Below are positions 1-64,000 of a DNA stretch of 64,000 nucleotides, piece by piece. This DNA comes from Candidatus Marinacidobacterales bacterium (GTDB lineage Bacteria > Acidobacteriota > Vicinamibacteria > Marinacidobacterales > DATDRI01). A program made the translations under genes and the position numbers. The notes beneath the pieces were generated by a model, which searched no databases, was not told the origin of the DNA, and saw nothing but the letters and a program-made list of their open reading frames with translations. Every line of letters begins with the position of its first letter. Within the stretch, counting starts at the first letter, position 1. The stretch lies in contig CBDCNP010000002.1 of NCBI GenBank assembly GCA_965219415.1, positions 3,072,001 to 3,136,000 of the forward strand. Reading direction: 5' to 3'.

Positions 1-113
1 GCCGACGACCGTGCTCGATGACGAAGAAGCCGTACAGCAGCCGGAGCGACGCGGTGGGCACGGTGAACAGATCCATGGCGGCGATATCGTCTTTATGGTT
101 GCGCAAGAAAGCC
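1..113 (-). mobile_element. Internal fragment of IS-B integrase-core transposase
   Basis: Near-identical to about 15992-16104 (FLRNHKDDIAAMDLFTVPT region); cut by the IS-A end at 114. Confidence 0.85.
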
Positions 114-1312
114 CGTGAGGTCAAAATACTCATGCGGCTTCCCGATGGTAGAAACGTAGCAACCCGCCAAGCCGTTCACGGGAGCGCACCTTGCGCTCGG
201 ACTGAGGTAACGGGTCGCTGGCTGGGAACAGCAGCAGATTCTCCTTGCCTTGATGATTCCTCTCGTGGTGATAGTAGACGACGTACTCCCTAAGCGCATG
301 ACGGAGCGACTTCTCGCCGAACAGGATGAGCTTCGAGAGACATTCCTCTTTGACTGACTTCACCCAGCGCTCCGCGAACGAGTTCAAATCCGGGCTCCGT
401 GCGGGCAGCTTGACGGGCGCGACGCCAACCGCCTCGATGGTCCGGTGGAACGACTCGCAGAACTTCGAGTCCCGGTCGTGAATGAGGTATCGGCTCGAGG
501 ACAGAAAGCCGACATCTGCCATGGTCACGTTGCGAGCCACTTGAGTCATCCACTGTTCGTTCGGATGCGGCGTGATGCCGGCGACGTGGACTCGACGGGT
601 AGCCAGGTGCATGAAGAACAGAACGTAGTACGTCACCAACCCGCCCTGAGTCCACACTTGCGTGGTGAAGAAATCTGTCGCCGCGAGCACGTCCATGTGC
701 GAGCGGATGAACTCCCTCCACGTCGTGGTCTTCCGACGCTCTGGTGCGAGCGGAATGCCGTGGCGTTTCAGAATGTTACCGACGGTTTGGTCGGCCACTT
801 CATACCCGACGTTGGCTAGCGCCCCTGCAATCCGATCGTAACCCCAGGACTTGTTCTCCTTGGCGAGACGCACTACCAGATCTTCGATGTCGGCGTCGAT
901 TCGTGGTCGCCCTGGATACGGACGGTTCTTGGAGCTGTCGAACTTCTTCGCGACAAGCCTCCGGTGCCAACCTAGGATCGTGTCGGGATTCACGATACTC
1001 GCGATCTCATCAAGGGCTTGCTTACCCAGACGCTTTCCGAGCTCGGCCAGAGACCGCCGTTCGTCATCGGTCAGGTGCAAGCGACCCTGGAGCTGATTTC
1101 GAAGAACTCGATTCTCGGCCACAAGATACTCGTTGCGCAGGAGCAACTCCGCATCCACGGATCCTGAGATGTAGCTCAGCATGGTCTTCCAATCCATCGC
1201 AACTCCTTCCGCTGAACTGGAATACGTATCCGACAGCGATGGCGGATTCAAGCGGCCTTTGCGAAGGTGCAAACTGCTGACCCGCTGGGCGTTCGAGTAT
1301 TTTGACCAGACG
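114..1312 (-). mobile_element. IS-A, complete integrase-core (IS481/IS3-like) insertion sequence
   Basis: Inverted ends CGTGAGGTCAAAATACTC (114) and CGTCTGGTCAAAATACTC (1312, minus strand) enclose one transposase ORF. Confidence 0.85.
130..1197 (-). CDS. IS-A transposase, integrase core (rve/DDE) domain
   Basis: ATDFFT...LIHDRDSKF...SPDLNSFAERWV...YHHERNHQG motifs; start placed at MDWKTML inside the terminal repeat, behind GAAGGAG. Confidence 0.9.
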   Translation of the reverse strand: MDWKTMLSYISGSVDAELLLRNEYLVAENRVLRNQLQGRLHLTDDERRSLAELGKRLGKQALDEIASIVNPDTILGWHRRLVAKKFDSSKNRPYPGRPRIDADIEDLVVRLAKENKSWGYDRIAGALANVGYEVADQTVGNILKRHGIPLAPERRKTTTWREFIRSHMDVLAATDFFTTQVWTQGGLVTYYVLFFMHLATRRVHVAGITPHPNEQWMTQVARNVTMADVGFLSSSRYLIHDRDSKFCESFHRTIEAVGVAPVKLPARSPDLNSFAERWVKSVKEECLSKLILFGEKSLRHALREYVVYYHHERNHQGKENLLLFPASDPLPQSERKVRSRERLGGLLRFYHREAA

Positions 1313-1324
1313 ACCAATGGACCC

Positions 1325-1378
1325 CGTCCTGTGCCAAAACTCGGCCCAGCCGGCATTGACGAAAGAACTGCGCCTGTC
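1325..1378 (+). repeat. Chimeric end: IS-B right terminus fused to IS1 subterminal sequence
   Basis: CGTCCTGTGCCAAAACTCGGCCC followed by AGCCGGCATTGACGAAAGAACTGCG; same junction at 21684. Confidence 0.75.
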
Positions 1379-1649
1379 CCTTCCATAAACTCGAGCTGTA
1401 TGAGATTGGCGAATTTCCTGCAACCGGAATGCTTTGGTCGTCTTCATGTAGGACGTTTTAAGAGCCGGCGTCGGCTCTACTCAACAACCTGTCCCGGCTT
1501 CAGGAAGTTCAGGTTCGACGTGAGGCCGCGCGTAAACGTCTCTGGGTCCACGTAGGCGCAATGCCAGCACAGCTTGCGCGCTCGAACTCCTAAAACGTCC
1601 CGGCGCGCCGGTCTTGATTTCGTTTGTGTTTTTGGACACGACGGGGTGC

Positions 1650-1890
1650 CGATGAAGATCGAGCCAAGCAGCTGGCCGCAGCGTTGGCGGCCCTAGACAG
1701 TAACGATGAGAACTCGCTCATTAATCGACTGGTGCGCGAAATCCATCGCGCACGACAGGCGGTGCTGAACGCGGTGAACCCCGACGCTCTGGATTCACCC
1801 ATGGCGATCATAAAGGCCACGCTCACCGACCTGCTCAACGAGCACGCGAGGTCGCAAGCCGAGATGCTGCGGGCCCAGCAGGACCAGAGC
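1650..1890 (+). pseudogene. Fragment of a helical/coiled-coil hypothetical protein
   Basis: Protein-like stretch EDRAKQLAAALAALD...LTDLLNEHARSQAEML with no credible start or end. Confidence 0.4.
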
Positions 1891-2049
1891 CGCGTGTCCG
1901 CTCACACCCGTACCTCGTTGTATCTATCAAGAGCAACTATTTACTTGACTAACCACCTTCTACGATCCTCCCTATCTCGATAATGGTAGGAACTCGACTC
2001 CCAGGCCCGGCGCGTAATAACCTGTAGAATCGAAAGGATATAGATACCC

Positions 2050-2937
2050 ATGCGTTTCGTGGCTATGGTGTTCGTGGCGCTCATGGGCTGGACAGCCGAA
2101 GCGGACGCTACGCTGATTTTGGTGTACCGATCCAGCGACGCGATCATCATCGCCGCTGATAGTCTCAGGACGATCGGCACTGACCCGCCCAGACAAGTTC
2201 ACGTGTGCAAAATCCGAAACTTTGGGGACGTAGTGTTCGCTGCTAGTGGCACCAGCTATTCACGAGGGCCGTTGTCACTCGACGCGATCACCGCAGAACT
2301 TCACCGGGCCACGTATCCCGTCTTCTGGGACCGGATCAAAATGTTCGATTACGTGGTAGATACGGACTTCAAAAAGGTCCACAGCAGGAGGGTAACGACT
2401 GCCCATCGTGAGAAGCTAGAGCCTGAAATCCTAACGTTTGAGTACATTCTCGGCTTCATACTGGATGGTCGACTGGTCGCGTTGACAAGACGACTCACAA
2501 GTTCGCGCGCCGGCGTGGATTTTGGTACGCGGGAAGTCCTATCCGTGGGCACCGTCTTGCCATTAGGACAACCCGACATTCTGGACCATCTCTCCGATGT
2601 CGACCTTCCCGACGGTGCAGACAATACGGACCTGCCCACACTATTCACGGCGACCATTAACCACCAAGCGCAACGCATGCCGACGAAGGTCGGCGGCCAC
2701 GTCGACATCATCCGCCTGGCCGCCGATGGTGCCGAGTGGCTACAGCGCAAGGATCAGTGCGCCGCCCAAGAGGCCAGACCCCGTGAGGTCAAAATACTCA
2801 TGCGGCTTCCCGATGGTAGAAACGTAGCAACCCGCCAAGCCGTTCACGGGAGCGCACCTTTCGTGGTGATGGTAGACGACGTACTCCCTAAGTGCATGGT
2901 GGATTCAAGCGGCTCTTGGAAAGGTGCAAACTGCTGA
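2050..2937 (+). CDS. Secreted Ntn-hydrolase (proteasome beta/HslV-like) protein; native sequence ends about 2781 and reads into a mini-IS
   Basis: Signal peptide ending AEADA, then TLILVY...IIIAADS...CKI...FAASG...VGGHVDI, matching the proteasome-beta motif order. Confidence 0.6.
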   Translation: MRFVAMVFVALMGWTAEADATLILVYRSSDAIIIAADSLRTIGTDPPRQVHVCKIRNFGDVVFAASGTSYSRGPLSLDAITAELHRATYPVFWDRIKMFDYVVDTDFKKVHSRRVTTAHREKLEPEILTFEYILGFILDGRLVALTRRLTSSRAGVDFGTREVLSVGTVLPLGQPDILDHLSDVDLPDGADNTDLPTLFTATINHQAQRMPTKVGGHVDIIRLAADGAEWLQRKDQCAAQEARPREVKILMRLPDGRNVATRQAVHGSAPFVVMVDDVLPKCMVDSSGSWKGANC

Positions 2938-2969
2938 CCCGCTGGGCGTTCGAGTATTTTGACCAGACG
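2782..2969 (-). mobile_element. Mini IS-A (MITE-like, 188 bp, both termini)
   Basis: Starts CGTGAGGTCAAAATACTC, ends GAGTATTTTGACCAGACG; interior is three short pieces of 114-1312. Confidence 0.85.
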
Positions 2970-3094
2970 ACATGGCACACCAGTCTTGATACAGCCAGTC
3001 TCATAAAGGAGGCGCACAAGCAAAGAGGGAACGGGCATTAACTCCGATGAACTTGTGTAATTGTTAGCGGCGGCTGTAAATTGCACATTTGTGG

Positions 3095-3260
3095 GTGCTT
3101 GCGCTGTTTGCTGTTGGTGATGTGTACGTATCCCTTTGCAAAAAAAAGAGTTTACGCTCCATTTAGCGTGCGGCGAAGGTCGTGAGCGCTATTTTGGCTG
3201 TAATTTAATGCAGCGTAGAGTCTTAGCGTCATCCCACCAACACTTAATGGCGGAAGCACC
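3095..3260 (-). mobile_element. Solo end of an IS1-family element
   Basis: Ends in the reverse complement of GGTGCTTCCGCCATTAAGTGTTG; about 165 bp shared (inverted) with 25164-25330. Confidence 0.75.
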
Positions 3261-3468
3261 AAACATCGACGTGGCCTTCATGACCATGAACCTCCCCTAC
3301 ACGATGCCCTCCGAGGAGGCGGCGGAATGCGTGCGAGCATTCGAGCCGAGGATCGTCTATCCGTACCACTATCGCGGCTCAGATCTGAACGTTTTCGTCT
3401 CGGCGCTGAAGGACAAGTCAAACATAGAGGTTCGCGTTCGCGAGTGGTACGGGGGCTCCTCGAACTAA
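3261..3468 (+). pseudogene. C-terminal fragment of an MBL-fold metallo-hydrolase
   Basis: IDVAFMTMNLPYTM...EAAECVRAFEPRIVYPYHYRG; 5' part replaced by the IS1 end. Confidence 0.75.
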
Positions 3469-3611
3469 CACCCATTGGCGATCGTCGAAAACCCCGTAGC
3501 GAAACTTACCAACGCCACACCTCACCGATGTTCTCGATCCGGGCGAGGCGGTCGCTTGATCTGATAGCATGATGACGAAGTGGAGGAGCGCCGTTCTTTT
3601 TCCACGGACCT

Positions 3612-3703
3612 AATACGTATCCGACCGCGACGGCGGATTCAAGCGGTCTTTGGAAAGGTGCAAACTGTTAACCCGCTGGGCGTTCGAGTATTTTGACCAG
3701 ACG
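3612..3703 (-). mobile_element. Solo IS-A left end
   Basis: Matches 1221-1312. Confidence 0.85.
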
Positions 3704-3778
3704 GGCGAGACTCAACTAAAACAGTCTCCGGAAAACCCGGAGCGGTTCCAAAACAGACAGCGAGGAGAGGAGAGACAA

Positions 3779-4300
3779 ATGCAGCCACTTTACGATCCCG
3801 AGGGTGTTCGGCCCATGTGGGAGGAGCTTGCCCAATGCGGGGTCGAGCCCGTGCAAACAAGAGAGAACGTCGACGAGGCCTTGAAGAGGTCTGGGACAAC
3901 GCTCGTGGTGGTGAACTCGGTTTGTGGATGTGCTGCCGGCTCGGCGCGCCCGGGTGTGACTCGCGCCCTGCAACACAGCACAATTCCCGATCACCTCACG
4001 ACGGTCTTCGCCGGCGTGGACCGTGAGGCCACGGAGCGCGCCAGAGAGCACATGGTCGGCGTTGCTCCGAGCTCACCTTCGGTGGCCCTTTTCAAGGACG
4101 GCGAGCTCGTGCACATGCTTGAGCGACGACATATAGAGATGATGAACGATGAAATGGTGGCGCAGAACCTGACCGAGGTTTTCGACAAGTACTGCTCTCG
4201 ACAGGGACCGTCCGTCCCCAGAGAAGAGTACGAGAAGGTGGTGCACGCGCGGCAGTGTGGCTCCTCGGTGCCGTTGTTCGATCCCCTCTCAAGCCACTAG
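3779..4300 (+). CDS. BrxA/BrxB (YphP/YqiW) family bacilliredoxin
   Basis: VVNSVCGCAAGSARPG, TVFAGVDREAT and PSSPSVALFKDG motifs; purine-rich RBS before ATG 3779. Confidence 0.9.
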   Translation: MQPLYDPEGVRPMWEELAQCGVEPVQTRENVDEALKRSGTTLVVVNSVCGCAAGSARPGVTRALQHSTIPDHLTTVFAGVDREATERAREHMVGVAPSSPSVALFKDGELVHMLERRHIEMMNDEMVAQNLTEVFDKYCSRQGPSVPREEYEKVVHARQCGSSVPLFDPLSSH

Positions 4301-4408
4301 CAGGCGCTCTTCTCCCCGGCAAAGTCCAGTCCCGTCTCGGCCTTGGGGGCTGTTCCCCGCCCGTGGCGTGTCCCACCACCCATCCGGCCAGCCGTGCGCA
4401 CCTGTGCT

Positions 4409-5497
4409 CTGCCTTGGTGCACAACTCCGATAGAGGCCGAGAGCTCGCTTGGCCCCGACTCCCATCATCCGATCATCTCGCTATCAGGCATCCCGAGCGC
4501 CGTCATGGTGTTGAGAATCTTGCACCCGATCCTTGCCTCACCTCTCTGTGCCGCCAACCCTCTCGCTCGCATCGCTGAGCCCACGATAGCCTTGTAGCGA
4601 TGGAACGTTGTCTCGACTTTGCTCCGTTTGCTGTAGCCCGATTCTGTGTGCCACTTTCGTTTGCCGAGCCGAGCTTGTGCTGCAATGTTGCGATTGCGCT
4701 GTCGGCTGCTCGCCGGCCCCGATGCGAGCAGGGCACCCTTGCGCGGCGGTATCAGCACCCTCGGCGAGCGATGAGCGCTGTGATTCTCGATTGCCTCATA
4801 GACGCCGCCGGCGTCGTATGCGGTGTCAGCTCTGGCCGATGAGATGGGACTGTCGATCTGTCCGACAAGCGATGCAACCCGCGATGAATCGCGGGCTCTT
4901 TTGCTCGTCAGCTCGCCGGCGACGACTTCGCCACTCTGCTCGTCGACACACAGATGGAGCTTGCGATAGTCCCTGCTCTTTTGTGCTCTGCGCAGCTGGC
5001 CGGCGTGGACAGCGAGACCGCTGCTGTCGATCAAGATGTGCAACGGCGTCTTCTGCTTGACTGGGTAGAAGGGGACCTTACCCAGCTTCGGCTTGCGCCT
5101 CGAGAGCGTGGTGTGAACGGGCACATCATTGTCTAGCTTCATCAGAGCGAACAACGACCGCAGCAATCCCTCGCTCTGCCTAGATGACAGATGAAACACC
5201 ATGCCCAGGGTGACAGCCGTCTCGATGGCGTGGTTCGAGTACTTGCGTTGACGGCCCGGTTTCCTCCTCCTTGGCCGGGGCGCGTCCCAGTTCACAAGCT
5301 TGCCGGCGGTGAGCGAGATCCAGACGGTCAGGCTCCCGCGGTTGCGTAGACCCGCCTCATATTCACGCCAATTCCTCACGCGATAGGCCTTCTTCACATA
5401 CTTCCGCTGAGTGCGTTTGAAAATGCTCATGGGGAACCTCGTATCCGCGAGTACAGGACAATTGTGGACCGAGATCGCGAGTTGTGCACCAAGGCAG
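4409..5497 (-). mobile_element. IS5 family (IS903-like) element
   Basis: Perfect 19-bp inverted repeats CTGCCTTGGTGCACAACTC; flanked by direct repeat CTGTGCT (4402-4408 and 5498-5504). Confidence 0.9.
4465..5430 (-). CDS. IS5/IS903-group DDE transposase
   Basis: YRVRNWREYEAGLRNRGSLTVW, IDSSG, RKLHL, ADTAYD and GYSKRSKVET motifs. Confidence 0.92.
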   Translation of the reverse strand: MSIFKRTQRKYVKKAYRVRNWREYEAGLRNRGSLTVWISLTAGKLVNWDAPRPRRRKPGRQRKYSNHAIETAVTLGMVFHLSSRQSEGLLRSLFALMKLDNDVPVHTTLSRRKPKLGKVPFYPVKQKTPLHILIDSSGLAVHAGQLRRAQKSRDYRKLHLCVDEQSGEVVAGELTSKRARDSSRVASLVGQIDSPISSARADTAYDAGGVYEAIENHSAHRSPRVLIPPRKGALLASGPASSRQRNRNIAAQARLGKRKWHTESGYSKRSKVETTFHRYKAIVGSAMRARGLAAQRGEARIGCKILNTMTALGMPDSEMIG

Positions 5498-5498
5498 C

Positions 5499-5550
5499 TG
5501 TGCTCCGCAAAAAATCGATCCGGCGTTGATTGCGCGTTTTAGACCTGCTA
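5499..5550 (+). repeat. Orphan mobile-element end, here called element C (TGTGCTCCGCAAAAA...)
   Basis: Related copies at 10640-10729 (-), 12430-12510 (-) and 26715-26760 (+); variant at 15149. Confidence 0.65.
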
Positions 5551-5784
5551 TATTCGGCGGCTTCTGGCCGATCTTCTTTTTTGCGGATCACAGGTGGTTG
5601 CCGGATGGGAACGGATCTGGAGGAGAGCGTCTGCGACAGCTGCGGACGGACTTATGATCACGAGAACCTCTTTGTAGTCGGTTCTCCGACGATGCCCACC
5701 GGCAGATACACCAACAGAATACTGACGTTGGTTGCTTTAAGCCTACGTTCGGCTCCGAGGATGACAGAGACGCTGAGCTAGTTC

Positions 5785-7416
5785 ATGCGAACCACGTGGG
5801 TGACTCTCGCGACGGCCCTGGCCTTGAATGCGGCCGATGGGGTCGCGGCCTCTACGTACTCCGAGCTTGTCGTGATCTATGGCGACATCGGTACCGCGCG
5901 GTCTCCCAAATGGGTCGATGGATTGCCGGATCCAAGTCCGGAAACGCTCTCCACGGACCGGCGTCAGTACGAAGAGCTTCGAAAGCGATTGGCCGCCATC
6001 GATCCGACCGGTTGGCCGGCGGCTCGCAAGATCGACTACCTCCTCGTCCGGTCTCTTCTGAACGGATGGGATTTCGAATATCGCGTCGTGCGAAATCCGT
6101 CTCGCAATCCCGGTCACTACCTCGTCGGGATTCAGGGTATTGCTTATACCGAGCTTCCTCTCGACGAGAAAAAGCTCGCCGGAATTCGCATGAAGCTGCG
6201 CGCGATTCCCCGGGTCTTGGAGCAGGGAAAGAAGAATCTCCATGAGAGGTCGCCGGCCCTATCGTGGATCACGATTGGAAATCTGGAGCTCGACATCGGA
6301 GTCCCTCATGGTGAGCCGCGGCGAGACGTGCCGCCTCCGGGGACGATTGGTTGGTTCCGAGATCTCGAGGAACGACTAGGGAAACATCATCCGGAGCTCG
6401 TGCCGGACGCCGAGGCAGCGCGGGCTGCACTCGAAGGCTACCGGGATTGGCTGAGGAAGGATCGGGGTCGGGCGGACGAGCATCCCGGAGTTGGGCGCGT
6501 CGAGTTCGACTGGTACTTGAAACATGCCCGACTGATTCCGTTTACCGCCGAAGAGATACTTGCGTTTGCAACCCACGAGCTGAAGCGGATGCAGGCGATG
6601 CTAGCTTGGGAGCGGCATCGGAACCGGAAACTACCCGAGCTCGTGCCGGTGGGATCGACAGAAGAATATGCCCGTCGAAAAGAAGACGCAGAGCGGCATA
6701 TTCGAGCCTTTCTCGTCGAGGACGACATTCTTACCGTTCCCGAGGACGTCGGGGATTTCACCGAGGCGCGGGAGCAAAGCCGCCCTTGGTTCGCTCGCCC
6801 CAGCGGAAAGCGAAACCTCTGGGAGGAGATCCAATACCGGGACCCGCGACCCGATCTGCTTCATACGGTTATACCGGGCCATGCATTCGACGATCGGGTT
6901 CGAAAGGGGCCTACCCCGATTCGCGAGAACTTCCGCGACCGGGCGGGAAGGGAAGGCTGGACCCTTTATGCTCAGGAGATGCTGTTACGCACGGGTTTTC
7001 TGGATCATCTGCCCCGCACGCGTGAGCTCATGGTCAACTTCCTCATAGCACGGTCGGCGCGGGCGATTGTGAACGTGAAGCTTCAGCTCAACGAGTTCTC
7101 GGTCGAAGAGGCCGTCGATTTCCTTTCTGAGAACGTGCCGTTCAACGCGAAAGACAGCTACCGTATCGACGCCGAGTTCTATGACATGTTGAGTCGGCCC
7201 ACTTACGCCATCAACTGGTATGTGGGCAAGGTGCAGATCGACCGGCTGGTGGCCGACCGCTCTCGCCAACTGGGAGCGGAGTTCGACTTACGACAGTTCC
7301 ACGATGCGTTTCTCGCTTCGGGTGCGATTCCGGTCGCTCTCGTTCGCTGGGCGATGACGGGATTCGACGATGAGATTCAACCCTTGTGGAACGTCGAAAC
7401 GAGCCCCAATAGGTAA
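5785..7416 (+). CDS. DUF885 family exported protein
   Basis: Signal peptide; HTVIPGH, EGWTLYAQEM and FDLRQFHDAFLASGAIPVAL match the DUF885 C-terminus. Confidence 0.85.
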   Translation: MRTTWVTLATALALNAADGVAASTYSELVVIYGDIGTARSPKWVDGLPDPSPETLSTDRRQYEELRKRLAAIDPTGWPAARKIDYLLVRSLLNGWDFEYRVVRNPSRNPGHYLVGIQGIAYTELPLDEKKLAGIRMKLRAIPRVLEQGKKNLHERSPALSWITIGNLELDIGVPHGEPRRDVPPPGTIGWFRDLEERLGKHHPELVPDAEAARAALEGYRDWLRKDRGRADEHPGVGRVEFDWYLKHARLIPFTAEEILAFATHELKRMQAMLAWERHRNRKLPELVPVGSTEEYARRKEDAERHIRAFLVEDDILTVPEDVGDFTEAREQSRPWFARPSGKRNLWEEIQYRDPRPDLLHTVIPGHAFDDRVRKGPTPIRENFRDRAGREGWTLYAQEMLLRTGFLDHLPRTRELMVNFLIARSARAIVNVKLQLNEFSVEEAVDFLSENVPFNAKDSYRIDAEFYDMLSRPTYAINWYVGKVQIDRLVADRSRQLGAEFDLRQFHDAFLASGAIPVALVRWAMTGFDDEIQPLWNVETSPNR

Positions 7417-7460
7417 TTTCTTAGAAAGCTGTAAGCGGGTACTAATCGTACAAAAACGCC

Positions 7461-9413
7461 GTGAAGATTTCGACGATATTGGATCACATCGACAGTGGGC
7501 ACATGGCGCTCCCGGAATTCCAGCGCGGTTATGTCTGGAACCGCGATCAAGTGCGCGGCTTGTTTGATTCCCTCTATCATCGGCACCCGGTCGGTGGGCT
7601 CTTGGTCTGGGCCACGGAGGCGAAAACGGCTGTCCATCGCGGCGACCGTCCGGTCGCCGCGGGCATTGTCAAACTGCTGCTGGATGGACAACAGCGCATG
7701 ACATCGGTCTATGGCGTCGTACGGGGTAAACCGCCAAAGTTCTTTGACGGCAACTCCCGGGCGTTCACGGGGCTTCGGTTTCACCTCGGCACCGAAACCT
7801 TCGCCTTCTATCAACCTATCAAGATGCAGGACGATCCCCTGTGGATCGACATGACAGAGCTGATGCAGAGAGGCACGGAGGGTCTAGGTAGCTTCGTTGC
7901 CCAGCTTGCCGCGAATCCCCAGCACGCGGCTCTGGTCGGTGATATGGCTGGACGCCTAAGCAAAATCCTCAGCATCACCGACATCGACCTGCATGTCGAA
8001 GAGGTGACAGGTCCAGGCAAGACCCTCGATATCGTTGTCGACATCTTCAACCGTGTGAACAGCGGCGGCACCAAGCTGTCCAAGGGCGATCTAGCCTTGG
8101 CGAAGATTTGCGCGGAATGGCCAGACGCCCGCGAATCCATGAAGGCCAAGCTGCAAGAGTGGAATGCCGCGGGGTATCATTTCAATCTGGACTGGCTACT
8201 GCGGTCGATAAACACGATTCTGACCGGCGAGGCCAAGTTCAGCTTTCTCCATGACAAGGGCGCGCTCGATATCCAGGACGGGTTGAAACGCGCCTCGACG
8301 CACATCGACACGTCACTAAACCTTATCGCCGGGCGGCTCGGCCTCGACAATGATCGGGCCCTCTTCGGTCGCTTCGGCCTGCCGGTTATGGTGCGTTACA
8401 TGGACAAGAAGAGCGGTTCGCTGGACGCGAAAGAGCGGGACAAGCTGCTCTTCTGGTTCGCGCAGGCGGGCATGTGGGGCCGGTTCTCGGGATCCACCGA
8501 AACGGTCATCGACCAGGACCTCGCTGCCCTAGAAGGACCGAAAGGTGGACTCGATGCGCTGATCGAGCAATTGCGCCTGTGGCACGGGAGTTTGCGGGTT
8601 GAGCCTGATCATTTCACTGGCTGGAGCCTCGGCGCACGGTTCTATCCGGTGCTATACATGCTTACCCGCATGGGCGACGCCCTTGATTGGGGCACCGGCT
8701 TGCCGCTCAAGGCGACCTTGCTCGGCAACATGAACCGCCTGGAGGTGCACCACATCTTTCCGAAGGCGAGGCTCTATGAGCGCGACTATAGGCGGGACGA
8801 AGTGAACGCGCTGGCGAACTTCTGCCTCCTGACCAAGGACACTAACTTGGATATCAGCAAGCGCTGGCCCGAGGAATACTTTGCCGAGGTGGAGGCGAAG
8901 CATTCCGGCGCGCTCGCCTCCCAATGGATTCCCATGGATCCAGCGCTCTGGAAGATCGAACGTTATTTCGACTTCCTCGAAGCACGAAAAGCACTGCTGG
9001 CGGAGGAAGCCAACAAGCGATTCGAAGAGCTGCTGCACGGCGATACGCACTGGCTTTCTGGCATAACAGAGGTTCCATCAACGCCGTCGCCAGCGGTGGT
9101 CGGGGGGATCACGGGAGAGACCGAAGAGGCGGAGCTGAAAGCCGTAAACCAATGGGTGGAAGAACAGGGGCTCCCAAGCGGACATGTGGCCTTCGACTAT
9201 GCAGATGCCGAAACGGGAGTCCAGAAGGCCGTCTTTGATCTGGTTTGGCCGGAAGGGCTCCAGCCCGGCCTGACGGAACCGGTAGCGGTGCTGCTGAACG
9301 AAACCGCGGAGGTTTTGGCGCTGGCGAGTACTGCTGGCTTTCACTGTTTCACCACGGTTGCAGAATTTCGCACTTATGTCGAAGCCGATATCTTAAAACT
9401 TGAGACCGTCTGA
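7461..9413 (+). CDS. GmrSD-type modification-dependent restriction endonuclease (DUF262 + HNH/DUF1524)
   Basis: LPEFQRGYVW, LLDGQQR and FNRVNSGG (DUF262); EVHHIFPK...LANFCLL...N (HNH). Confidence 0.88.
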   Translation: MKISTILDHIDSGHMALPEFQRGYVWNRDQVRGLFDSLYHRHPVGGLLVWATEAKTAVHRGDRPVAAGIVKLLLDGQQRMTSVYGVVRGKPPKFFDGNSRAFTGLRFHLGTETFAFYQPIKMQDDPLWIDMTELMQRGTEGLGSFVAQLAANPQHAALVGDMAGRLSKILSITDIDLHVEEVTGPGKTLDIVVDIFNRVNSGGTKLSKGDLALAKICAEWPDARESMKAKLQEWNAAGYHFNLDWLLRSINTILTGEAKFSFLHDKGALDIQDGLKRASTHIDTSLNLIAGRLGLDNDRALFGRFGLPVMVRYMDKKSGSLDAKERDKLLFWFAQAGMWGRFSGSTETVIDQDLAALEGPKGGLDALIEQLRLWHGSLRVEPDHFTGWSLGARFYPVLYMLTRMGDALDWGTGLPLKATLLGNMNRLEVHHIFPKARLYERDYRRDEVNALANFCLLTKDTNLDISKRWPEEYFAEVEAKHSGALASQWIPMDPALWKIERYFDFLEARKALLAEEANKRFEELLHGDTHWLSGITEVPSTPSPAVVGGITGETEEAELKAVNQWVEEQGLPSGHVAFDYADAETGVQKAVFDLVWPEGLQPGLTEPVAVLLNETAEVLALASTAGFHCFTTVAEFRTYVEADILKLETV

Positions 9414-9535
9414 GGAAGGCTCCGACTACAACGAAATGAAAGTGACTGCTGCGCTGAGCCCGTCCGTTGCATCCGTGCTGTGCGAGTGGCGACGATGAAG
9501 GTAGAGAAGTATCAGATCCCCTCGGAGGTCGAGAT

Positions 9536-9630
9536 CGTCTGGTCAAAATACTCGAACGCCCAGCGGGTCAGCAGTTTGCACCTTTCCAAGGGCTGCTTGA
9601 ATCCGGCATCGCGGTCGGATGAGTATTCCT
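9536..9630 (+). mobile_element. Solo IS-A left end
   Basis: CGTCTGGTCAAAATACTCGAACGCCCAGCGG... Confidence 0.85.
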
Positions 9631-9784
9631 TCCGGGTGCACAGTTCGTTGCCTGCAGCTCGCCCCGCAGCCGGATTTGAGTCAGCCGTGCCCACCCCAGT
9701 GGGCCTGTCGTCCGCCACCCGCAGCCCAGGGATCGGAAGCCAGCCTTGGCGCGAAATACCCTCGATTCTGAGCGGATTCCAAGG

Positions 9785-10078
9785 GCGTCTAAGCTGCTGA
9801 TTTGTGGTCTATTTCAAAAGGGCCGAGTTTTGGCACAGGACGGGAGCGGTGGGCGTGGGCGCTCTTTCTTCAGCGCCGTCACTTGCTGCCGCAAAGCGAC
9901 GTTCTCCAACACCAGGTCGGCGCGGCGCCGACACATCGCCCCAATGGCACGGACGCCAAGTGAGACGAGGAAGACAACAACGTCGAGCATAGCGGCGGAG
10001 TTTCGCCGTCTTCGGCCCGGAATTCAAGCGGAGCGTAAGTCCTTGATTTCGTGGGCGGAGCAGTTTTGACGATGCACA
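9785..10078. mobile_element. IS-B remnants: right end (to 9842) abutting the transposase 5' region and left end (9843-10078)
   Basis: Matches 15195-15250 (inverted) and 16439-16673. Confidence 0.85.
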
Positions 10079-10324
10079 GGTCTCATCGGTCTGCTGGCGG
10101 ACACGGCGGGCAACTTCGCGGTGGGTTCGGTCTCGCCGGGCTCCACGGTCAAGACGGTGGAGTTCAAGATGAACTTGCTGGCGGGAGTCCAGGGAGACCT
10201 GCTCGCCATCGGAGAGGTCGTCCGCAAGGGACGCTCCCTCGCCACCTGCCGGCTCGAGGTCGTTGGGGGCAACGACGATGTGGTGGCCATCGGGCTGGCC
10301 ACTTATGCCATCCAGGCTGTTTAG
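10079..10324 (+). pseudogene. PaaI-family thioesterase, 5' truncated
   Basis: GLLADTAG...TVEFKMNLL...GEVVRKGRSLATCRLEV...AIGLATY hot-dog fold motifs; begins at the IS-B end. Confidence 0.8.
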
Positions 10325-10354
10325 CCATCTGCACCTGCTTGTTGCAGCCCAGGC

Positions 10355-10456
10355 GGTGCTTCCGCCATTAAGTGTTGGTAAAATAACGCTAAGACTTTAC
10401 GGTGCATTAAATTACAGCCATGGTCTTTCAAAAGGGCCGAGTTTTGGCACAGGACG
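10355..10456. mobile_element. IS1 end joined to IS-B right end
   Basis: GGTGCTTCCGCCATTAAGTGTTG at 10355; GAGTTTTGGCACAGGACG ending at 10456. Confidence 0.8.
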
Positions 10457-10827
10457 GGAAAAGAGGCCACCCGAGAGGCCCAGAATCGAGGCCGGGGCTA
10501 CTGTGGTGTAGCGGGCCTAGCACGTTCTAGTCCAGGTCCGGCCCGGGCCTCCTTTATTTCCATCTTTGCCCATGACCTGGACCTAGGTCTTCGCCCAGGG
10601 AGCGTGGTATCTTGCTTTCTGGACGGTGTTTCCCTGCGCATGCATCGTCGGGTCGACCGGTACGGAGAACCCGATCGTGGCAGGTCTAAACCACGCAATC
10701 AACGCTAGATCGACTTTTTGCGGAGCACAGCTGATAACTCTGCGCACACCTAGCGCGTATCATTGCCGCTGCCCCTCTCGTGTCCAACTCCCCTGCTTCC
10801 CGAAAAAAATCTAGGAGAAATGACCCC

Positions 10828-12343
10828 GTGAGTGACTCACATGAGAATACGCGATTTTGGCTCGCGTTGCTGACTTACCCAGACGACGCCCAGCGACGAA
10901 CACGATACTGGAACGGTTATCTTGCGTGGAAGTTGCCGAGTGACTTCCGGTACAAAATCCGTAACGTTGGGAATCCTCCTTTCAATCGGTTCTTTCAGAA
11001 CGAACATTTGCAGTTAAAGCAAGACGAGAAGCGTAAACTCGATGCACTCGCCGATAAGTTCGGAGGACATCCTCCATTTCCAAGCAGACCCAACGGAAGT
11101 ACTGGCTCGATACATGGATTTCTCCGACCACACCTTCAACGACGACGTATGTTTTGCTGGCCGGATTTTGATCAAAGCTAGCTTTAAGAACGCCACATTC
11201 GACCGCCTCTCCGACTTCCGCAATGTAACATTTGTAGATACAGCAGACTTTGAGCGAGCAGCGTTTAGGCGTTGCACTCGTTTCGATAGCGTCACATTCG
11301 AAAATTCCGTCTATTTCAAAGCTGCGACATTCATGGAAACCACCGTGTTCGACGAATCCGAATTCAAGGATGCTGCCTCTTTTGACGGATCGAATTTCCT
11401 ACCCATCCCCGGCATACAAGGAAACTCGGCCGGTGCGGTGGATTTTCGGAATTCTGTTTTCAAGAGCGATGCAAGTTTTGAGGGAACTAAATTAGGCGTG
11501 CCAGGCAATTTAGAAGGCACAAAATTTCATAACAATGTCAACTTCAGGGATTGTCTATTCGTAAAGAGCGCAGATTTTCAGAGAGCAGTATTCGAACGTA
11601 CAGCCGATTTCTCTGCCGCACGGTTCGAGCACATTGCAAATTTCAATGACGCTAGGTTCGAAGCTACTACATATTTCTGCGATTCATTATTTCTGCAGCC
11701 ACCACAGTTTTTCGAGACTAACCTCCATGAGGATACAGATTTTAGCGGCGTAGACTGGCGCAAGGCGGAATCATGTTATGCAGTGTCATGGTGGTCGAAG
11801 AATATTTTTCGCCGCACTCAAGAACGAACTACATCGGACGTCGTCGATGCTAGCAAAGCGATGCAAGCCTGGGATCGATTGGCACTAATCATGAGCAAGG
11901 TCGAAAAACTGCCAGAAAGACATGATTTCTACAGACTTCGAATGCGCGCTCAGAGAAAACGAGATGGGTGGAGTGTTTTGTCTCTAGCCAATTGGTTGTT
12001 TGATGTTTCGTGCGACTATGGTTGGAACATGCGACGCGCATTGATTTGGTGGGCAGGGCACTACATCATTATTGGGCTATTGCTTTTCAGTCAGGCTAGC
12101 CCCGGGTACGAAACGTGCGGAGCTGTGTTGTGGGATTGTCTACTAATCAGTTTTTCGAACGCACACGCGTTTTTCGGCCTAACCTCCGACGGCGGATATT
12201 TGTACAATTCCCGGGAGTGCGTAGTCGCTGCGCTTCACAATAGTGCCCTTCTGAATGCATTGGGTGCAATTCAGGCTATCACCGGCCCCATTTTCCTTTT
12301 TCTGCTCTTGTTGACCGTACGTAATCGTTTTCGTCTGCGTTAA
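10828..12343 (+). CDS. Pentapeptide-repeat protein with C-terminal membrane domain (+1 frameshift near 11090)
   Basis: Repeats of the type ASFKNATFDRL-SDFRNVTFVDT-ADFERAAF; DYG followed by hydrophobic helices at the C-terminus; the upstream ORF joins by removing one C at 11089-11091. Confidence 0.8.
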
Positions 12344-12545
12344 CTAGCATGGGCTAGATCTCTTAACGATGCTTGCGCTATTTGCTGTTGGTGATGTGTA
12401 CGCATCCCTTTGCAGATACCGGTGGCGTCGTCGGGTCGACTGGCACAAAGCAGCCGACCATAGCAGTCTAAAATGCGCAATCAACTCCGGATAGACTTTT
12501 TGCGGAGCAGAACAGGACGGGATTGGATTTTTTTCGAGCTGGACG

Positions 12546-13698
12546 GGTGCTTCCGCCATCAAGTGTTGCTACGCGGCTGCGGGCAGTGGTACAGGTGCGG
12601 AAGAGACCGGGTTGCGCGTCCCAGTGAGCAGGAAAACCTCGATCCGCGACCACAAAGGAATCGTCATCGCCAAGAAGATGTCTCGAAAGGTGAGCCGTCG
12701 CGTCGTCAGACCGGCTTGCATAGCCGGAGTTCGGATCTCACGTCCGAACTTCAGAGCTCCGTGCGGTCGGACGAAGTTGTAATAGCAACGGAGCAACTCG
12801 TCTCGAAAGGTATGCCGAGCTTTGCCGGATGGTCAGATTCAACCGCTCGATGAACGACGTGTTCAATGTCGAAGAGTCCTCGGAGTTATTGAGCGCGTCT
12901 TCGAATCGCCACGCGGCTCCGTGCAGCGCTCTCCGTTCGACCTTGATGATGCGATCGTTCCTGCGCGTTTTTAGGACCTGGCCGTAGAGACACGCTGGAC
13001 CGAAGAAGCGACGGATGACCTTCTGGTAGAATTCGAATCCATCCGTGACGATCAAGGGAAGACGCTCGAAATTCATCCGTCTCGAAAGGTCGCGAAACAG
13101 AGCGTGAGTGTTCCGGTAGCTTCGCCTTCCCGTCACCGTCGATGGCCAGAGCCGAGACCAGACCTCGATCGTAACGAAGACCCAACTCGGTGTCTTCTTG
13201 TTGCCCGCGAACGTGCGAATCTCGTCGGCTTGAAGCTCTTCGGCAGCGAAGCCAGCGATCCTTCTGTGATTGAATCGACGACACACTTGGGCTGCCTTCT
13301 CGAGCCAGCGGGCGACGGTGTTCCAGGCAATCCCTTTGATCCGGGAAATCGCGGAAATGCTGACACCCTCGACTCTGAGAGCAATGACCCCATCGAAAGT
13401 AGCTCTTCGATGTTGGAGACGGTAGTAGGGCGTGCCTTTCGTCGAAGAGAACGTCTTTCCGCACTCGCCGCACCGGTATCGACGGCGTTTCCCGGACCTG
13501 GTTCGGTAGAATCCGTGGCGAACGATGTTTCCGGAACTGACTTTGCCCCGCAACGGACATGCGGGATTGAGACATTTGCTATTCTTCACTTCGGCTCGGC
13601 CCTGACGATGAGAGAACTGTGTCTTCGGAATTCTGGTTCAAACTCTAGCACGCAGACCGGTTAGGGGCTGGCCGCCAACACTTAATTGCGGAAGCACC
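12546..13698 (-). mobile_element. IS1 family element
   Basis: Inverted repeats GGTGCTTCCGCCATCAAGTGTTG and GGTGCTTCCGCAATTAAGTGTTG; no target-site duplication seen. Confidence 0.88.
12569..13589 (-). pseudogene. IS1-family transposase with frame-breaking lesion near 12800
   Basis: Zn finger CLNPAC...RYRCGECGKTF, HTH, QADE, VTDG and TSFIERLNLTIR; continues as LRCYYNFVRPH...TPAMQAGL in another frame. Confidence 0.85.
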
Positions 13699-13881
13699 GG
13701 TCTATTTCAAAAGGGGCCGAGTTTTGGCACAGGACGGGTTCAACCTAGTGGGTTACCGACCGCTGGCGCCCGAAACGATTTGGTTGAAACCGAATCTGCT
13801 CCGCTGACTTCGTGCTTCCATCGTTCGAGAGCGGATTGCAAACTGCTGACCCGCTGGGCGTTCGAGTATTTGGACCAGACG
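13699..13881 (-). mobile_element. Solo IS-B right end (13699-13736) and solo IS-A left end (13838-13881)
   Basis: Identity to the respective termini. Confidence 0.8.
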
Positions 13882-13899
13882 GGCTATCCGTCACGCAAC

Positions 13900-14907
13900 C
13901 TACATTCCGAATGTGCGGTTGGCTGCGAACAGGTAGGAATACGCGCTGACTCTTTCGGGGACGCCAGGAACGATCCCGGAAATGACGCCGGCAGCCGTGA
14001 GTGCCAAGCCAATCGGGTCACCAGTAGCCGCTGACCAAACGCTGCCTGCAATCCCCAGAGACCACGAGCGCAGATCCTTCCCGAGCGCCAGTCTGGTAGA
14101 TCGTTGGATGTCGTGGGCTGCATCAGCAACTTCCTGTCGGCGTTTCAGCAACGCACTTTCTCGCTCATCGGGGTTATCGATGTCGGCTAGTTCGGCGATG
14201 AAACCCCGAAGATCGCGCATGTATGCGCGATAGGCATCTTGGTGTTCCGTACGGAACTGAAGAACATCATCAAGAGGAATGGATGCCAAGTCGAACGTCA
14301 CGGGTTCAAGGTCTAGTTTAATCACCTTGTCCCGTGATGGCATCGACTCCCGTGACAATGTTCTCACCAAATCCATGACGGCTTCGGAGTTGTTGGTCAC
14401 CGGATGAATCGCCAATTCGTGTTTTTTTCCGGCGATACGGGCGAGTTGTGCGAGAACGGCAAGAATAGTGGTGCGTACATCAGGATGGAGCGGGATCGAA
14501 ACTCCGTCCTCGCTCGGGCGCGCAAGTCCTTTCGCTTGAAGCTCCTCGACCAAAGAACCTGCCAATTTTACGTCGGCGCCATAGCCGATTCGGGACTGCG
14601 ACAGCTCCGCGAAGTAGTCAGTCTTCCGAAGGTCATCGAATGTGCCATTGGTGAGCAGTTCAGCAACGACCTCCGCCAACTTGCCAGTGATTTCTCTGTC
14701 GATCCAGTCGTTGGGTTCGAGCACTCGCAAGAGACCTCGGTCCTCAAGAGGCTCAGCAAGCGTTGGATCTGCGTCGACGTGGCGACCGTACATGTAATTC
14801 GGTAATAGAATAGCAACGTCGTCGAAGAACAGCAGAAGCGACTTGATCCAACTACTGTCCTCCGAACTCCAATACGGTGCCGGGTAGTAGTACCCAGTAT
14901 CAGTCAT
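13900..14907 (-). CDS. Conserved hypothetical protein (DUF6236-like architecture)
   Basis: 335 aa, RBS AAGGAG; YYP...WIKSLLLFFDDVAILLP N-terminus, LDDVLQFR, C-terminal hydrophobic Gly/Ala hairpin and YSYL end. Confidence 0.7.
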   Translation of the reverse strand: MTDTGYYYPAPYWSSEDSSWIKSLLLFFDDVAILLPNYMYGRHVDADPTLAEPLEDRGLLRVLEPNDWIDREITGKLAEVVAELLTNGTFDDLRKTDYFAELSQSRIGYGADVKLAGSLVEELQAKGLARPSEDGVSIPLHPDVRTTILAVLAQLARIAGKKHELAIHPVTNNSEAVMDLVRTLSRESMPSRDKVIKLDLEPVTFDLASIPLDDVLQFRTEHQDAYRAYMRDLRGFIAELADIDNPDERESALLKRRQEVADAAHDIQRSTRLALGKDLRSWSLGIAGSVWSAATGDPIGLALTAAGVISGIVPGVPERVSAYSYLFAANRTFGM

Positions 14908-14963
14908 TCCAGCAACTCCTTCTCGAAGCGATCCGGCGGTTGGAATGATACGCCATTGGTGGA

Positions 14964-15148
14964 CGTCTGGTCAAAATATTCGAACGCCCAGCGGGTCAGC
15001 AGTTTGCACCTTTCCAAAGGCTGTTTGAATCCGTCATCGCGGTCGGATACGTATTCCAGTTCAGCGGAAGGAGTCGCGATCGACTGGAAGACCATGCTGA
15101 GTTACGTCTCAGGATCCGTGGATGAGGAGTTGCTCCTGCGCAACGAGT
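14964..15148 (+). mobile_element. IS-A left end with degenerate transposase start
   Basis: Terminal repeat then DWKTMLSYVSGSVDEELLLRNE; truncated by an element-C-like end at 15149. Confidence 0.85.
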
Positions 15149-15234
15149 TGTAATCCGCAAAAAAGAAGACCGGACCCGTTACCGTGCGAGTGGCCGTCCT
15201 GTGCCAAAACTCGGCCCTTTTGAAATAGCTCATA

Positions 15235-15247
15235 AATCAGCAACTTA
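15235..15247 (+). promoter_or_regulatory. IHF-consensus site in IS-B right end
   Basis: AATCAGCAACTTA fits WATCARNNNNTTR; conserved in the solo right ends long enough to include it. Confidence 0.5.
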
Positions 15248-15534
15248 GAGTCTGTGTTTGTGGCCGTGCCCAGGGCCGGGCACGAACGAACGACGAAATC
15301 ATGCAGGCATGGTGCCGGCAGACCGGAGATCAATCAAGTTCGGTGCGCGCGGATGAATAAATAGAAGGCACAACGTCCCAGCCATGGTGTCCATCATCAT
15401 TATTTATCCGGGACTGGACTCTAGGCTCGGACCGCCCTCGAGCACATGCTGGAGAGCGTGGTCAGCGCGCGAGGGAAGGTGCTGAGGACGAACTTCTCGG
15501 CGACCAGCCGAGTAACGCGAGCGACCAAGCTGAC

Positions 15535-16585
15535 TCAGGCTGCCTCTCGCCACTCGTATCGATGGTGCAGTCCACCGACTCGCGGCAGTGCGACTACTTT
15601 CGCCGTAGGAGACGGTCGGTGCGTGACCGCCCTCAAGCTCGGTGTGTCCTTGTTCAGCCCCAAGTGGCAACGGTCCTCGTGATAGTAGCTGATGTAAGCT
15701 CGCACGAGCCGGATGAGATGACATGCACCGAGAACCACGACGTGCTCAAGGAGCTCGCGACGGCAGCTGCCGACCCACCGCTCCGCGGTTCCGTTTTGCC
15801 ATGGGCTGCGAAACGAAGTGCGAACGGGTTTTGTGCCCGTTGCCTTGATGAACTCGATGACCGCAGCGCTAAAGATGAAGTCGCGATCGAAGATGAGATA
15901 TTTCGGAGCGGTGTCGTAGGGAAACGCCTCACGCAGTTGCTGAATAACCCAAGCAGACGTCGGGTGGAACGTGGCGTTGAAGTGAACGATGTGCCGACGG
16001 CCGTGCTCGATGACGAAGAAGCCGTACAGCAGCCGGAGCGAAGCGGTGGGCACGGTGAACAGATCCATGGCGGCGATATCGTCTTTATGGTTGCGCAAGA
16101 AAGCCATCCATCGCTTCAGCTGATCGGGCTCCGCGGGATGCCGCGGCAGGTATCGCGACACCGTAATCTCGGAGATGATGAAACCGAGCTTGGTGAGTTC
16201 AGCATGGATGCGTGGCGCCCCCCAGCCGTCTTGCGCCATCGTGCGGACGAGGCGGCGAATCTCGGCATCAATCCGAGGCCGACCGGGATGGTAGCGCTGC
16301 GACATCTTTGCCCAGTACCGTCGGAATCGGTCGCGATGCCAACGGGGCCACGGTGTCCGCGTGGACGATGAGCAGGCGGCTCGCCCACACGGGCCACGAA
16401 CCTCGAAGGGCAACCCAGAAAGCCCGTTCCGTGTCTTCGAGCGGTGGGCGTGGGCGCTCTTTCTTCAGCGCCGTCACTTGCTGCCGCAAAGCGACGTTCT
16501 CCAACACCAGGTCGGCGCGGCGCCGACACATCGCCCGAATGACACGGACGCCAAGTGAGACGAGGAAGACAACAACGTCGAGCAT
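15535..16585 (-). CDS. IS-B transposase (apparent +1 frameshift at 16344-16347)
   Basis: LVLENVALRQQ...WGAPRIHAEL...AMDLFTV...LIFDRD...SPWQNGTAERWV...GGLHHRY; extra G relative to the copy at 27396. Confidence 0.88.
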
Positions 16586-16630
16586 AGCGGTGGAGTTTCG
16601 CCGTCTTCGGCCCGGAATTCAAGCGGAGCG

Positions 16631-16643
16631 TAAGTCCTTGATT
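16631..16643 (-). promoter_or_regulatory. IHF-consensus site in IS-B left end
   Basis: AATCAAGGACTTA is a perfect WATCAANNNNTTR match; also at 10036-10048 and 27682-27694. Confidence 0.55.
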
Positions 16644-16673
16644 TCGTGGGCGGAGCAGTTTTGACGATGCACA

Positions 16674-17637
16674 AGTGAGTTTGCAGAAGCAGCACGAGGA
16701 GATGTTGGAAACGGTCGTCTCACTCCAAGGAGAGATTGAGGAGCTGGAAAAAAGTCGGAGAAAGGCCTGGGATGCGGTGCAGCATCTCAAGGAGGCCGCC
16801 CGCGTAGAGGAAATCGACGACCTAGAGTCGGCAATTGAGCAATCGGACCACCTGCGGGTTCTGAGACGGGACCGAGCTCGTGTCTTGGAAACGCTGGATC
16901 AGCAAGGTGATGGGCTGGCGACGGACGTTCTTGAGAAAGAATGCAGAGATGTCGATATTGATCAGGTGCGTGCCCGGGAGGAAGAGGCCGAAGGCGAACT
17001 GAAACGTCTGCAAGAGCAGCTAGATGAGACCGTGGTGTCGAGAACCAAAGCGCGCCAAGCGTTTCAGGCGATCGGAGGGGATGATAAGGCGGCAAAGGCG
17101 GCCGCCGATCGACAGGAAGCTCTCGCCGCCATGCGGGTGTCGGCCCAACGCTATATGCGCATACGCTCGTCGGGAGTGCTGTTGCGCTGGGCGATCGATC
17201 GGTATCGGAGAGAGAAGCAGGGACCGCTTCTGAAGCGGGCCAGTGAGCTGTTCCGGGTACTGACTCTTGATTCCTTCGAACGGCTGGATGTGGCGTTTAA
17301 TGAACAGGACAGTATGCATCTGACCGGAGTTCGTCCGGACGGCAAGAGGGTAGCGATGTCAGGTTTGAGCACGGGATCGGAGGATCAGCTATTTCTGGCG
17401 TTGAGGATCGCGGCCGTAGAAAACTATCTCGGTAAAGCTTTGGCGCTGCCGTTTGTAGCAGACGATTTGTTCATCAACTTTGACCCAGAGCGGTCGGCCG
17501 CCGGGTTTGAAGTGCTGGGACAATTGGCCGAGCGCACGCAGGTGTTGTTTTACACCCATCATTCGCATTTGGTTGATCTTGCGCGGCAAACGCTGGGGAC
17601 CGACACAAGCGTGGTTTCATTGGCGGAGGTAGCTTAG
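16674..17637 (+). pseudogene. YhaN-family (SbcC/Rad50-like) ATPase, C-terminal part only
   Basis: Coiled coil, LSTGSEDQLFLALRIA signature, PFVADDLFINFD Walker B and FYTHH; no Walker A, truncated by IS-B. Confidence 0.85.
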
Positions 17638-17668
17638 CTCACGGCAACCAGTCTTATCGAAGCAACCC

Positions 17669-17845
17669 CGTCCTGTGCCAAAACTCAGCCCTTTTGAAAT
17701 AGCCCATAAATCAGCAACTTAGAGTCTGGTTTGCGGCCGTGCCCAGGGCCGAGCACGAACAAACGACGAAATCATGCAGGCATAGTCCCGGCAGATCGGA
17801 GACCGATCAGGTTCGGGGCGCGCGGATGAATAAATAGAAGGCACA
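17669..17845 (+). mobile_element. Solo IS-B right end
   Basis: Matches 15195-15372. Confidence 0.85.
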
Positions 17846-17901
17846 GGACTTACCGCGAGTTGAGCGTTCCGTGGATTGTGACGAACGTCTTGAGCGAGTG
17901 G

Positions 17902-18010
17902 TGACCTGTCCCCCGAAAACTGGTTCAAATCTGAGTTAGAATCGGAACCGAGATAATGACCGTGAAGAGGAGCGGTCATGAAACGAACCCGTTTCACGGA
18001 GGAGCAGATC
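17902..18010 (+). mobile_element. IS3-family left-end remnant
   Basis: TGACCTGTCCCCCGAAAA terminus, GAGGAG RBS and OrfA start MKRTRFTEEQI at 17978. Confidence 0.75.
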
Positions 18011-18017
18011 TCGCACC

Positions 18018-18506
18018 GTGAGCTTGATAGCGGCTGTACTCGTTGCTTTTGGTTTAGGTTTTGACGCCCCGGCGGAGTGGGTGTCGAAGCCGTCGTCTTC
18101 TTCGATGCGCGTCGCCGTTTGGGAGCTCACCGGCGACGAAGCTCCTGCCGAAGTCGTGATCTTTTATTTCGGTGAGAGGTCTGGAGGCGGTGTCGAAGCC
18201 AACCTCGCGCGTTGGTTCGGCCAGTTCGAGCAACCGGACGGCTCGAGCACGCGCGACAGAGCGACCATCACCGAGCGCACCGTGAACGGACTCAAGCTCA
18301 CTGTCGCAGACATGCGCGGGACGTTCGTTGCTTCGGTAAGGCCGGGAGCGCCGCAGCGCAACAACCGTCCTGGATACCGGATGATCGCTGCCATTGCTGA
18401 AGGAGGCGCGGGCCCGTGGTACATCCGCGTGCTCGGCCCCGAAGCGACGGTGACGAAATGGGAAGCGAGCGTCGAGGATTTTCTCTCGTCGCTCCGCCTC
18501 GAATAG
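18018..18506 (+). CDS. Conserved exported hypothetical protein (5' end possibly clipped)
   Basis: P-x-x-W...SSMR, FYFG...GGGVEANLARWFGQF and M-I-A-A-I...GPW...LGP motifs. Confidence 0.7.
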   Translation: MSLIAAVLVAFGLGFDAPAEWVSKPSSSSMRVAVWELTGDEAPAEVVIFYFGERSGGGVEANLARWFGQFEQPDGSSTRDRATITERTVNGLKLTVADMRGTFVASVRPGAPQRNNRPGYRMIAAIAEGGAGPWYIRVLGPEATVTKWEASVEDFLSSLRLE

Positions 18507-18712
18507 ACGTTAAGGCGACTGGAATTTGAACCGAACGACAACTGATGCGTTCAACGACAACGCAGCCAGGCTGAGTGTGCCACGAACATATGACCGCTAA
18601 CAGTGAGAACTTGAAGCGCCCCATTCGCGGCAGCCACGCCTATCTTAACGCCAGCCCTTGAGTCGGCATAGACTACATCAGGCAGGTCATTAGACCTGCC
18701 CTTCGTGATGCC

Positions 18713-18860
18713 ATGAAGGAAGTCAAAGGCACTCTCTTGTCGCAGCACAATGTCGATCCCAAGGATACTAACGATGTCGTTCACTACACGAGTCTTCAGG
18801 CGCTGTTCGCCATGTTGCTCGGCAGAGCTGAGCCGAGCGGTCTTTCTGACAGATGCGGAA
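18713..18860 (+). pseudogene. Short remnant resembling a DUF2971 N-terminus
   Basis: VVHYTSLQALFAML motif only. Confidence 0.3.
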
Positions 18861-19084
18861 GTTTAAATCTCTGGGACAAGCGCAACGATTCTTGACCGTG
18901 CATGGACTCGTTCAAAACCGCTTTCGCGTCGGACGGCATTTGTTGCAAGCCCGTCATCATCGGGAGCTAAGAGGCCGCGCTTTCATTGCTTGGCGCGAGG
19001 TAACGTGTGCCTGACGAAATCGCGAAGCGCAACAGTCAACAGGGACCAGTCTGGCTACAATGACACCAACTTGACAGTACCGTT

Positions 19085-20782
19085 ATGAACGTTGATTTGA
19101 TACTGGATATGGGTTTTCACGTAGTCGGCGGCCTGGGCATTTTCTTGCTCGGCATGAAGTTCATGCAGCAGGGCCTTCAAGTCATCGCCGGCTCCCGAAT
19201 CAGACGCTTGATCAGACTGGTCACGTCCAACCGATTCCTGGCGGTGGGCATCGGGCTTTTCATCACGACCCTCGTTCAATCGAGCTCCGTCACCTCGGTC
19301 ATGGTGATCGGTCTCGTCAATAGTGAATTGATGGTGCTCACCGAAGCCATCGGCGTCATCATCGGCGCCAATATCGGCACGACCATCACCGGATGGATAT
19401 TGGCGCTTAAGATCGGGCAATACGGCCTTCCGCTGCTCGGACTGGCTGCCTTCGGGTGGCTTTTCCTCAAGGCCGAAAAGCCGCGTTACTCGGCGCTTTC
19501 GATACTCGGGATCGGGATGGTCTTTTTTGGTCTCGAGCTCATGAAGGACGGTTTCGCGCCCGTTCGAGACCTTCCCGATTTCGCCGCCTTGTTCCATCTG
19601 TTCGAGGCGGTCGACTACTTCGGTGTCCTGAAATCTGCCCTCGTGGGCTGCGTCGTGACGCTCATCGTTCAGTCTTCGTCCGCCACTTTGGGGATAACGA
19701 TAGCCCTCGCCAATACGGGCGTGATCGATTTTCAAACTGCCGGGGCCTTGGTGCTGGGCGAAAATATCGGCACGACGATTACGGCCTATTTGGCGTCGCT
19801 CGGGGCGGACGACATCAACGCGAAACGTACCGCCTATTTCCACGTTCTCTTCAACGTTTCAGGCGTAGCCGTGAGCACGGCCCTGTTTCTTCCTGTATAC
19901 CTGCCTTTCATCCAGAACGTTATCCTGGGCGGTGTGGATCCGAATATCCAGGACGTGGAGGGAAGCTTTCCTTACATGACGGCGGGGATCGCCACGGTAC
20001 ACACCACGTTCAATGTGCTCGCCACGCTCCTGTTCCTTCCTTTCGTGACGCCCATCGCGAGCGTGCTAAAGAGACTCGTCAAAGACAAGCCCAAACCTCC
20101 AAGAGCGAATTTGACCCATCTGAATTCCAATCTGGTCAGCTCGCCGTTGACCGCGATCGAGCAATCGCGCCATGAGATTCAGCGGACGGATCAACATGTG
20201 AGGGACATGCTGAACGATTTGCGTCAAGTGATTTCTGACGATAGCAGCGACCGAAGCCTGGCCGACAAGATATTCGAGGAAGAGAATACGATTGACGTCG
20301 TTCAGATCGAGGTCACGACCTTCTTGACCGACCTGCTTTCTGAAGAGCTGAGCCATGACATTGCCGAGGGGGCGCGGGCTCAATTGAGGTTGGCGGACGA
20401 GTTTGAATCGGTGAGCGACTACGTTTCGAACGTCCTCAAACTCTATCTGCGATTGCGAGAAGCCGACGTGCGGTTCACGGGCCCACAGCAAGACGAGCTA
20501 CTGGGGTTACATGACCTGATTGCCGGCTATTACGACGGCGTCCATGTGGGTCTCGAGAATCCATCCGCTGACTACTTGTTCGAGATTCGTCGAAGAAGCC
20601 GCGACATCACCAATGAAATAAGAGAGCTCAGAGATCGTCACTGGAATCGATTGTCCGAGGAAACGGTGGATCCATTGATCAGCACCTCCTATATGGATAT
20701 CGCGAATTCTTATCGCAGAATAAAGGATCACCTCCTGAACATCGGTGAAGCCGCCGTCGGCGGCAAAACCGTCAGGCGATGA
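19085..20782 (+). CDS. Na+/phosphate cotransporter family protein with PhoU-like tail
   Basis: Two QSSS...G(A/E)NIGTTIT repeats and a helical C-terminal domain. Confidence 0.93.
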   Translation: MNVDLILDMGFHVVGGLGIFLLGMKFMQQGLQVIAGSRIRRLIRLVTSNRFLAVGIGLFITTLVQSSSVTSVMVIGLVNSELMVLTEAIGVIIGANIGTTITGWILALKIGQYGLPLLGLAAFGWLFLKAEKPRYSALSILGIGMVFFGLELMKDGFAPVRDLPDFAALFHLFEAVDYFGVLKSALVGCVVTLIVQSSSATLGITIALANTGVIDFQTAGALVLGENIGTTITAYLASLGADDINAKRTAYFHVLFNVSGVAVSTALFLPVYLPFIQNVILGGVDPNIQDVEGSFPYMTAGIATVHTTFNVLATLLFLPFVTPIASVLKRLVKDKPKPPRANLTHLNSNLVSSPLTAIEQSRHEIQRTDQHVRDMLNDLRQVISDDSSDRSLADKIFEEENTIDVVQIEVTTFLTDLLSEELSHDIAEGARAQLRLADEFESVSDYVSNVLKLYLRLREADVRFTGPQQDELLGLHDLIAGYYDGVHVGLENPSADYLFEIRRRSRDITNEIRELRDRHWNRLSEETVDPLISTSYMDIANSYRRIKDHLLNIGEAAVGGKTVRR

Positions 20783-20904
20783 AGGTCTAGTGGCTGTCCC
20801 TTCCATTTAATCGATCCGAATGGATTTAGAGCCCGACCTCGGTAGGGTCTAGGGCTGGCGCGGTGCAAGGATGCGAATCGATGGCTGAAAGCGGCACACC
20901 ATCC

Positions 20905-22130
20905 CGTCCTGTGCCAAAACTCGGCCCTCTTGAAATAGATCATAAATCAGTAGCTTAGTGTCTGTGTTTGCGGAGGTGCCAAGGGCTGAGCGCGAACAAA
21001 CGACGAAATCATGCAGGCATGGTCTCGGCAGACCGGAGACCGATCAAGTTCGGGGCGCGCGGATGAATAAATAGAAGGCACAACCAGTCGACTTGCTTCC
21101 GCATCCCTCTTTGTCGCCCTTTTTGGGCCCGACCCGTGTTCAGGTCGAAGGTAGGAGCCCGTCCTGTGCCAAAACTCGGCCCTTTTGAAATAGGCCATAA
21201 ATCAGCAACTTAGTGTCTGTGTTTGCGACCGGGCCAAGGGCCGTGGGCTTTACAATCGTCTTGGGCGGGCGGGTCGTCACCATGCAGATGACCTGTCCAT
21301 CATCATTATTAATCCGGGACTGGACTCTAGGGACCGGACCGCCCTCGAGCACATGCTGGAGAGCGTGGTCAGCGCGCGAGGGAAGGTGCTGAGGACGAAC
21401 TTCTCGGCGACCAGCCGAGTAACGCGAGCGACCAAGCTGACTCAGGCTGCGTCTCGCCACTCGTATCGATGGTGCAGTCCACCGACTCGCGGCAGTGCGA
21501 CTACTTTCGCCGTAGGAGACGGTCGATGCGTGACCGTTCTCAAGCTCGGTGTGTCCTTGTTCAGCCTCAAGTGGCAACGGTCCTCATGATAGTAGCTGAT
21601 GTAAGCTCGCACGAGCCGGATGAGATGACATGCACCGAGAACCACGACGTGCTCAAGAAGCTCGCGACGGCAGCTGCCGACCCCGTCCTGTGCCAAAACT
21701 CGGCCCAGCCGGCATCGACGAAAGAACTGCGCCTCTCGAAATCAGGCTAAGGCTCTAGCACGCGAACAGGTTACGCGGCGGCCGCCAACACTTGACTGCG
21801 GAAGCACCGGGAACAGCAGCAGATTCTCCTTGCCTTGATGATTCCTCTCGTGGTGATGGTAGAAGATGTACTCCCTAAGCGCATGACGGAGCGACTTCTC
21901 GCCGACCGGGCCAAGGGGCCGTAGGCTTTACAATCGTCTGGCCCGAGGGTATTATCTTCAGCTCCATGATGACCTACCACGTGCAATTCCTACTGCTCGT
22001 TCTGGCTGGCTGGGTCAACCGCCAGCAGCAGGATGTGATCGACTACCTGCAAGAGGAGAACCGTGTGCTCCGCGCCGGGCTTCGGGGCAAGCGTCTCAGG
22101 CTCTCTGACGACGATCAGCGCAGGCTTGCC
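20905..22130. mobile_element. Cluster of IS remnants: IS-B right ends at 20905, 21160 and 21684; IS-B 3' part 21295-21683; IS1 end to 21808; IS-A fragment 21809-21905; N-terminus of a related transposase 21966-22130
   Basis: Direct identity to the full copies; LAGWVNRQQQDVIDYLQEENRVL resembles the IS-A N-terminus. Confidence 0.85.
21927..21955 (+). promoter_or_regulatory. Sigma70-like promoter of the transposase remnant
   Basis: TTTACA-N17-TATTAT, 10 bp upstream of ATG 21966. Confidence 0.55.
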
Positions 22131-22239
22131 TCGCTCTCAGCCAAGAGCGGTGCAACAACGCCACTAAAATTGGTACACTTTTAGAAGTTCCCATGACCAT
22201 TAGTACAGCAGTCAATTCAGCGAAAGGGAGCTTCTTCAC

Positions 22240-25038
<2,799 letters not shown>

Positions 25039-25163
25039 CTGCCATCAGGGCCGACTCTTTCACTGTCCTTGGGGATACAGAGCCGGGCGAGGTTCCCGCC
25101 TAATCGACTTCTAGGCACCAGCCCTGAGCTGGTCTCGTGGGGGCTTCTTGGTCGTGCGACGGG

Positions 25164-25795
25164 GGTGCTTCCGCCATCAAGTGTTGGTGAGATGACGCTA
25201 AGACGTTACGGTGCATTAAGTTACAGCCAAAGTAGCGTTCGTGACCTTCGCTTCGCGCTAAATGGAGCGTAAGCGCCTCTTTTGCAACGGGATGCGTACA
25301 CATCACCAACAGTAAACAGCGCAAGCACCCCTCGACAGCCGAGAGGTATAACCTGTTGCCGTCGCTTGTGAGTTGCACGTGGTTGGCTAGCCTGCCGGCC
25401 AGTTCTTGCGTGAACTCCGTCGTGGTGCCGGCGTCGCGCCCGCCGACGAGCCAGGAGACGATCAGCTTGGCGTCGGCATCGAGTGCCGTCCACGTCCAGG
25501 TGTCGCCCGTGCCAGAGGGCGCGGCTTTTGCCCGCTCGACGTTCTTCTGCTTCGCGTAGGTGAAGCTCCAAATCTCATCGACCTGAACCCCGCCGTGTCC
25601 GAAAATGCGAACGGAGCCGAAAGCTCGAATCCTGGAGGCATTCTCGAGCCAGCGTGCGACGGCGTCCTGTGCCAAAACTCGGCCCTTTTGAAATAGACCA
25701 CAAATCAGCAGCTTAGACGCTGTGCCTTCTATTGATTCATCCGCGCGCACCGAACTTGATTAGTCTCCGGTCTGCCGGCACCATGCCTACATGAT
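25164..25795. mobile_element. IS remnants: IS1 end (25164-25330), IS1-like DDE fragment (about 25331-25590, minus), IS-B right end (25663)
   Basis: VQVDEIWSF...TWTWTALDADAKLIVSWLVGGRD...QLTSDG; terminal repeats. Confidence 0.8.
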
Positions 25796-25995
25796 CGACG
25801 TGTTCCGGTTCGACAGTGCCCGCCGATCCTGCCAGGCGCCACGCTCCCGGTCTTGCGATGGCGCGTCACCCCTCCCGGCACGCACGAAATCCCGAGACCG
25901 ATACCCGTTCGCGAAGGCGTCGTGTCCAAAAACACGAACGAACTCAAGACCTGCATCAGCCAGAGCGTTTCGTATAGACGCGTCTACGCTTGCTT

Positions 25996-26239
25996 GGTGC
26001 TTCCGCCATCAAGTGTTGCTACGCCGTGTTTGAATGCTAGTGTCAGCTGGCCTGCCTGTGTCGGCGAACGCCATCAATAAGGATGTCGGCGTGCACACGA
26101 AGGTGTCTCTGAACGTCAGGCACCGTGTGCTCAGCCCAGCCCGCATCGCCGAAAGAACTGCGTCTCTCGAAATCAGGCTCAAACTCTAGCACACGAGCGG
26201 GTTACGCGGCAGCCACCAACACTTGATGGCGGAAGCACC
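25996..26239 (-). mobile_element. Mini IS1 (244 bp, both termini)
   Basis: Perfect 23-bp inverted repeats GGTGCTTCCGCCATCAAGTGTTG; interior keeps only the transposase tail (LTFRD) and left-end sequence. Confidence 0.85.
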
Positions 26240-26714
26240 GAGTTGTCCAGAACGAGCTTGGTTTCGACGCCGCGTCGACGCAAGCGGAACGGCGCGTGGA
26301 TACGGAGTGCGTCCTCGCGAATGCGGTCGGGCCCCATAGACAGGGAAGTAGCGAACGCATCTCGGTCGAGCAGGATGGACACAGAGCCGGGGCTAATATC
26401 GACCCGCCGGATGAGACGAAGCAGGCGGGCTGCCGAGGCACTATCATCATCATCATTACCATTATCACCGGAACACAGCCCGTCTAGAACGTGACGCACC
26501 GAGGCGAGTTCCTGTATCGTCGGAGCCTGGGTCAGCGACGCCGGGAAGGTCGGTGCCCCCACATGCTGTTGGACGAGGTGCACGACGGTCTGTTCCAGCG
26601 TGGGTGCGGGCAGGCGCCAGCCTGAGAGGTCCTTTTGGCCACTGTGCTGGATGAGGCGCCGGGAGACGTAGTAGCGGAGCCGTTGCCCGTTTTTCTTTTT
26701 GGGTGTGGCTCGGC
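26240..26714 (-). pseudogene. Internal fragment of a large serine recombinase
   Basis: RLRYYVSRRLI...WRLPAPTLEQTV...PFRLRRRGVETKLVL. Confidence 0.7.
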
Positions 26715-26760
26715 TGTGCTCCGCAAAAACTCGATCCGTCGTTGATTCCGCAGTTTAGAG

Positions 26761-27724
26761 CTGATGAGATGACATGCGCCGAGAACCACGACGTGCTCAA
26801 GGAGCTCGCGACGGCAGCTGCCGACCCACCGCTCCGCAGTTCCGTTTTGCCATGGGCTGCGAAACGAAGTGCGAACGGGTTTTGTGCCCGTTGCTTTGAT
26901 GAACTCGATGACCGCAGCGCTAAAGATGAAGTCGCGATCGAAGATGAGATATTTCGGAGCGGTGTCGTAGGGAAACGCCTCACGCGGTTGCTGAATAACC
27001 CAAGCAGACGTCGGGTGGAACGTGGCGTTGAAGTGAACGATGTGCCGACGGCCGTGCTCGATGACGAAGAAGCCGTACAGCAGCCGGAGCGAAGCGGTGG
27101 GCACGGTGAACAGATCCATGGCGGCGATATCGTCTTTATGGTTGCGCAAAGAAAGCCATCCATCGCTTCAGCTGGTCGGGCTCCGCAGGATGCCGCGGCA
27201 GGTATCGCGACACCGTAATCTCGGAGATGATGAAACCGAGCTTGGTGAGCTCAGCATGGATGCGTGGCGCCCCCCAGCCGTCTTGCGCCATCGTGCGGAC
27301 GAGGCGGCGAATCTCGGCATCAATCCGAGGCCGACCGGGATGGCGGCGCTGCGACATCTTTGCCCAGTACCGTCGGAATCGGTCGCGATGCCAACGGGCC
27401 ACGGTGTCCGCGTGGACGATGAGCAGGCGGCTTGCCCACACGGGCCACGAACCTCGAAGAGCAACCCAGAAAGCCCGTTCCGTGTCTTCGAGTGGTGGGC
27501 GTGGGCGCTCTTTCTTCAGCGCCGTCACTTGCTGCCGCAAAGCGACGTTCTCCAACACCAAGTCGGCGCGGCGCCGACACATCGCCCGAATGACACGGAC
27601 GCCAAGTGAGACGAGGAATATAACAACGTCGAGCATAGCGGCGGAGTTTCGCCGTCTTCGGCCCGGAATTCAAGCGGAGCGTAAGTCCTTGATTTCGTGG
27701 GCGGAGCAGTTTTGACGATGCACA
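26761..27724 (-). mobile_element. IS-B copy, 3' truncated (transposase from 27636, +1 frameshift at 27148-27150)
   Basis: Near-identical to 15711-16673. Confidence 0.88.
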
Positions 27725-27958
27725 CCTCACCAATGGTGGCTCGATCGGGCAAGTCTCGGGCGGGACGTTCACGTCCCAAGGTTGGCAGGTCCAGAAGAAG
27801 AATAACTTCATCCGCTACGTTATCCGTCCGGCAAGGGCAGGCTCTCTGCCCCAGGCCGTCGAGCCCTGTGCCAGGGTGGCAGCCGAGGTGCCAAAAACCG
27901 CCGCTTGTCGCATGAAATCTCTACGGTTCATTACACTTCCCCTCTGAGCTCCCAGGCC

Positions 27959-29176
27959 TCACTCACTCGCTGGCCGAACCAGCCAGCTCTGGAGTGGATT
28001 CCCGCGCTCGATGACGCTCACCCCGGGTCGGGCGGCGTCGTTGAAGCCCGCCACCGTCCGTTCGAAGTTACTGAACAACGCCGGCAATCCTTTAGCCTCC
28101 AGCCATTCCGGTCCGGTCATTAGATTGAAGTGAACGTGGGGCACCAAGGCATTAGAGTTTCCCACCCGACCGATGAACTGACCCGCCTTCACGGGGTCGC
28201 CGACTTTGACCGGGATGCTGCCAGCCAGGAGATGGCAGGTCAACGAGTACTCACCGTCACCGTGGTCTAAGGACACGAAGTTGCCGGCAAAAACATCCCC
28301 GTCCTCTTCGAGGAGCTCCCGCGCCGCGGTCTCTCCGATCGGGTAGTCCGGTATGTCGTTTCGGACGTCCACCACCACCCCATCGCTGGCCGCGTGCACC
28401 GGCTCACCATGGCCGTAGTAGTCATCGGGTTCTTCCCCATCGGTTCGATAAAGGAGACCGTTCTCCCCCACTTTCACGAAATCCCAACCATAAGTGGTGA
28501 GACCGTTGAGACCGGTGCGCCGGTGGCCGGTGGAGAGATCGTTGCCCGCGTAGACCGCCCAGGTGCCCTCGAAGGGAAGCCTCAGGGTGACCTTTTGCTG
28601 GTAATAGACGACGGGAATCGTGAACGTTACGACTCCCGGCTTGCCTTTCGCGTCGCGCATCCGGAAAACGAGCTCGATGGAATCCGCGTTGGCGAACACC
28701 GGCCGGGAAAAGGGGATTCTGACCCAAGAGACATTTTCCCCGGGCGGCAGATCCGGTCCGGCGTGCTTCTCGCCCTCCGGCTTCCCGTAGACCTTGGTGA
28801 GATAGTATTCCTTGGTCATTGCGTAGGCCCCCTGGATCCACTCCATGCGCTCCAGGTACCCTCGGGGGTATATCTCACGCCAAACGGTTTCCTCTCCGCG
28901 TGTAAAGACGGCTTCGACTTCCTCGATAGCGAGGGCTTCGCTCTCCTGCGACTCGATGACCAGATGGAACAACCAGGTGAGCTTGTAGGGATCGGAGTTG
29001 GCGACGCGGGCGGGCGATGCCGGGTCCCGCTCGATGCCCTCGACGGCGGCGTAGACCACCGAGGGCACCGTCCGGATACTGACGTCGAACGTCCGACTCT
29101 CGCTTCCGGAGCATCCGAGAACGGCCGCGAGCATCGCTGAGAGTGCGGATAGAAAAAGAAGCTTATGAAACCTCAT
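27959..29176 (-). CDS. M23-family metallopeptidase, probable lipoprotein
   Basis: Lipobox VLGC; YGWDF, V-H-A-A-S-D-G, GN...HL and GNS...PHVHF motifs. Confidence 0.85.
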   Translation of the reverse strand: MRFHKLLFLSALSAMLAAVLGCSGSESRTFDVSIRTVPSVVYAAVEGIERDPASPARVANSDPYKLTWLFHLVIESQESEALAIEEVEAVFTRGEETVWREIYPRGYLERMEWIQGAYAMTKEYYLTKVYGKPEGEKHAGPDLPPGENVSWVRIPFSRPVFANADSIELVFRMRDAKGKPGVVTFTIPVVYYQQKVTLRLPFEGTWAVYAGNDLSTGHRRTGLNGLTTYGWDFVKVGENGLLYRTDGEEPDDYYGHGEPVHAASDGVVVDVRNDIPDYPIGETAARELLEEDGDVFAGNFVSLDHGDGEYSLTCHLLAGSIPVKVGDPVKAGQFIGRVGNSNALVPHVHFNLMTGPEWLEAKGLPALFSNFERTVAGFNDAARPGVSVIERGNPLQSWLVRPASE

Positions 29177-29430
29177 GACGCCTCCTCAAGGCACTGAGCT
29201 AGCTGCTCTTGTGATACGTTTAACTTCTTCCGAAGTGTTCGCAGCAGCGTCGGAACACGTGTCTTTATTGTCATCTGGCCTCTCAATAGTATCAGACTCA
29301 GGTCGTATGGCAGTCAATATAGCACTTGCAAGCGCCATGTCACGCGGCATGCTTGCTGAAATTAGGTGTCATTTTCTTGTGCGCCACGCACCGGCACAGC
29401 TTGTCCGGTGCCTCCACGCGGCGCTTGAAG

Positions 29431-30236
29431 GGTATTGTCAAGTTGACGTTGAGCGAGCGAACCTATCGCGTCGAGCTGACTTCCTTTGCTCTCATCGGAC
29501 GGCACAGGTTACCTCCTGCCAGACGATGAAAGCGCGGTCTCGTAGCTCCCGATGATGATGCGCTTGCAACAAATGCCGTCCGACGCGAAAGAGATTTTGC
29601 ACGAGTCCATGCACGGTCAAGAATCGTTGCGCCTGCCCAGGAGCTTTAAACTTCCGCATCTGTCGTTCCCGTTGTCGCGTCGGTTCGTGCGAGACTTCGG
29701 CTAGGTTGTTTCTGTACTGGTCAGTGTCGTGGACGACGGACGGCATGACCTCGCGGTGAGCGGCGCTGTAGCTTCTCAGTTTGTCGGTGACCAGCTGCCA
29801 GGGCGGACGGCCTTGCCCCTTCAACAGCTTGCGGAAGAATCGTTTGGCGGCTTTCTGATCACGGCGAGGCTGGACGAGGATATCGATTACATCACCATCT
29901 TGGTCTACCGCGCGCCAGAGGTATTGGCGTTCACCTTGTATCTTTATGAAGACCTCGTCCAGGTGCCATGTGTCACCGAGACGACCCTGCCGACGCTTCA
30001 GTCGCCGAGCGTATTCCGGCCCGAACTTAATGCACCACAGTCGGACCGCTTCGTAAGAAACCGTGATGCCTCGCTGAGCGAGCAACTCTTCGACGTTTCG
30101 AAAGCTCACGCAGAATCGGTGGTAGAGCCAGACGGCGTGGCTGATGATTTCCGGTGGAAATCGATAGCCGTGGTAGCTTGGCGCATCGGTCTTCATTGGA
30201 CCATTCTGTCAGTCACCAGCTCAATTTGACAATACC
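29431..30236 (-). mobile_element. IS6 family element
   Basis: Inverted repeats GGTATTGTCAAGTTGA and GGTATTGTCAAATTGA. Confidence 0.92.
29492..30196 (-). CDS. IS6 family transposase
   Basis: YRFPPEIISHAVWLY, WHLDEVF, YLWRAVDQDG, VTDKL and NNLAEVSH. Confidence 0.95.
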   Translation of the reverse strand: MKTDAPSYHGYRFPPEIISHAVWLYHRFCVSFRNVEELLAQRGITVSYEAVRLWCIKFGPEYARRLKRRQGRLGDTWHLDEVFIKIQGERQYLWRAVDQDGDVIDILVQPRRDQKAAKRFFRKLLKGQGRPPWQLVTDKLRSYSAAHREVMPSVVHDTDQYRNNLAEVSHEPTRQRERQMRKFKAPGQAQRFLTVHGLVQNLFRVGRHLLQAHHHRELRDRAFIVWQEVTCAVR

Positions 30237-31309
30237 GTCCCGACGAGTACCGCGATCATTACCAGATGAGCCGTGAGGGAATCGATCTCATCGAGTCGAT
30301 CATCAGAGAAAACAGCCTACCCGTTCCGTTTCGGCGTGAGGGCTGTCTCAAAGTGTTTACCAGCCAGAGACGAGCCGATATCGCTGCCGCCGAGACCGAA
30401 AGGCGTCATGCCGCCGGTGTTCCGGAGGAGTTCCTCGCCGGGGAAGTGTTGGACGATTGGATTCGAATGCGGGGTGCCAAGGGTGCCATCCTCGACCCTA
30501 CCGCCGGTCAGCTGAACGGTGCTCGATTCATTCGCAGTTTGCGGCCGATCTTGGCGAACCGGGGTGTCGAGATTTACGAGCGAACGCCGGTGCTCTCGGT
30601 TCAAGAAGGCTCCGAGGTGAGACTCGAGACGGCCGCCGGTGAGGTCAGAGCCCGAGCCATCGTCTTGGCGACCAATGCCTACACCCCACGCCTCGGCTAC
30701 TTCAAGAACCAGCTCATCCCGATACATTCGCACGTCCTCGCGACCGAGCCCCTTACTAATAAGGAGTGGGCGGAGATCGGCTGGCGAAGAGGCTGTGGGT
30801 TCGTCGATGATTCGAGCCGACTAGCGTATGGCGCGATGACGGCACAAGGGCAAATGGTTTTTGGAGGCGGGAGTAACGCGTCTTACGACTATCTCTTCGG
30901 CGGCCGGGTGAGCCTTTCTGAAAAGAACGGGCAAGCTACCAACGCGGTGTTCAAACAGCTAGGGCGCTATTTCCCGAGTGCACGTCTAGTGGGAGTGCAT
31001 CAACGTTGGAGCGGTGCGATCGGCATGACGCTCGACCGCGTGCCTACGATTGGCGTGCGGGGCGAGAACCCTAACGTTTACTTTGCGTTGGGCTATAGCG
31101 GGTTCGGGATCACGATGTCGAACTTGGCGGGAAAGATGCTCTGCGACGTTTATAGCGACGACGATGACCGCTGGCGCACCCTACCTTTTTATTGTCGGGA
31201 GCCGTCGTGGATCCCACCCGAACCGCTGCGCTGGCTAGGTTACAAGACCTTTACTGGGCTGACTGGCAACTCCCCTCGCACCTGGTACAAGAAACGCGCG
31301 CGCTCGTAG
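30237..31309 (+). pseudogene. FAD-dependent oxidoreductase (DadA/PuuB family), N-terminus removed at IS6
   Basis: IVLATNAY, ATEPL, WSG and ALGYSGFGI motifs; no N-terminal GxGxxG. Confidence 0.8.
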
Positions 31310-31395
31310 CAGCCTTCCTCTACATGGCGATGAAGGTGTACCTTAGCAACGCAGCCCGAGGGATTCGGCGCAGTCTTCTGGGCTAAAAAGATCAA

Positions 31396-32520
31396 ATGGC
31401 ACGACTTGTTCTAGTAGGAGCGGGACACGCCCACATGGAGGTGATCCGGCGTCTCATTCTGGCACCCGGTTCTTGGGCGGATCTCACCGTGGTGTCCCAA
31501 TTCGACAAGCACCACTACTCGGGGATGGTGCCGGGGTATCTCCGGGGGAGCTACCGCGAGAACGAAATCTCTTTCGACCTGCCACCGCTGATCGCCTCCG
31601 CCGGGGGTGAGTTCGTATGCAGGCGAGCGGTCGGTATCGATCCCGCCCGCCGCGTCGTTCGCTTGGAAGGTGGTGGGGAGATCGAATACGATATTGTTTC
31701 TTTCAACGTCGGGTCTCGGACCATCGCAGGGGATTCCGCGGGGCCGCACGCGGCGCTCGTGAAACCCATGTCCCGGGCGGTCGAACTTCATAGTCGCATA
31801 CTGGAGCTCGCCCATCGTGACGGGGGCAAGACACGGCATGCGGCCGTGGTTGGCGGAGGGTCCGCGGGGGTGGAGATAGCTTGTGCCATGGCCGCGTTAC
31901 TCGACGACGCAGGTGGCCGTCGGGACATAAAGATCGTCGAGGGTTCGGACGGCATTCTTCGGGGGTATTCGGAGCGGTTTCGAAAACGGACCGAAAGTAT
32001 CCTGAGGGATCAAAACATCCAAGTGCGCACCGGCCGGCGAGTCGTCAAGGTCCACCCGGACACGGTTGAGCTCGAGGACGGTTCTCGCGTCAAGAGTGAT
32101 TTGACCGTGTGGCTGACCGGCCCGGCAGGCCCCGGGATCTTCGAAGGCTCGAAGCTCGAGCTCGACGGTCGCGGCTTCCTTCTCGTCGACGACGCCCTTC
32201 GCTCGTTGAGCGATCCCAATGTGCTTGGCGTCGGCGATTGTGTCACCCTGGCAAACTATCCGGCCACGCCGAAGGCAGGGGTCTTTGCGGTACGAGAAGC
32301 GCCGGTGCTTTGGGAGAGCCTTCTTTCCGCGGTCGGCCAGGGAGCCCTGCCTCGCTACCAACCGCAGGAGGGCTTTCTTTCTATCCTCAATACTGCCGAC
32401 GGAAAGGCCCTGCTACGATACAAGTCCTACATCACACATAGTTTTCTCGCCTGGTGGCTCAAGGATTGGATCGATCGGCGTTTTGTGGCGAAGTACCAAG
32501 GTCTGGTTGGAGCGAACTAG
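31396..32520 (+). CDS. Pyridine nucleotide-disulfide oxidoreductase of the type found N-terminally fused to SelD
   Basis: LVLVGAGHAH, YSGMVPG, VVGGGSAGVE, GD, PKAGVFAVR and WWLKDWIDRRF. Confidence 0.85.
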   Translation: MARLVLVGAGHAHMEVIRRLILAPGSWADLTVVSQFDKHHYSGMVPGYLRGSYRENEISFDLPPLIASAGGEFVCRRAVGIDPARRVVRLEGGGEIEYDIVSFNVGSRTIAGDSAGPHAALVKPMSRAVELHSRILELAHRDGGKTRHAAVVGGGSAGVEIACAMAALLDDAGGRRDIKIVEGSDGILRGYSERFRKRTESILRDQNIQVRTGRRVVKVHPDTVELEDGSRVKSDLTVWLTGPAGPGIFEGSKLELDGRGFLLVDDALRSLSDPNVLGVGDCVTLANYPATPKAGVFAVREAPVLWESLLSAVGQGALPRYQPQEGFLSILNTADGKALLRYKSYITHSFLAWWLKDWIDRRFVAKYQGLVGAN

Positions 32521-32522
32521 CT

Positions 32523-33221
32523 ATGTACTTCCGCCATTCCGACGAAATGTGGCGGAAGTTTCCGCAGCTCGTTCCTGGAGCGCTGGTTATTGCCGGCGTT
32601 CACCCCGATGGCGAAGTGAGCCTCGCGCCCTGGTTCGATCGCGCTCGGGAACGCTTGGAGGCCGGTTCAGAGTCCAAGTTGCCCGAGATCGTCGCTTGGC
32701 GTCGTGCCTACGCGCAGATGGGAATGAAACCCACTCAGTACCGTTCCGCGGCCGAGGCGCTTTTGCGTCGCTTCCGGACGGAAGACGATTTGCCTCGTCT
32801 TCATCCTCTGGTCGATCTTTGTAACGCAGTCTCGCTGGCCTTCGCACTACCGGTCGCGGTTTTCGATCTCGCCAAAGTGGATCGGCATCTCGAAGTGCGT
32901 CATTCAAAAGGTGTCGAGCAGTACTTGACCTTCTCCGGCGAAATTGAGACCCCGCCTCAAGGAGAGGTGATCTTCGCCGACGCTTCGAATCAGGCTCACG
33001 CTCGCCGGTGGACGTTTCGCCAGAGCAAGAGATCGGCGGTGGGCCCGGGGACAACGCGGGCGCTCATTGTCGCGGAGGGATTGCATGAGACGGCCTCCCG
33101 GGATGTCGCCGCACTAATGGACGTGCTCGAAGAGGCGCTCACGAAATCTTGGGCGGCTCCGCAACACCGGGTCCTTCTGAGCGCCGAGGCCCCCCGCTTG
33201 GAGCTCGAGACCGATCTCTGA
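32523..33221 (+). CDS. Stand-alone B3/B4 (PheRS editing-like) domain protein
   Basis: AWRRAY...KPTQYRSAAEALLRR, LVDLCNAVSL, VFDL and RRWTFRQS. Confidence 0.88.
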   Translation: MYFRHSDEMWRKFPQLVPGALVIAGVHPDGEVSLAPWFDRARERLEAGSESKLPEIVAWRRAYAQMGMKPTQYRSAAEALLRRFRTEDDLPRLHPLVDLCNAVSLAFALPVAVFDLAKVDRHLEVRHSKGVEQYLTFSGEIETPPQGEVIFADASNQAHARRWTFRQSKRSAVGPGTTRALIVAEGLHETASRDVAALMDVLEEALTKSWAAPQHRVLLSAEAPRLELETDL

Positions 33222-33507
33222 TATTAAAAGGAGGAAGCCATGCCAACGGTTCGATTGAGAAACGTGTCCGAGTATCCCGAGAAGATGCAAAAGCGCTTCG
33301 AGGTGGCCAAGGAGTGGTTCAACTATGACTTCGAGTCACCGCCGGCGATGAGCCTGGTGATGGCGTGGGACCCCGGGTTCGGAGCTCCGCATGGCCGCGC
33401 CATGAAGCGCGCCGCGGAACCTGGAGAGTTCACGCGCGCCGAAAAAGAGATGGTGGCGTCCGTCGTTAGCGGCGTGAACGCCTGCGAGTATTGAGTGAAG
33501 GCACATA

Positions 33508-33527
33508 CTGCGGCCGGGAAGCTGCAG
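33508..33527 (+). promoter_or_regulatory. SECIS-like hairpin
   Basis: CTGCGGC-CGGGAA-GCTGCAG: 7-bp stem and G-containing loop 20 nt after the UGA. Confidence 0.65.
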
Positions 33528-33901
33528 GGGATGAAGGAAGACGCACTCTGGTATGAAGCGGCGAACACGGTGGGGATCACCAACGCGCCTCAACGTCGTC
33601 ACCGATTCTCTGTCTCCCGACGCCAATACTCATCTTATCGAGCCCATAGATGAAGGGGCCGACGACAAGAGGACCGCCCTGTGTTTCGCGGAGATCCGAG
33701 ATTTTTACCAGAGTGAGGAAGTGCCGCTTCCGTTTCGGATCGCGGCGCATGACCCGGGCTACCTGGGAGATCTTTGGGAGACCGTCCGACATGCATTCAG
33801 CGATAGACGGCTCACCAGACGTCTCAAGGAGGCGCTGGCATTCGCGGTGTCGGTCACGACGACCTCCCGATTCGGCACCGTCTTTCACCTGGCGGAGATG
33901 C

Positions 33902-35336
33902 GAGTCAAGCCCATTCTTAGTTGAAACTCTCCACGGCTCACGTTTAAGCGACCTTCTTCTTCGATACGGTTGATGTCTTCGCCTCGATCTTCAGTTCCCG
34001 CTTGAGAGCTTCGCGAAGCTTGGGAAGATGGCGGTAGCCCACCACCTTCCTCAAGCGCGGTTCGATGTCTACGAGCGCCGTTGCCAACCAGCGCTGGCGT
34101 TGGCTTGAGTTCTTCCAGTGGTCGACCTTCGTGCAGCGTTCCTCGACGAGAGCATTGACGGACTCAAGGCAGTTCGTCGTCTTGAACGAACGGCCCAGCA
34201 CCGCGTGCACGCCGAGTCGATGCAACGTCAGCGTCTCCTCGAGGCCTTCCTCCAGGCTGCCAGCTGCGGATTGGTTCCGCTCTTCTAACTCACCGTGGAG
34301 TTGCTCGAGCGCAGTGAGGGCCTCTTCGTACTCCGGCCTGTTGTAGGCCCACTGGAGCCGCTTGCGCCATGACGCCTGCTCGCCCTTGGACAGGTAGCTC
34401 ACTACGTTTTCACGTTTGTGCCACTGGCAGCGTTGTATCAGGGCCCGCTTACGGAATGCCTTCTTGACTGCCGCTTGGAGACCCTTGCCGCCGTCGATGA
34501 TCACCAGCAGACCCTGGGAGATATCGAGTCCCCGCTCGAGCAGTGAACGCAGGAACGGCGTCAACACCTGCGCGTTCTCCGTGTCCGTCTCCACGAAGCC
34601 CAAGAAGCGTTTTTCCCCGCAAAGCGTGATGCCCAGAGCCACGACCATCGTTGCCTCGGCGAATGTCTTCCCATCCAGAAACAGCGCCACCACATCCTCG
34701 CCGGTCAGATCCCGTTCCTGCATCTCCCGCAGCTTCGCAGCGCTCGCTTGCACGAACCCTCGGGACACCGTTGAGCTCGACAGCCCGATGGCGCCCGGAA
34801 TCGCTTCCGCTGCCGCCTCGTAGTTGCGACAAGAGATTCCGTAGAGAACTCGTTTCAGCAGAAGATCATTCACCTCACCGCCGTGGCTCACCGCCTCGTA
34901 GCAGCGAAGCGGAATCTCTCCTCCCTCGATGCTCCGAACCCGTGGCACACGGATCGGTACCCGCTGGCCGCCAAGCCCTACCGTGCCCGGGTTGCTTCCG
35001 GGACGGCGACCGCGCTCCAGCTCGTCCTTGCGAGAGTATCGCTCTCCCGCCAACGCCTTCACTTCGTCGTCGAGCAACTCGTGAACGTGCATTAGACCAA
35101 GGGGGACCAACCAACGGATCATCTCTACCTTGGCGTCCAGCGCGAGTTCCCCGTAATCCTCGTGCCTCACCATCTCGACCTCACCCAAACGACGCGACTT
35201 CTTGCGTTTCTTGACCGAACGTAGCAGACTTCCCATCTCGGCTCCTTTCTTCGCGGCTTGATTTTGTTTTGTCCAACGCCATCAAACCACGGGGTTTGGA
35301 GCCGTTTCAATTCCCAACTAAGATTGGCACACTTTC
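33902..35336 (-). mobile_element. IS256 family element
   Basis: Imperfect inverted repeats GAGTCAAGCCCATTCTTAGTTG and GAAAGTGTGCCAATCTTAGTTG; 8-bp flanks GGAGATGC and GCAGATGC. Confidence 0.9.
33944..35236 (-). CDS. IS256 (mutator-type) transposase
   Basis: LFLDG, IIDGGKGL, QRCQWHK and TTNCLESVN. Confidence 0.93.
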   Translation of the reverse strand: MGSLLRSVKKRKKSRRLGEVEMVRHEDYGELALDAKVEMIRWLVPLGLMHVHELLDDEVKALAGERYSRKDELERGRRPGSNPGTVGLGGQRVPIRVPRVRSIEGGEIPLRCYEAVSHGGEVNDLLLKRVLYGISCRNYEAAAEAIPGAIGLSSSTVSRGFVQASAAKLREMQERDLTGEDVVALFLDGKTFAEATMVVALGITLCGEKRFLGFVETDTENAQVLTPFLRSLLERGLDISQGLLVIIDGGKGLQAAVKKAFRKRALIQRCQWHKRENVVSYLSKGEQASWRKRLQWAYNRPEYEEALTALEQLHGELEERNQSAAGSLEEGLEETLTLHRLGVHAVLGRSFKTTNCLESVNALVEERCTKVDHWKNSSQRQRWLATALVDIEPRLRKVVGYRHLPKLREALKRELKIEAKTSTVSKKKVA

Positions 35337-35514
35337 GCAGATGCGCCGGCTGGGAGTAGGAAACAAGGGAGTCATGGAAGTATTAGGCATGACCCAGATG
35401 TTCTCTAGCTACACGAAGATCGCGGATACCCTTCAGCTGGATCCCGACATGAGTGAGATCGCACCCATCGACCGATCTCCCGTGCCCGATCCAAGCTGAA
35501 TCGAGGAGGGAATC

Positions 35515-36171
35515 ATGAAAAAGTGGTTCATTGGAATCGCCATAGTTGCCGGCGTGGCCGGCCTCGCCGGCTGGGGCTACTATTACGCTCTCGAGAAGGC
35601 ATGGATTCCCTACAACGAGTACGACATCCGTTCAGAGGGCACGCTGAGGGTGGGCGATCTCGCACCCGACTTGGAGCTCGCGAGTGCGGACGGGGGGACT
35701 CAAAAATTATCCGATCTCTTCAAACAAAAGCCGTTGGTTCTCATCTTTGGAAGCTACACCTGACCGCCGTTTCGAGCCAGTTTGGCCGAAGTCGAAGAGC
35801 TGAGAACAAAGTATCGAAACGACGCCGAGTTTGCCATCGTTTACATCAAAGAGGCCCATCCCGGGGACGAGTGGCAAGTAGATAGCAACACCGAGGGGGA
35901 AGTCATCTATAACCAGCCGAATTCCTTCGAGGCCCGGATGGATCTCGCCAAGACTTTCATTGACAAGATGGACGTGAAGACCCCGACGCTGGTCGACGAT
36001 ATCCAGAACACCGCCATGGCTTGCTACGCGGCGTGGCCGGAAAGGCTCTACGTCATCGAGACCGGCGGCACCATTGCCTACAAGGGGGATATGGGACCCT
36101 TCGGATTCAAGCCTGAGAAGGTGGAGAGCTACCTCGAGGAGCGTTTCGCCGGAAGGGGCGCGACAGACTAG
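35515..36171 (+). CDS. Iodothyronine-deiodinase-like selenoprotein with N-terminal membrane anchor
   Basis: PLVLIFGSYT-TGA(35761)-PPF, VYIKEAHPGDEW, YAAWPERLYVI and YKGDMGPFGF; both ORF halves are in the same frame. Confidence 0.9.
35771..35790 (+). promoter_or_regulatory. SECIS-like hairpin
   Basis: TTCG-A-GCCA-GTT-TGGC-CGAA; loop G 16 nt after the UGA. Confidence 0.55.
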
Positions 36172-36230
36172 CCTCGTTCCAACTTGAACCTGGCCTAAGC
36201 TTCGGTGTTTGATTTCGGCGAAGTCCAAAA

Positions 36231-37290
36231 ATGAAACCCAACCTTGCTCTTCCGCTCCCCGGATCCGGGCAGCAGATTCGGGCTTTGCAACGAGAGCGGA
36301 AGGCCTTGGCCGTCGAGAGCGCGGGGCGGTCTCGTTTCTGGCGGCCGAGACTGACCCATATCGACACCTCGAAGCTGGACGAACCGGAGGAGTGGCGGAA
36401 GATACCGATCCTTGACAAGGAGATGCTTCGCTCCCTTTCCAACGACCAGTTTTACAACGACTTCTGCATTCCGGCTCCCGGTAAGATAGCCGAACACTGG
36501 CGCTCTGGTGGGACAACAGGGAGGCCGCTCTTTTATCTCCGTACGTTCGAAGACATTCGTTACGCGATGGTGGGCTTCGCACGAAGCTTCATGGCGATGA
36601 ACGTGCAGCCCGGTGAAACCGCGCATCTCTCCCTCCCGCTGGGCATCCACCCGGCCGGTCACATGTGGGCCCGGGCCGGCGAGATGATGGGGATCGGCAT
36701 GAACTGGGTCGGATCGGGAGCCGCGGCGCCTTCGGAGCTCCAGCTCGAGCTGATCGCCACTCTGAAGCCCTCGCTTTGGATCGGCATGCCTAGCTACGGC
36801 CTTCACCTAGCCAACCTTGCGGGCGCTCGGGGTCAGAATCTCCGAGACGGGTCGGTCCAAAAAATTCTGTGCACGGCCGAGCCGCTGTCCCGAGCCAAGC
36901 GCGAAAAGCTCGAGCGCGCGTGGGGAGCCGAAGTGTACGACGCTTTCGGCATGACCGAAGTTTCGATGATGGGTGCCGAAGGCGAGGCAGGGGATGGCCT
37001 CCACATGTGGGCCGACCTTGCGTTCATCGAGGTCGTCGATCCCGCTACCAGCGAGCCTGTGCCGGCTGGCGAACCTGGACTCCTGGTGGTCACGTCACTT
37101 TTCACGAACAACACGACACCTTTTCTAAGATGGTGCTCGGGCGACATCGTGGCTTATCGCGAGCAACGCCACGGCGAGGATCCACTCTCGGTTTTTCCCC
37201 TCCTCCGCCATGCTCACCGAACCGCTGGTTTCTTCAAGATTCGTGGCGTCAACATTAACCACTCGGAGCTCGAGGACCTGATGTTCGCCG
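36231..37290 (+). pseudogene. Phenylacetate-CoA ligase (PaaK-like) family protein, C-terminus apparently lost
   Basis: SGGTTGRP, TAEP, YDAFGMTE, PFLRWCSGD and KIRGVNI; no stop codon, reads through non-family sequence into the next gene. Confidence 0.75.
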
Positions 37291-37394
37291 ATTCCGATTC
37301 TAGACCGGAGACAGTAGCACGGTTACTCTCGGCCCTCCCAAGGCGAGCCGCCCGACTCGTGGTAGTATCGATCTCGGCGTCCTTCCTAAGAACG

Positions 37395-38429
37395 ATGAAG
37401 ACAGCATCTCCACCAACGGCCGAGGACGTAAAAGAACTCGCCCTCGAGCTGGGGGCCGATCTCGTCGGCGTCGCGAGCGCCAAGACACTTAACGCCTTCC
37501 CTCCAGACCCCAAGTATCCGCAGACCCCGGAGCGCGTCTCGCCTTACTGCAAGAGCGTCATCGTCGTCGTGCAACGCATCCCGGTCGGTGCCTTCCGCTG
37601 TAAATCCAATGTGCCGGTTCAGTACTTGGACATGCTCGTGCTCCGGAAGATGGACAAGGTCGCCTACCGGTTGGCCGAGCATTTGGAGCGAGCAGGTTAT
37701 CCGTCCTTTGTTACCGCGGCCCAGGAGACCGACTGGAACTATAAGCGAGCCAGCTACGGGAGGCTGAGCACGCGCCACCTCGGGATCGAAGCGGGACTCG
37801 GTACTTTCGGTCTCGAAGTCAACATTTTGACGCCGGAGTACGGGCCGCGAGTCTACCTCACCGGAATTCTGACCGAGCTCGAGCTCGAGCCCGATGCACC
37901 CATGACCGAGCAGGTGTGTATCGGTGAGTCCTGCAGCCGGTGTCTCTACAGTTGTCCGACCGATGCCATAGGGCATTTCGACATCGACAAACGCGACTGC
38001 GCGAAAGAGGCGCAAGAGTTCGGATTCACCACCATCCTCAAGTATTTCGAGCGTTTCGTGGCGTCGTCCCGGGAGACCAAGGCGGGGATGCTGAAATCGC
38101 GTGACCTGTACGGATTTTGGCAGGGGTTGCTACGGGTAGTCGGATCCTTCGGGGACTGTCCGCGATGCCTCGCCGTCTGCCCGGTCGGAGACGACTACTA
38201 CGCGCATTTGGTCGAGATACAGAAGTTCATTCCCGAAACGACCGACGAAAAGATCACCAAGGCCAAGGGGTTCAAGGCGGCCCGCAAGCGTGGCGATGCC
38301 ATCGAGGGGCTCAACGAATGGAACGCCCGATGGGTGGGACCGGAGGGCTACCAAGGGCTCGTCGCACGGCACCTGAAGAAATTCCGTGAGAAACAAAAGG
38401 CGCTTCTAGCGCGGTCTGCGAAGAGATAG
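37395..38429 (+). CDS. QueG/reductive-dehalogenase-like cobalamin 4Fe-4S protein, copy 1
   Basis: LGADLVGVA, EAGLGTFG...LTPEYGPRVYL, CIGESCSRCLYSCP and C...CPRCLAVCP. Confidence 0.82.
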   Translation: MKTASPPTAEDVKELALELGADLVGVASAKTLNAFPPDPKYPQTPERVSPYCKSVIVVVQRIPVGAFRCKSNVPVQYLDMLVLRKMDKVAYRLAEHLERAGYPSFVTAAQETDWNYKRASYGRLSTRHLGIEAGLGTFGLEVNILTPEYGPRVYLTGILTELELEPDAPMTEQVCIGESCSRCLYSCPTDAIGHFDIDKRDCAKEAQEFGFTTILKYFERFVASSRETKAGMLKSRDLYGFWQGLLRVVGSFGDCPRCLAVCPVGDDYYAHLVEIQKFIPETTDEKITKAKGFKAARKRGDAIEGLNEWNARWVGPEGYQGLVARHLKKFREKQKALLARSAKR

Positions 38430-38439
38430 TTCCCGCATT

Positions 38440-39456
38440 ATGATCGAGACTTACCAAGCGCCGCTTACCGCCCAGCAGATCAAGGCAAAGGCACGTGAGC
38501 TCGGCGCCGACTTGGTCGGAATCGCCGACGGCAAGGTGATGGAGGAACACCCTCCCGAACCGAGCGATCCGCGGCGACCCTCCGATATCACCGACTATGA
38601 CGCCGATCGCGTCATCGTCATGGCGAAAAAGTATACGAGCGGCACCTCCCGCATTCTCCCCTGGAACGATCGCCACAAGTACTACAACGACGAGCTGACT
38701 TTAACCATGTTGGAAGAGGCCTCGCTGGAGCTCGTTTACTGGCTCGAGGACAACGGCTATCCGTCGGTCATCATTCCTCCCACCCACGTCGACCCCTGGC
38801 GCTATCAAGACCAGCCGGAGGAACATCAAAAGACGCTACTATCGCTCACCCATGCTGCGGTCGAGGCGGGATTGGGGACCCTCGGCCTAAACCTGCAGCT
38901 GCTTACCCCCGAGTACGGACCGCGGGTGATTCTCACTGCGGTGCTGTGCTCCGTGGACTGCGAAGCAGGCAGTCGCGTCGAAGAAGCGTTATGTCTCGGA
39001 CCCGAGTGTGGGCGGTGTTTGGAAACCTGTCCCGGAGACGTCGTCCAACATTGGAATCGCGATTGGGAAGGCTGTGATCGTTACCGATCACCCCACGGCT
39101 TCGCCCAGCTCACCGACCATCTGGTCAACATCCTGGACCAGACGGACGTCCCCAAGCAAAAAGAGATGATCCGCTCGGAGGAAAGCTTCAACCTCTGGCA
39201 GAGTATTTTGCGAGGGGCCGGCGTCATTACTGGCTGCCGCCGCTGCCAAGACGTCTGCCCGGTGGGAGAAGACTACGCCGCCCTCGAGGATGCACTCGAG
39301 GAGCTCCCGGAGAGCACGCCCGAGAAGAAGCAACGTCTCCTAGAGATGATGAAGGTCGAGAAAAAGGAAATCCCCCCTGGCGGCTACCAAGCCCAGCGCC
39401 GCTGGATCGGGGAGGTTACGTACCGGAAGCCCTGGCCTAAAGCTTTCGACGTTTGA
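38440..39456 (+). CDS. QueG/reductive-dehalogenase-like cobalamin 4Fe-4S protein, copy 2
   Basis: LGADLVGIA, HAAVEAGLGTLG...LTPEYGPRVIL, CLGPECGRCLETCP and C...CRRCQDVCP. Confidence 0.85.
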   Translation: MIETYQAPLTAQQIKAKARELGADLVGIADGKVMEEHPPEPSDPRRPSDITDYDADRVIVMAKKYTSGTSRILPWNDRHKYYNDELTLTMLEEASLELVYWLEDNGYPSVIIPPTHVDPWRYQDQPEEHQKTLLSLTHAAVEAGLGTLGLNLQLLTPEYGPRVILTAVLCSVDCEAGSRVEEALCLGPECGRCLETCPGDVVQHWNRDWEGCDRYRSPHGFAQLTDHLVNILDQTDVPKQKEMIRSEESFNLWQSILRGAGVITGCRRCQDVCPVGEDYAALEDALEELPESTPEKKQRLLEMMKVEKKEIPPGGYQAQRRWIGEVTYRKPWPKAFDV

Positions 39457-39665
39457 GTAACAGGAATTCTCAAGTGGGTTAGGGCGCGCCCACGACAGTG
39501 TCATCCCCTAACTAACCCAGTAGCTAGAGCTTACGGTCATAGGGTTCCGTTGGTCATATTTTATATTCTTTAATTAGCTCTATGAGATAACTATTGCAAA
39601 TAAATTATGAGAATCGCCGAAATTGTGATATTATCGATGCAACAATTAGCCTCAAAGAAGAACTA

Positions 39666-40502
39666 ATGAACTCACAATATCACGCTCCGGCCAAGACACT
39701 GGGACCCCAAGCGGCGGGCCTCGTGGTGGCGTTGTATGAATGTGATCGCCCCGTTTTCACAGTGAAGGAGGCGGCGGACATTACGGGACTAGGTCCAGCC
39801 GCCGCCGCCAGGTTCCTGCACAAGCTCGCGCGACGTGGAATCCTGACCCACTTGGGACGTGGCCTCTACAGGCTCATCCCTTTCGAATTGGGTTCGGCAC
39901 GCGAGTTCCTTGGCAATCCGTTCGTTATCGTGCGTGAGTTCGCGCGGGGCGCCGACTACTACGTCTCCCACGCATCGGCAATGGACATTCATGGCATGCT
40001 CACCCAACCCCAACTCGTCGTGTACGCAACCTCCCCGAAGCAGATTCGGAGTCGGGAGGTGCTGGGCACCGTGTTCCGGCTCGTGCGATGCAAGGCAAAT
40101 CATTTTTTCGGCACGTTCGAGCACTGGGCAGACAAGCAGGAAAAGATCGTCGTGAGCGACCTAGAGCGGACTGTGCTGGACGGCCTGAAGCAGCCACAGT
40201 ACACCGGAGGGATTACCGAGGTCGCCAAGGGGATGTGGATGAGGCGGGATGGTCTCAGCGTTCCCAAACTCGTCGACTACGCGCTCCGGCTCGGAATCGG
40301 CGCAGTCGTTCGCCGCTTGGGTTTTCTGCTCGAGCTCTATGAGCTTGGACCTTCGACGGAGTTGGATCGCCTTCGGGATAAACTGAGCTCGACGTACATG
40401 CTTCTCGACCCGCTGCTTTCTCCGGGAGGCAAGTACTTGTCTCGCTGGCGACTGCGCCTCAATGTAATACCCGAGGAACTTCAAACCGTCGTACGTACGT
40501 GA
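39666..40502 (+). CDS. abiEi: Type IV toxin-antitoxin antitoxin, AbiEi family
   Basis: N-terminal wHTH (LGRGLY), YYVSHASAMDIHGM and VSDLERTVLD. Confidence 0.85.
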   Translation: MNSQYHAPAKTLGPQAAGLVVALYECDRPVFTVKEAADITGLGPAAAARFLHKLARRGILTHLGRGLYRLIPFELGSAREFLGNPFVIVREFARGADYYVSHASAMDIHGMLTQPQLVVYATSPKQIRSREVLGTVFRLVRCKANHFFGTFEHWADKQEKIVVSDLERTVLDGLKQPQYTGGITEVAKGMWMRRDGLSVPKLVDYALRLGIGAVVRRLGFLLELYELGPSTELDRLRDKLSSTYMLLDPLLSPGGKYLSRWRLRLNVIPEELQTVVRT

Positions 40503-40505
40503 ACT

Positions 40506-41348
40506 ATGATCCACCAGCGCAACCTTTCGCTACTCTCGAACCGTCTCGCGAGGAAAGGTGGACACCGGATTCCCGAACGAGTTCTTGAGCGGGACTATTG
40601 CCTAGCGTGGTTCCTTGTCTCCCTCTCAAAAACACCCCTCCGTAAGTTCCTGGCATTCAAGGGAGGAACGGCCCTGAAGCGCTGCTATTTCGGCGACTAC
40701 AGGTTCTCCGAGGACCTCGATTTTACGCTGCAATCCGAAACGACTTGGGAAGAGATCCGTCGAAATCTTGATCAGGTTCTCGATGAAGTCCGACGCGCCT
40801 CGGCGATCGTCTTCGAGTTCCTAGAGAGGGACGGAAGGAGTCACGAGAATAGCCACACGTTCTACCTTGGCTACGAAGGACCGCTCCCGGCAAGCTCTGG
40901 AAGAAGGGTGAAAGTAGACATCACAATCAAAGAAAGGGGCGTTTTCTCATTAGAAGATCGACCGGTCTTACGAGGATACGATGAATACGAAGACTTGCCG
41001 GACGATAGCCCGATCTTAGTCTACTCCCTCAAGGAAATTGCGACGGAGAAAGTAGTCGCCCTCATAGATCCGGCGCGGAACGAACCTCGCGACTTGTACG
41101 ACATATGGTTTCTGGAAAGCAGCGGCTCCGTCAGAGTCGATGATCTCTTGAGCGCCGTCGAGGAGAAGTTGGACTTTCGCGGGAAGACTCTCACCGACGT
41201 GAAAAGCGTATTCCACACCAAGGAGAGCCGGTACAAGCGGCTCTGGGAAGGACGCCTCTCCGCACAGATGAGGGAGATCCCGGAGTTCGAGAAGGTCTAT
41301 CGCGAGGTGCAACGAGCATTCAGACAGGCGGGCCTATTGGAGAAATAG
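40506..41348 (+). CDS. abiEii: AbiEii/AbiGii nucleotidyltransferase toxin
   Basis: ERDY, FKGGTALK, RFSEDLDF, EK...R and RDLYD. Confidence 0.92.
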   Translation: MIHQRNLSLLSNRLARKGGHRIPERVLERDYCLAWFLVSLSKTPLRKFLAFKGGTALKRCYFGDYRFSEDLDFTLQSETTWEEIRRNLDQVLDEVRRASAIVFEFLERDGRSHENSHTFYLGYEGPLPASSGRRVKVDITIKERGVFSLEDRPVLRGYDEYEDLPDDSPILVYSLKEIATEKVVALIDPARNEPRDLYDIWFLESSGSVRVDDLLSAVEEKLDFRGKTLTDVKSVFHTKESRYKRLWEGRLSAQMREIPEFEKVYREVQRAFRQAGLLEK

Positions 41349-41465
41349 TAGAGGTCATTTTGCGAGAATTCCAAAGAATACACGATTTGATCTGTATCAC
41401 AGTCACTTCCACCCCTTCCGTGGTAGAACTCAACTGCGGGCTTCTCGAGTCCGCAGGGGGTTCCA

Positions 41466-41852
41466 ATGATGAGAATCGATCACGCCTCGGTCCTCTTCCA
41501 GAACTGGACGTCCTCGAAGGGTTTGAGTGAGGTCCAGGAAACCTTTTCGTCGATCGACGAGCTGTTCGACCTTTGTGTTGTTAAGAAGATGTCCCCGGAA
41601 CGGGTCTTCCTGTCGGGTAAGGATGATACGGGTCGCGAACACTTTCTTACGCTACTCTACGGCGCGATGCGCGTTGCACCGGACGATTCGGTCGAACAGG
41701 AAGAGCCCAGCGTCTCGGGTGTGCCGCGGGAACAGAATTCTTCCGCTCCATCGCCCGCTCCCAAGCAACGGTCGTTGACTCAACTAGAGCTAGAGCGGGG
41801 CGGTACTCGATGCCATGAGCAACAGGCGTACACCGGCGAGTCCAACGGATGA
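41466..41852 (+). CDS. Hypothetical protein
   Basis: ORF with AGGGGG RBS and protein-like N-terminal half. Confidence 0.5.
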   Translation: MMRIDHASVLFQNWTSSKGLSEVQETFSSIDELFDLCVVKKMSPERVFLSGKDDTGREHFLTLLYGAMRVAPDDSVEQEEPSVSGVPREQNSSAPSPAPKQRSLTQLELERGGTRCHEQQAYTGESNG

Positions 41853-42139
41853 AGATCCAAGCTACTTGGGGGACATTCGGGAGCTCTGCCACGAACGGGC
41901 TTGGGATGCGACGGTGAAGCTATCGGATTTGGCCCAATCGCTCAGCAGCTTGGCAGACGGGATCGCCTGGGCACAAAAGGTCCTCGAGTTCCGCGGGAAG
42001 CGGGAGGCCGACGGATCGGAGCCGGCGGAGTTGGCCGCTATTGCTCGAGGACGGGGTTGGGAGACTAGGCCATATGCGGGGGATGCTGGCCGTTTTCGAC
42101 CGGGAGCTCATCACTTTCGCAGGTCGTCTCGCGAAGTAG

Positions 42140-43359
42140 CTATTTCTGTCGGTCCCGCACAATGCCTGCCAGCTCGAGCAGGATTTCTACTGTCGGCGGG
42201 CCCAGCGACGGCCCCACGTTGCTGTTGAATTGGATCGCCACCGCGAATCTGTGATCGGGGAAGTACATCATTTCCGACCGGTAGCCGGGAAAGAATCCTC
42301 CATGTCCGTAGGCGGGGCCGAGCGGAGTCTGCCAAATGAAGACACCGAGGCCGTACTTCAACCCGTCGTCTGCTTCGACACCGTCGAGCATCTCGGGGCA
42401 AGAGCGAGTCGGGGAAGACGTGACCTTCGTAAACGAGCTTTGCCCAGCGCGCGAGGGCCACCGCGGTCGTGGCTAGACCACCTCCGGTCCATTCGAACTG
42501 AGGATTGATGACGAACTCGCCGTCCACGAGCGCTTCGGTCGCCGCGCCCGCCGGGCTGGTCGGGGCCGCCGCCGCCGTTTCTTCTCCATAGCCACGCAGC
42601 GCCGCTTCCATCGACTTTCCGGGGTATCCCTGCGACAGCCGCTCGATGCGTCGCGAGTCCGAGGGGACGATGCCGTCGAGATCGAACGGCTCCAGCACGC
42701 GGCGGCCGAGCTCGGTGTAGTATGAAGAACCGGTAGCCCGTTCGATGACCATACCCAAAAGGATGTAGTTCGTATCGGTTGTAGTAGTAGTTGGTTCCGG
42801 CGGCAGACAGTGCGTTGGAGCCGACCTCGTACTGCACGAGCTCTTCCGGCCGCCAGACGCGCTCCGGATCCCGGAAGAGATCTCGTATGAACTCAGGATG
42901 CACGACGTAGTCGGGGATGCCGGTCGTGTGATTCATGAGCATCCGGACGGTGAGCTCGTCTGCGTTGGGTAGTCCAGCGTACCAAGTCTCGTCCCCGAGC
43001 CACTTCCCGACGGGATCGTCCAGGCCGAGGCGTCCTTCTCCGACAAAGCCTAGTGCCAGGGCGGACACGAAAGTCTTTCCTATGCTCCCGGCGAGCAGCC
43101 GATCGTCGGGCCGCATCGCGGAGCCCCGACTCTGGTCCGATAAGCCGGCCGCCAATCCGTAGGAGCTGCCGTCGGCAAGGGCAACACCGAAGGTAGCCCC
43201 TGGAAAGGAACCGGAGCCATGAAGCTCTTCGAGCTTGGCTTGGAGCGCTTCCCGAAGCCGGTCTGCGTCCGCCTCGGGGCGGCACGATGTTCCGATAACT
43301 ATGAGCGAGATCCCAAGGACGCAAGATCTAAAGACTCGAGTCTTGAGTGTCAGTAACAT
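42140..43359 (-). CDS. Serine hydrolase/beta-lactamase family lipoprotein (+1 frameshifts near 42779 and 42395)
   Basis: GSIGK (SxxK), LMNHTTG, Y-x-DTNY, YGLG and GHGGFFPGY across three frames. Confidence 0.85.
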
Positions 43360-43405
43360 TCTCCTCGTCATCATTCTGGTATTCTACATCGTAAGGAGCT
43401 CCCCT

Positions 43406-43894
43406 ATGACGACGGAATGCATGACACTGGACAACTGCCACGAGCACGTTGGCCGGCCCTTTCATTCCAAATGGATCGAGGTGACGCAGGAGCGCATCAA
43501 TGCCTTCGGCATTGCGATCGATGACCCGGATCCGCACCATATCGACCCCGAATGGGCGGCAGAGCATAGCCCATGGGGCAAGACCATCGCCTTTGGTTAC
43601 CTGACCGCATCCCTGACGACGCCCATGCTGTACGACGTGTTCCGCTATCAGATGGACGGCGATCCAATCACTTATGGCTACCCGGCCAGCTATGGTTTCA
43701 ATCGTATGCGGTTGATGGCGCCGGTGCTGGTGGACTCGCGCATTCGCGGCAAGTTCACGCTCAAGGATATTTGCGACAGAGGCGAAGGCAAGACGGTCTA
43801 TACCTTCGATATCGAAGTTCAGATCGAGGGCCAGGATAAACCCGCCATGGTTGCCGAATACCTGCTGATGTGGCTGAAGGAGAGCGGCACCTAA
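43406..43894 (+). CDS. MaoC-family dehydratase
   Basis: WIEVTQERINAF, HIDPEWA, TIAFGYLT and YGFNRMR; RBS AAGGAG. Confidence 0.88.
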   Translation: MTTECMTLDNCHEHVGRPFHSKWIEVTQERINAFGIAIDDPDPHHIDPEWAAEHSPWGKTIAFGYLTASLTTPMLYDVFRYQMDGDPITYGYPASYGFNRMRLMAPVLVDSRIRGKFTLKDICDRGEGKTVYTFDIEVQIEGQDKPAMVAEYLLMWLKESGT

Positions 43895-43900
43895 GCAGCC

Positions 43901-45436
43901 ATGAGGACTCCGGAGTTACCCCTGATTAGCGATTACCCGGCGCACTATGCCGCCGAGCGCCCGGATGCCGATGCGCTGGTGATGGGGGAGACGAAGGGCG
44001 AGACGCTCAATTGGCAGCAATTCAAGGATGGGATCGATCGCTGCACCCGAGCGCTCGCGGCCTGCGGCGTGGAGCGTGGCGACCGCGTGGCCATGCTGTC
44101 GGCACCACGCCCGGAGTACCTCATCGTGTATATGGCCACCGCACGTATCGGCGCTATCTGGCAAGGGCTCAACCCGCGCCAGACCTATGCCGAACTGGCC
44201 TACTTGGTGGGAGACTCCCAGCCGAAGGTGCTGCTGGGTGTCGAAGTCTTCGAAGATCGTGACTTCACGGATGATCTCCGTCGCCTCCACCGGGAGACCG
44301 ACGGAATCCGCTCACTCCATTTTATTGGCGAGCACGGCCTGGACGACGTCCTCGCTCTCGGTGCCGAGATCGACGAGGCGGAGCTAGCCCAAGTCCGGGC
44401 GAAAGTTCGCCCGGAGGATCCCTGCCTGGTGGTGTATACCTCCGGCAGCACGGGACGCCCCAAGGGCGCGTTGCTCACTCACCGCAACATCGTCACCACA
44501 ACGCGCATCCAGTGTGAGCATTGGTGGGCCGAGCCTTTCCGCATTCTCAACAACATGCCCATTAGCCACATCGGCGGCGCGGTGCAGTTGTCCTGTCATG
44601 CCATCGTCGCGGGGGGTGCGAGCGTGCTGACCGCCCGTTTCCAGCCCGGCCAGATGGTACTCGCCGCACGCGAGCACAACATCACGGTCATCCACCAAGT
44701 GCCGATGATGTACCAGCGGATCCTGGACACCGCCGAGTTCCGGCAATACGGTCTTCCTAGCATTCAAGTTCTAATCTGGAGCGGGTCACCGTCGCCGATC
44801 GAATGGATCGGTCGCCTACGCGAAATCACACCGAATCTCTTCACGAGTTACGGCGGTACCGAGCTCGGCGGCGAGGCGCTCTATATGCCCGCGGGCGCGG
44901 ATGATGAGGCGCTTTCGCGCTTCGTCGGCCTGCCGCCGGCGGGCTTTGAGCTGCGGCTAGACCGAGAGACCAAAGAGATCCAAGCCCGTTCTCCCGCCAT
45001 CATGCAAGGCTACATGAAGAACCCCGAGGCGATCGCCGAGACCTTTACCGAAGACGGTTGGTTGAAAACCGGCGATTGCGCGGAGATCGACCCCGACACA
45101 GGCTATTGGCGCATCGTCGGGCGCATCAAAGACATATACAAATCGGGCGGCTACAACATCTACCCGCGGGAGATCGAACGTGTGCTGGAAGAACACCCGG
45201 CGGTGGCGGTGGCAGCGGTGTTCGGCGTGCCCGACCCGCTCTACACCGAAAAGGGTGTCGCCTATATTTTGCTAGAAGCCGGCGCGAGCCTGAGCGAAGA
45301 GGAGATCCAGGCCCACTGCCGAGAGCAGCTTGCCAACTACAAAGTGCCCAAGCACTTTTTCATTCGCGACGAGCTGCCCATGCTGCCCATCGGCAAAATT
45401 GACAAGACCGCGTTGAAAAATTTGGAAATTGTGTAA
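43901..45436 (+). CDS. Acyl-CoA synthetase (class I adenylate-forming)
   Basis: YTSGSTGRPKG, YGGTE, TGD, GRIKD and GKIDK. Confidence 0.92.
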   Translation: MRTPELPLISDYPAHYAAERPDADALVMGETKGETLNWQQFKDGIDRCTRALAACGVERGDRVAMLSAPRPEYLIVYMATARIGAIWQGLNPRQTYAELAYLVGDSQPKVLLGVEVFEDRDFTDDLRRLHRETDGIRSLHFIGEHGLDDVLALGAEIDEAELAQVRAKVRPEDPCLVVYTSGSTGRPKGALLTHRNIVTTTRIQCEHWWAEPFRILNNMPISHIGGAVQLSCHAIVAGGASVLTARFQPGQMVLAAREHNITVIHQVPMMYQRILDTAEFRQYGLPSIQVLIWSGSPSPIEWIGRLREITPNLFTSYGGTELGGEALYMPAGADDEALSRFVGLPPAGFELRLDRETKEIQARSPAIMQGYMKNPEAIAETFTEDGWLKTGDCAEIDPDTGYWRIVGRIKDIYKSGGYNIYPREIERVLEEHPAVAVAAVFGVPDPLYTEKGVAYILLEAGASLSEEEIQAHCREQLANYKVPKHFFIRDELPMLPIGKIDKTALKNLEIV

Positions 45437-45442
45437 TCCTGT

Positions 45443-47080
45443 CTAGTCTCTCGCCTTTTTTCTTTCTGATTCCTGCTCACGCAATTCTACGCGGCGGATC
45501 TTGCCGGTTTGGGTGCGGGGAAGCTCCGTTACGAACTCGACTTCGCGAGGGTACTTGTACGGGGCGAGCTGTTCGCGCACATGGTTCTGGAGCTCCTCGC
45601 TGAGCTCGGCCGCGGCGTCGAAGCCCTTGTTCAGGACAATGAAGGCCTTCACGATGTGCCCGCGAAGCTCATCCGGCGATGCGACCACCGCGGTTTCCGC
45701 GACCGCCGCGTGCTCCATCAAAACGTTCTCCACCTCCGGGCCGGCAACGTTGTAGCCGGAAGTGATAATCAGATCGTCGCCGCGGCATTGGTATTGGAAG
45801 TAACCGTCTGAGTCGCGTCGATAGATGTCCCCGGGCAGGTTCCAGCCTTCGCGGACGTACCCCTTCTGGCGCTCCGGCTTGCCCCAGTACTTACAGCCGG
45901 TGGGTCCGGAAACCGCGAGCATCCCGGCTTCTCCGTCGGGAAGATCCCGCATTTCCTCGTCCACCACTCTTGCCTGATAACCCGGAACGACTTCGCCCGT
46001 CGATCCCGCCCGTGCTCGACCCGGCCTAGAGGAAATGAAGATGTGAAACAACTCGGTGCTCCCGATTCCGTCCAAGAGCTCCATTTCGAACATTTCTTTC
46101 CATTGCTCGAAGGTAACCGCGGGCAGAGTCTCCCCGGCGCTCACCGGGGCGCGAAGGCTAGAGAGGTCGAATCGTTTCTTTGCGTCCTCGACCTGCATCA
46201 TGAGTTTGTACGAAGTGGGTGCACAAAACGCGGCGGTCGCGCGGTAACGGGTGATGGTTTCTAACATCGTCTCGGGCGTGAAGCGCTCGATGAGACATGT
46301 TGCGGCCCCGAACCGGAGCGGATAGACCAACAACCCTCCGAGTCCGAAGGTGAAAGCGAGAGGCGGGTGGCCGGTGAAGATGTCCCCCGGTTCTGGGGCG
46401 AGTACTTCCCGGCCATAAGTGTCCGCGGAAGCGAGCACGTCGCTCGGGAAGTGTACGCAGCCTTTGGGAACACCGGTGCTACCCGATGTGTAGGCGATGA
46501 GCGCCGGCTCGTCCCGACCGATCTCCACCGAGCGCACGGGTTCGAACGCGGCGAGCTCTTCCAAGGCCGGTGAGCCTGATGAGCCCGACGCGCTGTCCCC
46601 CGATACAACAATTTTCTCGACGGTGTCGAGCTGTGATCGCGCTTTCTCCATCTCTTCACGAAGGTCCGAAGAGACCAGGGCGACTTTTACTCGAGAGTCG
46701 TTTGAAACGTATTCCAACTCCCTTGCGCGAAGCAATGGCATGGTCGCCAGCACGACCGCGCCCAGCTTCTGAAGGGCGAACCAAGCGACGACTAACTCGG
46801 GGCGATTGGGGAAGCGAAGGAGAACTCGATCGGTCGGCTCGACGCCTATGCTACGAAGCCCCCCCGCGAGCCGACTGGCTCTCTCGTCGAGCTCCCGGTA
46901 GCTGATGATCTCGTCCCGGTAGTAGATCGCCGGCGTCTCGGCGAGCCCGGAATCCATCGCACGGCGCAGAAGTTCGTCGGCGAGGTTGAGTCGTGACGGA
47001 ATTTCCACCTCGACCCCGTGCGCTCGGCGTGGCGGTATGAGATCCGCCGCGGGAAGATAAGCGGTGAAGTCGAAGGCCAA
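45443..47080 (-). CDS. Benzoate/2-aminobenzoate-CoA ligase family
   Basis: YTSGSTGVPKGCVHF, PPLAFTFGLGG, DGIGSTELFHIFIS, GPTGCKY and TGKIRR. Confidence 0.88.
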   Translation of the reverse strand: MAFDFTAYLPAADLIPPRRAHGVEVEIPSRLNLADELLRRAMDSGLAETPAIYYRDEIISYRELDERASRLAGGLRSIGVEPTDRVLLRFPNRPELVVAWFALQKLGAVVLATMPLLRARELEYVSNDSRVKVALVSSDLREEMEKARSQLDTVEKIVVSGDSASGSSGSPALEELAAFEPVRSVEIGRDEPALIAYTSGSTGVPKGCVHFPSDVLASADTYGREVLAPEPGDIFTGHPPLAFTFGLGGLLVYPLRFGAATCLIERFTPETMLETITRYRATAAFCAPTSYKLMMQVEDAKKRFDLSSLRAPVSAGETLPAVTFEQWKEMFEMELLDGIGSTELFHIFISSRPGRARAGSTGEVVPGYQARVVDEEMRDLPDGEAGMLAVSGPTGCKYWGKPERQKGYVREGWNLPGDIYRRDSDGYFQYQCRGDDLIITSGYNVAGPEVENVLMEHAAVAETAVVASPDELRGHIVKAFIVLNKGFDAAAELSEELQNHVREQLAPYKYPREVEFVTELPRTQTGKIRRVELREQESERKKARD

Positions 47081-47083
47081 AGG

Positions 47084-47602
47084 TTAGGTGGCCCCCCCGT
47101 TGTCAGAAGCCGAGTCTGGTTCGGTCGGCTGTGGCTGCGGTTGTGGTTGAACCGGCGCACCGCCTGCGATCTGGGGCCCCAGGAACGTTTCCAAGATTGC
47201 GAGCACCTGAGGATCGTCTCCGAGATAGAGAACGATGATCCTGCCTTCGCGAAAGAAATGCGGGGTGGCTGGAAAATCGATGGGCTCGCCGTTGATCGTT
47301 CCACCATCTTCGGAGATGGCGGCCGCTACCGCGACTGTGGTGCCGGGTCCGATGAGCTCGAAGACGAGGACGTCCGCGCCTTGGATATTGAAGTGCAGAG
47401 CGGGGACGGGGAGAAAACCAAAAATTTCCTCGAAGCCCAGCTCGACGGCGACGCCGTTGGAGAACAGGACCTCGGCGAAGTCCGCTAAGTCGAAGACCTG
47501 GTCGCCAGGTGACATAACTCGACCCGGGTTGCTAGTATCGCAAGCCGCTAAAGCCAGGTTCAAGATCAGGAGGAAACCAAGCGGGATGAGGACCTTTTTC
47601 AT
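47084..47602 (-). CDS. Hypothetical lipoprotein
   Basis: Lipobox LAAC; TPHFF motif; PQ-repeat tail. Confidence 0.7.
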   Translation of the reverse strand: MKKVLIPLGFLLILNLALAACDTSNPGRVMSPGDQVFDLADFAEVLFSNGVAVELGFEEIFGFLPVPALHFNIQGADVLVFELIGPGTTVAVAAAISEDGGTINGEPIDFPATPHFFREGRIIVLYLGDDPQVLAILETFLGPQIAGGAPVQPQPQPQPTEPDSASDNGGAT

Positions 47603-47730
47603 TGCAGTCACCTCGGCACCTATCTTACCCCAACGCTGGGGTGTGCGCCCATGGGGCGTTCATGGTTGGGGGGGCGGGCAACCGCTATGGTACCATGCGG
47701 CCAATCGCTCCCAAACCTGGAGGTGCACCC

Positions 47731-49609
47731 ATGTCCCGTGGAGTGAAGGCCGGTCTTATCTCTTTGTGTCTCTTGGTTTTCGTGGTCCCAACCGCCGGCG
47801 AGGACCTCGCCACGATGGTGACCCGTATGGCCAGGATCGGGTCTTCCTGGTCCCCGAGCTTCTCGCCGGACGGAAGCCGCTTGGCCTTCGTATCCGACCT
47901 GACAGGAGTGCCTCAGGTTTGGACCATCCCTGCCCGGGGCGGCTTTCCGGAGCAGGTGACTTCCTTGGACGATCCGGTCGGAAGCGTTTCGTGGTCCCCG
48001 GAAGGTTCCTGGCTGAGTTTCTCCTTGGCTCCCGGTGGGGGCATGAACGCTCAGGTGTATCTCGTTCGACCAGACGGAACCGGGCTCCGGAGGCTGACCG
48101 ATGGCGGAAGGGAAACCAATTGGCTGGGGGTATGGGCAGATGACGACACCGCGCTCACCCTAGGCTCCAACCGAAGGAGTGGTGAGGCCATCGATGCTTA
48201 TCTCGCCGACATCGCCAGCGGAGCGCTTCGGTTGGTAAGCAAGAACAAGGGGGTCGGCCAGATCACTTCGGTGAGTGAGTCTGGACGCCACGCCGTGCTT
48301 TCGCGATTGGTGAGCCGGGGTGACAACAATCTCTACCTGATTCATTTGCAGGGCGGTCGAGAAGTGCTCTTGACTCCTCATGATCCGCCCGGAACTTTCA
48401 GCGGCAAAATTACCGCAGACGGTCAAACCGTGTACCTTCTTTCGAACAAAGGGCGCGACCTCGCGGCCTTCGCCCGGATACGACTCGGTGACAACGACCG
48501 CCCGGGCCCCATCGAAGTGTTGACGGCACGGAAGGACGCCGAGCTCCAGGACTTCGCTCTCAGCAAAGATGGAAAGGTTGCCGCCTTGTTCTGGAACGTT
48601 GCGGGAAGAAGCGAGTTGTCTTTCTTCGACCTCCGCAAACGGAAATCGAAATCGGGACCGAAGCTGCCCGCTGAGATTGTCAGCAGTTTCGCCTTCTCCC
48701 GAAACCGGGCGCATTTGGCGATGACGATCTCCGGCGCTACGTTGCCGAACGACGTTTGGGTGTATGACCGCAAGGGCGACCGCCTCACCCAAGTGACCCG
48801 CAGCCCTCATCCCGGGGTGGATCTTTCCACGCTAGTGAGCCCCGAGCTGGTCAGTTTCCAGGCACACGATGGCCTGGAGCTGTCGGGGTGGCTCTACCGA
48901 CCCCGGCATGCCAAAGGGGCAGGCGGGGCAGGCCCGATGGTTCTGAGCTTCCACGGTGGCCCGGAGGGACAGGAACGACCGCGGTTCCGCAGTACATACC
49001 AAGCGATTCTGTCACAAGGGATTTCGGTTTTCGCACCGAATGTGCGCGGTTCAGCCGGCTTTGGGAAGCGATTCGTGAACTTGGACAATGGCGCGTTGCG
49101 CTTCAATGGGATTCGAGACATCAAAGCCTGTGTCGACTACGTGATCGATTCCGGCGTGGCCGATCCCGAGCGAATCGGCATCATGGGTGGATCCTATGGC
49201 GGTTATATGACGATGGCTGGACTCGTCGAGTACCCGGAGCTCTTTTCGGCGGGCGCCAACCTATTTGGCGTCGTCAACTTCGAGACCTTTTTCAAACATA
49301 CCGAGCCTTGGATGGCGGCTATCTCCACAATAGAGTATGGCGACCCCCAGACCGAGGCAGACTTGCTTCACCGTCTCTCTCCGATTCACAAGATCGACAA
49401 CGTCGTGGCCCCCACCGTCGTGCTTCATGGTGCCAACGACACGAATGTTCCCGTGGTAGAGGCGGGAGCAGGTCGTTGGCTCGCTGAAGCAGCGGGGCAT
49501 CGCGGTGGAGTACGTCCTCTTTGCCGACGAGGGCCATGGATTTCGGAAAGAGCCGAATCGAATCCGCTCGGCGGTGGAGATCGTTCGCTGGTTCGTGGAG
49601 CACCTTTAA
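47731..49609 (+). CDS. S9 prolyl oligopeptidase/acylaminoacyl peptidase (+1 frameshift at 49464)
   Basis: PD40 propeller, HGGP, GGSYGG, D and DEGHGF (the last in the shifted frame). Confidence 0.9.
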
Positions 49610-49711
49610 GATGGTTTCTTCATCCTTTAATCCCTCGTTCTGGGCGTCAAACTACGCCATGCCGGTATCAATGGAGTCAGACGCCGGGAGAGGGCCGGGG
49701 GGTGAGGGGTT

Positions 49712-50415
49712 CTATCCCTTCACTTTGGCCACGACGAGCGTGACGTCGTCGGCAAGGGGGGCACCGCGAGTGAAGTCACTCAATCCTGAGAGCACTCCCT
49801 CTTTGATGGCGTCCGCGCCTAGGTGCGAGGACCGCGTGACGATCTCCTCCAAGCGCCGGTAGCCGAAGACCTCATCCGATCGATTCATCGCCTCAGTAAT
49901 ACCATCGGTGTAAAAAAGGATGACGTCTCCCCCCTCCAGAGGGACCGTCTTCTCTTCCATTAACCGACTTGTACCATCCCGATGCCGAGTCCGTTTGGAT
50001 TCAACCATGTGGTCTCCCCGGTCGCGGCGTGAAAGTAGAGTGGCAAGTTGTGACCGGCTCGCGCGATGGAGAGTTGCTTTTTCTCGAAGTCCAGAACCCC
50101 GACCAGAGCGGTGATGAAATAGTTGTTTCGCATTCGTTGGGAGAATACGCTGTTCATCTCGACGAGCATTTCCTTGGGACCGGCGTCGGTCTTGCCGAGG
50201 AGCTCGAAGAAGCCCCTGCAGCTTCATGGCGTAAAGCGCCGCGGGCATGCCTTTGCCAGAGACGTCACCGAGGATCAATGTTAGGCGGTCGTCACCGTTC
50301 TGGAAGAAATCGTAATAGTCGCCGCCCACATCTCGGGCGGGCTGAAAATGGCTGGCGATCGCGAGTTGGTCGATACGTGGGCGCTGGTCGGGTTGAAGAC
50401 TCAACTGGATGGCGG
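49712..50415 (-). pseudogene. SpoIIE/PP2C phosphatase domain, N-terminus missing
   Basis: VGGDYYD, GDVSGKG, YTDGITEA and DDVT; fused to the kinase remnant upstream. Confidence 0.85.
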
Positions 50416-52688
50416 TATGAGAAAGATGTCCGATATGAAGTATCTCATTCCACGAAGGCTGATGAGCTCGGCCGATGGGATTTCCGAAACGGTCGGGCTG
50501 CGGTGCGAAATAGCCCAGTGTCGTGGGAATCCATTGATAGAGCCGCATTTGTAGTATGAAAATCACGCCCAGCAAACAACCCATCAGAATGTGTCGGCCG
50601 ACCAGAGGATCTCGGAAACGCCCGTCCAAGACACGCATCCAGGAGACCATCATTTCCGGCCAGACGCGCCTCACGTAGGGCTCGAGGGCGACGTAGAAGA
50701 GCCAAGCCAGCGCAAATATGAAAAAGCTGCGATAGAGCGCGCCGAAGAGGACATCCACCTCCTTCGACCCCAGGACGTGATGCGCGCCGAAGAACCAATG
50801 GAGCATCACCAGTGAGAACATGTACAAGGCGAGTCGGAACGCCCCACGCCGGTCACCTCGTCCTAAACGCAAGTTCCGGCGAGCGAGCAGGGCTCCTCCC
50901 AGGATGGCGAGCACGTTGGCGCCGATATGCACCACGACCGCCAGAGGTGAAAAGAACTCTGCCGATCGGTCTTCCCGGGGAGCTGGTTGCGGCGAGATCC
51001 ATGCGATCCGGTGTCGTCCAGGGCTCGATAATGCGAAACGCAATCGGTTTGCCGCGATAGGCGGCCGCCTCGACGCGGATCGGAGTGGAGGGAGAGCTAG
51101 GATAGACGCCCCTCCACGCCGCCAGTTCCTCGGCGTAGCTAGCTGGGTTCCACTCAGGTTCTACCGGCTCGAACTCGGCGAGATCGAATCCCGCTTCGCC
51201 AAAGAGGGCACCCCAGTCGGTTTGAGATCCGCTTCGTTTGGCATCATCGAGCTCCGGTGGGACGGTGCTGAACGCTCGGAGCCGGCCCCGTGGATCGAGC
51301 TCGAGGTTGACCATGCCGGAGATCAAAGGAGGAGGATCGTGCGCCGAGGCAAGAAAGCTCGTCAGGCGTTGCGGCACGAGGTCGCGTGGACTCTGTCGGT
51401 ACCAGAAACGGACGAGGCTGGCGTCGACGGCGGACAACCTCTGCCATCGGTCAGGCGACTCGTCGTGCTCGGCCACGTATTCGATGAGGTCCCGCCGGAG
51501 GGTAAAACCATAGCTGCTATCCCGCGCCGTGCCGGAGAAACCAAGATTTCCGATCACGTCGCGCGCCCTTTCCCTCAAAAGCTCGGGAGACTTGGGTAGA
51601 GAAGCGATACCACTTATTTGCGTACTGGGGGTCATCCACACTACCAGGCCGAGCGAGATCACGACACTCGCCAAGTAAGCCCAGGCAACGGCAGGTGGAA
51701 GAGCACCGACGTCACCGGCTTCCGCAACCAGTTCCGGGGACGGCGTCTCGCCCGCGGCGGCCACGGCGAGGGCCGACGGCGGTCTCTTCGCCGGATCCTT
51801 CTCGAGGCAACGAAGGATCACGCGCTCCACCGCGGGGTCGAGATCCTCGACCAGGCTCGAAGGGTTCCTCGGAGTCGTGTCCCTCTGCAGCCGAATCATT
51901 TCCTTGGCAGTGTCCGCAGTGAACGCCCGCTTGCCGGTGAAAAGCTCGTAGAGGACGAGCCCCAAAGAATAGATGTCGCTCTTGATCGACACCTCTTTTG
52001 CCGTCCATTGCTCGGGAGCCATGAACGCGGGCGTTCCGTGGCGAGCATCCACGGGGTCGAGATGTCCGGTCATCGACGCGATCCCGAAATCGGTGAGACG
52101 CACCTTGCCCCGGCCGTCGATCATGACGTTGGAGGGTTTGAGGTCGCGATGCAGCACTCCCTTCTCATGAGCCGCCGCCAAGCCGGCGCAGAGCTCCCGC
52201 GCGATCTCGATCGCCTTGTCACTCGGGAGTCGACCGATGCGCCTCAGCAACGAGCCTAGGTCCTCTCCGTCGATGTACTCCATGGAGAGGAAATGCTGTC
52301 CTTTCACTTGGCCAATGTCGTAGACGCGGCATACGTTGGGGTGCGCCACTTGTCGCGCGAACCGCACCTCACGACGGAAGCGCGCTAGTTTGGTCTCGTC
52401 GTCCTAGATGTCCTCGGGGAGAAACTTTAGGGCGACCGCTTGGCCGAGCTCGAGGTCGTTGGCTCGGTAGATCTCGCCCATGCCGCCTCTGCCTACGCGC
52501 AGTACGATGCGGTACCGTTCGGCTAAAACGTCACCGGGGCTGAACCTTACTCCTTCGGACGTCTTGGCGGACGACAGCGGAGGCCGTGGCTTGGTGACGG
52601 TCGAAGAGAGCTCTTCAAGGGGTTCGCCGCAGTAAGGGCATAGGCGGCTTTCCTCGGTGATTTCCTCCGAGCAGGCTGGGCAGTTCAC
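50416..52688 (-). pseudogene. Membrane Ser/Thr protein kinase with N-terminal Zn ribbon (in-frame TAG at 52404, frameshifts, 3' truncation)
   Basis: CPAC...CPYC, GRGGMG, VALK, HRDLKPSN, DFG and APE; C-terminal transmembrane helices. Confidence 0.85.
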
Positions 52689-52794
52689 CACTCGTGGATT
52701 CCCAAATGTCGAGATGTTAGTTGGCCCCCGGCACCGAAGCAACTCTATCGCCCTTGCAGACTTACGGAGGGCAGGGTTTAATTCCAGAAGCAAC

Positions 52795-53332
52795 ATGCTG
52801 CACTGGTTGAGGGAATCGCTCTTCGGGTACTTGGTCTTTCTGTTCGTTGGTCTGGGTGATCATCCCCAGTGCACTCGTCTACTTCATCGTCTTCCGACGA
52901 CGGTGGCGCGACCGTCTGATCGGTGCATCGATCACCATCGCCGTCTTGGTGACCAACGCCTATCTCTTTTGGCCCATCTTTACGCTGAACGACGGACCGT
53001 TCTACTCCGAGCCCTATGAAGGAGACGTTTCGGGTTTGGAGCTATTTAGCAAAACGCCCCTCCGCCGATTAGGCGAGACGGTCTACCGCCTGGAAGTCCG
53101 GGTCGGAGACGACAAGAACGTGTTCGTCCTGAGGGATCCCGATGGGACGTTGCGCTGGCAACGAGTACCCGACCATGACGGCCCGCTCGGCAAGATTCGG
53201 CTTAGCAAGCAATACACGCGCCTGGCTTGGTGGGGCGGCTGGACGGTAGCGATCGACCCCGAAAAACAAGAAGGCGGTTCCCTGTACCTCGGCCCACTCG
53301 GGGGATTTCGCTACTTCTACCTAAGCTGGTAG
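52795..53332 (+). CDS. Hypothetical membrane protein (+1 frameshift near 52847)
   Basis: Two hydrophobic helices then a soluble domain; the ATG 52795 frame joins by removing one T. Confidence 0.55.
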
Positions 53333-53364
53333 GGAAGTGCTCAAATTCAGATAGGGGGTGGACC

Positions 53365-53685
53365 ATGATCATCCGCACCTGGGGCGCGGTGACGAGCCCG
53401 GACAAGGAACCCGATTATCTAAGGACGGTGAAAAAGCTCGTGCTCCCTCACCTTCGCAAGGTCCCGGGGTATAGAGGATCGTTTTTCGTGCGACGGCAAA
53501 GCGAAGGTTCATGGCGGTACTTGGTGCTCACCTGCTGGGAGTCGATGGATGCGTTGCTCGCGCTCGCCGGGAGCGAGTCCCGGCGAGCTTTCGTTCCGGC
53601 CGAGATAAGAGCAACCCTGGACGAGTGCGACGAAACGGCGGAGCATTTCGAAGTCGTGATCCAGGATCTCCCGCCGTCGCAATGA
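53365..53685 (+). CDS. Antibiotic biosynthesis monooxygenase (ABM)-like protein
   Basis: MIIRTW...VPGYRG...LTCWESMDA...EHFEV. Confidence 0.8.
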   Translation: MIIRTWGAVTSPDKEPDYLRTVKKLVLPHLRKVPGYRGSFFVRRQSEGSWRYLVLTCWESMDALLALAGSESRRAFVPAEIRATLDECDETAEHFEVVIQDLPPSQ

Positions 53686-53749
53686 TGCGCGTCGTCCTAG
53701 CCTCGTGCCTTTCTTGGCGCGTCATGGCCCGCTCGATGAAACGGTAGCG

Positions 53750-55166
53750 TTGCGACGACTCTCCAACTTGTCCCGCCGCCGCGCCAGTCATTGCATTGTC
53801 GGAATCATCCTGGTTTCCTCGGTGGTCAAGGCGATCTACGCCTGGCGCTACTACGGCTTCTACACCGGCGACGACGTCGAGATCCACGAGATGGTCTTCG
53901 CGACTATCTTTCGGCTGGGACTGGAAAGCCTGGGATATCCGCTCTGCCTTTTACCCGTTGGTCTTTATCTATCCCGCGGTCGCCACCGTTGAGAAGCTAG
54001 GAATCGGCGATACCGCTCTCCTCGTTTTTGTGGGGAGGCTGGTGGTCGTGGCGTTCTCTGGGTTGAACCTTTGGCTGACCTACAAGATCGCGTGCCGGGC
54101 GTTCGAGAGTATTCCCATCGGCGTCTTGGCCGCCCTGTTCCTTGCGATCAATAAGCTACACCTGAGCTTCGCGACGACCGTGTTCCCCAGGACCATCTCC
54201 AGTACGTTTGTTCTACTCGCGGTTTGGTGCCTCTTGATGAGTCCGCCGAGAAAGCACTTCGCGATATGGGCCGGCCTGACAGGCCTGACAGGCCTGACAG
54301 GTTTGTCGCTGGGAGTCGCCGCGGCCATCCGCTATAGCGAGATCCTGTTCATCGTTCCCGGTCTCATCCATCTCGTAATGGACAAGCGCTACCGTGACGG
54401 AGCCGTCTTGGTGGTTAGCTTCGTCTGCTCGCTCTGGCTCATCGTCGAAGTCAGTGACGTTCTCTATTGGGGGGAGCGGTTGGCGAGTCTCGAGAAAATG
54501 ATCCTCTATGCGCTCACCTGGCCCGACACTCTAAGCAGGCAGCCTTTCTATCACTACTTGACCACGTTACCGTCGTGGAGCGACTGGTTGACCTTGGGCC
54601 TGGCGGTGGCCTCTTTGAAGTGGGCGCCGTCACGGATGGCGATGTGGGCGTTCCTTCCCGTGGTCTTGCTGAGTTTCTTATCGCACAAGGAAGCCCGCTA
54701 TCTTCTACCTGCGGTTCCTTTCCTTGCCATGTTGGCGGCGGCTGTATTCTGGCGATTGGCATCGAATGCCAAGGGGACGCGCACCGCGATGGTGGGGGCC
54801 CTGCTGGCAGCCATCTTCGTGCTGGAAGTGAGCTTTCTCCGCTTTCGGAGCTCGGAGGAAGCGGTGGATGCGGCGCGTTATGTCGCAGATAGCACCGACG
54901 GCGGCGTCGTGGTGCAAAGATGGACTTCAGGCGGAAGGCTGTACCTGTGGAGGCTCTCCAGGTTCGAGCGTCTTACCCAGGAGCAGATGGAAGAGCGAGA
55001 ATATTTTCGGACCAGCATCTCGTCGGCGTACGTTTCGTTTGTCATTGCCGAAGCACGGGATGTGGAGCGCCTCGACTACGAGAACGTCCTCAAACAGCTT
55101 GGGTACGCAGAGGTCGCGTTCCCGACGCGCGACCGGCGGGGGTTTTTCAAACTCTACCGCCGGTAG
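53750..55166 (+). CDS. GT-C fold (Alg9/PMT-like) membrane glycosyltransferase (+1 frameshift at 53909)
   Basis: GDDVE, W-x-IRS, multiple transmembrane helices and HKEARYLLP. Confidence 0.82.
54273..54299 (+). repeat. 9-bp tandem repeat (GGCCTGACA)x3 encoding GLT
   Basis: Seen directly. Confidence 0.9.
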
Positions 55167-55239
55167 GAAGGCTCACGGGACCATGGCGTTCGGCATAATT
55201 CTTGCGCATTGAATATGTCTAGAGCAGGGAACGTACGCG

Positions 55240-55449
55240 ATGATAAGACGACCGTCCGTCCGGATTCATATAGGACCATTCGAGCTCGTGTTGCTCGTGT
55301 TCCTGGGGGGAGCGCTGCTTTTGAGTCTCCTATGGGGAGCGAAGGCTTCCTGGGATGCAATTACGAATGACCGGGGACAGTGGTACCACTATCTCGCCCT
55401 GGTCGCGATTTGGGGCTTCTTTTTGTACTCCCTTTTGAGCGACGATTGA
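55240..55449 (+). CDS. Small two-helix membrane protein
   Basis: 69 aa with two hydrophobic segments. Confidence 0.5.
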   Translation: MIRRPSVRIHIGPFELVLLVFLGGALLLSLLWGAKASWDAITNDRGQWYHYLALVAIWGFFLYSLLSDD

Positions 55450-55456
55450 TTCGCAA

Positions 55457-55932
55457 TCATCGGATCGCGATCGGCCTCGCCGGCGAGCCGGTGGCTCCCT
55501 TGAAACGAATCGGCGTCAAGACGAAGAGAAACTCGGTGGCGCCGTCCTGAGCCAGCTCTTCGAGGGCCATATTCTCCAAGTTGAAGATTCCGTTCTTGGT
55601 GATGATCTCCTGGTGGATAGGGTAGGCAAGGTTAGGGTCCGGGTTGGGGACGATCTCGGTAGAGCCACCATCGGAGCCGACCATCGAAGGCTTCTGGTCG
55701 ATGACCCACTTGGCGGCTTGGAAGCCGATTCCGGGTATGTCGCCTTGGTTCTTGACCGGATTTTCACGAGCTGGACTGCCTCCAGGATCTTTTCGGGAGT
55801 GATCCAGTTGGATGCGCCGGCCTGATCGCCCTCTCCCCAAATGGGATGTGGCCACCAGGGTTCGGTTTGCGCATCGACCTGGGGCGCTACCAATGTGCCG
55901 ACAAAGAACGCTAGTAACAGCGTCTTCCTCAA
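55457..55932 (-). pseudogene. Cyclase (kynurenine formamidase-like) family protein with large internal deletion
   Basis: N-terminus WGEGDQAGASNWITPE joined near 55763 to C-terminus PGIG...VGSD...H...GIFNLEN...GATGSP. Confidence 0.82.
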
Positions 55933-57236
55933 GGCGTCACCTCCATCATGGTATCCGTCGATCGCCGATCGCGGACGACCTTCCCTCCTTGGATAACGAG
56001 AATCGGTCGCGTAAGCACCTCGATATTCTCGAGAGGATTGCCCGGAACGACGATGAGATCGGCGAGCTTCCCCGCTTCTAAGGTTCCCACGGAATCGGCC
56101 ACGCCGCACGCCATAGCGCCCACGCGGGTCGCCGCCTCGATCGCCTCCTGGTGCGAGTACCCCCACGTCATGAACTGCTCGAGCTCCTGGATGTAGTAGT
56201 TGCCGATCTCGCCTTGACGCCCGCCTTCGACGTCGGTCGCAATCGCCATAGGCACGCCGGCTTGGTGCATCTTCCGGAAACGATCCTCGGCATGCGCGCG
56301 CGTCAGTTGGAAGCGGATATCGGACTCGGTCGGCTCACGCGTCCTGCTCCCGATGCCTCGAATCGTCGGCACGACGATGGTCCCTTGCTCTTTCATCATC
56401 GCGATGACCGCGGCCTGGTTCTTCATGGGGTAAAGATGCTCGATAGTGTCGGCACCCGCCGCCACCGCCCACTCCACCATCATCAACTCCGGATCGGAGT
56501 ACCAGTCGGGCGACACCGGCTTCCCACCTTTTCGCCCACCTGCGTGGACCGCAATCATGGCGCCGAGGCTATGCGTCTCTTCGATGGCGATCTCGATCTC
56601 TTCGCGGGTAAAGGGTGACGTGACTTTGGTGACATCCGCTCCTAGTTTGAAATTCTGACGGATGTGCCGTCGCCACTCTCCGGGGGAGTCCGAGGCAAGG
56701 AGCCACTTCGGTGGCACCATCAGCTCGAACTCGGAGGCGTGCGCTCCGGTCTGTCCCACCACGCCGTTGGCCACGATGAGTCGGGGTCCTTCGATGTAGC
56801 CCTTCGCAAGCGCCTGCTTCAGGCCGATGCCCACGTTGTGCCGCGCCCCGAGATCGCGCATCAGAGTGATACCGGCATCGAGCGCTTGCCGCAGGATCGC
56901 CGACGCGCGAAGTGCGGAGAGAGAATCGTCCTCGAAGTCTCTGGGGCCGGCAAGGTAGAACGCCGGGTGCACGTGAACGTCCGCGAGACCGGGAAGGACG
57001 GTGGCTCCCGATACCTCGATGACGTCCGCACCGGCGGGAATGCGGACTCGATCCTTCGGACCCACCTCGGCGATGCGCTCTCCTTGGATGACGACCGCAT
57101 GGTCGGTGAGTACGCCGGCGCCGGTCGCGTCGATGAGTCGATCGCCGATGATGACGACGGATTGGGTCTCGGAATCCTGCGCCGCGGCGCCAGCGGCGAG
57201 TAGGATCGCGGACAGAAGAAGCTTTGCTGGTTTCAT
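55929..57236 (-). CDS. Exported metal-dependent amidohydrolase (Xaa-Pro dipeptidase-like)
   Basis: PGLADVHVH, AVHA, IEH, ATD and GKLADLIVV. Confidence 0.9.
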   Translation of the reverse strand: MKPAKLLLSAILLAAGAAAQDSETQSVVIIGDRLIDATGAGVLTDHAVVIQGERIAEVGPKDRVRIPAGADVIEVSGATVLPGLADVHVHPAFYLAGPRDFEDDSLSALRASAILRQALDAGITLMRDLGARHNVGIGLKQALAKGYIEGPRLIVANGVVGQTGAHASEFELMVPPKWLLASDSPGEWRRHIRQNFKLGADVTKVTSPFTREEIEIAIEETHSLGAMIAVHAGGRKGGKPVSPDWYSDPELMMVEWAVAAGADTIEHLYPMKNQAAVIAMMKEQGTIVVPTIRGIGSRTREPTESDIRFQLTRAHAEDRFRKMHQAGVPMAIATDVEGGRQGEIGNYYIQELEQFMTWGYSHQEAIEAATRVGAMACGVADSVGTLEAGKLADLIVVPGNPLENIEVLTRPILVIQGGKVVRDRRSTDTMMEVTP

Positions 57237-57302
57237 GGAATCCTCCGATTATTGCCGGAGGATCATATCCCCGTGGGAGACGCTAGAGCAATCTAATAGA
57301 AG

Positions 57303-57726
57303 CTACTTGCCTTGGGCGGTTTTCGTGGGGAGCGGCGTTTGCTCGTTCGATTCTTCCCCTGCGAGGGCACTCGGACGGAAGACGACCCCGAACTCGGGTC
57401 GTTGAAGAATGGTGTAAAGCGTCTTGAGTTGTTCTTCTTCGAGCCGGGAGAATCTGACTCCGTGGACGAAGCCGGAGTTGCTGCCCTCTTGCTGCTTGCT
57501 CCAAACGACCTTCGCCTCGGTCACGAAGGGCTCGAGGTCGCGATCGAAGCTGATTCGTAAGAGCATGGTCGAACCGGCTGCGTAGGAAACGCCGGTGTCG
57601 AAACTGCACCCCGCCTCGGAGATGTCGGTGATCAAACCGAAGGCTTGGCCGTGCTGCCCCTCGTGGATTACCGGGATGGAGTTCTGCGGCACCAGCCGGG
57701 GGAACTTTCGGTTTGCGAGGTATTTA
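57303..57726 (-). pseudogene. PilZ-domain protein, start lost at the inversion junction
   Basis: RKFPR and DISEAG PilZ motifs, AKVVW and GVRF. Confidence 0.75.
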
Positions 57727-60136
57727 GAAGATCTCCCCACCTTTGGGCGACCACATGGGATGCGATCCACCCTCGGATGAGATTTGCCATTTTCCTCCCG
57801 GGCCAGGAAAGGCTCTGACATAGACCTCTTCTCGGTCGGACTCATTCGAGATGTAAGCCAACCATCGACCGTCCGGCGAGAAGGTCGCTTGATATTCATT
57901 GAACGGCGTCGAGAGAAATATTGTTTCCTCTCCGTCTTCCACGGAAAACACGCCGATGTCGGTTCCAGTTTCTGGTCTCTGCCGTTGAAAAGCGAGAAGG
58001 TTGCCGTCCGGGGACCAAGAAGTCGCGGTGGTGGGGGAACTCGCTGTCTGTGAGTTGTACCGGCTGGCCGCTGCCGTCGGAAGGCACGGAAAAAATGTTC
58101 CACCCACCTTCGCGATCCGAAGAAAAGGTGACCTGCTTTCCGTCGGGTGTCCATATGGGAATGCTGTCGTTGCCTTGCTCGAACGAGAGCCGGGGCATGG
58201 TTTCCCGAGCCAGCTCCAAGACCCAGATGTCGATGCTTTGACCCTCGACCGAGGTTAGGGCGAGTCGTTTACCGTCGGGCGATAGCCGCGGCTCGACGAT
58301 GGTGCGCGACTTCTCTATCAGCGGGCGAGACCCTCCCTGGCGGTCCACCAGCGTTAACGTGACTTCCGGCGCTAGGGCAGCGGCCGCTCCCTCACCGAAA
58401 ACTAGCCCGCCATCTTGGGAGATCGCGAACTGATTTGGCTGCACTTCTTCCACCATGGGAACCGGGGCTCCCGTTACCTCGAGGCTATCAAGGTCGAAGG
58501 GCACCGCGAGCAATTGAGTCCCTTGTGAGTAGAGTAGGTGACCGGTGCGGGCATAACGGCCGCCGGTGGCACCTTCGATCAGAGTGCGTATCTCACCGCT
58601 GTCCCGGTCGAGCGCAGCAACGTTGGCGCTTGTATTGGTAAAGACCGTGAACACCACCCCCTTGCCGCCCGGCAAGATATCCGGCAGGCGGTGAGAGACC
58701 TCACCCTTCTCCTTGTCCAGCTCGGTCAACGGCTCCGGCGTGCCACCCCCGGCCGGCACCATCGATAGACCGAGCCCCCGTGCCACCGTGGTTCCGAAAA
58801 CGATAACGTCATCGTCGCCCCAACTTCCGCCGCACAGGTCCGGGCAGTCGCACAGTGTGACCGGAAGCCCACCATTCACGGATACGCGCTGCAGCTTCCC
58901 ATCCGCCCAGAAGGCGACCCACTGTCCGTCCGAAGAAAAGAACGGCCGAATGGCATTTTCCGTGCCTTGGACTCGTGTGGGCGCGACCTGATCCATCCGG
59001 CGGAGGTAAAGGTGTTGACCGTCCTGACCGAAAGAGACGTATGCGATGTGCGAGCCGTCCGGAGACAGGGCAAGGAGGGTTGGAATCCACCGCTCATTGG
59101 CCGGAAAAGCGACGTCGAAACGCGTCACCTGCTTCGGTGCGGGCGGCGTGCTGAAAAGAGCCCAGCCCAGGATGGCGGCCGCCGCGATACCCACGACGAA
59201 GCTCACTGCGGCCCAGAGGATCCGCTCACGGCCGAGACCACGAGCCGCACCTACTCCCGCCTGCGGGCCGGCCTCGACGATCCACTCGAGCTCCCGCGCC
59301 ACGTCACCGGCGCTCTGCCAGCGTTGGTCGGGATCTTTAGCCAAACATCGCCGGATGACATGTTCCAGCGCCACCGGCGAAAGCGGTGTCACACTGGAGA
59401 CCGGTTCCGGGTTTGCCGACATGATGGCCGAGATCAAGCTCGCTTGGCTCTTGCCCTCGAACGCCTTCTTGCCGGTCACCATCTCGTAGATGACGGCACC
59501 GAGCGCAAAGATGTCGGTTCGCGCGTCGATTTCTCCGCCCTCTAGCTGCTCGGGAGCCATGTATTGGAATGTCCCGAGGATGGTTCCCGCCGCGGTCAGC
59601 GATCTCTGCTCGGTGGGCAAGGCGGAAAGCGTCGACAGCTCCGGAGTCGGCGTGGTGGAGCCGGCGAGCTTGGCCAAGCCGAAGTCTAAAAGCTTCGCCC
59701 CGGTCTTGGTGATCATGATATTGCCGGGCTTCAGATCGCGGTGCACCACGCCGGCGCGGTGCGCCTTTTCCAGGGCGTCGGCGATCTCGGTCGAGTAGGT
59801 CAGCGCTTCATCGAAAGGAAGCGCCCCCTTCTTCAATCGATCGGCCAGGGACTCCCCTTCGATGTGCTCCATGACCAGGAAGTCGGTCTTACCTTCTCGG
59901 CCGATGTCGTGGAGCGTGCAGATATTAGGGTGGTTCAGGCTCGAGACCGCACGGGCTTCGCGCTCGAACCGCTCGCGCAGCTCGGAGCTTCCGGAGAGAT
60001 GGGAAGAAAGGACCTTGATCGCGACGCTGCGATCGAGTCTCGTATCCTTGGCCTTATAGACCTCGCCCATCCCTCCTGCTCCGAGGGAGGACAAAATCTC
60101 GTAGGGACCTAACTTGGTGCTGGGATCAAGGGCCAT
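57727..60136 (-). pseudogene. Ser/Thr kinase with PD40/TolB-like propeller; main body inverted relative to its 3' end
   Basis: GAGGMG, VAIK, HRDLKPGN, DFG, APE and SPDG repeats; breaks at WSPKGGEIF. Confidence 0.88.
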
Positions 60137-60169
60137 GGGCACGAAGACAATAACCGTCTTGTGAGCTTC

Positions 60170-60391
60170 CGTCATACCAATAGGATGATGGCAGTACCCA
60201 TTGAGGCCGCCGGATCGGCACTCACCCTCGGGAAAGAGATCACGCTTTTCGAAGGAGACTACCGAAAGGCGCCCTTCAGTTTTCAGGAGCTCGTCTATTA
60301 CGATGTGACCCGCGACGGAAAACAGTTCGTGATGTTGAAACCCGTCCAACGTGACGATGACCCTTCCACACTCCACGTAGTCTTGAACTGG
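60170..60391 (+). pseudogene. Detached C-terminal tail of the PD40 kinase
   Basis: RHTNRMMAVPI...LFEG...YDVTRDGKQFVM...LHVVLNW, the usual ending of this kinase family. Confidence 0.75.
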
Positions 60392-60544
60392 CGGCAAGCC
60401 GTTGCGATCCGTTATCTGCGGTTGGCCCAATCCGAACTCCGAAGGCGGAAGCGAATCCGGCAAAGGCTTCAGATCCAAGGAAGTCTTTCCCAGCACGAGG
60501 AGCGCCGCGACCCCGGCAACGGCGATGAAACGGCGCCTGCTCAC
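60392..60544 (-). pseudogene. pbpC: N-terminal remnant of penicillin-binding protein 1C
   Basis: Membrane anchor plus QITDRNGLP; GTGA overlap with the macroglobulin stop codon, the usual A2M-PBP1C pairing. Confidence 0.65.
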
Positions 60545-63500
60545 TGTGCCTCCTCGACGATGAGCTTCGCGGGGACGCCTTGCCCGAAGACGTCGGGATC
60601 GTACATTTCTTCGGAATGGAGCGGCCCGATGTGAAACTCTCCGGGCGCGATGGCCTGCGCAACATACGAGAGATGGTAGTTACCGGCAGGCAGATACTCC
60701 GAGTAGAAACGGGCCGCGTGGTGACGAAGCTCTTGATGATAGAAGCTCCAACGGGAATACCCGTACGCGCGCCAGTCGCTATAGGTAAACCAATAGGAGC
60801 TCGCCGAGCGCTTGAACTCGCCTTTCTCGGCATCGCCCTCCGATGCGGTCGCAAGGTCCCGATTCACCGGCTCCAAGCCGCCGGGCACCGGATCGTCCAC
60901 CACCACGAAGTTCCGTGGCGCCGGGAAGGGAGATATAGAGATCGACTCGAACCAGTTCTCCGGTCCGAATCCTAATGGGATCTTCGAGAAGCACCCATTC
61001 GCCGTCACGCTCGACGCTGTACTCTCGTCTCACAACCATGCCGGAGTTGATGGGATCTTTCTTGAGCTCGATGGGTGAGTAGAAAAGCCGCGTCGCATAG
61101 TAGAGCCGGCCCGTCCCTTCCCTTTCGATCCGCACCGTGGCACCGCGGCCCGCATCACCGGACTGAATCGGCCGTTCCACTTCGCCAGCCGGATCACGGA
61201 GGTCGGTAAACTCGATCGACGGAAGCTCTTCGTCATCGAAGTACGTACGGATCGTCATCGCCGGTTCGTCTTTTTCGTAGGTTCCGCTGTAGTCGATGAG
61301 GGCGTTCATGCAGAACATGTTGTCCTGCGTGTTCTCCCAGCGATCGCGTCTCTTGCGCTCCTGGGTGATGGAGCGGGTAAGCTTGAAGGCAACGTCTTCC
61401 TCTCTCACCAAAGATGAGAGGACCGCGCAGTTGCTCTTCACCGGCGAATAGAGAATCCGTTGAAAATCGACGTCGATGCTCTCACTGAACGTGAATTTTC
61501 CACCCGATTGATTGGAGTGTGCGAGGATGTCGCTCCTGACCTCGGCTTGCAGTTCGGCATCTGCGCCGAGCTCCACCGAGGCGAGCAGGTAGTGTGCCTT
61601 ACCGAAGAGATCCATCTCCGCGACGTGGCGGCGGTAGCGTTCGATGTCGGAAAGGTTGACCCTGCCTGCGGGGGCCAAAGCGGCCAGAGCCACCGCGCGG
61701 ACGCTCGACGCCATTCCCTTGGTAAAGAAGTCCGGAAACACATCCGTCCGCAGCAAATTGAGGAGATAACCCTGGAGTTTTCCCTCCACACCGGCGGGGA
61801 TAGTGTGACCGCGGTGGCGGAGCCAGTTGAAGGCGAGAGCGGTGTAGGCGCTCAAGTAGGGACTCACGTACTGATCTTGAGGACGATAGTAGACCATGCC
61901 ACCGTTCGGGGCTTGATAGTTGGCGGCGAGTCCAAGCGTGATATCGGGAAGCTCCTGGTGTCCCTCCCACTCCATGTCGTCGGGCAGATAATCTCGCAGG
62001 TGGGCGAAGTGGGAAGCCATGACGCCCTTGGTCAACTTCTGCTCCCAGCAAAAGTACGGGTAGTCGCGCATGTAACGAAACGCACCGTCCACTCCCCCGA
62101 TGACCGACGGGCTTAAGACCACACTCACCCGGCCCACGTCGGTCCGTATCCCTTCCGGGAACAGAATCGACTCGGTGACTTCGTCTCCGATCGTGGTGCC
62201 GTAGTTGGCGGCCGCTTCCAAGGCGGTACGCTTTCTGACCTCGAGCCCGTGCCGAAGGGCGTCGCCGTCTTCGATGTCACCGGCGCGGATGGTGAAGAAG
62301 AGCTCTCCATCATTGATAGTGCGAACCGGGAAGACGATGGGATAGCGCTTGAACGGCTCGGTCTCGATGCGGAGGCCTTCGAGACCGGGGGACTCGGCCG
62401 GGCCCTCGACTTTCGCGTCGATGATTAATGTTCGCTTGAACTCGGTCCGGTTCATGACCGTGAAGCGGGCATCGAAGTGATCGCCTTCGGTCACTTGATT
62501 GGGAAGGGCCGGCCGCAGCTCGGTGGGCTGATTGACGACGAACGTGCCATCCCCCAACCCCATCAGGTCGTTTTTGGTCACGGCGATCGCCAGGACTCGC
62601 CAGCCGGTCAGGTTGTCCGGTGCTTGGAACTCGATTTGAGCCCGACCTTCGCTGTCCGTCCGCACAGAAGGGTTCCAATAGGCCACGAACTTGAAGACCG
62701 ATCGCATGTCGAGACCGGAGGCACCACCCCCTCCTGGGCTCGCGCCCTTCTTTTCGAATTTCTGTATTCCAATCAGCCGCGTCAGGAGGTTGTAGTTTTG
62801 GACATCGAGCTGCTCGAGCTCATAGAAGCCTTGGTAGGGGTCGAAGTAGCGTTTGCCACCTTGAATGAGATCGAAGACCGCCTCATCGAGAACCGCCACC
62901 GCGACCTCGATCGCCGGGGACCCACCGTCGGTCATGACGGCGTGACGCGGGCGGGCCACGAGATCGACTTGCACCGTCTCGCGAGGACGGAACTTTTCGC
63001 GTTTCGGTGTCACGTCGACGACGATCTCTTTGTAAGGGTCACGGACCGGAACACGGACGTAACCCATACGAAAGGCGGGTTTCCCAAGATCCACATCGTC
63101 GTCGCCGAGCGGAGCTTCGACCCGAGGCAAGGTCACGACGGCCGAAAAGTAAAAGCCGGGGAGATGATCGGGGGTTACTTCGAACTCGATGAGCTCGCTG
63201 CTGTTCTCGAGAACCTGGGTCCAGCTTCGCTGCACACCGATGCGCTCGATGGTGAAGAGCGCCTGTGCGCCCGGGAACGGGTTTCTAATGAGGAAACGCG
63301 CGGTGTCACCGACACGATACTCCTCTTTTTCCGGTTCTATGGGCAGGTGGTGTCCCGGTGGGGCCTCCCATAGGACCCGTCCCTTGCCAACGCTCCAACG
63401 TGTCAGCGAGCTCGCATGCTGTCGCCCGAGCGTATCGGTGACTTCCGCGGTGAAGCGATAGAGGCCCGATTTCTCCGGCGCGACCTCACAAGCGAGCGGA

Positions 63501-64000
63501 TCTTCCGTCGAGCTCTCCTCACAGCGTGCCACTTCCACCCAGTTGTGAACGTACTGAGTGAGGTAAGCGTTACCGGCTCCCTTGACGCGAGAGGCCTTGG
63601 TCTCGCGATGCTCGATGCGGATCGTGACGTCCGTTCCTTCGATGACTCGTTCCTTATCGTCGACCACGATTGCAAAGACCTCGCTCGGCTCGCCTTGCTC
63701 GAGTATCCAGTTCGATTGACGGATACCGACGTAGCGATCCCTAGCGGCCCACGTTGCGCCGGCACGTCCGCTCACGTACTTGCCACGATCATCACGGACC
63801 GAGCTCTCGAAGCGTAGACGACCATAGACGATGCGCGAATCGGCGAGCGGCCGGTCTCGAAGAAAAAGCTCGCCGTCTTGGGATCGCTCGGCTTCAGCGC
63901 GGTCGATCGCAGAGAAATCGTAACGCGGCTCTGGGCGTCGGCGTAGGGGCCACCGGCGTGGAGGTTGGCGCTCGTTGTCACCGTGACCGCATCGCCGGGA
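60541..64000 (-). CDS. Bacterial alpha-2-macroglobulin family protein (partial; frame breaks near 63850 and 60923)
   Basis: AVLDEAV, PDNLTGWR, YPYFCWEQ thioester motif, DPVPGGLEPVN and EEMY. Confidence 0.92.

Follow-up and report, generated by a model that had tools for sequence, protein, structure and literature searches.

A selenoprotein and QueG/RdhA-like gene cluster confined to one genus of marine Acidobacteriota and disrupted by mobile elements in one strain

Described relatives of the clustered proteins

Bacterial deiodinase-like selenoproteins (PF00837; Zhang, Fomenko and Gladyshev 2005, PMC1088965) are characterized, in the part of that paper devoted to them, by a thioredoxin fold, selenocysteine (Sec) in an FGSxT-U-PPF motif, and a downstream EAH motif. 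Their role is suggested there to lie in redox chemistry and not in the deiodination of hormones, and the relevant portions of that paper and of PMC13188914 demonstrate no dehalogenase activity for these proteins. AhpD-like/CMD selenoproteins (PF02627, TIGR01926) carry a C-x-x-U motif in the CMD domain, according to the sections of PMC1088965 and PMC13188914 that treat them. CtdA, a canavanyl-tRNA(Arg) deacylase (PDB 9f7e and 9mkl; PMC10018355, PMC12449066), is a stand-alone protein of about 230 aa with a B3/B4 fold. QueG and RdhA are class III cobalamin enzymes. A trio of two QueG/RdhA-like proteins, here called Q1 and Q2, and a PaaK-like ligase occurs in MAGs of Alphaproteobacteria, Rokubacteria, SAR324, and Burkholderiales.

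Relatives of all these proteins lie together in a window of 64,000 nucleotides from a Candidatus Marinacidobacterales bacterium (contig CBDCNP010000002.1, positions 3,072,001 to 3,136,000); the positions below are those of the window. The initial annotation had described eight co-directional, closely spaced genes at 30237-39456. All eight gene families were recovered through profile matches; the uniform orientation and close spacing did not hold, as a minus-strand IS256-family element sits within the CMD gene.

The deiodinase-like selenoprotein (35515..36171, plus strand) matched T4_deiodinase with 127.8 bits and also had matches to AhpC-TSA and Redoxin. It shares the fold and both motifs of the described family; its UGA (U83, 35761-35763) is located in the motif GSYT-U-PPF. 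The score against NF038285 ('deiodinase_rel') was below the cut-off (189.7 versus 250), with the match covering profile positions 177-338 of 347. Each of the 20 deiodinase orthologues has the TGA within FGS[YC]T-U-PPFR, and a hairpin is present 3' of the UGA. In contrast to the described family, the locus protein has an N-terminal membrane anchor, a conserved MKKW followed by a hydrophobic segment (residues 4-22). Judging from this segment, the enzyme is probably membrane-anchored with its domain facing the periplasm. This predicted topology argues against a cytoplasmic reductant chain, and the chain previously proposed, from NAD(P)H through the flavoprotein and AhpD to the deiodinase, is therefore doubtful; no membrane-anchor-like segment was detected in the CMD protein.

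The AhpD/CMD selenoprotein differs from the described ones in having two domains and 271 aa. Its gene is split into a 5' part (33240..33901, plus strand; UGA, U85, at 33492-33494; CMD, 33.8 bits) and a 3' end beyond the insertion sequence (35338..35499, plus strand), which is 88-92% identical to the C-terminus in two congeneric genomes, G001 and G002. The Sec motif is C-E-Y-U, and the scores are below the cut-offs of TIGR01926 (35.4 versus 81.8) and NF041238 (25.5 versus 175). An in-frame TGA is present at 81 of 82 CMD-related loci, and a conserved hairpin begins about 17 nt after it. The in-frame TGAs of both the CMD and the deiodinase-like gene are real selenocysteine codons. As had been anticipated, gene calling hides the CMD selenoproteins: public calls begin after the UGA, and the matches comprise 172-238 aa, or 60-69% of the query.

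The flavoprotein is a stand-alone pyridine-nucleotide-disulfide oxidoreductase (31396..32520, plus strand) that scored 304.9 bits against TIGR03169, 'N-terminal-to-SelD', which has a cut-off of 310. Homologues from families f2 and f3 share a single frame of 750-900 codons with SelD (G008, G028, G041, and G013); the flavoprotein thus represents, as a separate protein, a domain that is part of a SelD fusion in relatives. In the family of the present genome, SelD is not fused and belongs to the Sec type. The Sec decoding genes that the initial annotation had asked about were found elsewhere in the genome, all above cut-off (selA 569.7, selB 375.8, selD 328.3, and tRNA-Sec 69.7 bits), as was B12 use.

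These matches suggest an alternative in which the cluster would be a selenium-centred redox island. The flavoprotein would be a split-off SelD partner that supplies reduced selenium and is co-regulated with the two selenoprotein genes; the AhpD/CMD protein and the Prx-fold deiodinase-like protein would reduce a peroxide or disulfide, and B3/4 and the Q1/Q2 module would be passengers. Operons with Prx-like and AhpD-like selenoproteins are reported from marine metagenomes in the portion of PMC13188914 concerned with them, and the redoxin-type matches of the deiodinase-like protein fit as well. However, the flavoprotein gene does not adjoin selD in the present genome or in genome G003, and the probable periplasmic location of the deiodinase-like domain is at odds with this reading too. 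We regard it as rather unlikely.

The stand-alone B3/4-domain protein (32523..33221, plus strand; Pfam B3_4, 82.8 bits) matched both CtdA structures (PDB 9f7e, E 5.8e-13; PDB 9mkl, E 7.9e-13) and is a CtdA-like, putative aminoacyl-tRNA deacylase. The earlier idea of translational protection has thereby gained a precedent in a solved trans-editing enzyme. With residue numbers resting on a +2 offset inferred from the alignment, the equivalents of CtdA N105, R172, and Q173 are conserved, whereas the pocket differs at G116 (A), E118 (F), C166 (A), N170 (T), and W171 (F). C166 is described as strictly conserved in characterised CtdA-1 proteins in the pertinent section of PMC12449066. Because these pocket residues differ, canavanine appears an unlikely substrate. 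The changes at G116, E118, C166, and W171 make the predicted pocket more hydrophobic than the CtdA pocket described in PMC12449066, which would fit an aromatic amino-acid analogue.

Q1 (37395..38429, plus strand; Fer4_16) matched QueG (PDB 5d08, E 2.7e-11) and PceA (E 1e-7). Q2 (38440..39456, plus strand; Fer4_16) is a paralogue with about 34% identity to Q1. Both share homology with PceA and with the core of QueG (5d08 residues 80-232); as in QueG/RdhA, two 4Fe-4S-type Cys motifs can be read from each sequence. The scores of Q1 and Q2, respectively, are far below the family cut-offs (QueG, 58.6 and 38.4 versus 200; RDH, 43 and 25 versus 160), and neither N-terminus has a recognizable twin-arginine signal. 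A true QueG is encoded elsewhere in the genome (375 bits). Unlike QueG and RdhA, Q1 and Q2 form an adjacent pair with a ligase. The PaaK-like aryl/acyl-CoA ligase (36231..37320, plus strand) is a 3'-truncated remnant; its matches to PaaK-type NCBIfam profiles reach 112-138 bits and fall far short of every cut-off. Compared with the trio in the MAGs listed above (Q1/Q2 60-79% identical, ligase fragment 50-73%), the locus ligase is upstream rather than downstream, truncated, and fused in frame to Q1, the two forming a single 732-codon frame.

Disruption of the locus in the present strain

Three genes are disrupted in the present strain, those for the oxidase, the AhpD/CMD selenoprotein, and the ligase; the deiodinase-like gene is apparently intact. 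With these three genes broken, the eight-gene pathway cannot operate there. The gene for the DAO-family FAD oxidoreductase (30266..31309, plus strand) is 5'-truncated. It lacks about 92 N-terminal codons, and its Pfam DAO match begins at profile position 63 of 353. The orthologue in G001 has 448 aa and a full DAO domain, of which only residues 93-448 were recovered in the present genome. The gene's start coincides with the end of an IS6-family element (29431..30237, minus strand; transposase 29492-30196; Pfam DDE_Tnp_IS240, 129.7 bits), and homology to the DAO gene of the congeners sets in at the same point; synteny with G001 and G002 runs from 30239. Including this one, the genome has seven copies of the element, each of about 807 bp and at least 97% identical. 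The DAO gene is either a pseudogene or N-terminally shortened.

The CMD copy is a pseudogene. An extra base near 33588 causes a +1 frameshift that is absent from the congeners' intact genes (in G001, 271 aa in one frame) and from the 77 metagenome loci. The gene is also interrupted by the 1,436 bp IS256-family insertion sequence (33902..35337, minus strand; transposase 33944-35236; Transposase_mut, 127.2 bits), which belongs to a set of 34 near-full-length genomic copies with at least 99.5% identity. The ligase is 64% identical to the full-length ligase at locus L052 until residue ~353-363 of ~425, where homology stops, so the junction suspected earlier near 37290 is real. In G001, an alkaline-phosphatase-like gene comes after Q2; in the present strain, that position downstream of the cluster is taken by an AbiEi/AbiEii toxin-antitoxin cassette (39594..41348, plus strand; Pfam AbiEi_4 and AbiEii), and the two genomes are syntenic again from about 41379. 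The flanks of the locus have been replaced by repeats, the IS6 copy, and the AbiE cassette.

A genome this rich in insertion sequences invites misassembly, and the CMD frameshift falls in a short G/C run, where a sequencing error might be suspected. However, short-read contigs from runs of two studies (X1 and X2, one of which may be the source sample) match 31546-33928, 31190-33880, and 35312/35339-39600 with zero differences. Both the additional base at 33588 and the junction of ligase and Q1 are included in these matches. Each of the two IS junctions is spanned by only 26-27 letters, below the 31-letter criterion. A run of a third study, X7, contains an allele with neither the IS256 element nor the extra CMD base; the IS-free joint from 33895 to 35339, which skips 1443 letters and has 7 shared letters, was found in X7 and also, at low depth, in X2. 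The locus structure is no assembly artefact, and we consider a chimera or a product of sequencing error highly improbable. A sponge metatranscriptome run contains a 149-nt contig that matches a stretch of the flavoprotein gene without a difference, which weakly hints at a sponge habitat. Halogenated tyrosines are common in sponges.

Distribution of the gene families

Both congeners have an intact operon in the order DAO, flavoprotein, B3/4, CMD, deiodinase, Q1, Q2, with gaps of 2-20 nt and with neither the IS copies nor the ligase. The B3/4 ATG is 2 nt past the flavoprotein stop, and Q1 starts 3 nt past the deiodinase stop. This packing as a translationally coupled unit sits against a reading of the operon as a mosaic, as do the more hydrophobic B3/4 pocket and the sponge contig. 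In one congener, the DAO-type oxidase is paired with an M19 dipeptidase. The suspicion that the RdhA-like pair might not be an original neighbour was reversed by these genomes: the pair is directly 3' of the deiodinase gene, and it is the ligase that is absent from the site. G001 has no close copy of the ligase anywhere, and G002 has one 73%-identical copy 30 kb away.

Co-location was assessed for up to the 80 closest loci per gene, many on short metagenome contigs. Among 100 relatives, CMD and Q1 orthologues were found only in the genus, and deiodinase orthologues occurred in 26 other genomes. From the matches in these genomes with E 1e-40 or better came the two congeners and 18 further deiodinase loci, and none of the 18 had another cluster member within up to 10 kb on either side, a span limited at some loci by contig ends. 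None was found near the 77 non-genus CMD loci in metagenomes (at least 2 kb on at least one side in 43, on both sides in 17), the six B3/4 orthologue loci, or the flavoprotein locus of G003. Outside the genus, the cluster families also do not co-occur genome by genome. By the refuting condition set in the initial annotation, homologues never being co-located in other genomes, these neighbourhoods largely count against its pathway. They also weigh against the redox island, as the 18 deiodinase and 77 CMD loci contain neither each other's gene nor the flavoprotein gene.

Q1 orthologues with 72-79% identity occur at 79 non-genus genome loci. Q2 adjoins Q1 in all 80 Q1 loci, and the ligase is adjacent in 75 of them, which ties it functionally to the RdhA-like pair, in line with the initial annotation. 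Beyond Q2 and the ligase, no cluster member was found at the 79 non-genus loci; of the 80, only the same-genus locus has any other. The ligase, Q1, and Q2 form the only conserved functional unit of the cluster, a widespread and uncharacterised module. Among the loci examined, the side-by-side placement of the remaining genes is confined to one genus of marine Acidobacteriota, and it is recent.

Possible origin and function of the cluster

The combined dehalogenation pathway first proposed is possible but unsupported, given the distribution and the three broken genes. In an amended form, the genes of the operon would act in a single pathway whose substrate is a halogenated aromatic amino acid from a host, for example bromo- or iodotyrosine. 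Its release and deamination would fall to the dipeptidase and DAO, the ligase would activate the resulting aryl acid, and Q1/Q2, the deiodinase-like selenoenzyme, or both would remove the halogen; the CtdA-like deacylase would exclude the analogue from proteins, and the flavoprotein and AhpD selenoprotein would recycle the selenoenzyme. Every family is present, as is the Sec and B12 machinery, the congener operon is tightly packed, and the ligase accompanies Q1/Q2 at most loci. The B3/4 protein is similar to a deacylase with proven anti-analogue activity, its pocket is the more hydrophobic one (set against the CtdA pocket in the section of PMC12449066 on it), and the sponge contig adds a weak hint. 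Against this, there is neither co-location nor co-occurrence outside the genus, the ligase is missing at the congeners' site, the proposed reductants are cytoplasmic but the deiodinase-like domain probably lies in the periplasm, neither Q1 nor Q2 comes near the RDH or QueG cut-off, the sources on deiodinase-like proteins demonstrate no dehalogenase activity in the portions cited, and three genes are broken in the present strain. We consider this pathway improbable.

On the gene identities, selenocysteine coding, breaks, and distribution, we moderately favour a lineage-specific mosaic operon of one marine Acidobacteriota genus, with mobile elements eroding the present strain's copy; the topology and all enzymatic roles in this reading are predicted. 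Three separately inherited pieces would have been joined. One would be a thiol/selenol redox and amino-acid-quality-control set of the stand-alone flavoprotein, the CtdA-like deacylase, the cytoplasmic CxxU AhpD/CMD protein, and the membrane-anchored deiodinase-like selenoprotein. The second would comprise the Fe-S proteins Q1 and Q2, probably cobamide-dependent, and the PaaK-like ligase. The ligase may form the CoA thioester of an organic acid, probably an aromatic one, and the pair may reduce a substituent on the activated acid. The third, upstream, would be the DAO-type oxidase, with its M19 dipeptidase partner in a congener. However, if genes of vertical and of horizontal origin were assembled into such an operon, selection for a joint function could be the reason.

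Insertions, truncations and alleles of the gene cluster

The initial annotation had described eight co-directional, closely spaced genes in this region. Pfam and NCBIfam scans bore out all the families it had named; the genes, however, are interrupted by two insertion sequence (IS) copies and a frameshift, and the oxidase and ligase genes are truncated. The scans identified a DAO-type FAD oxidoreductase (30266-31309), a pyridine-nucleotide-disulfide oxidoreductase matching TIGR03169, "N-terminal to SelD" (31396-32520; hereafter the flavoprotein), a B3_4 protein (32523-33221, 82.8 bits), a CMD/AhpD protein with the motif C-E-Y-U (UGA at 33492-33494), a T4_deiodinase protein with the motif GSYT-U-PPF (UGA at 35761-35763), a PaaK-like adenylating enzyme (start at 36231), and two paralogous Fer4_16 proteins, Q1 (37395-38429) and Q2 (38440-39456), each with weak matches to QueG and RdhA.

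A BLAST search against the whole genome placed an IS256-family element (33902-35337, transposase on the minus strand) inside the CMD gene. The 8-Mb genome holds 34 near-full-length copies of this element at 99.5% identity or higher, together with many fragments; because the window's copy is polymorphic in public reads, the expansion looks recent and ongoing. Besides this insertion, one base too many near 33588 shifts the CMD frame, and no intact frame of the gene is left in this genome. The second element, an IS6 copy (29431-30237), is one of seven in the genome; the DAO gene starts exactly where it ends, with the Pfam match beginning at profile position 63. Over 111 residues, the IS6 transposase of the window has a 100% identical counterpart in G016, a genome from a different family (locus L213, 3481-3813), which suggests that distantly related genomes share the element. 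The ligase is broken off after residue ~353-363 of ~425, with the C-terminal ~65-70 residues gone, and its remnant and Q1 form a single 732-codon frame.

These breaks are not the product of a chimeric assembly, which the initial annotation had named as a possibility. Logan contigs from two studies matched the assembly without differences over 31546-33928, 31190-33880 and 35312/35339-39600, stretches that take in both the additional base and the point where the ligase runs into Q1. The IS junctions are bridged by only 26-27 letters. In a run from a third study (X7), a contig joins 33895 to 35339, skipping 1443 positions with seven shared letters, and at 33588 it is without the additional base. 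The seven letters at this IS-free joint are consistent with a target duplication, and the contig shows that an intact CMD allele exists in nature. The IS-free strain of this run also gains one base at 35854, within the deiodinase gene, and loses one at 36849, within the remnant of the ligase. A single contig supports each change (depth 6.7-9.6), so they may be real variants or contig errors. An RNA run (X17) covers the IS sequence, which is multi-copy and unassignable to this locus, and only 149 nt of the flavoprotein gene.

The cluster is intact in two genomes of the same genus, G001 and G002, in the order DAO, flavoprotein, B3/4, CMD, deiodinase-like, Q1, Q2. Their proteins are 81-97% identical to those in the window; the DAO protein is full length (448 aa), the CMD selenoprotein gene runs in one frame (271 aa), and the cluster contains neither IS copies nor a ligase in either genome. 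Window positions 36169-37418 correspond to just 33 bp in G001. Gaps between the congeners' genes are minimal, with the B3/4 ATG 2 nt past the flavoprotein stop and the Q1 start 3 nt past the deiodinase stop. G001 has an M19 dipeptidase gene ahead of DAO and, at the other end, an alkaline-phosphatase-like gene that overlaps the last part of Q2; in the window an AbiEi/AbiEii toxin-antitoxin cassette (39594-41348) replaces the latter, and synteny with G001 picks up again near 41379. The window's upstream flank consists of repeats and an M23-peptidase segment (27829-29188) upstream of the IS6 copy. This segment is 99% identical to contig C22 of G002, whereas the cluster is only ~86% identical to that genome, which indicates a recently exchanged segment.

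Selenocysteine coding

The deiodinase UGA lies in the motif FGS[YC]T-U-PPFR in all 20 orthologue loci. In the CMD family, 81 of 82 related loci keep the TGA, which the same hairpin follows ~17 nt downstream; single-sequence folds in this family gave a weak mean z of -0.86 (40 sequences). A hairpin with G in the loop begins 8 nt past the deiodinase UGA, with a z of only -1.08 in a single-sequence fold. RNAalifold found no consensus structure in 21 stretches downstream of the deiodinase UGA because the hairpins stand in different registers. The genome encodes selA, selB, a Sec-type selD and tRNA-Sec, all above their cut-offs, so the selenocysteine machinery that the initial annotation wanted confirmed is in place. 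Its remark that standard gene calling hides the selenoproteins holds for the CMD family, whose public calls begin downstream of the UGA. Both selenoprotein families have been known since 2005 (PMC1088965), and operons pairing Prx-like with AhpD-like selenoprotein genes have been noted (PMC13188914).

The SelD of the organism's own family (G000:C3:3889655-3890587, locus L222) is unfused and carries Sec in the motif C-A-G-U, whereas in relatives from two other families (f2 and f3) SelD is of the Cys type and joined to the flavoprotein domain, in one frame in all four genomes checked. The difference between families resembles the outcome of a fission or a replacement.

The genome has a second two-domain CMD selenoprotein gene (G000:C3:3644692-3645432; locus L217, 9864-10793, minus strand) with the motif ACEYU, 33-36% identical and present in both congeners too. 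It adjoins an FkbM-type methyltransferase gene, and a DAO-type gene lies 1.4 kb off. A recurring pairing of CMD and DAO-type genes was considered and rejected, as a glycosylase gene on the opposite strand lies between the two.

Conservation of the gene neighborhoods

The initial annotation had combined these genes into an integrated selenium-plus-B12 dehalogenation system. Its family calls stood; the integrated system was left without comparative support, for the combination did not recur around homologues outside the genus (counted over the closest 80 or fewer loci per gene). Of 100 relatives, 26 carry a deiodinase orthologue with the TGA (E of 1e-40 or better). When 20 of these loci were inspected with as much as 10 kb of flank in either direction, cluster partners were present in the two congeners only; none of the 18 loci outside the genus held any other cluster gene, and no other conserved neighbor of these orthologues was found.

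Among the 100 relatives, CMD orthologues are confined to the genus, and none was found in 400 further genomes of the phylum. The family is common in metagenomes (1,283 matches). Three of 80 metagenome loci, at 91-98% identity, adjoin a deiodinase gene; no cluster partner was found at the other 77, of which 43 have a flank of 2 kb or more to the left or the right and 17 have such flanks in both directions. A soil clade of the CMD family shows lineage synteny only, with housekeeping genes (SLT transglycosylase, lipid A acyltransferase and multihaem cytochrome). The six B3/4 orthologue loci (61-67% identity) have no cluster partner and no common neighbor, and the only close stand-alone orthologue of the flavoprotein (67%, in the relative G003) has no cluster partner nearby.

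Q1 orthologues are likewise confined to the genus among the 100 relatives, and they occur at 79 genome loci in Alphaproteobacteria and other phyla with 72-79% identity. Across the Q1 loci, Q2 follows in 80 of 80, and 75 of 80 also have a PaaK-like ligase; the 79 loci outside the genus contain no gene for a selenoprotein, a B3/4 protein or the flavoprotein. The surroundings of this trio include a second acyl-CoA synthetase, Liv-type ABC transporters, an enoyl-CoA hydratase and an acyl-CoA dehydrogenase. In the window the ligase also adjoins Q1 and Q2, but it is upstream of them and truncated. The adjacency across genomes shows that the ligase goes with the two reductases and not with the selenoproteins. 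In the open-access literature we found no paper joining epoxyqueuosine reductase, phenylacetate-CoA ligase and reductive dehalogenase, which does not prove the trio unpublished. G002 has a PaaK-like gene (G002:C5:79156-80154), 73% identical to the window's fragment and with an internal TGA, ~30 kb from its cluster and without adjoining Q1 or Q2.

The remaining genes stand side by side in this genus only: deiodinase, B3/4 and flavoprotein were inherited vertically, while CMD and Q1/Q2 were probably acquired.

Predicted roles of the proteins

The deiodinase-like protein scored 127.8 bits on PF00837, against a Pfam gathering threshold of 27, and 189.7 on NF038285 (deiodinase_rel), below the cut-off of 250 and matching only positions 177-338 of 347. 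In one relative (G028:C6:197333-197953; locus L034, 8315-9976), the deiodinase-like domain forms the end of a much longer open frame, with 553 codons before the UGA is reached; some relatives thus have extended, fused versions of the protein. The conserved N-terminus consists of MKKW and a hydrophobic segment. By the positive-inside rule, the catalytic domain is expected on the outer side of the membrane, separated from the CMD protein and the flavoprotein in the cytoplasm. This predicted topology weakens the electron chain from flavoprotein through AhpD to deiodinase that had been proposed. The CMD domain scored 33.8 bits (threshold 23) and has a C-x-x-U motif; the flavoprotein scored 304.9 on TIGR03169, narrowly under the curated cut-off of 310, over the full length (2-365).

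Q1 and Q2 fall far below the cut-offs of both QueG (TIGR00276; 58.6 and 38.4, against 200) and RdhA (TIGR02486; 43.0 and 25.1, against 160.35). Residues 29-185 of Q1 align to residues 80-232 of the QueG structure 5d08, its cobalamin-binding core (E of 2.7e-11); the match of Q1 to PceA has an E of 1e-7. Two 4Fe-4S Cys motifs can be read in each protein. Judged by sequence, both belong to the QueG/RdhA superfamily (class III cobalamin enzymes). AlphaFold2, given an alignment of 26 sequences, produced a poor model of Q1 (mean pLDDT 50.8, pTM 0.46). A true QueG is encoded elsewhere in the genome (375.1 bits), as are cobS and a cobalamin riboswitch. The ligase scored under the cut-offs of its PaaK profiles (112.5 against 646 for TIGR02155; 138.4 against 700 for NF041878). 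It would likely activate an organic acid, after which a putative Q1/Q2 heterodimer would likely reduce a substituent (halide, hydroxyl or epoxide oxygen).

The B3/4 protein resembles the solved stand-alone fold of the trans-editing deacylase CtdA (9f7e, E of 5.8e-13; 9mkl, E of 7.9e-13). It keeps N105, R172 and Q173 of CtdA and differs from it at G116 (to A), E118 (to F), C166 (to A), N170 (to T) and W171 (to F); these numbers follow PMC12449066 through a +2 offset inferred from the alignment. Three residues of the CtdA-1 pocket set (N105, G116, E118, C166 and Q173) are replaced. Taken together, the differences from CtdA suggest that the protein deacylates tRNA charged with another amino-acid analogue, one of more hydrophobic character.

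Three genes are broken in this strain, and an integrated system could not operate in it. For the congeners, we consider it very unlikely that the intact operon is a selected unit for living with, and feeding on, a host-made halogenated aromatic amino acid. Such a unit would comprise, in order, the flavoprotein, the CtdA-like deacylase, the AhpD selenoprotein, the deiodinase-like selenoprotein and the Q1/Q2 reductase; the deacylase would bar the analogue from proteins, and the selenoenzyme and cobamide enzyme would dehalogenate the free compound and the CoA-activated acid. The genus may be sponge-associated.

Were the operon a single pathway, two orphan enzyme families would receive their first function, bacterial deiodinase-like selenoproteins and the ligase-coupled QueG/RdhA-like pair, and CtdA-type trans-editing would reach a further amino-acid analogue. 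On the present evidence, both selenoprotein genes are shown to be promiscuous neighbors, and an IS-driven decay series in natural populations (intact allele, IS-bearing allele and frameshift) is visible in public reads.
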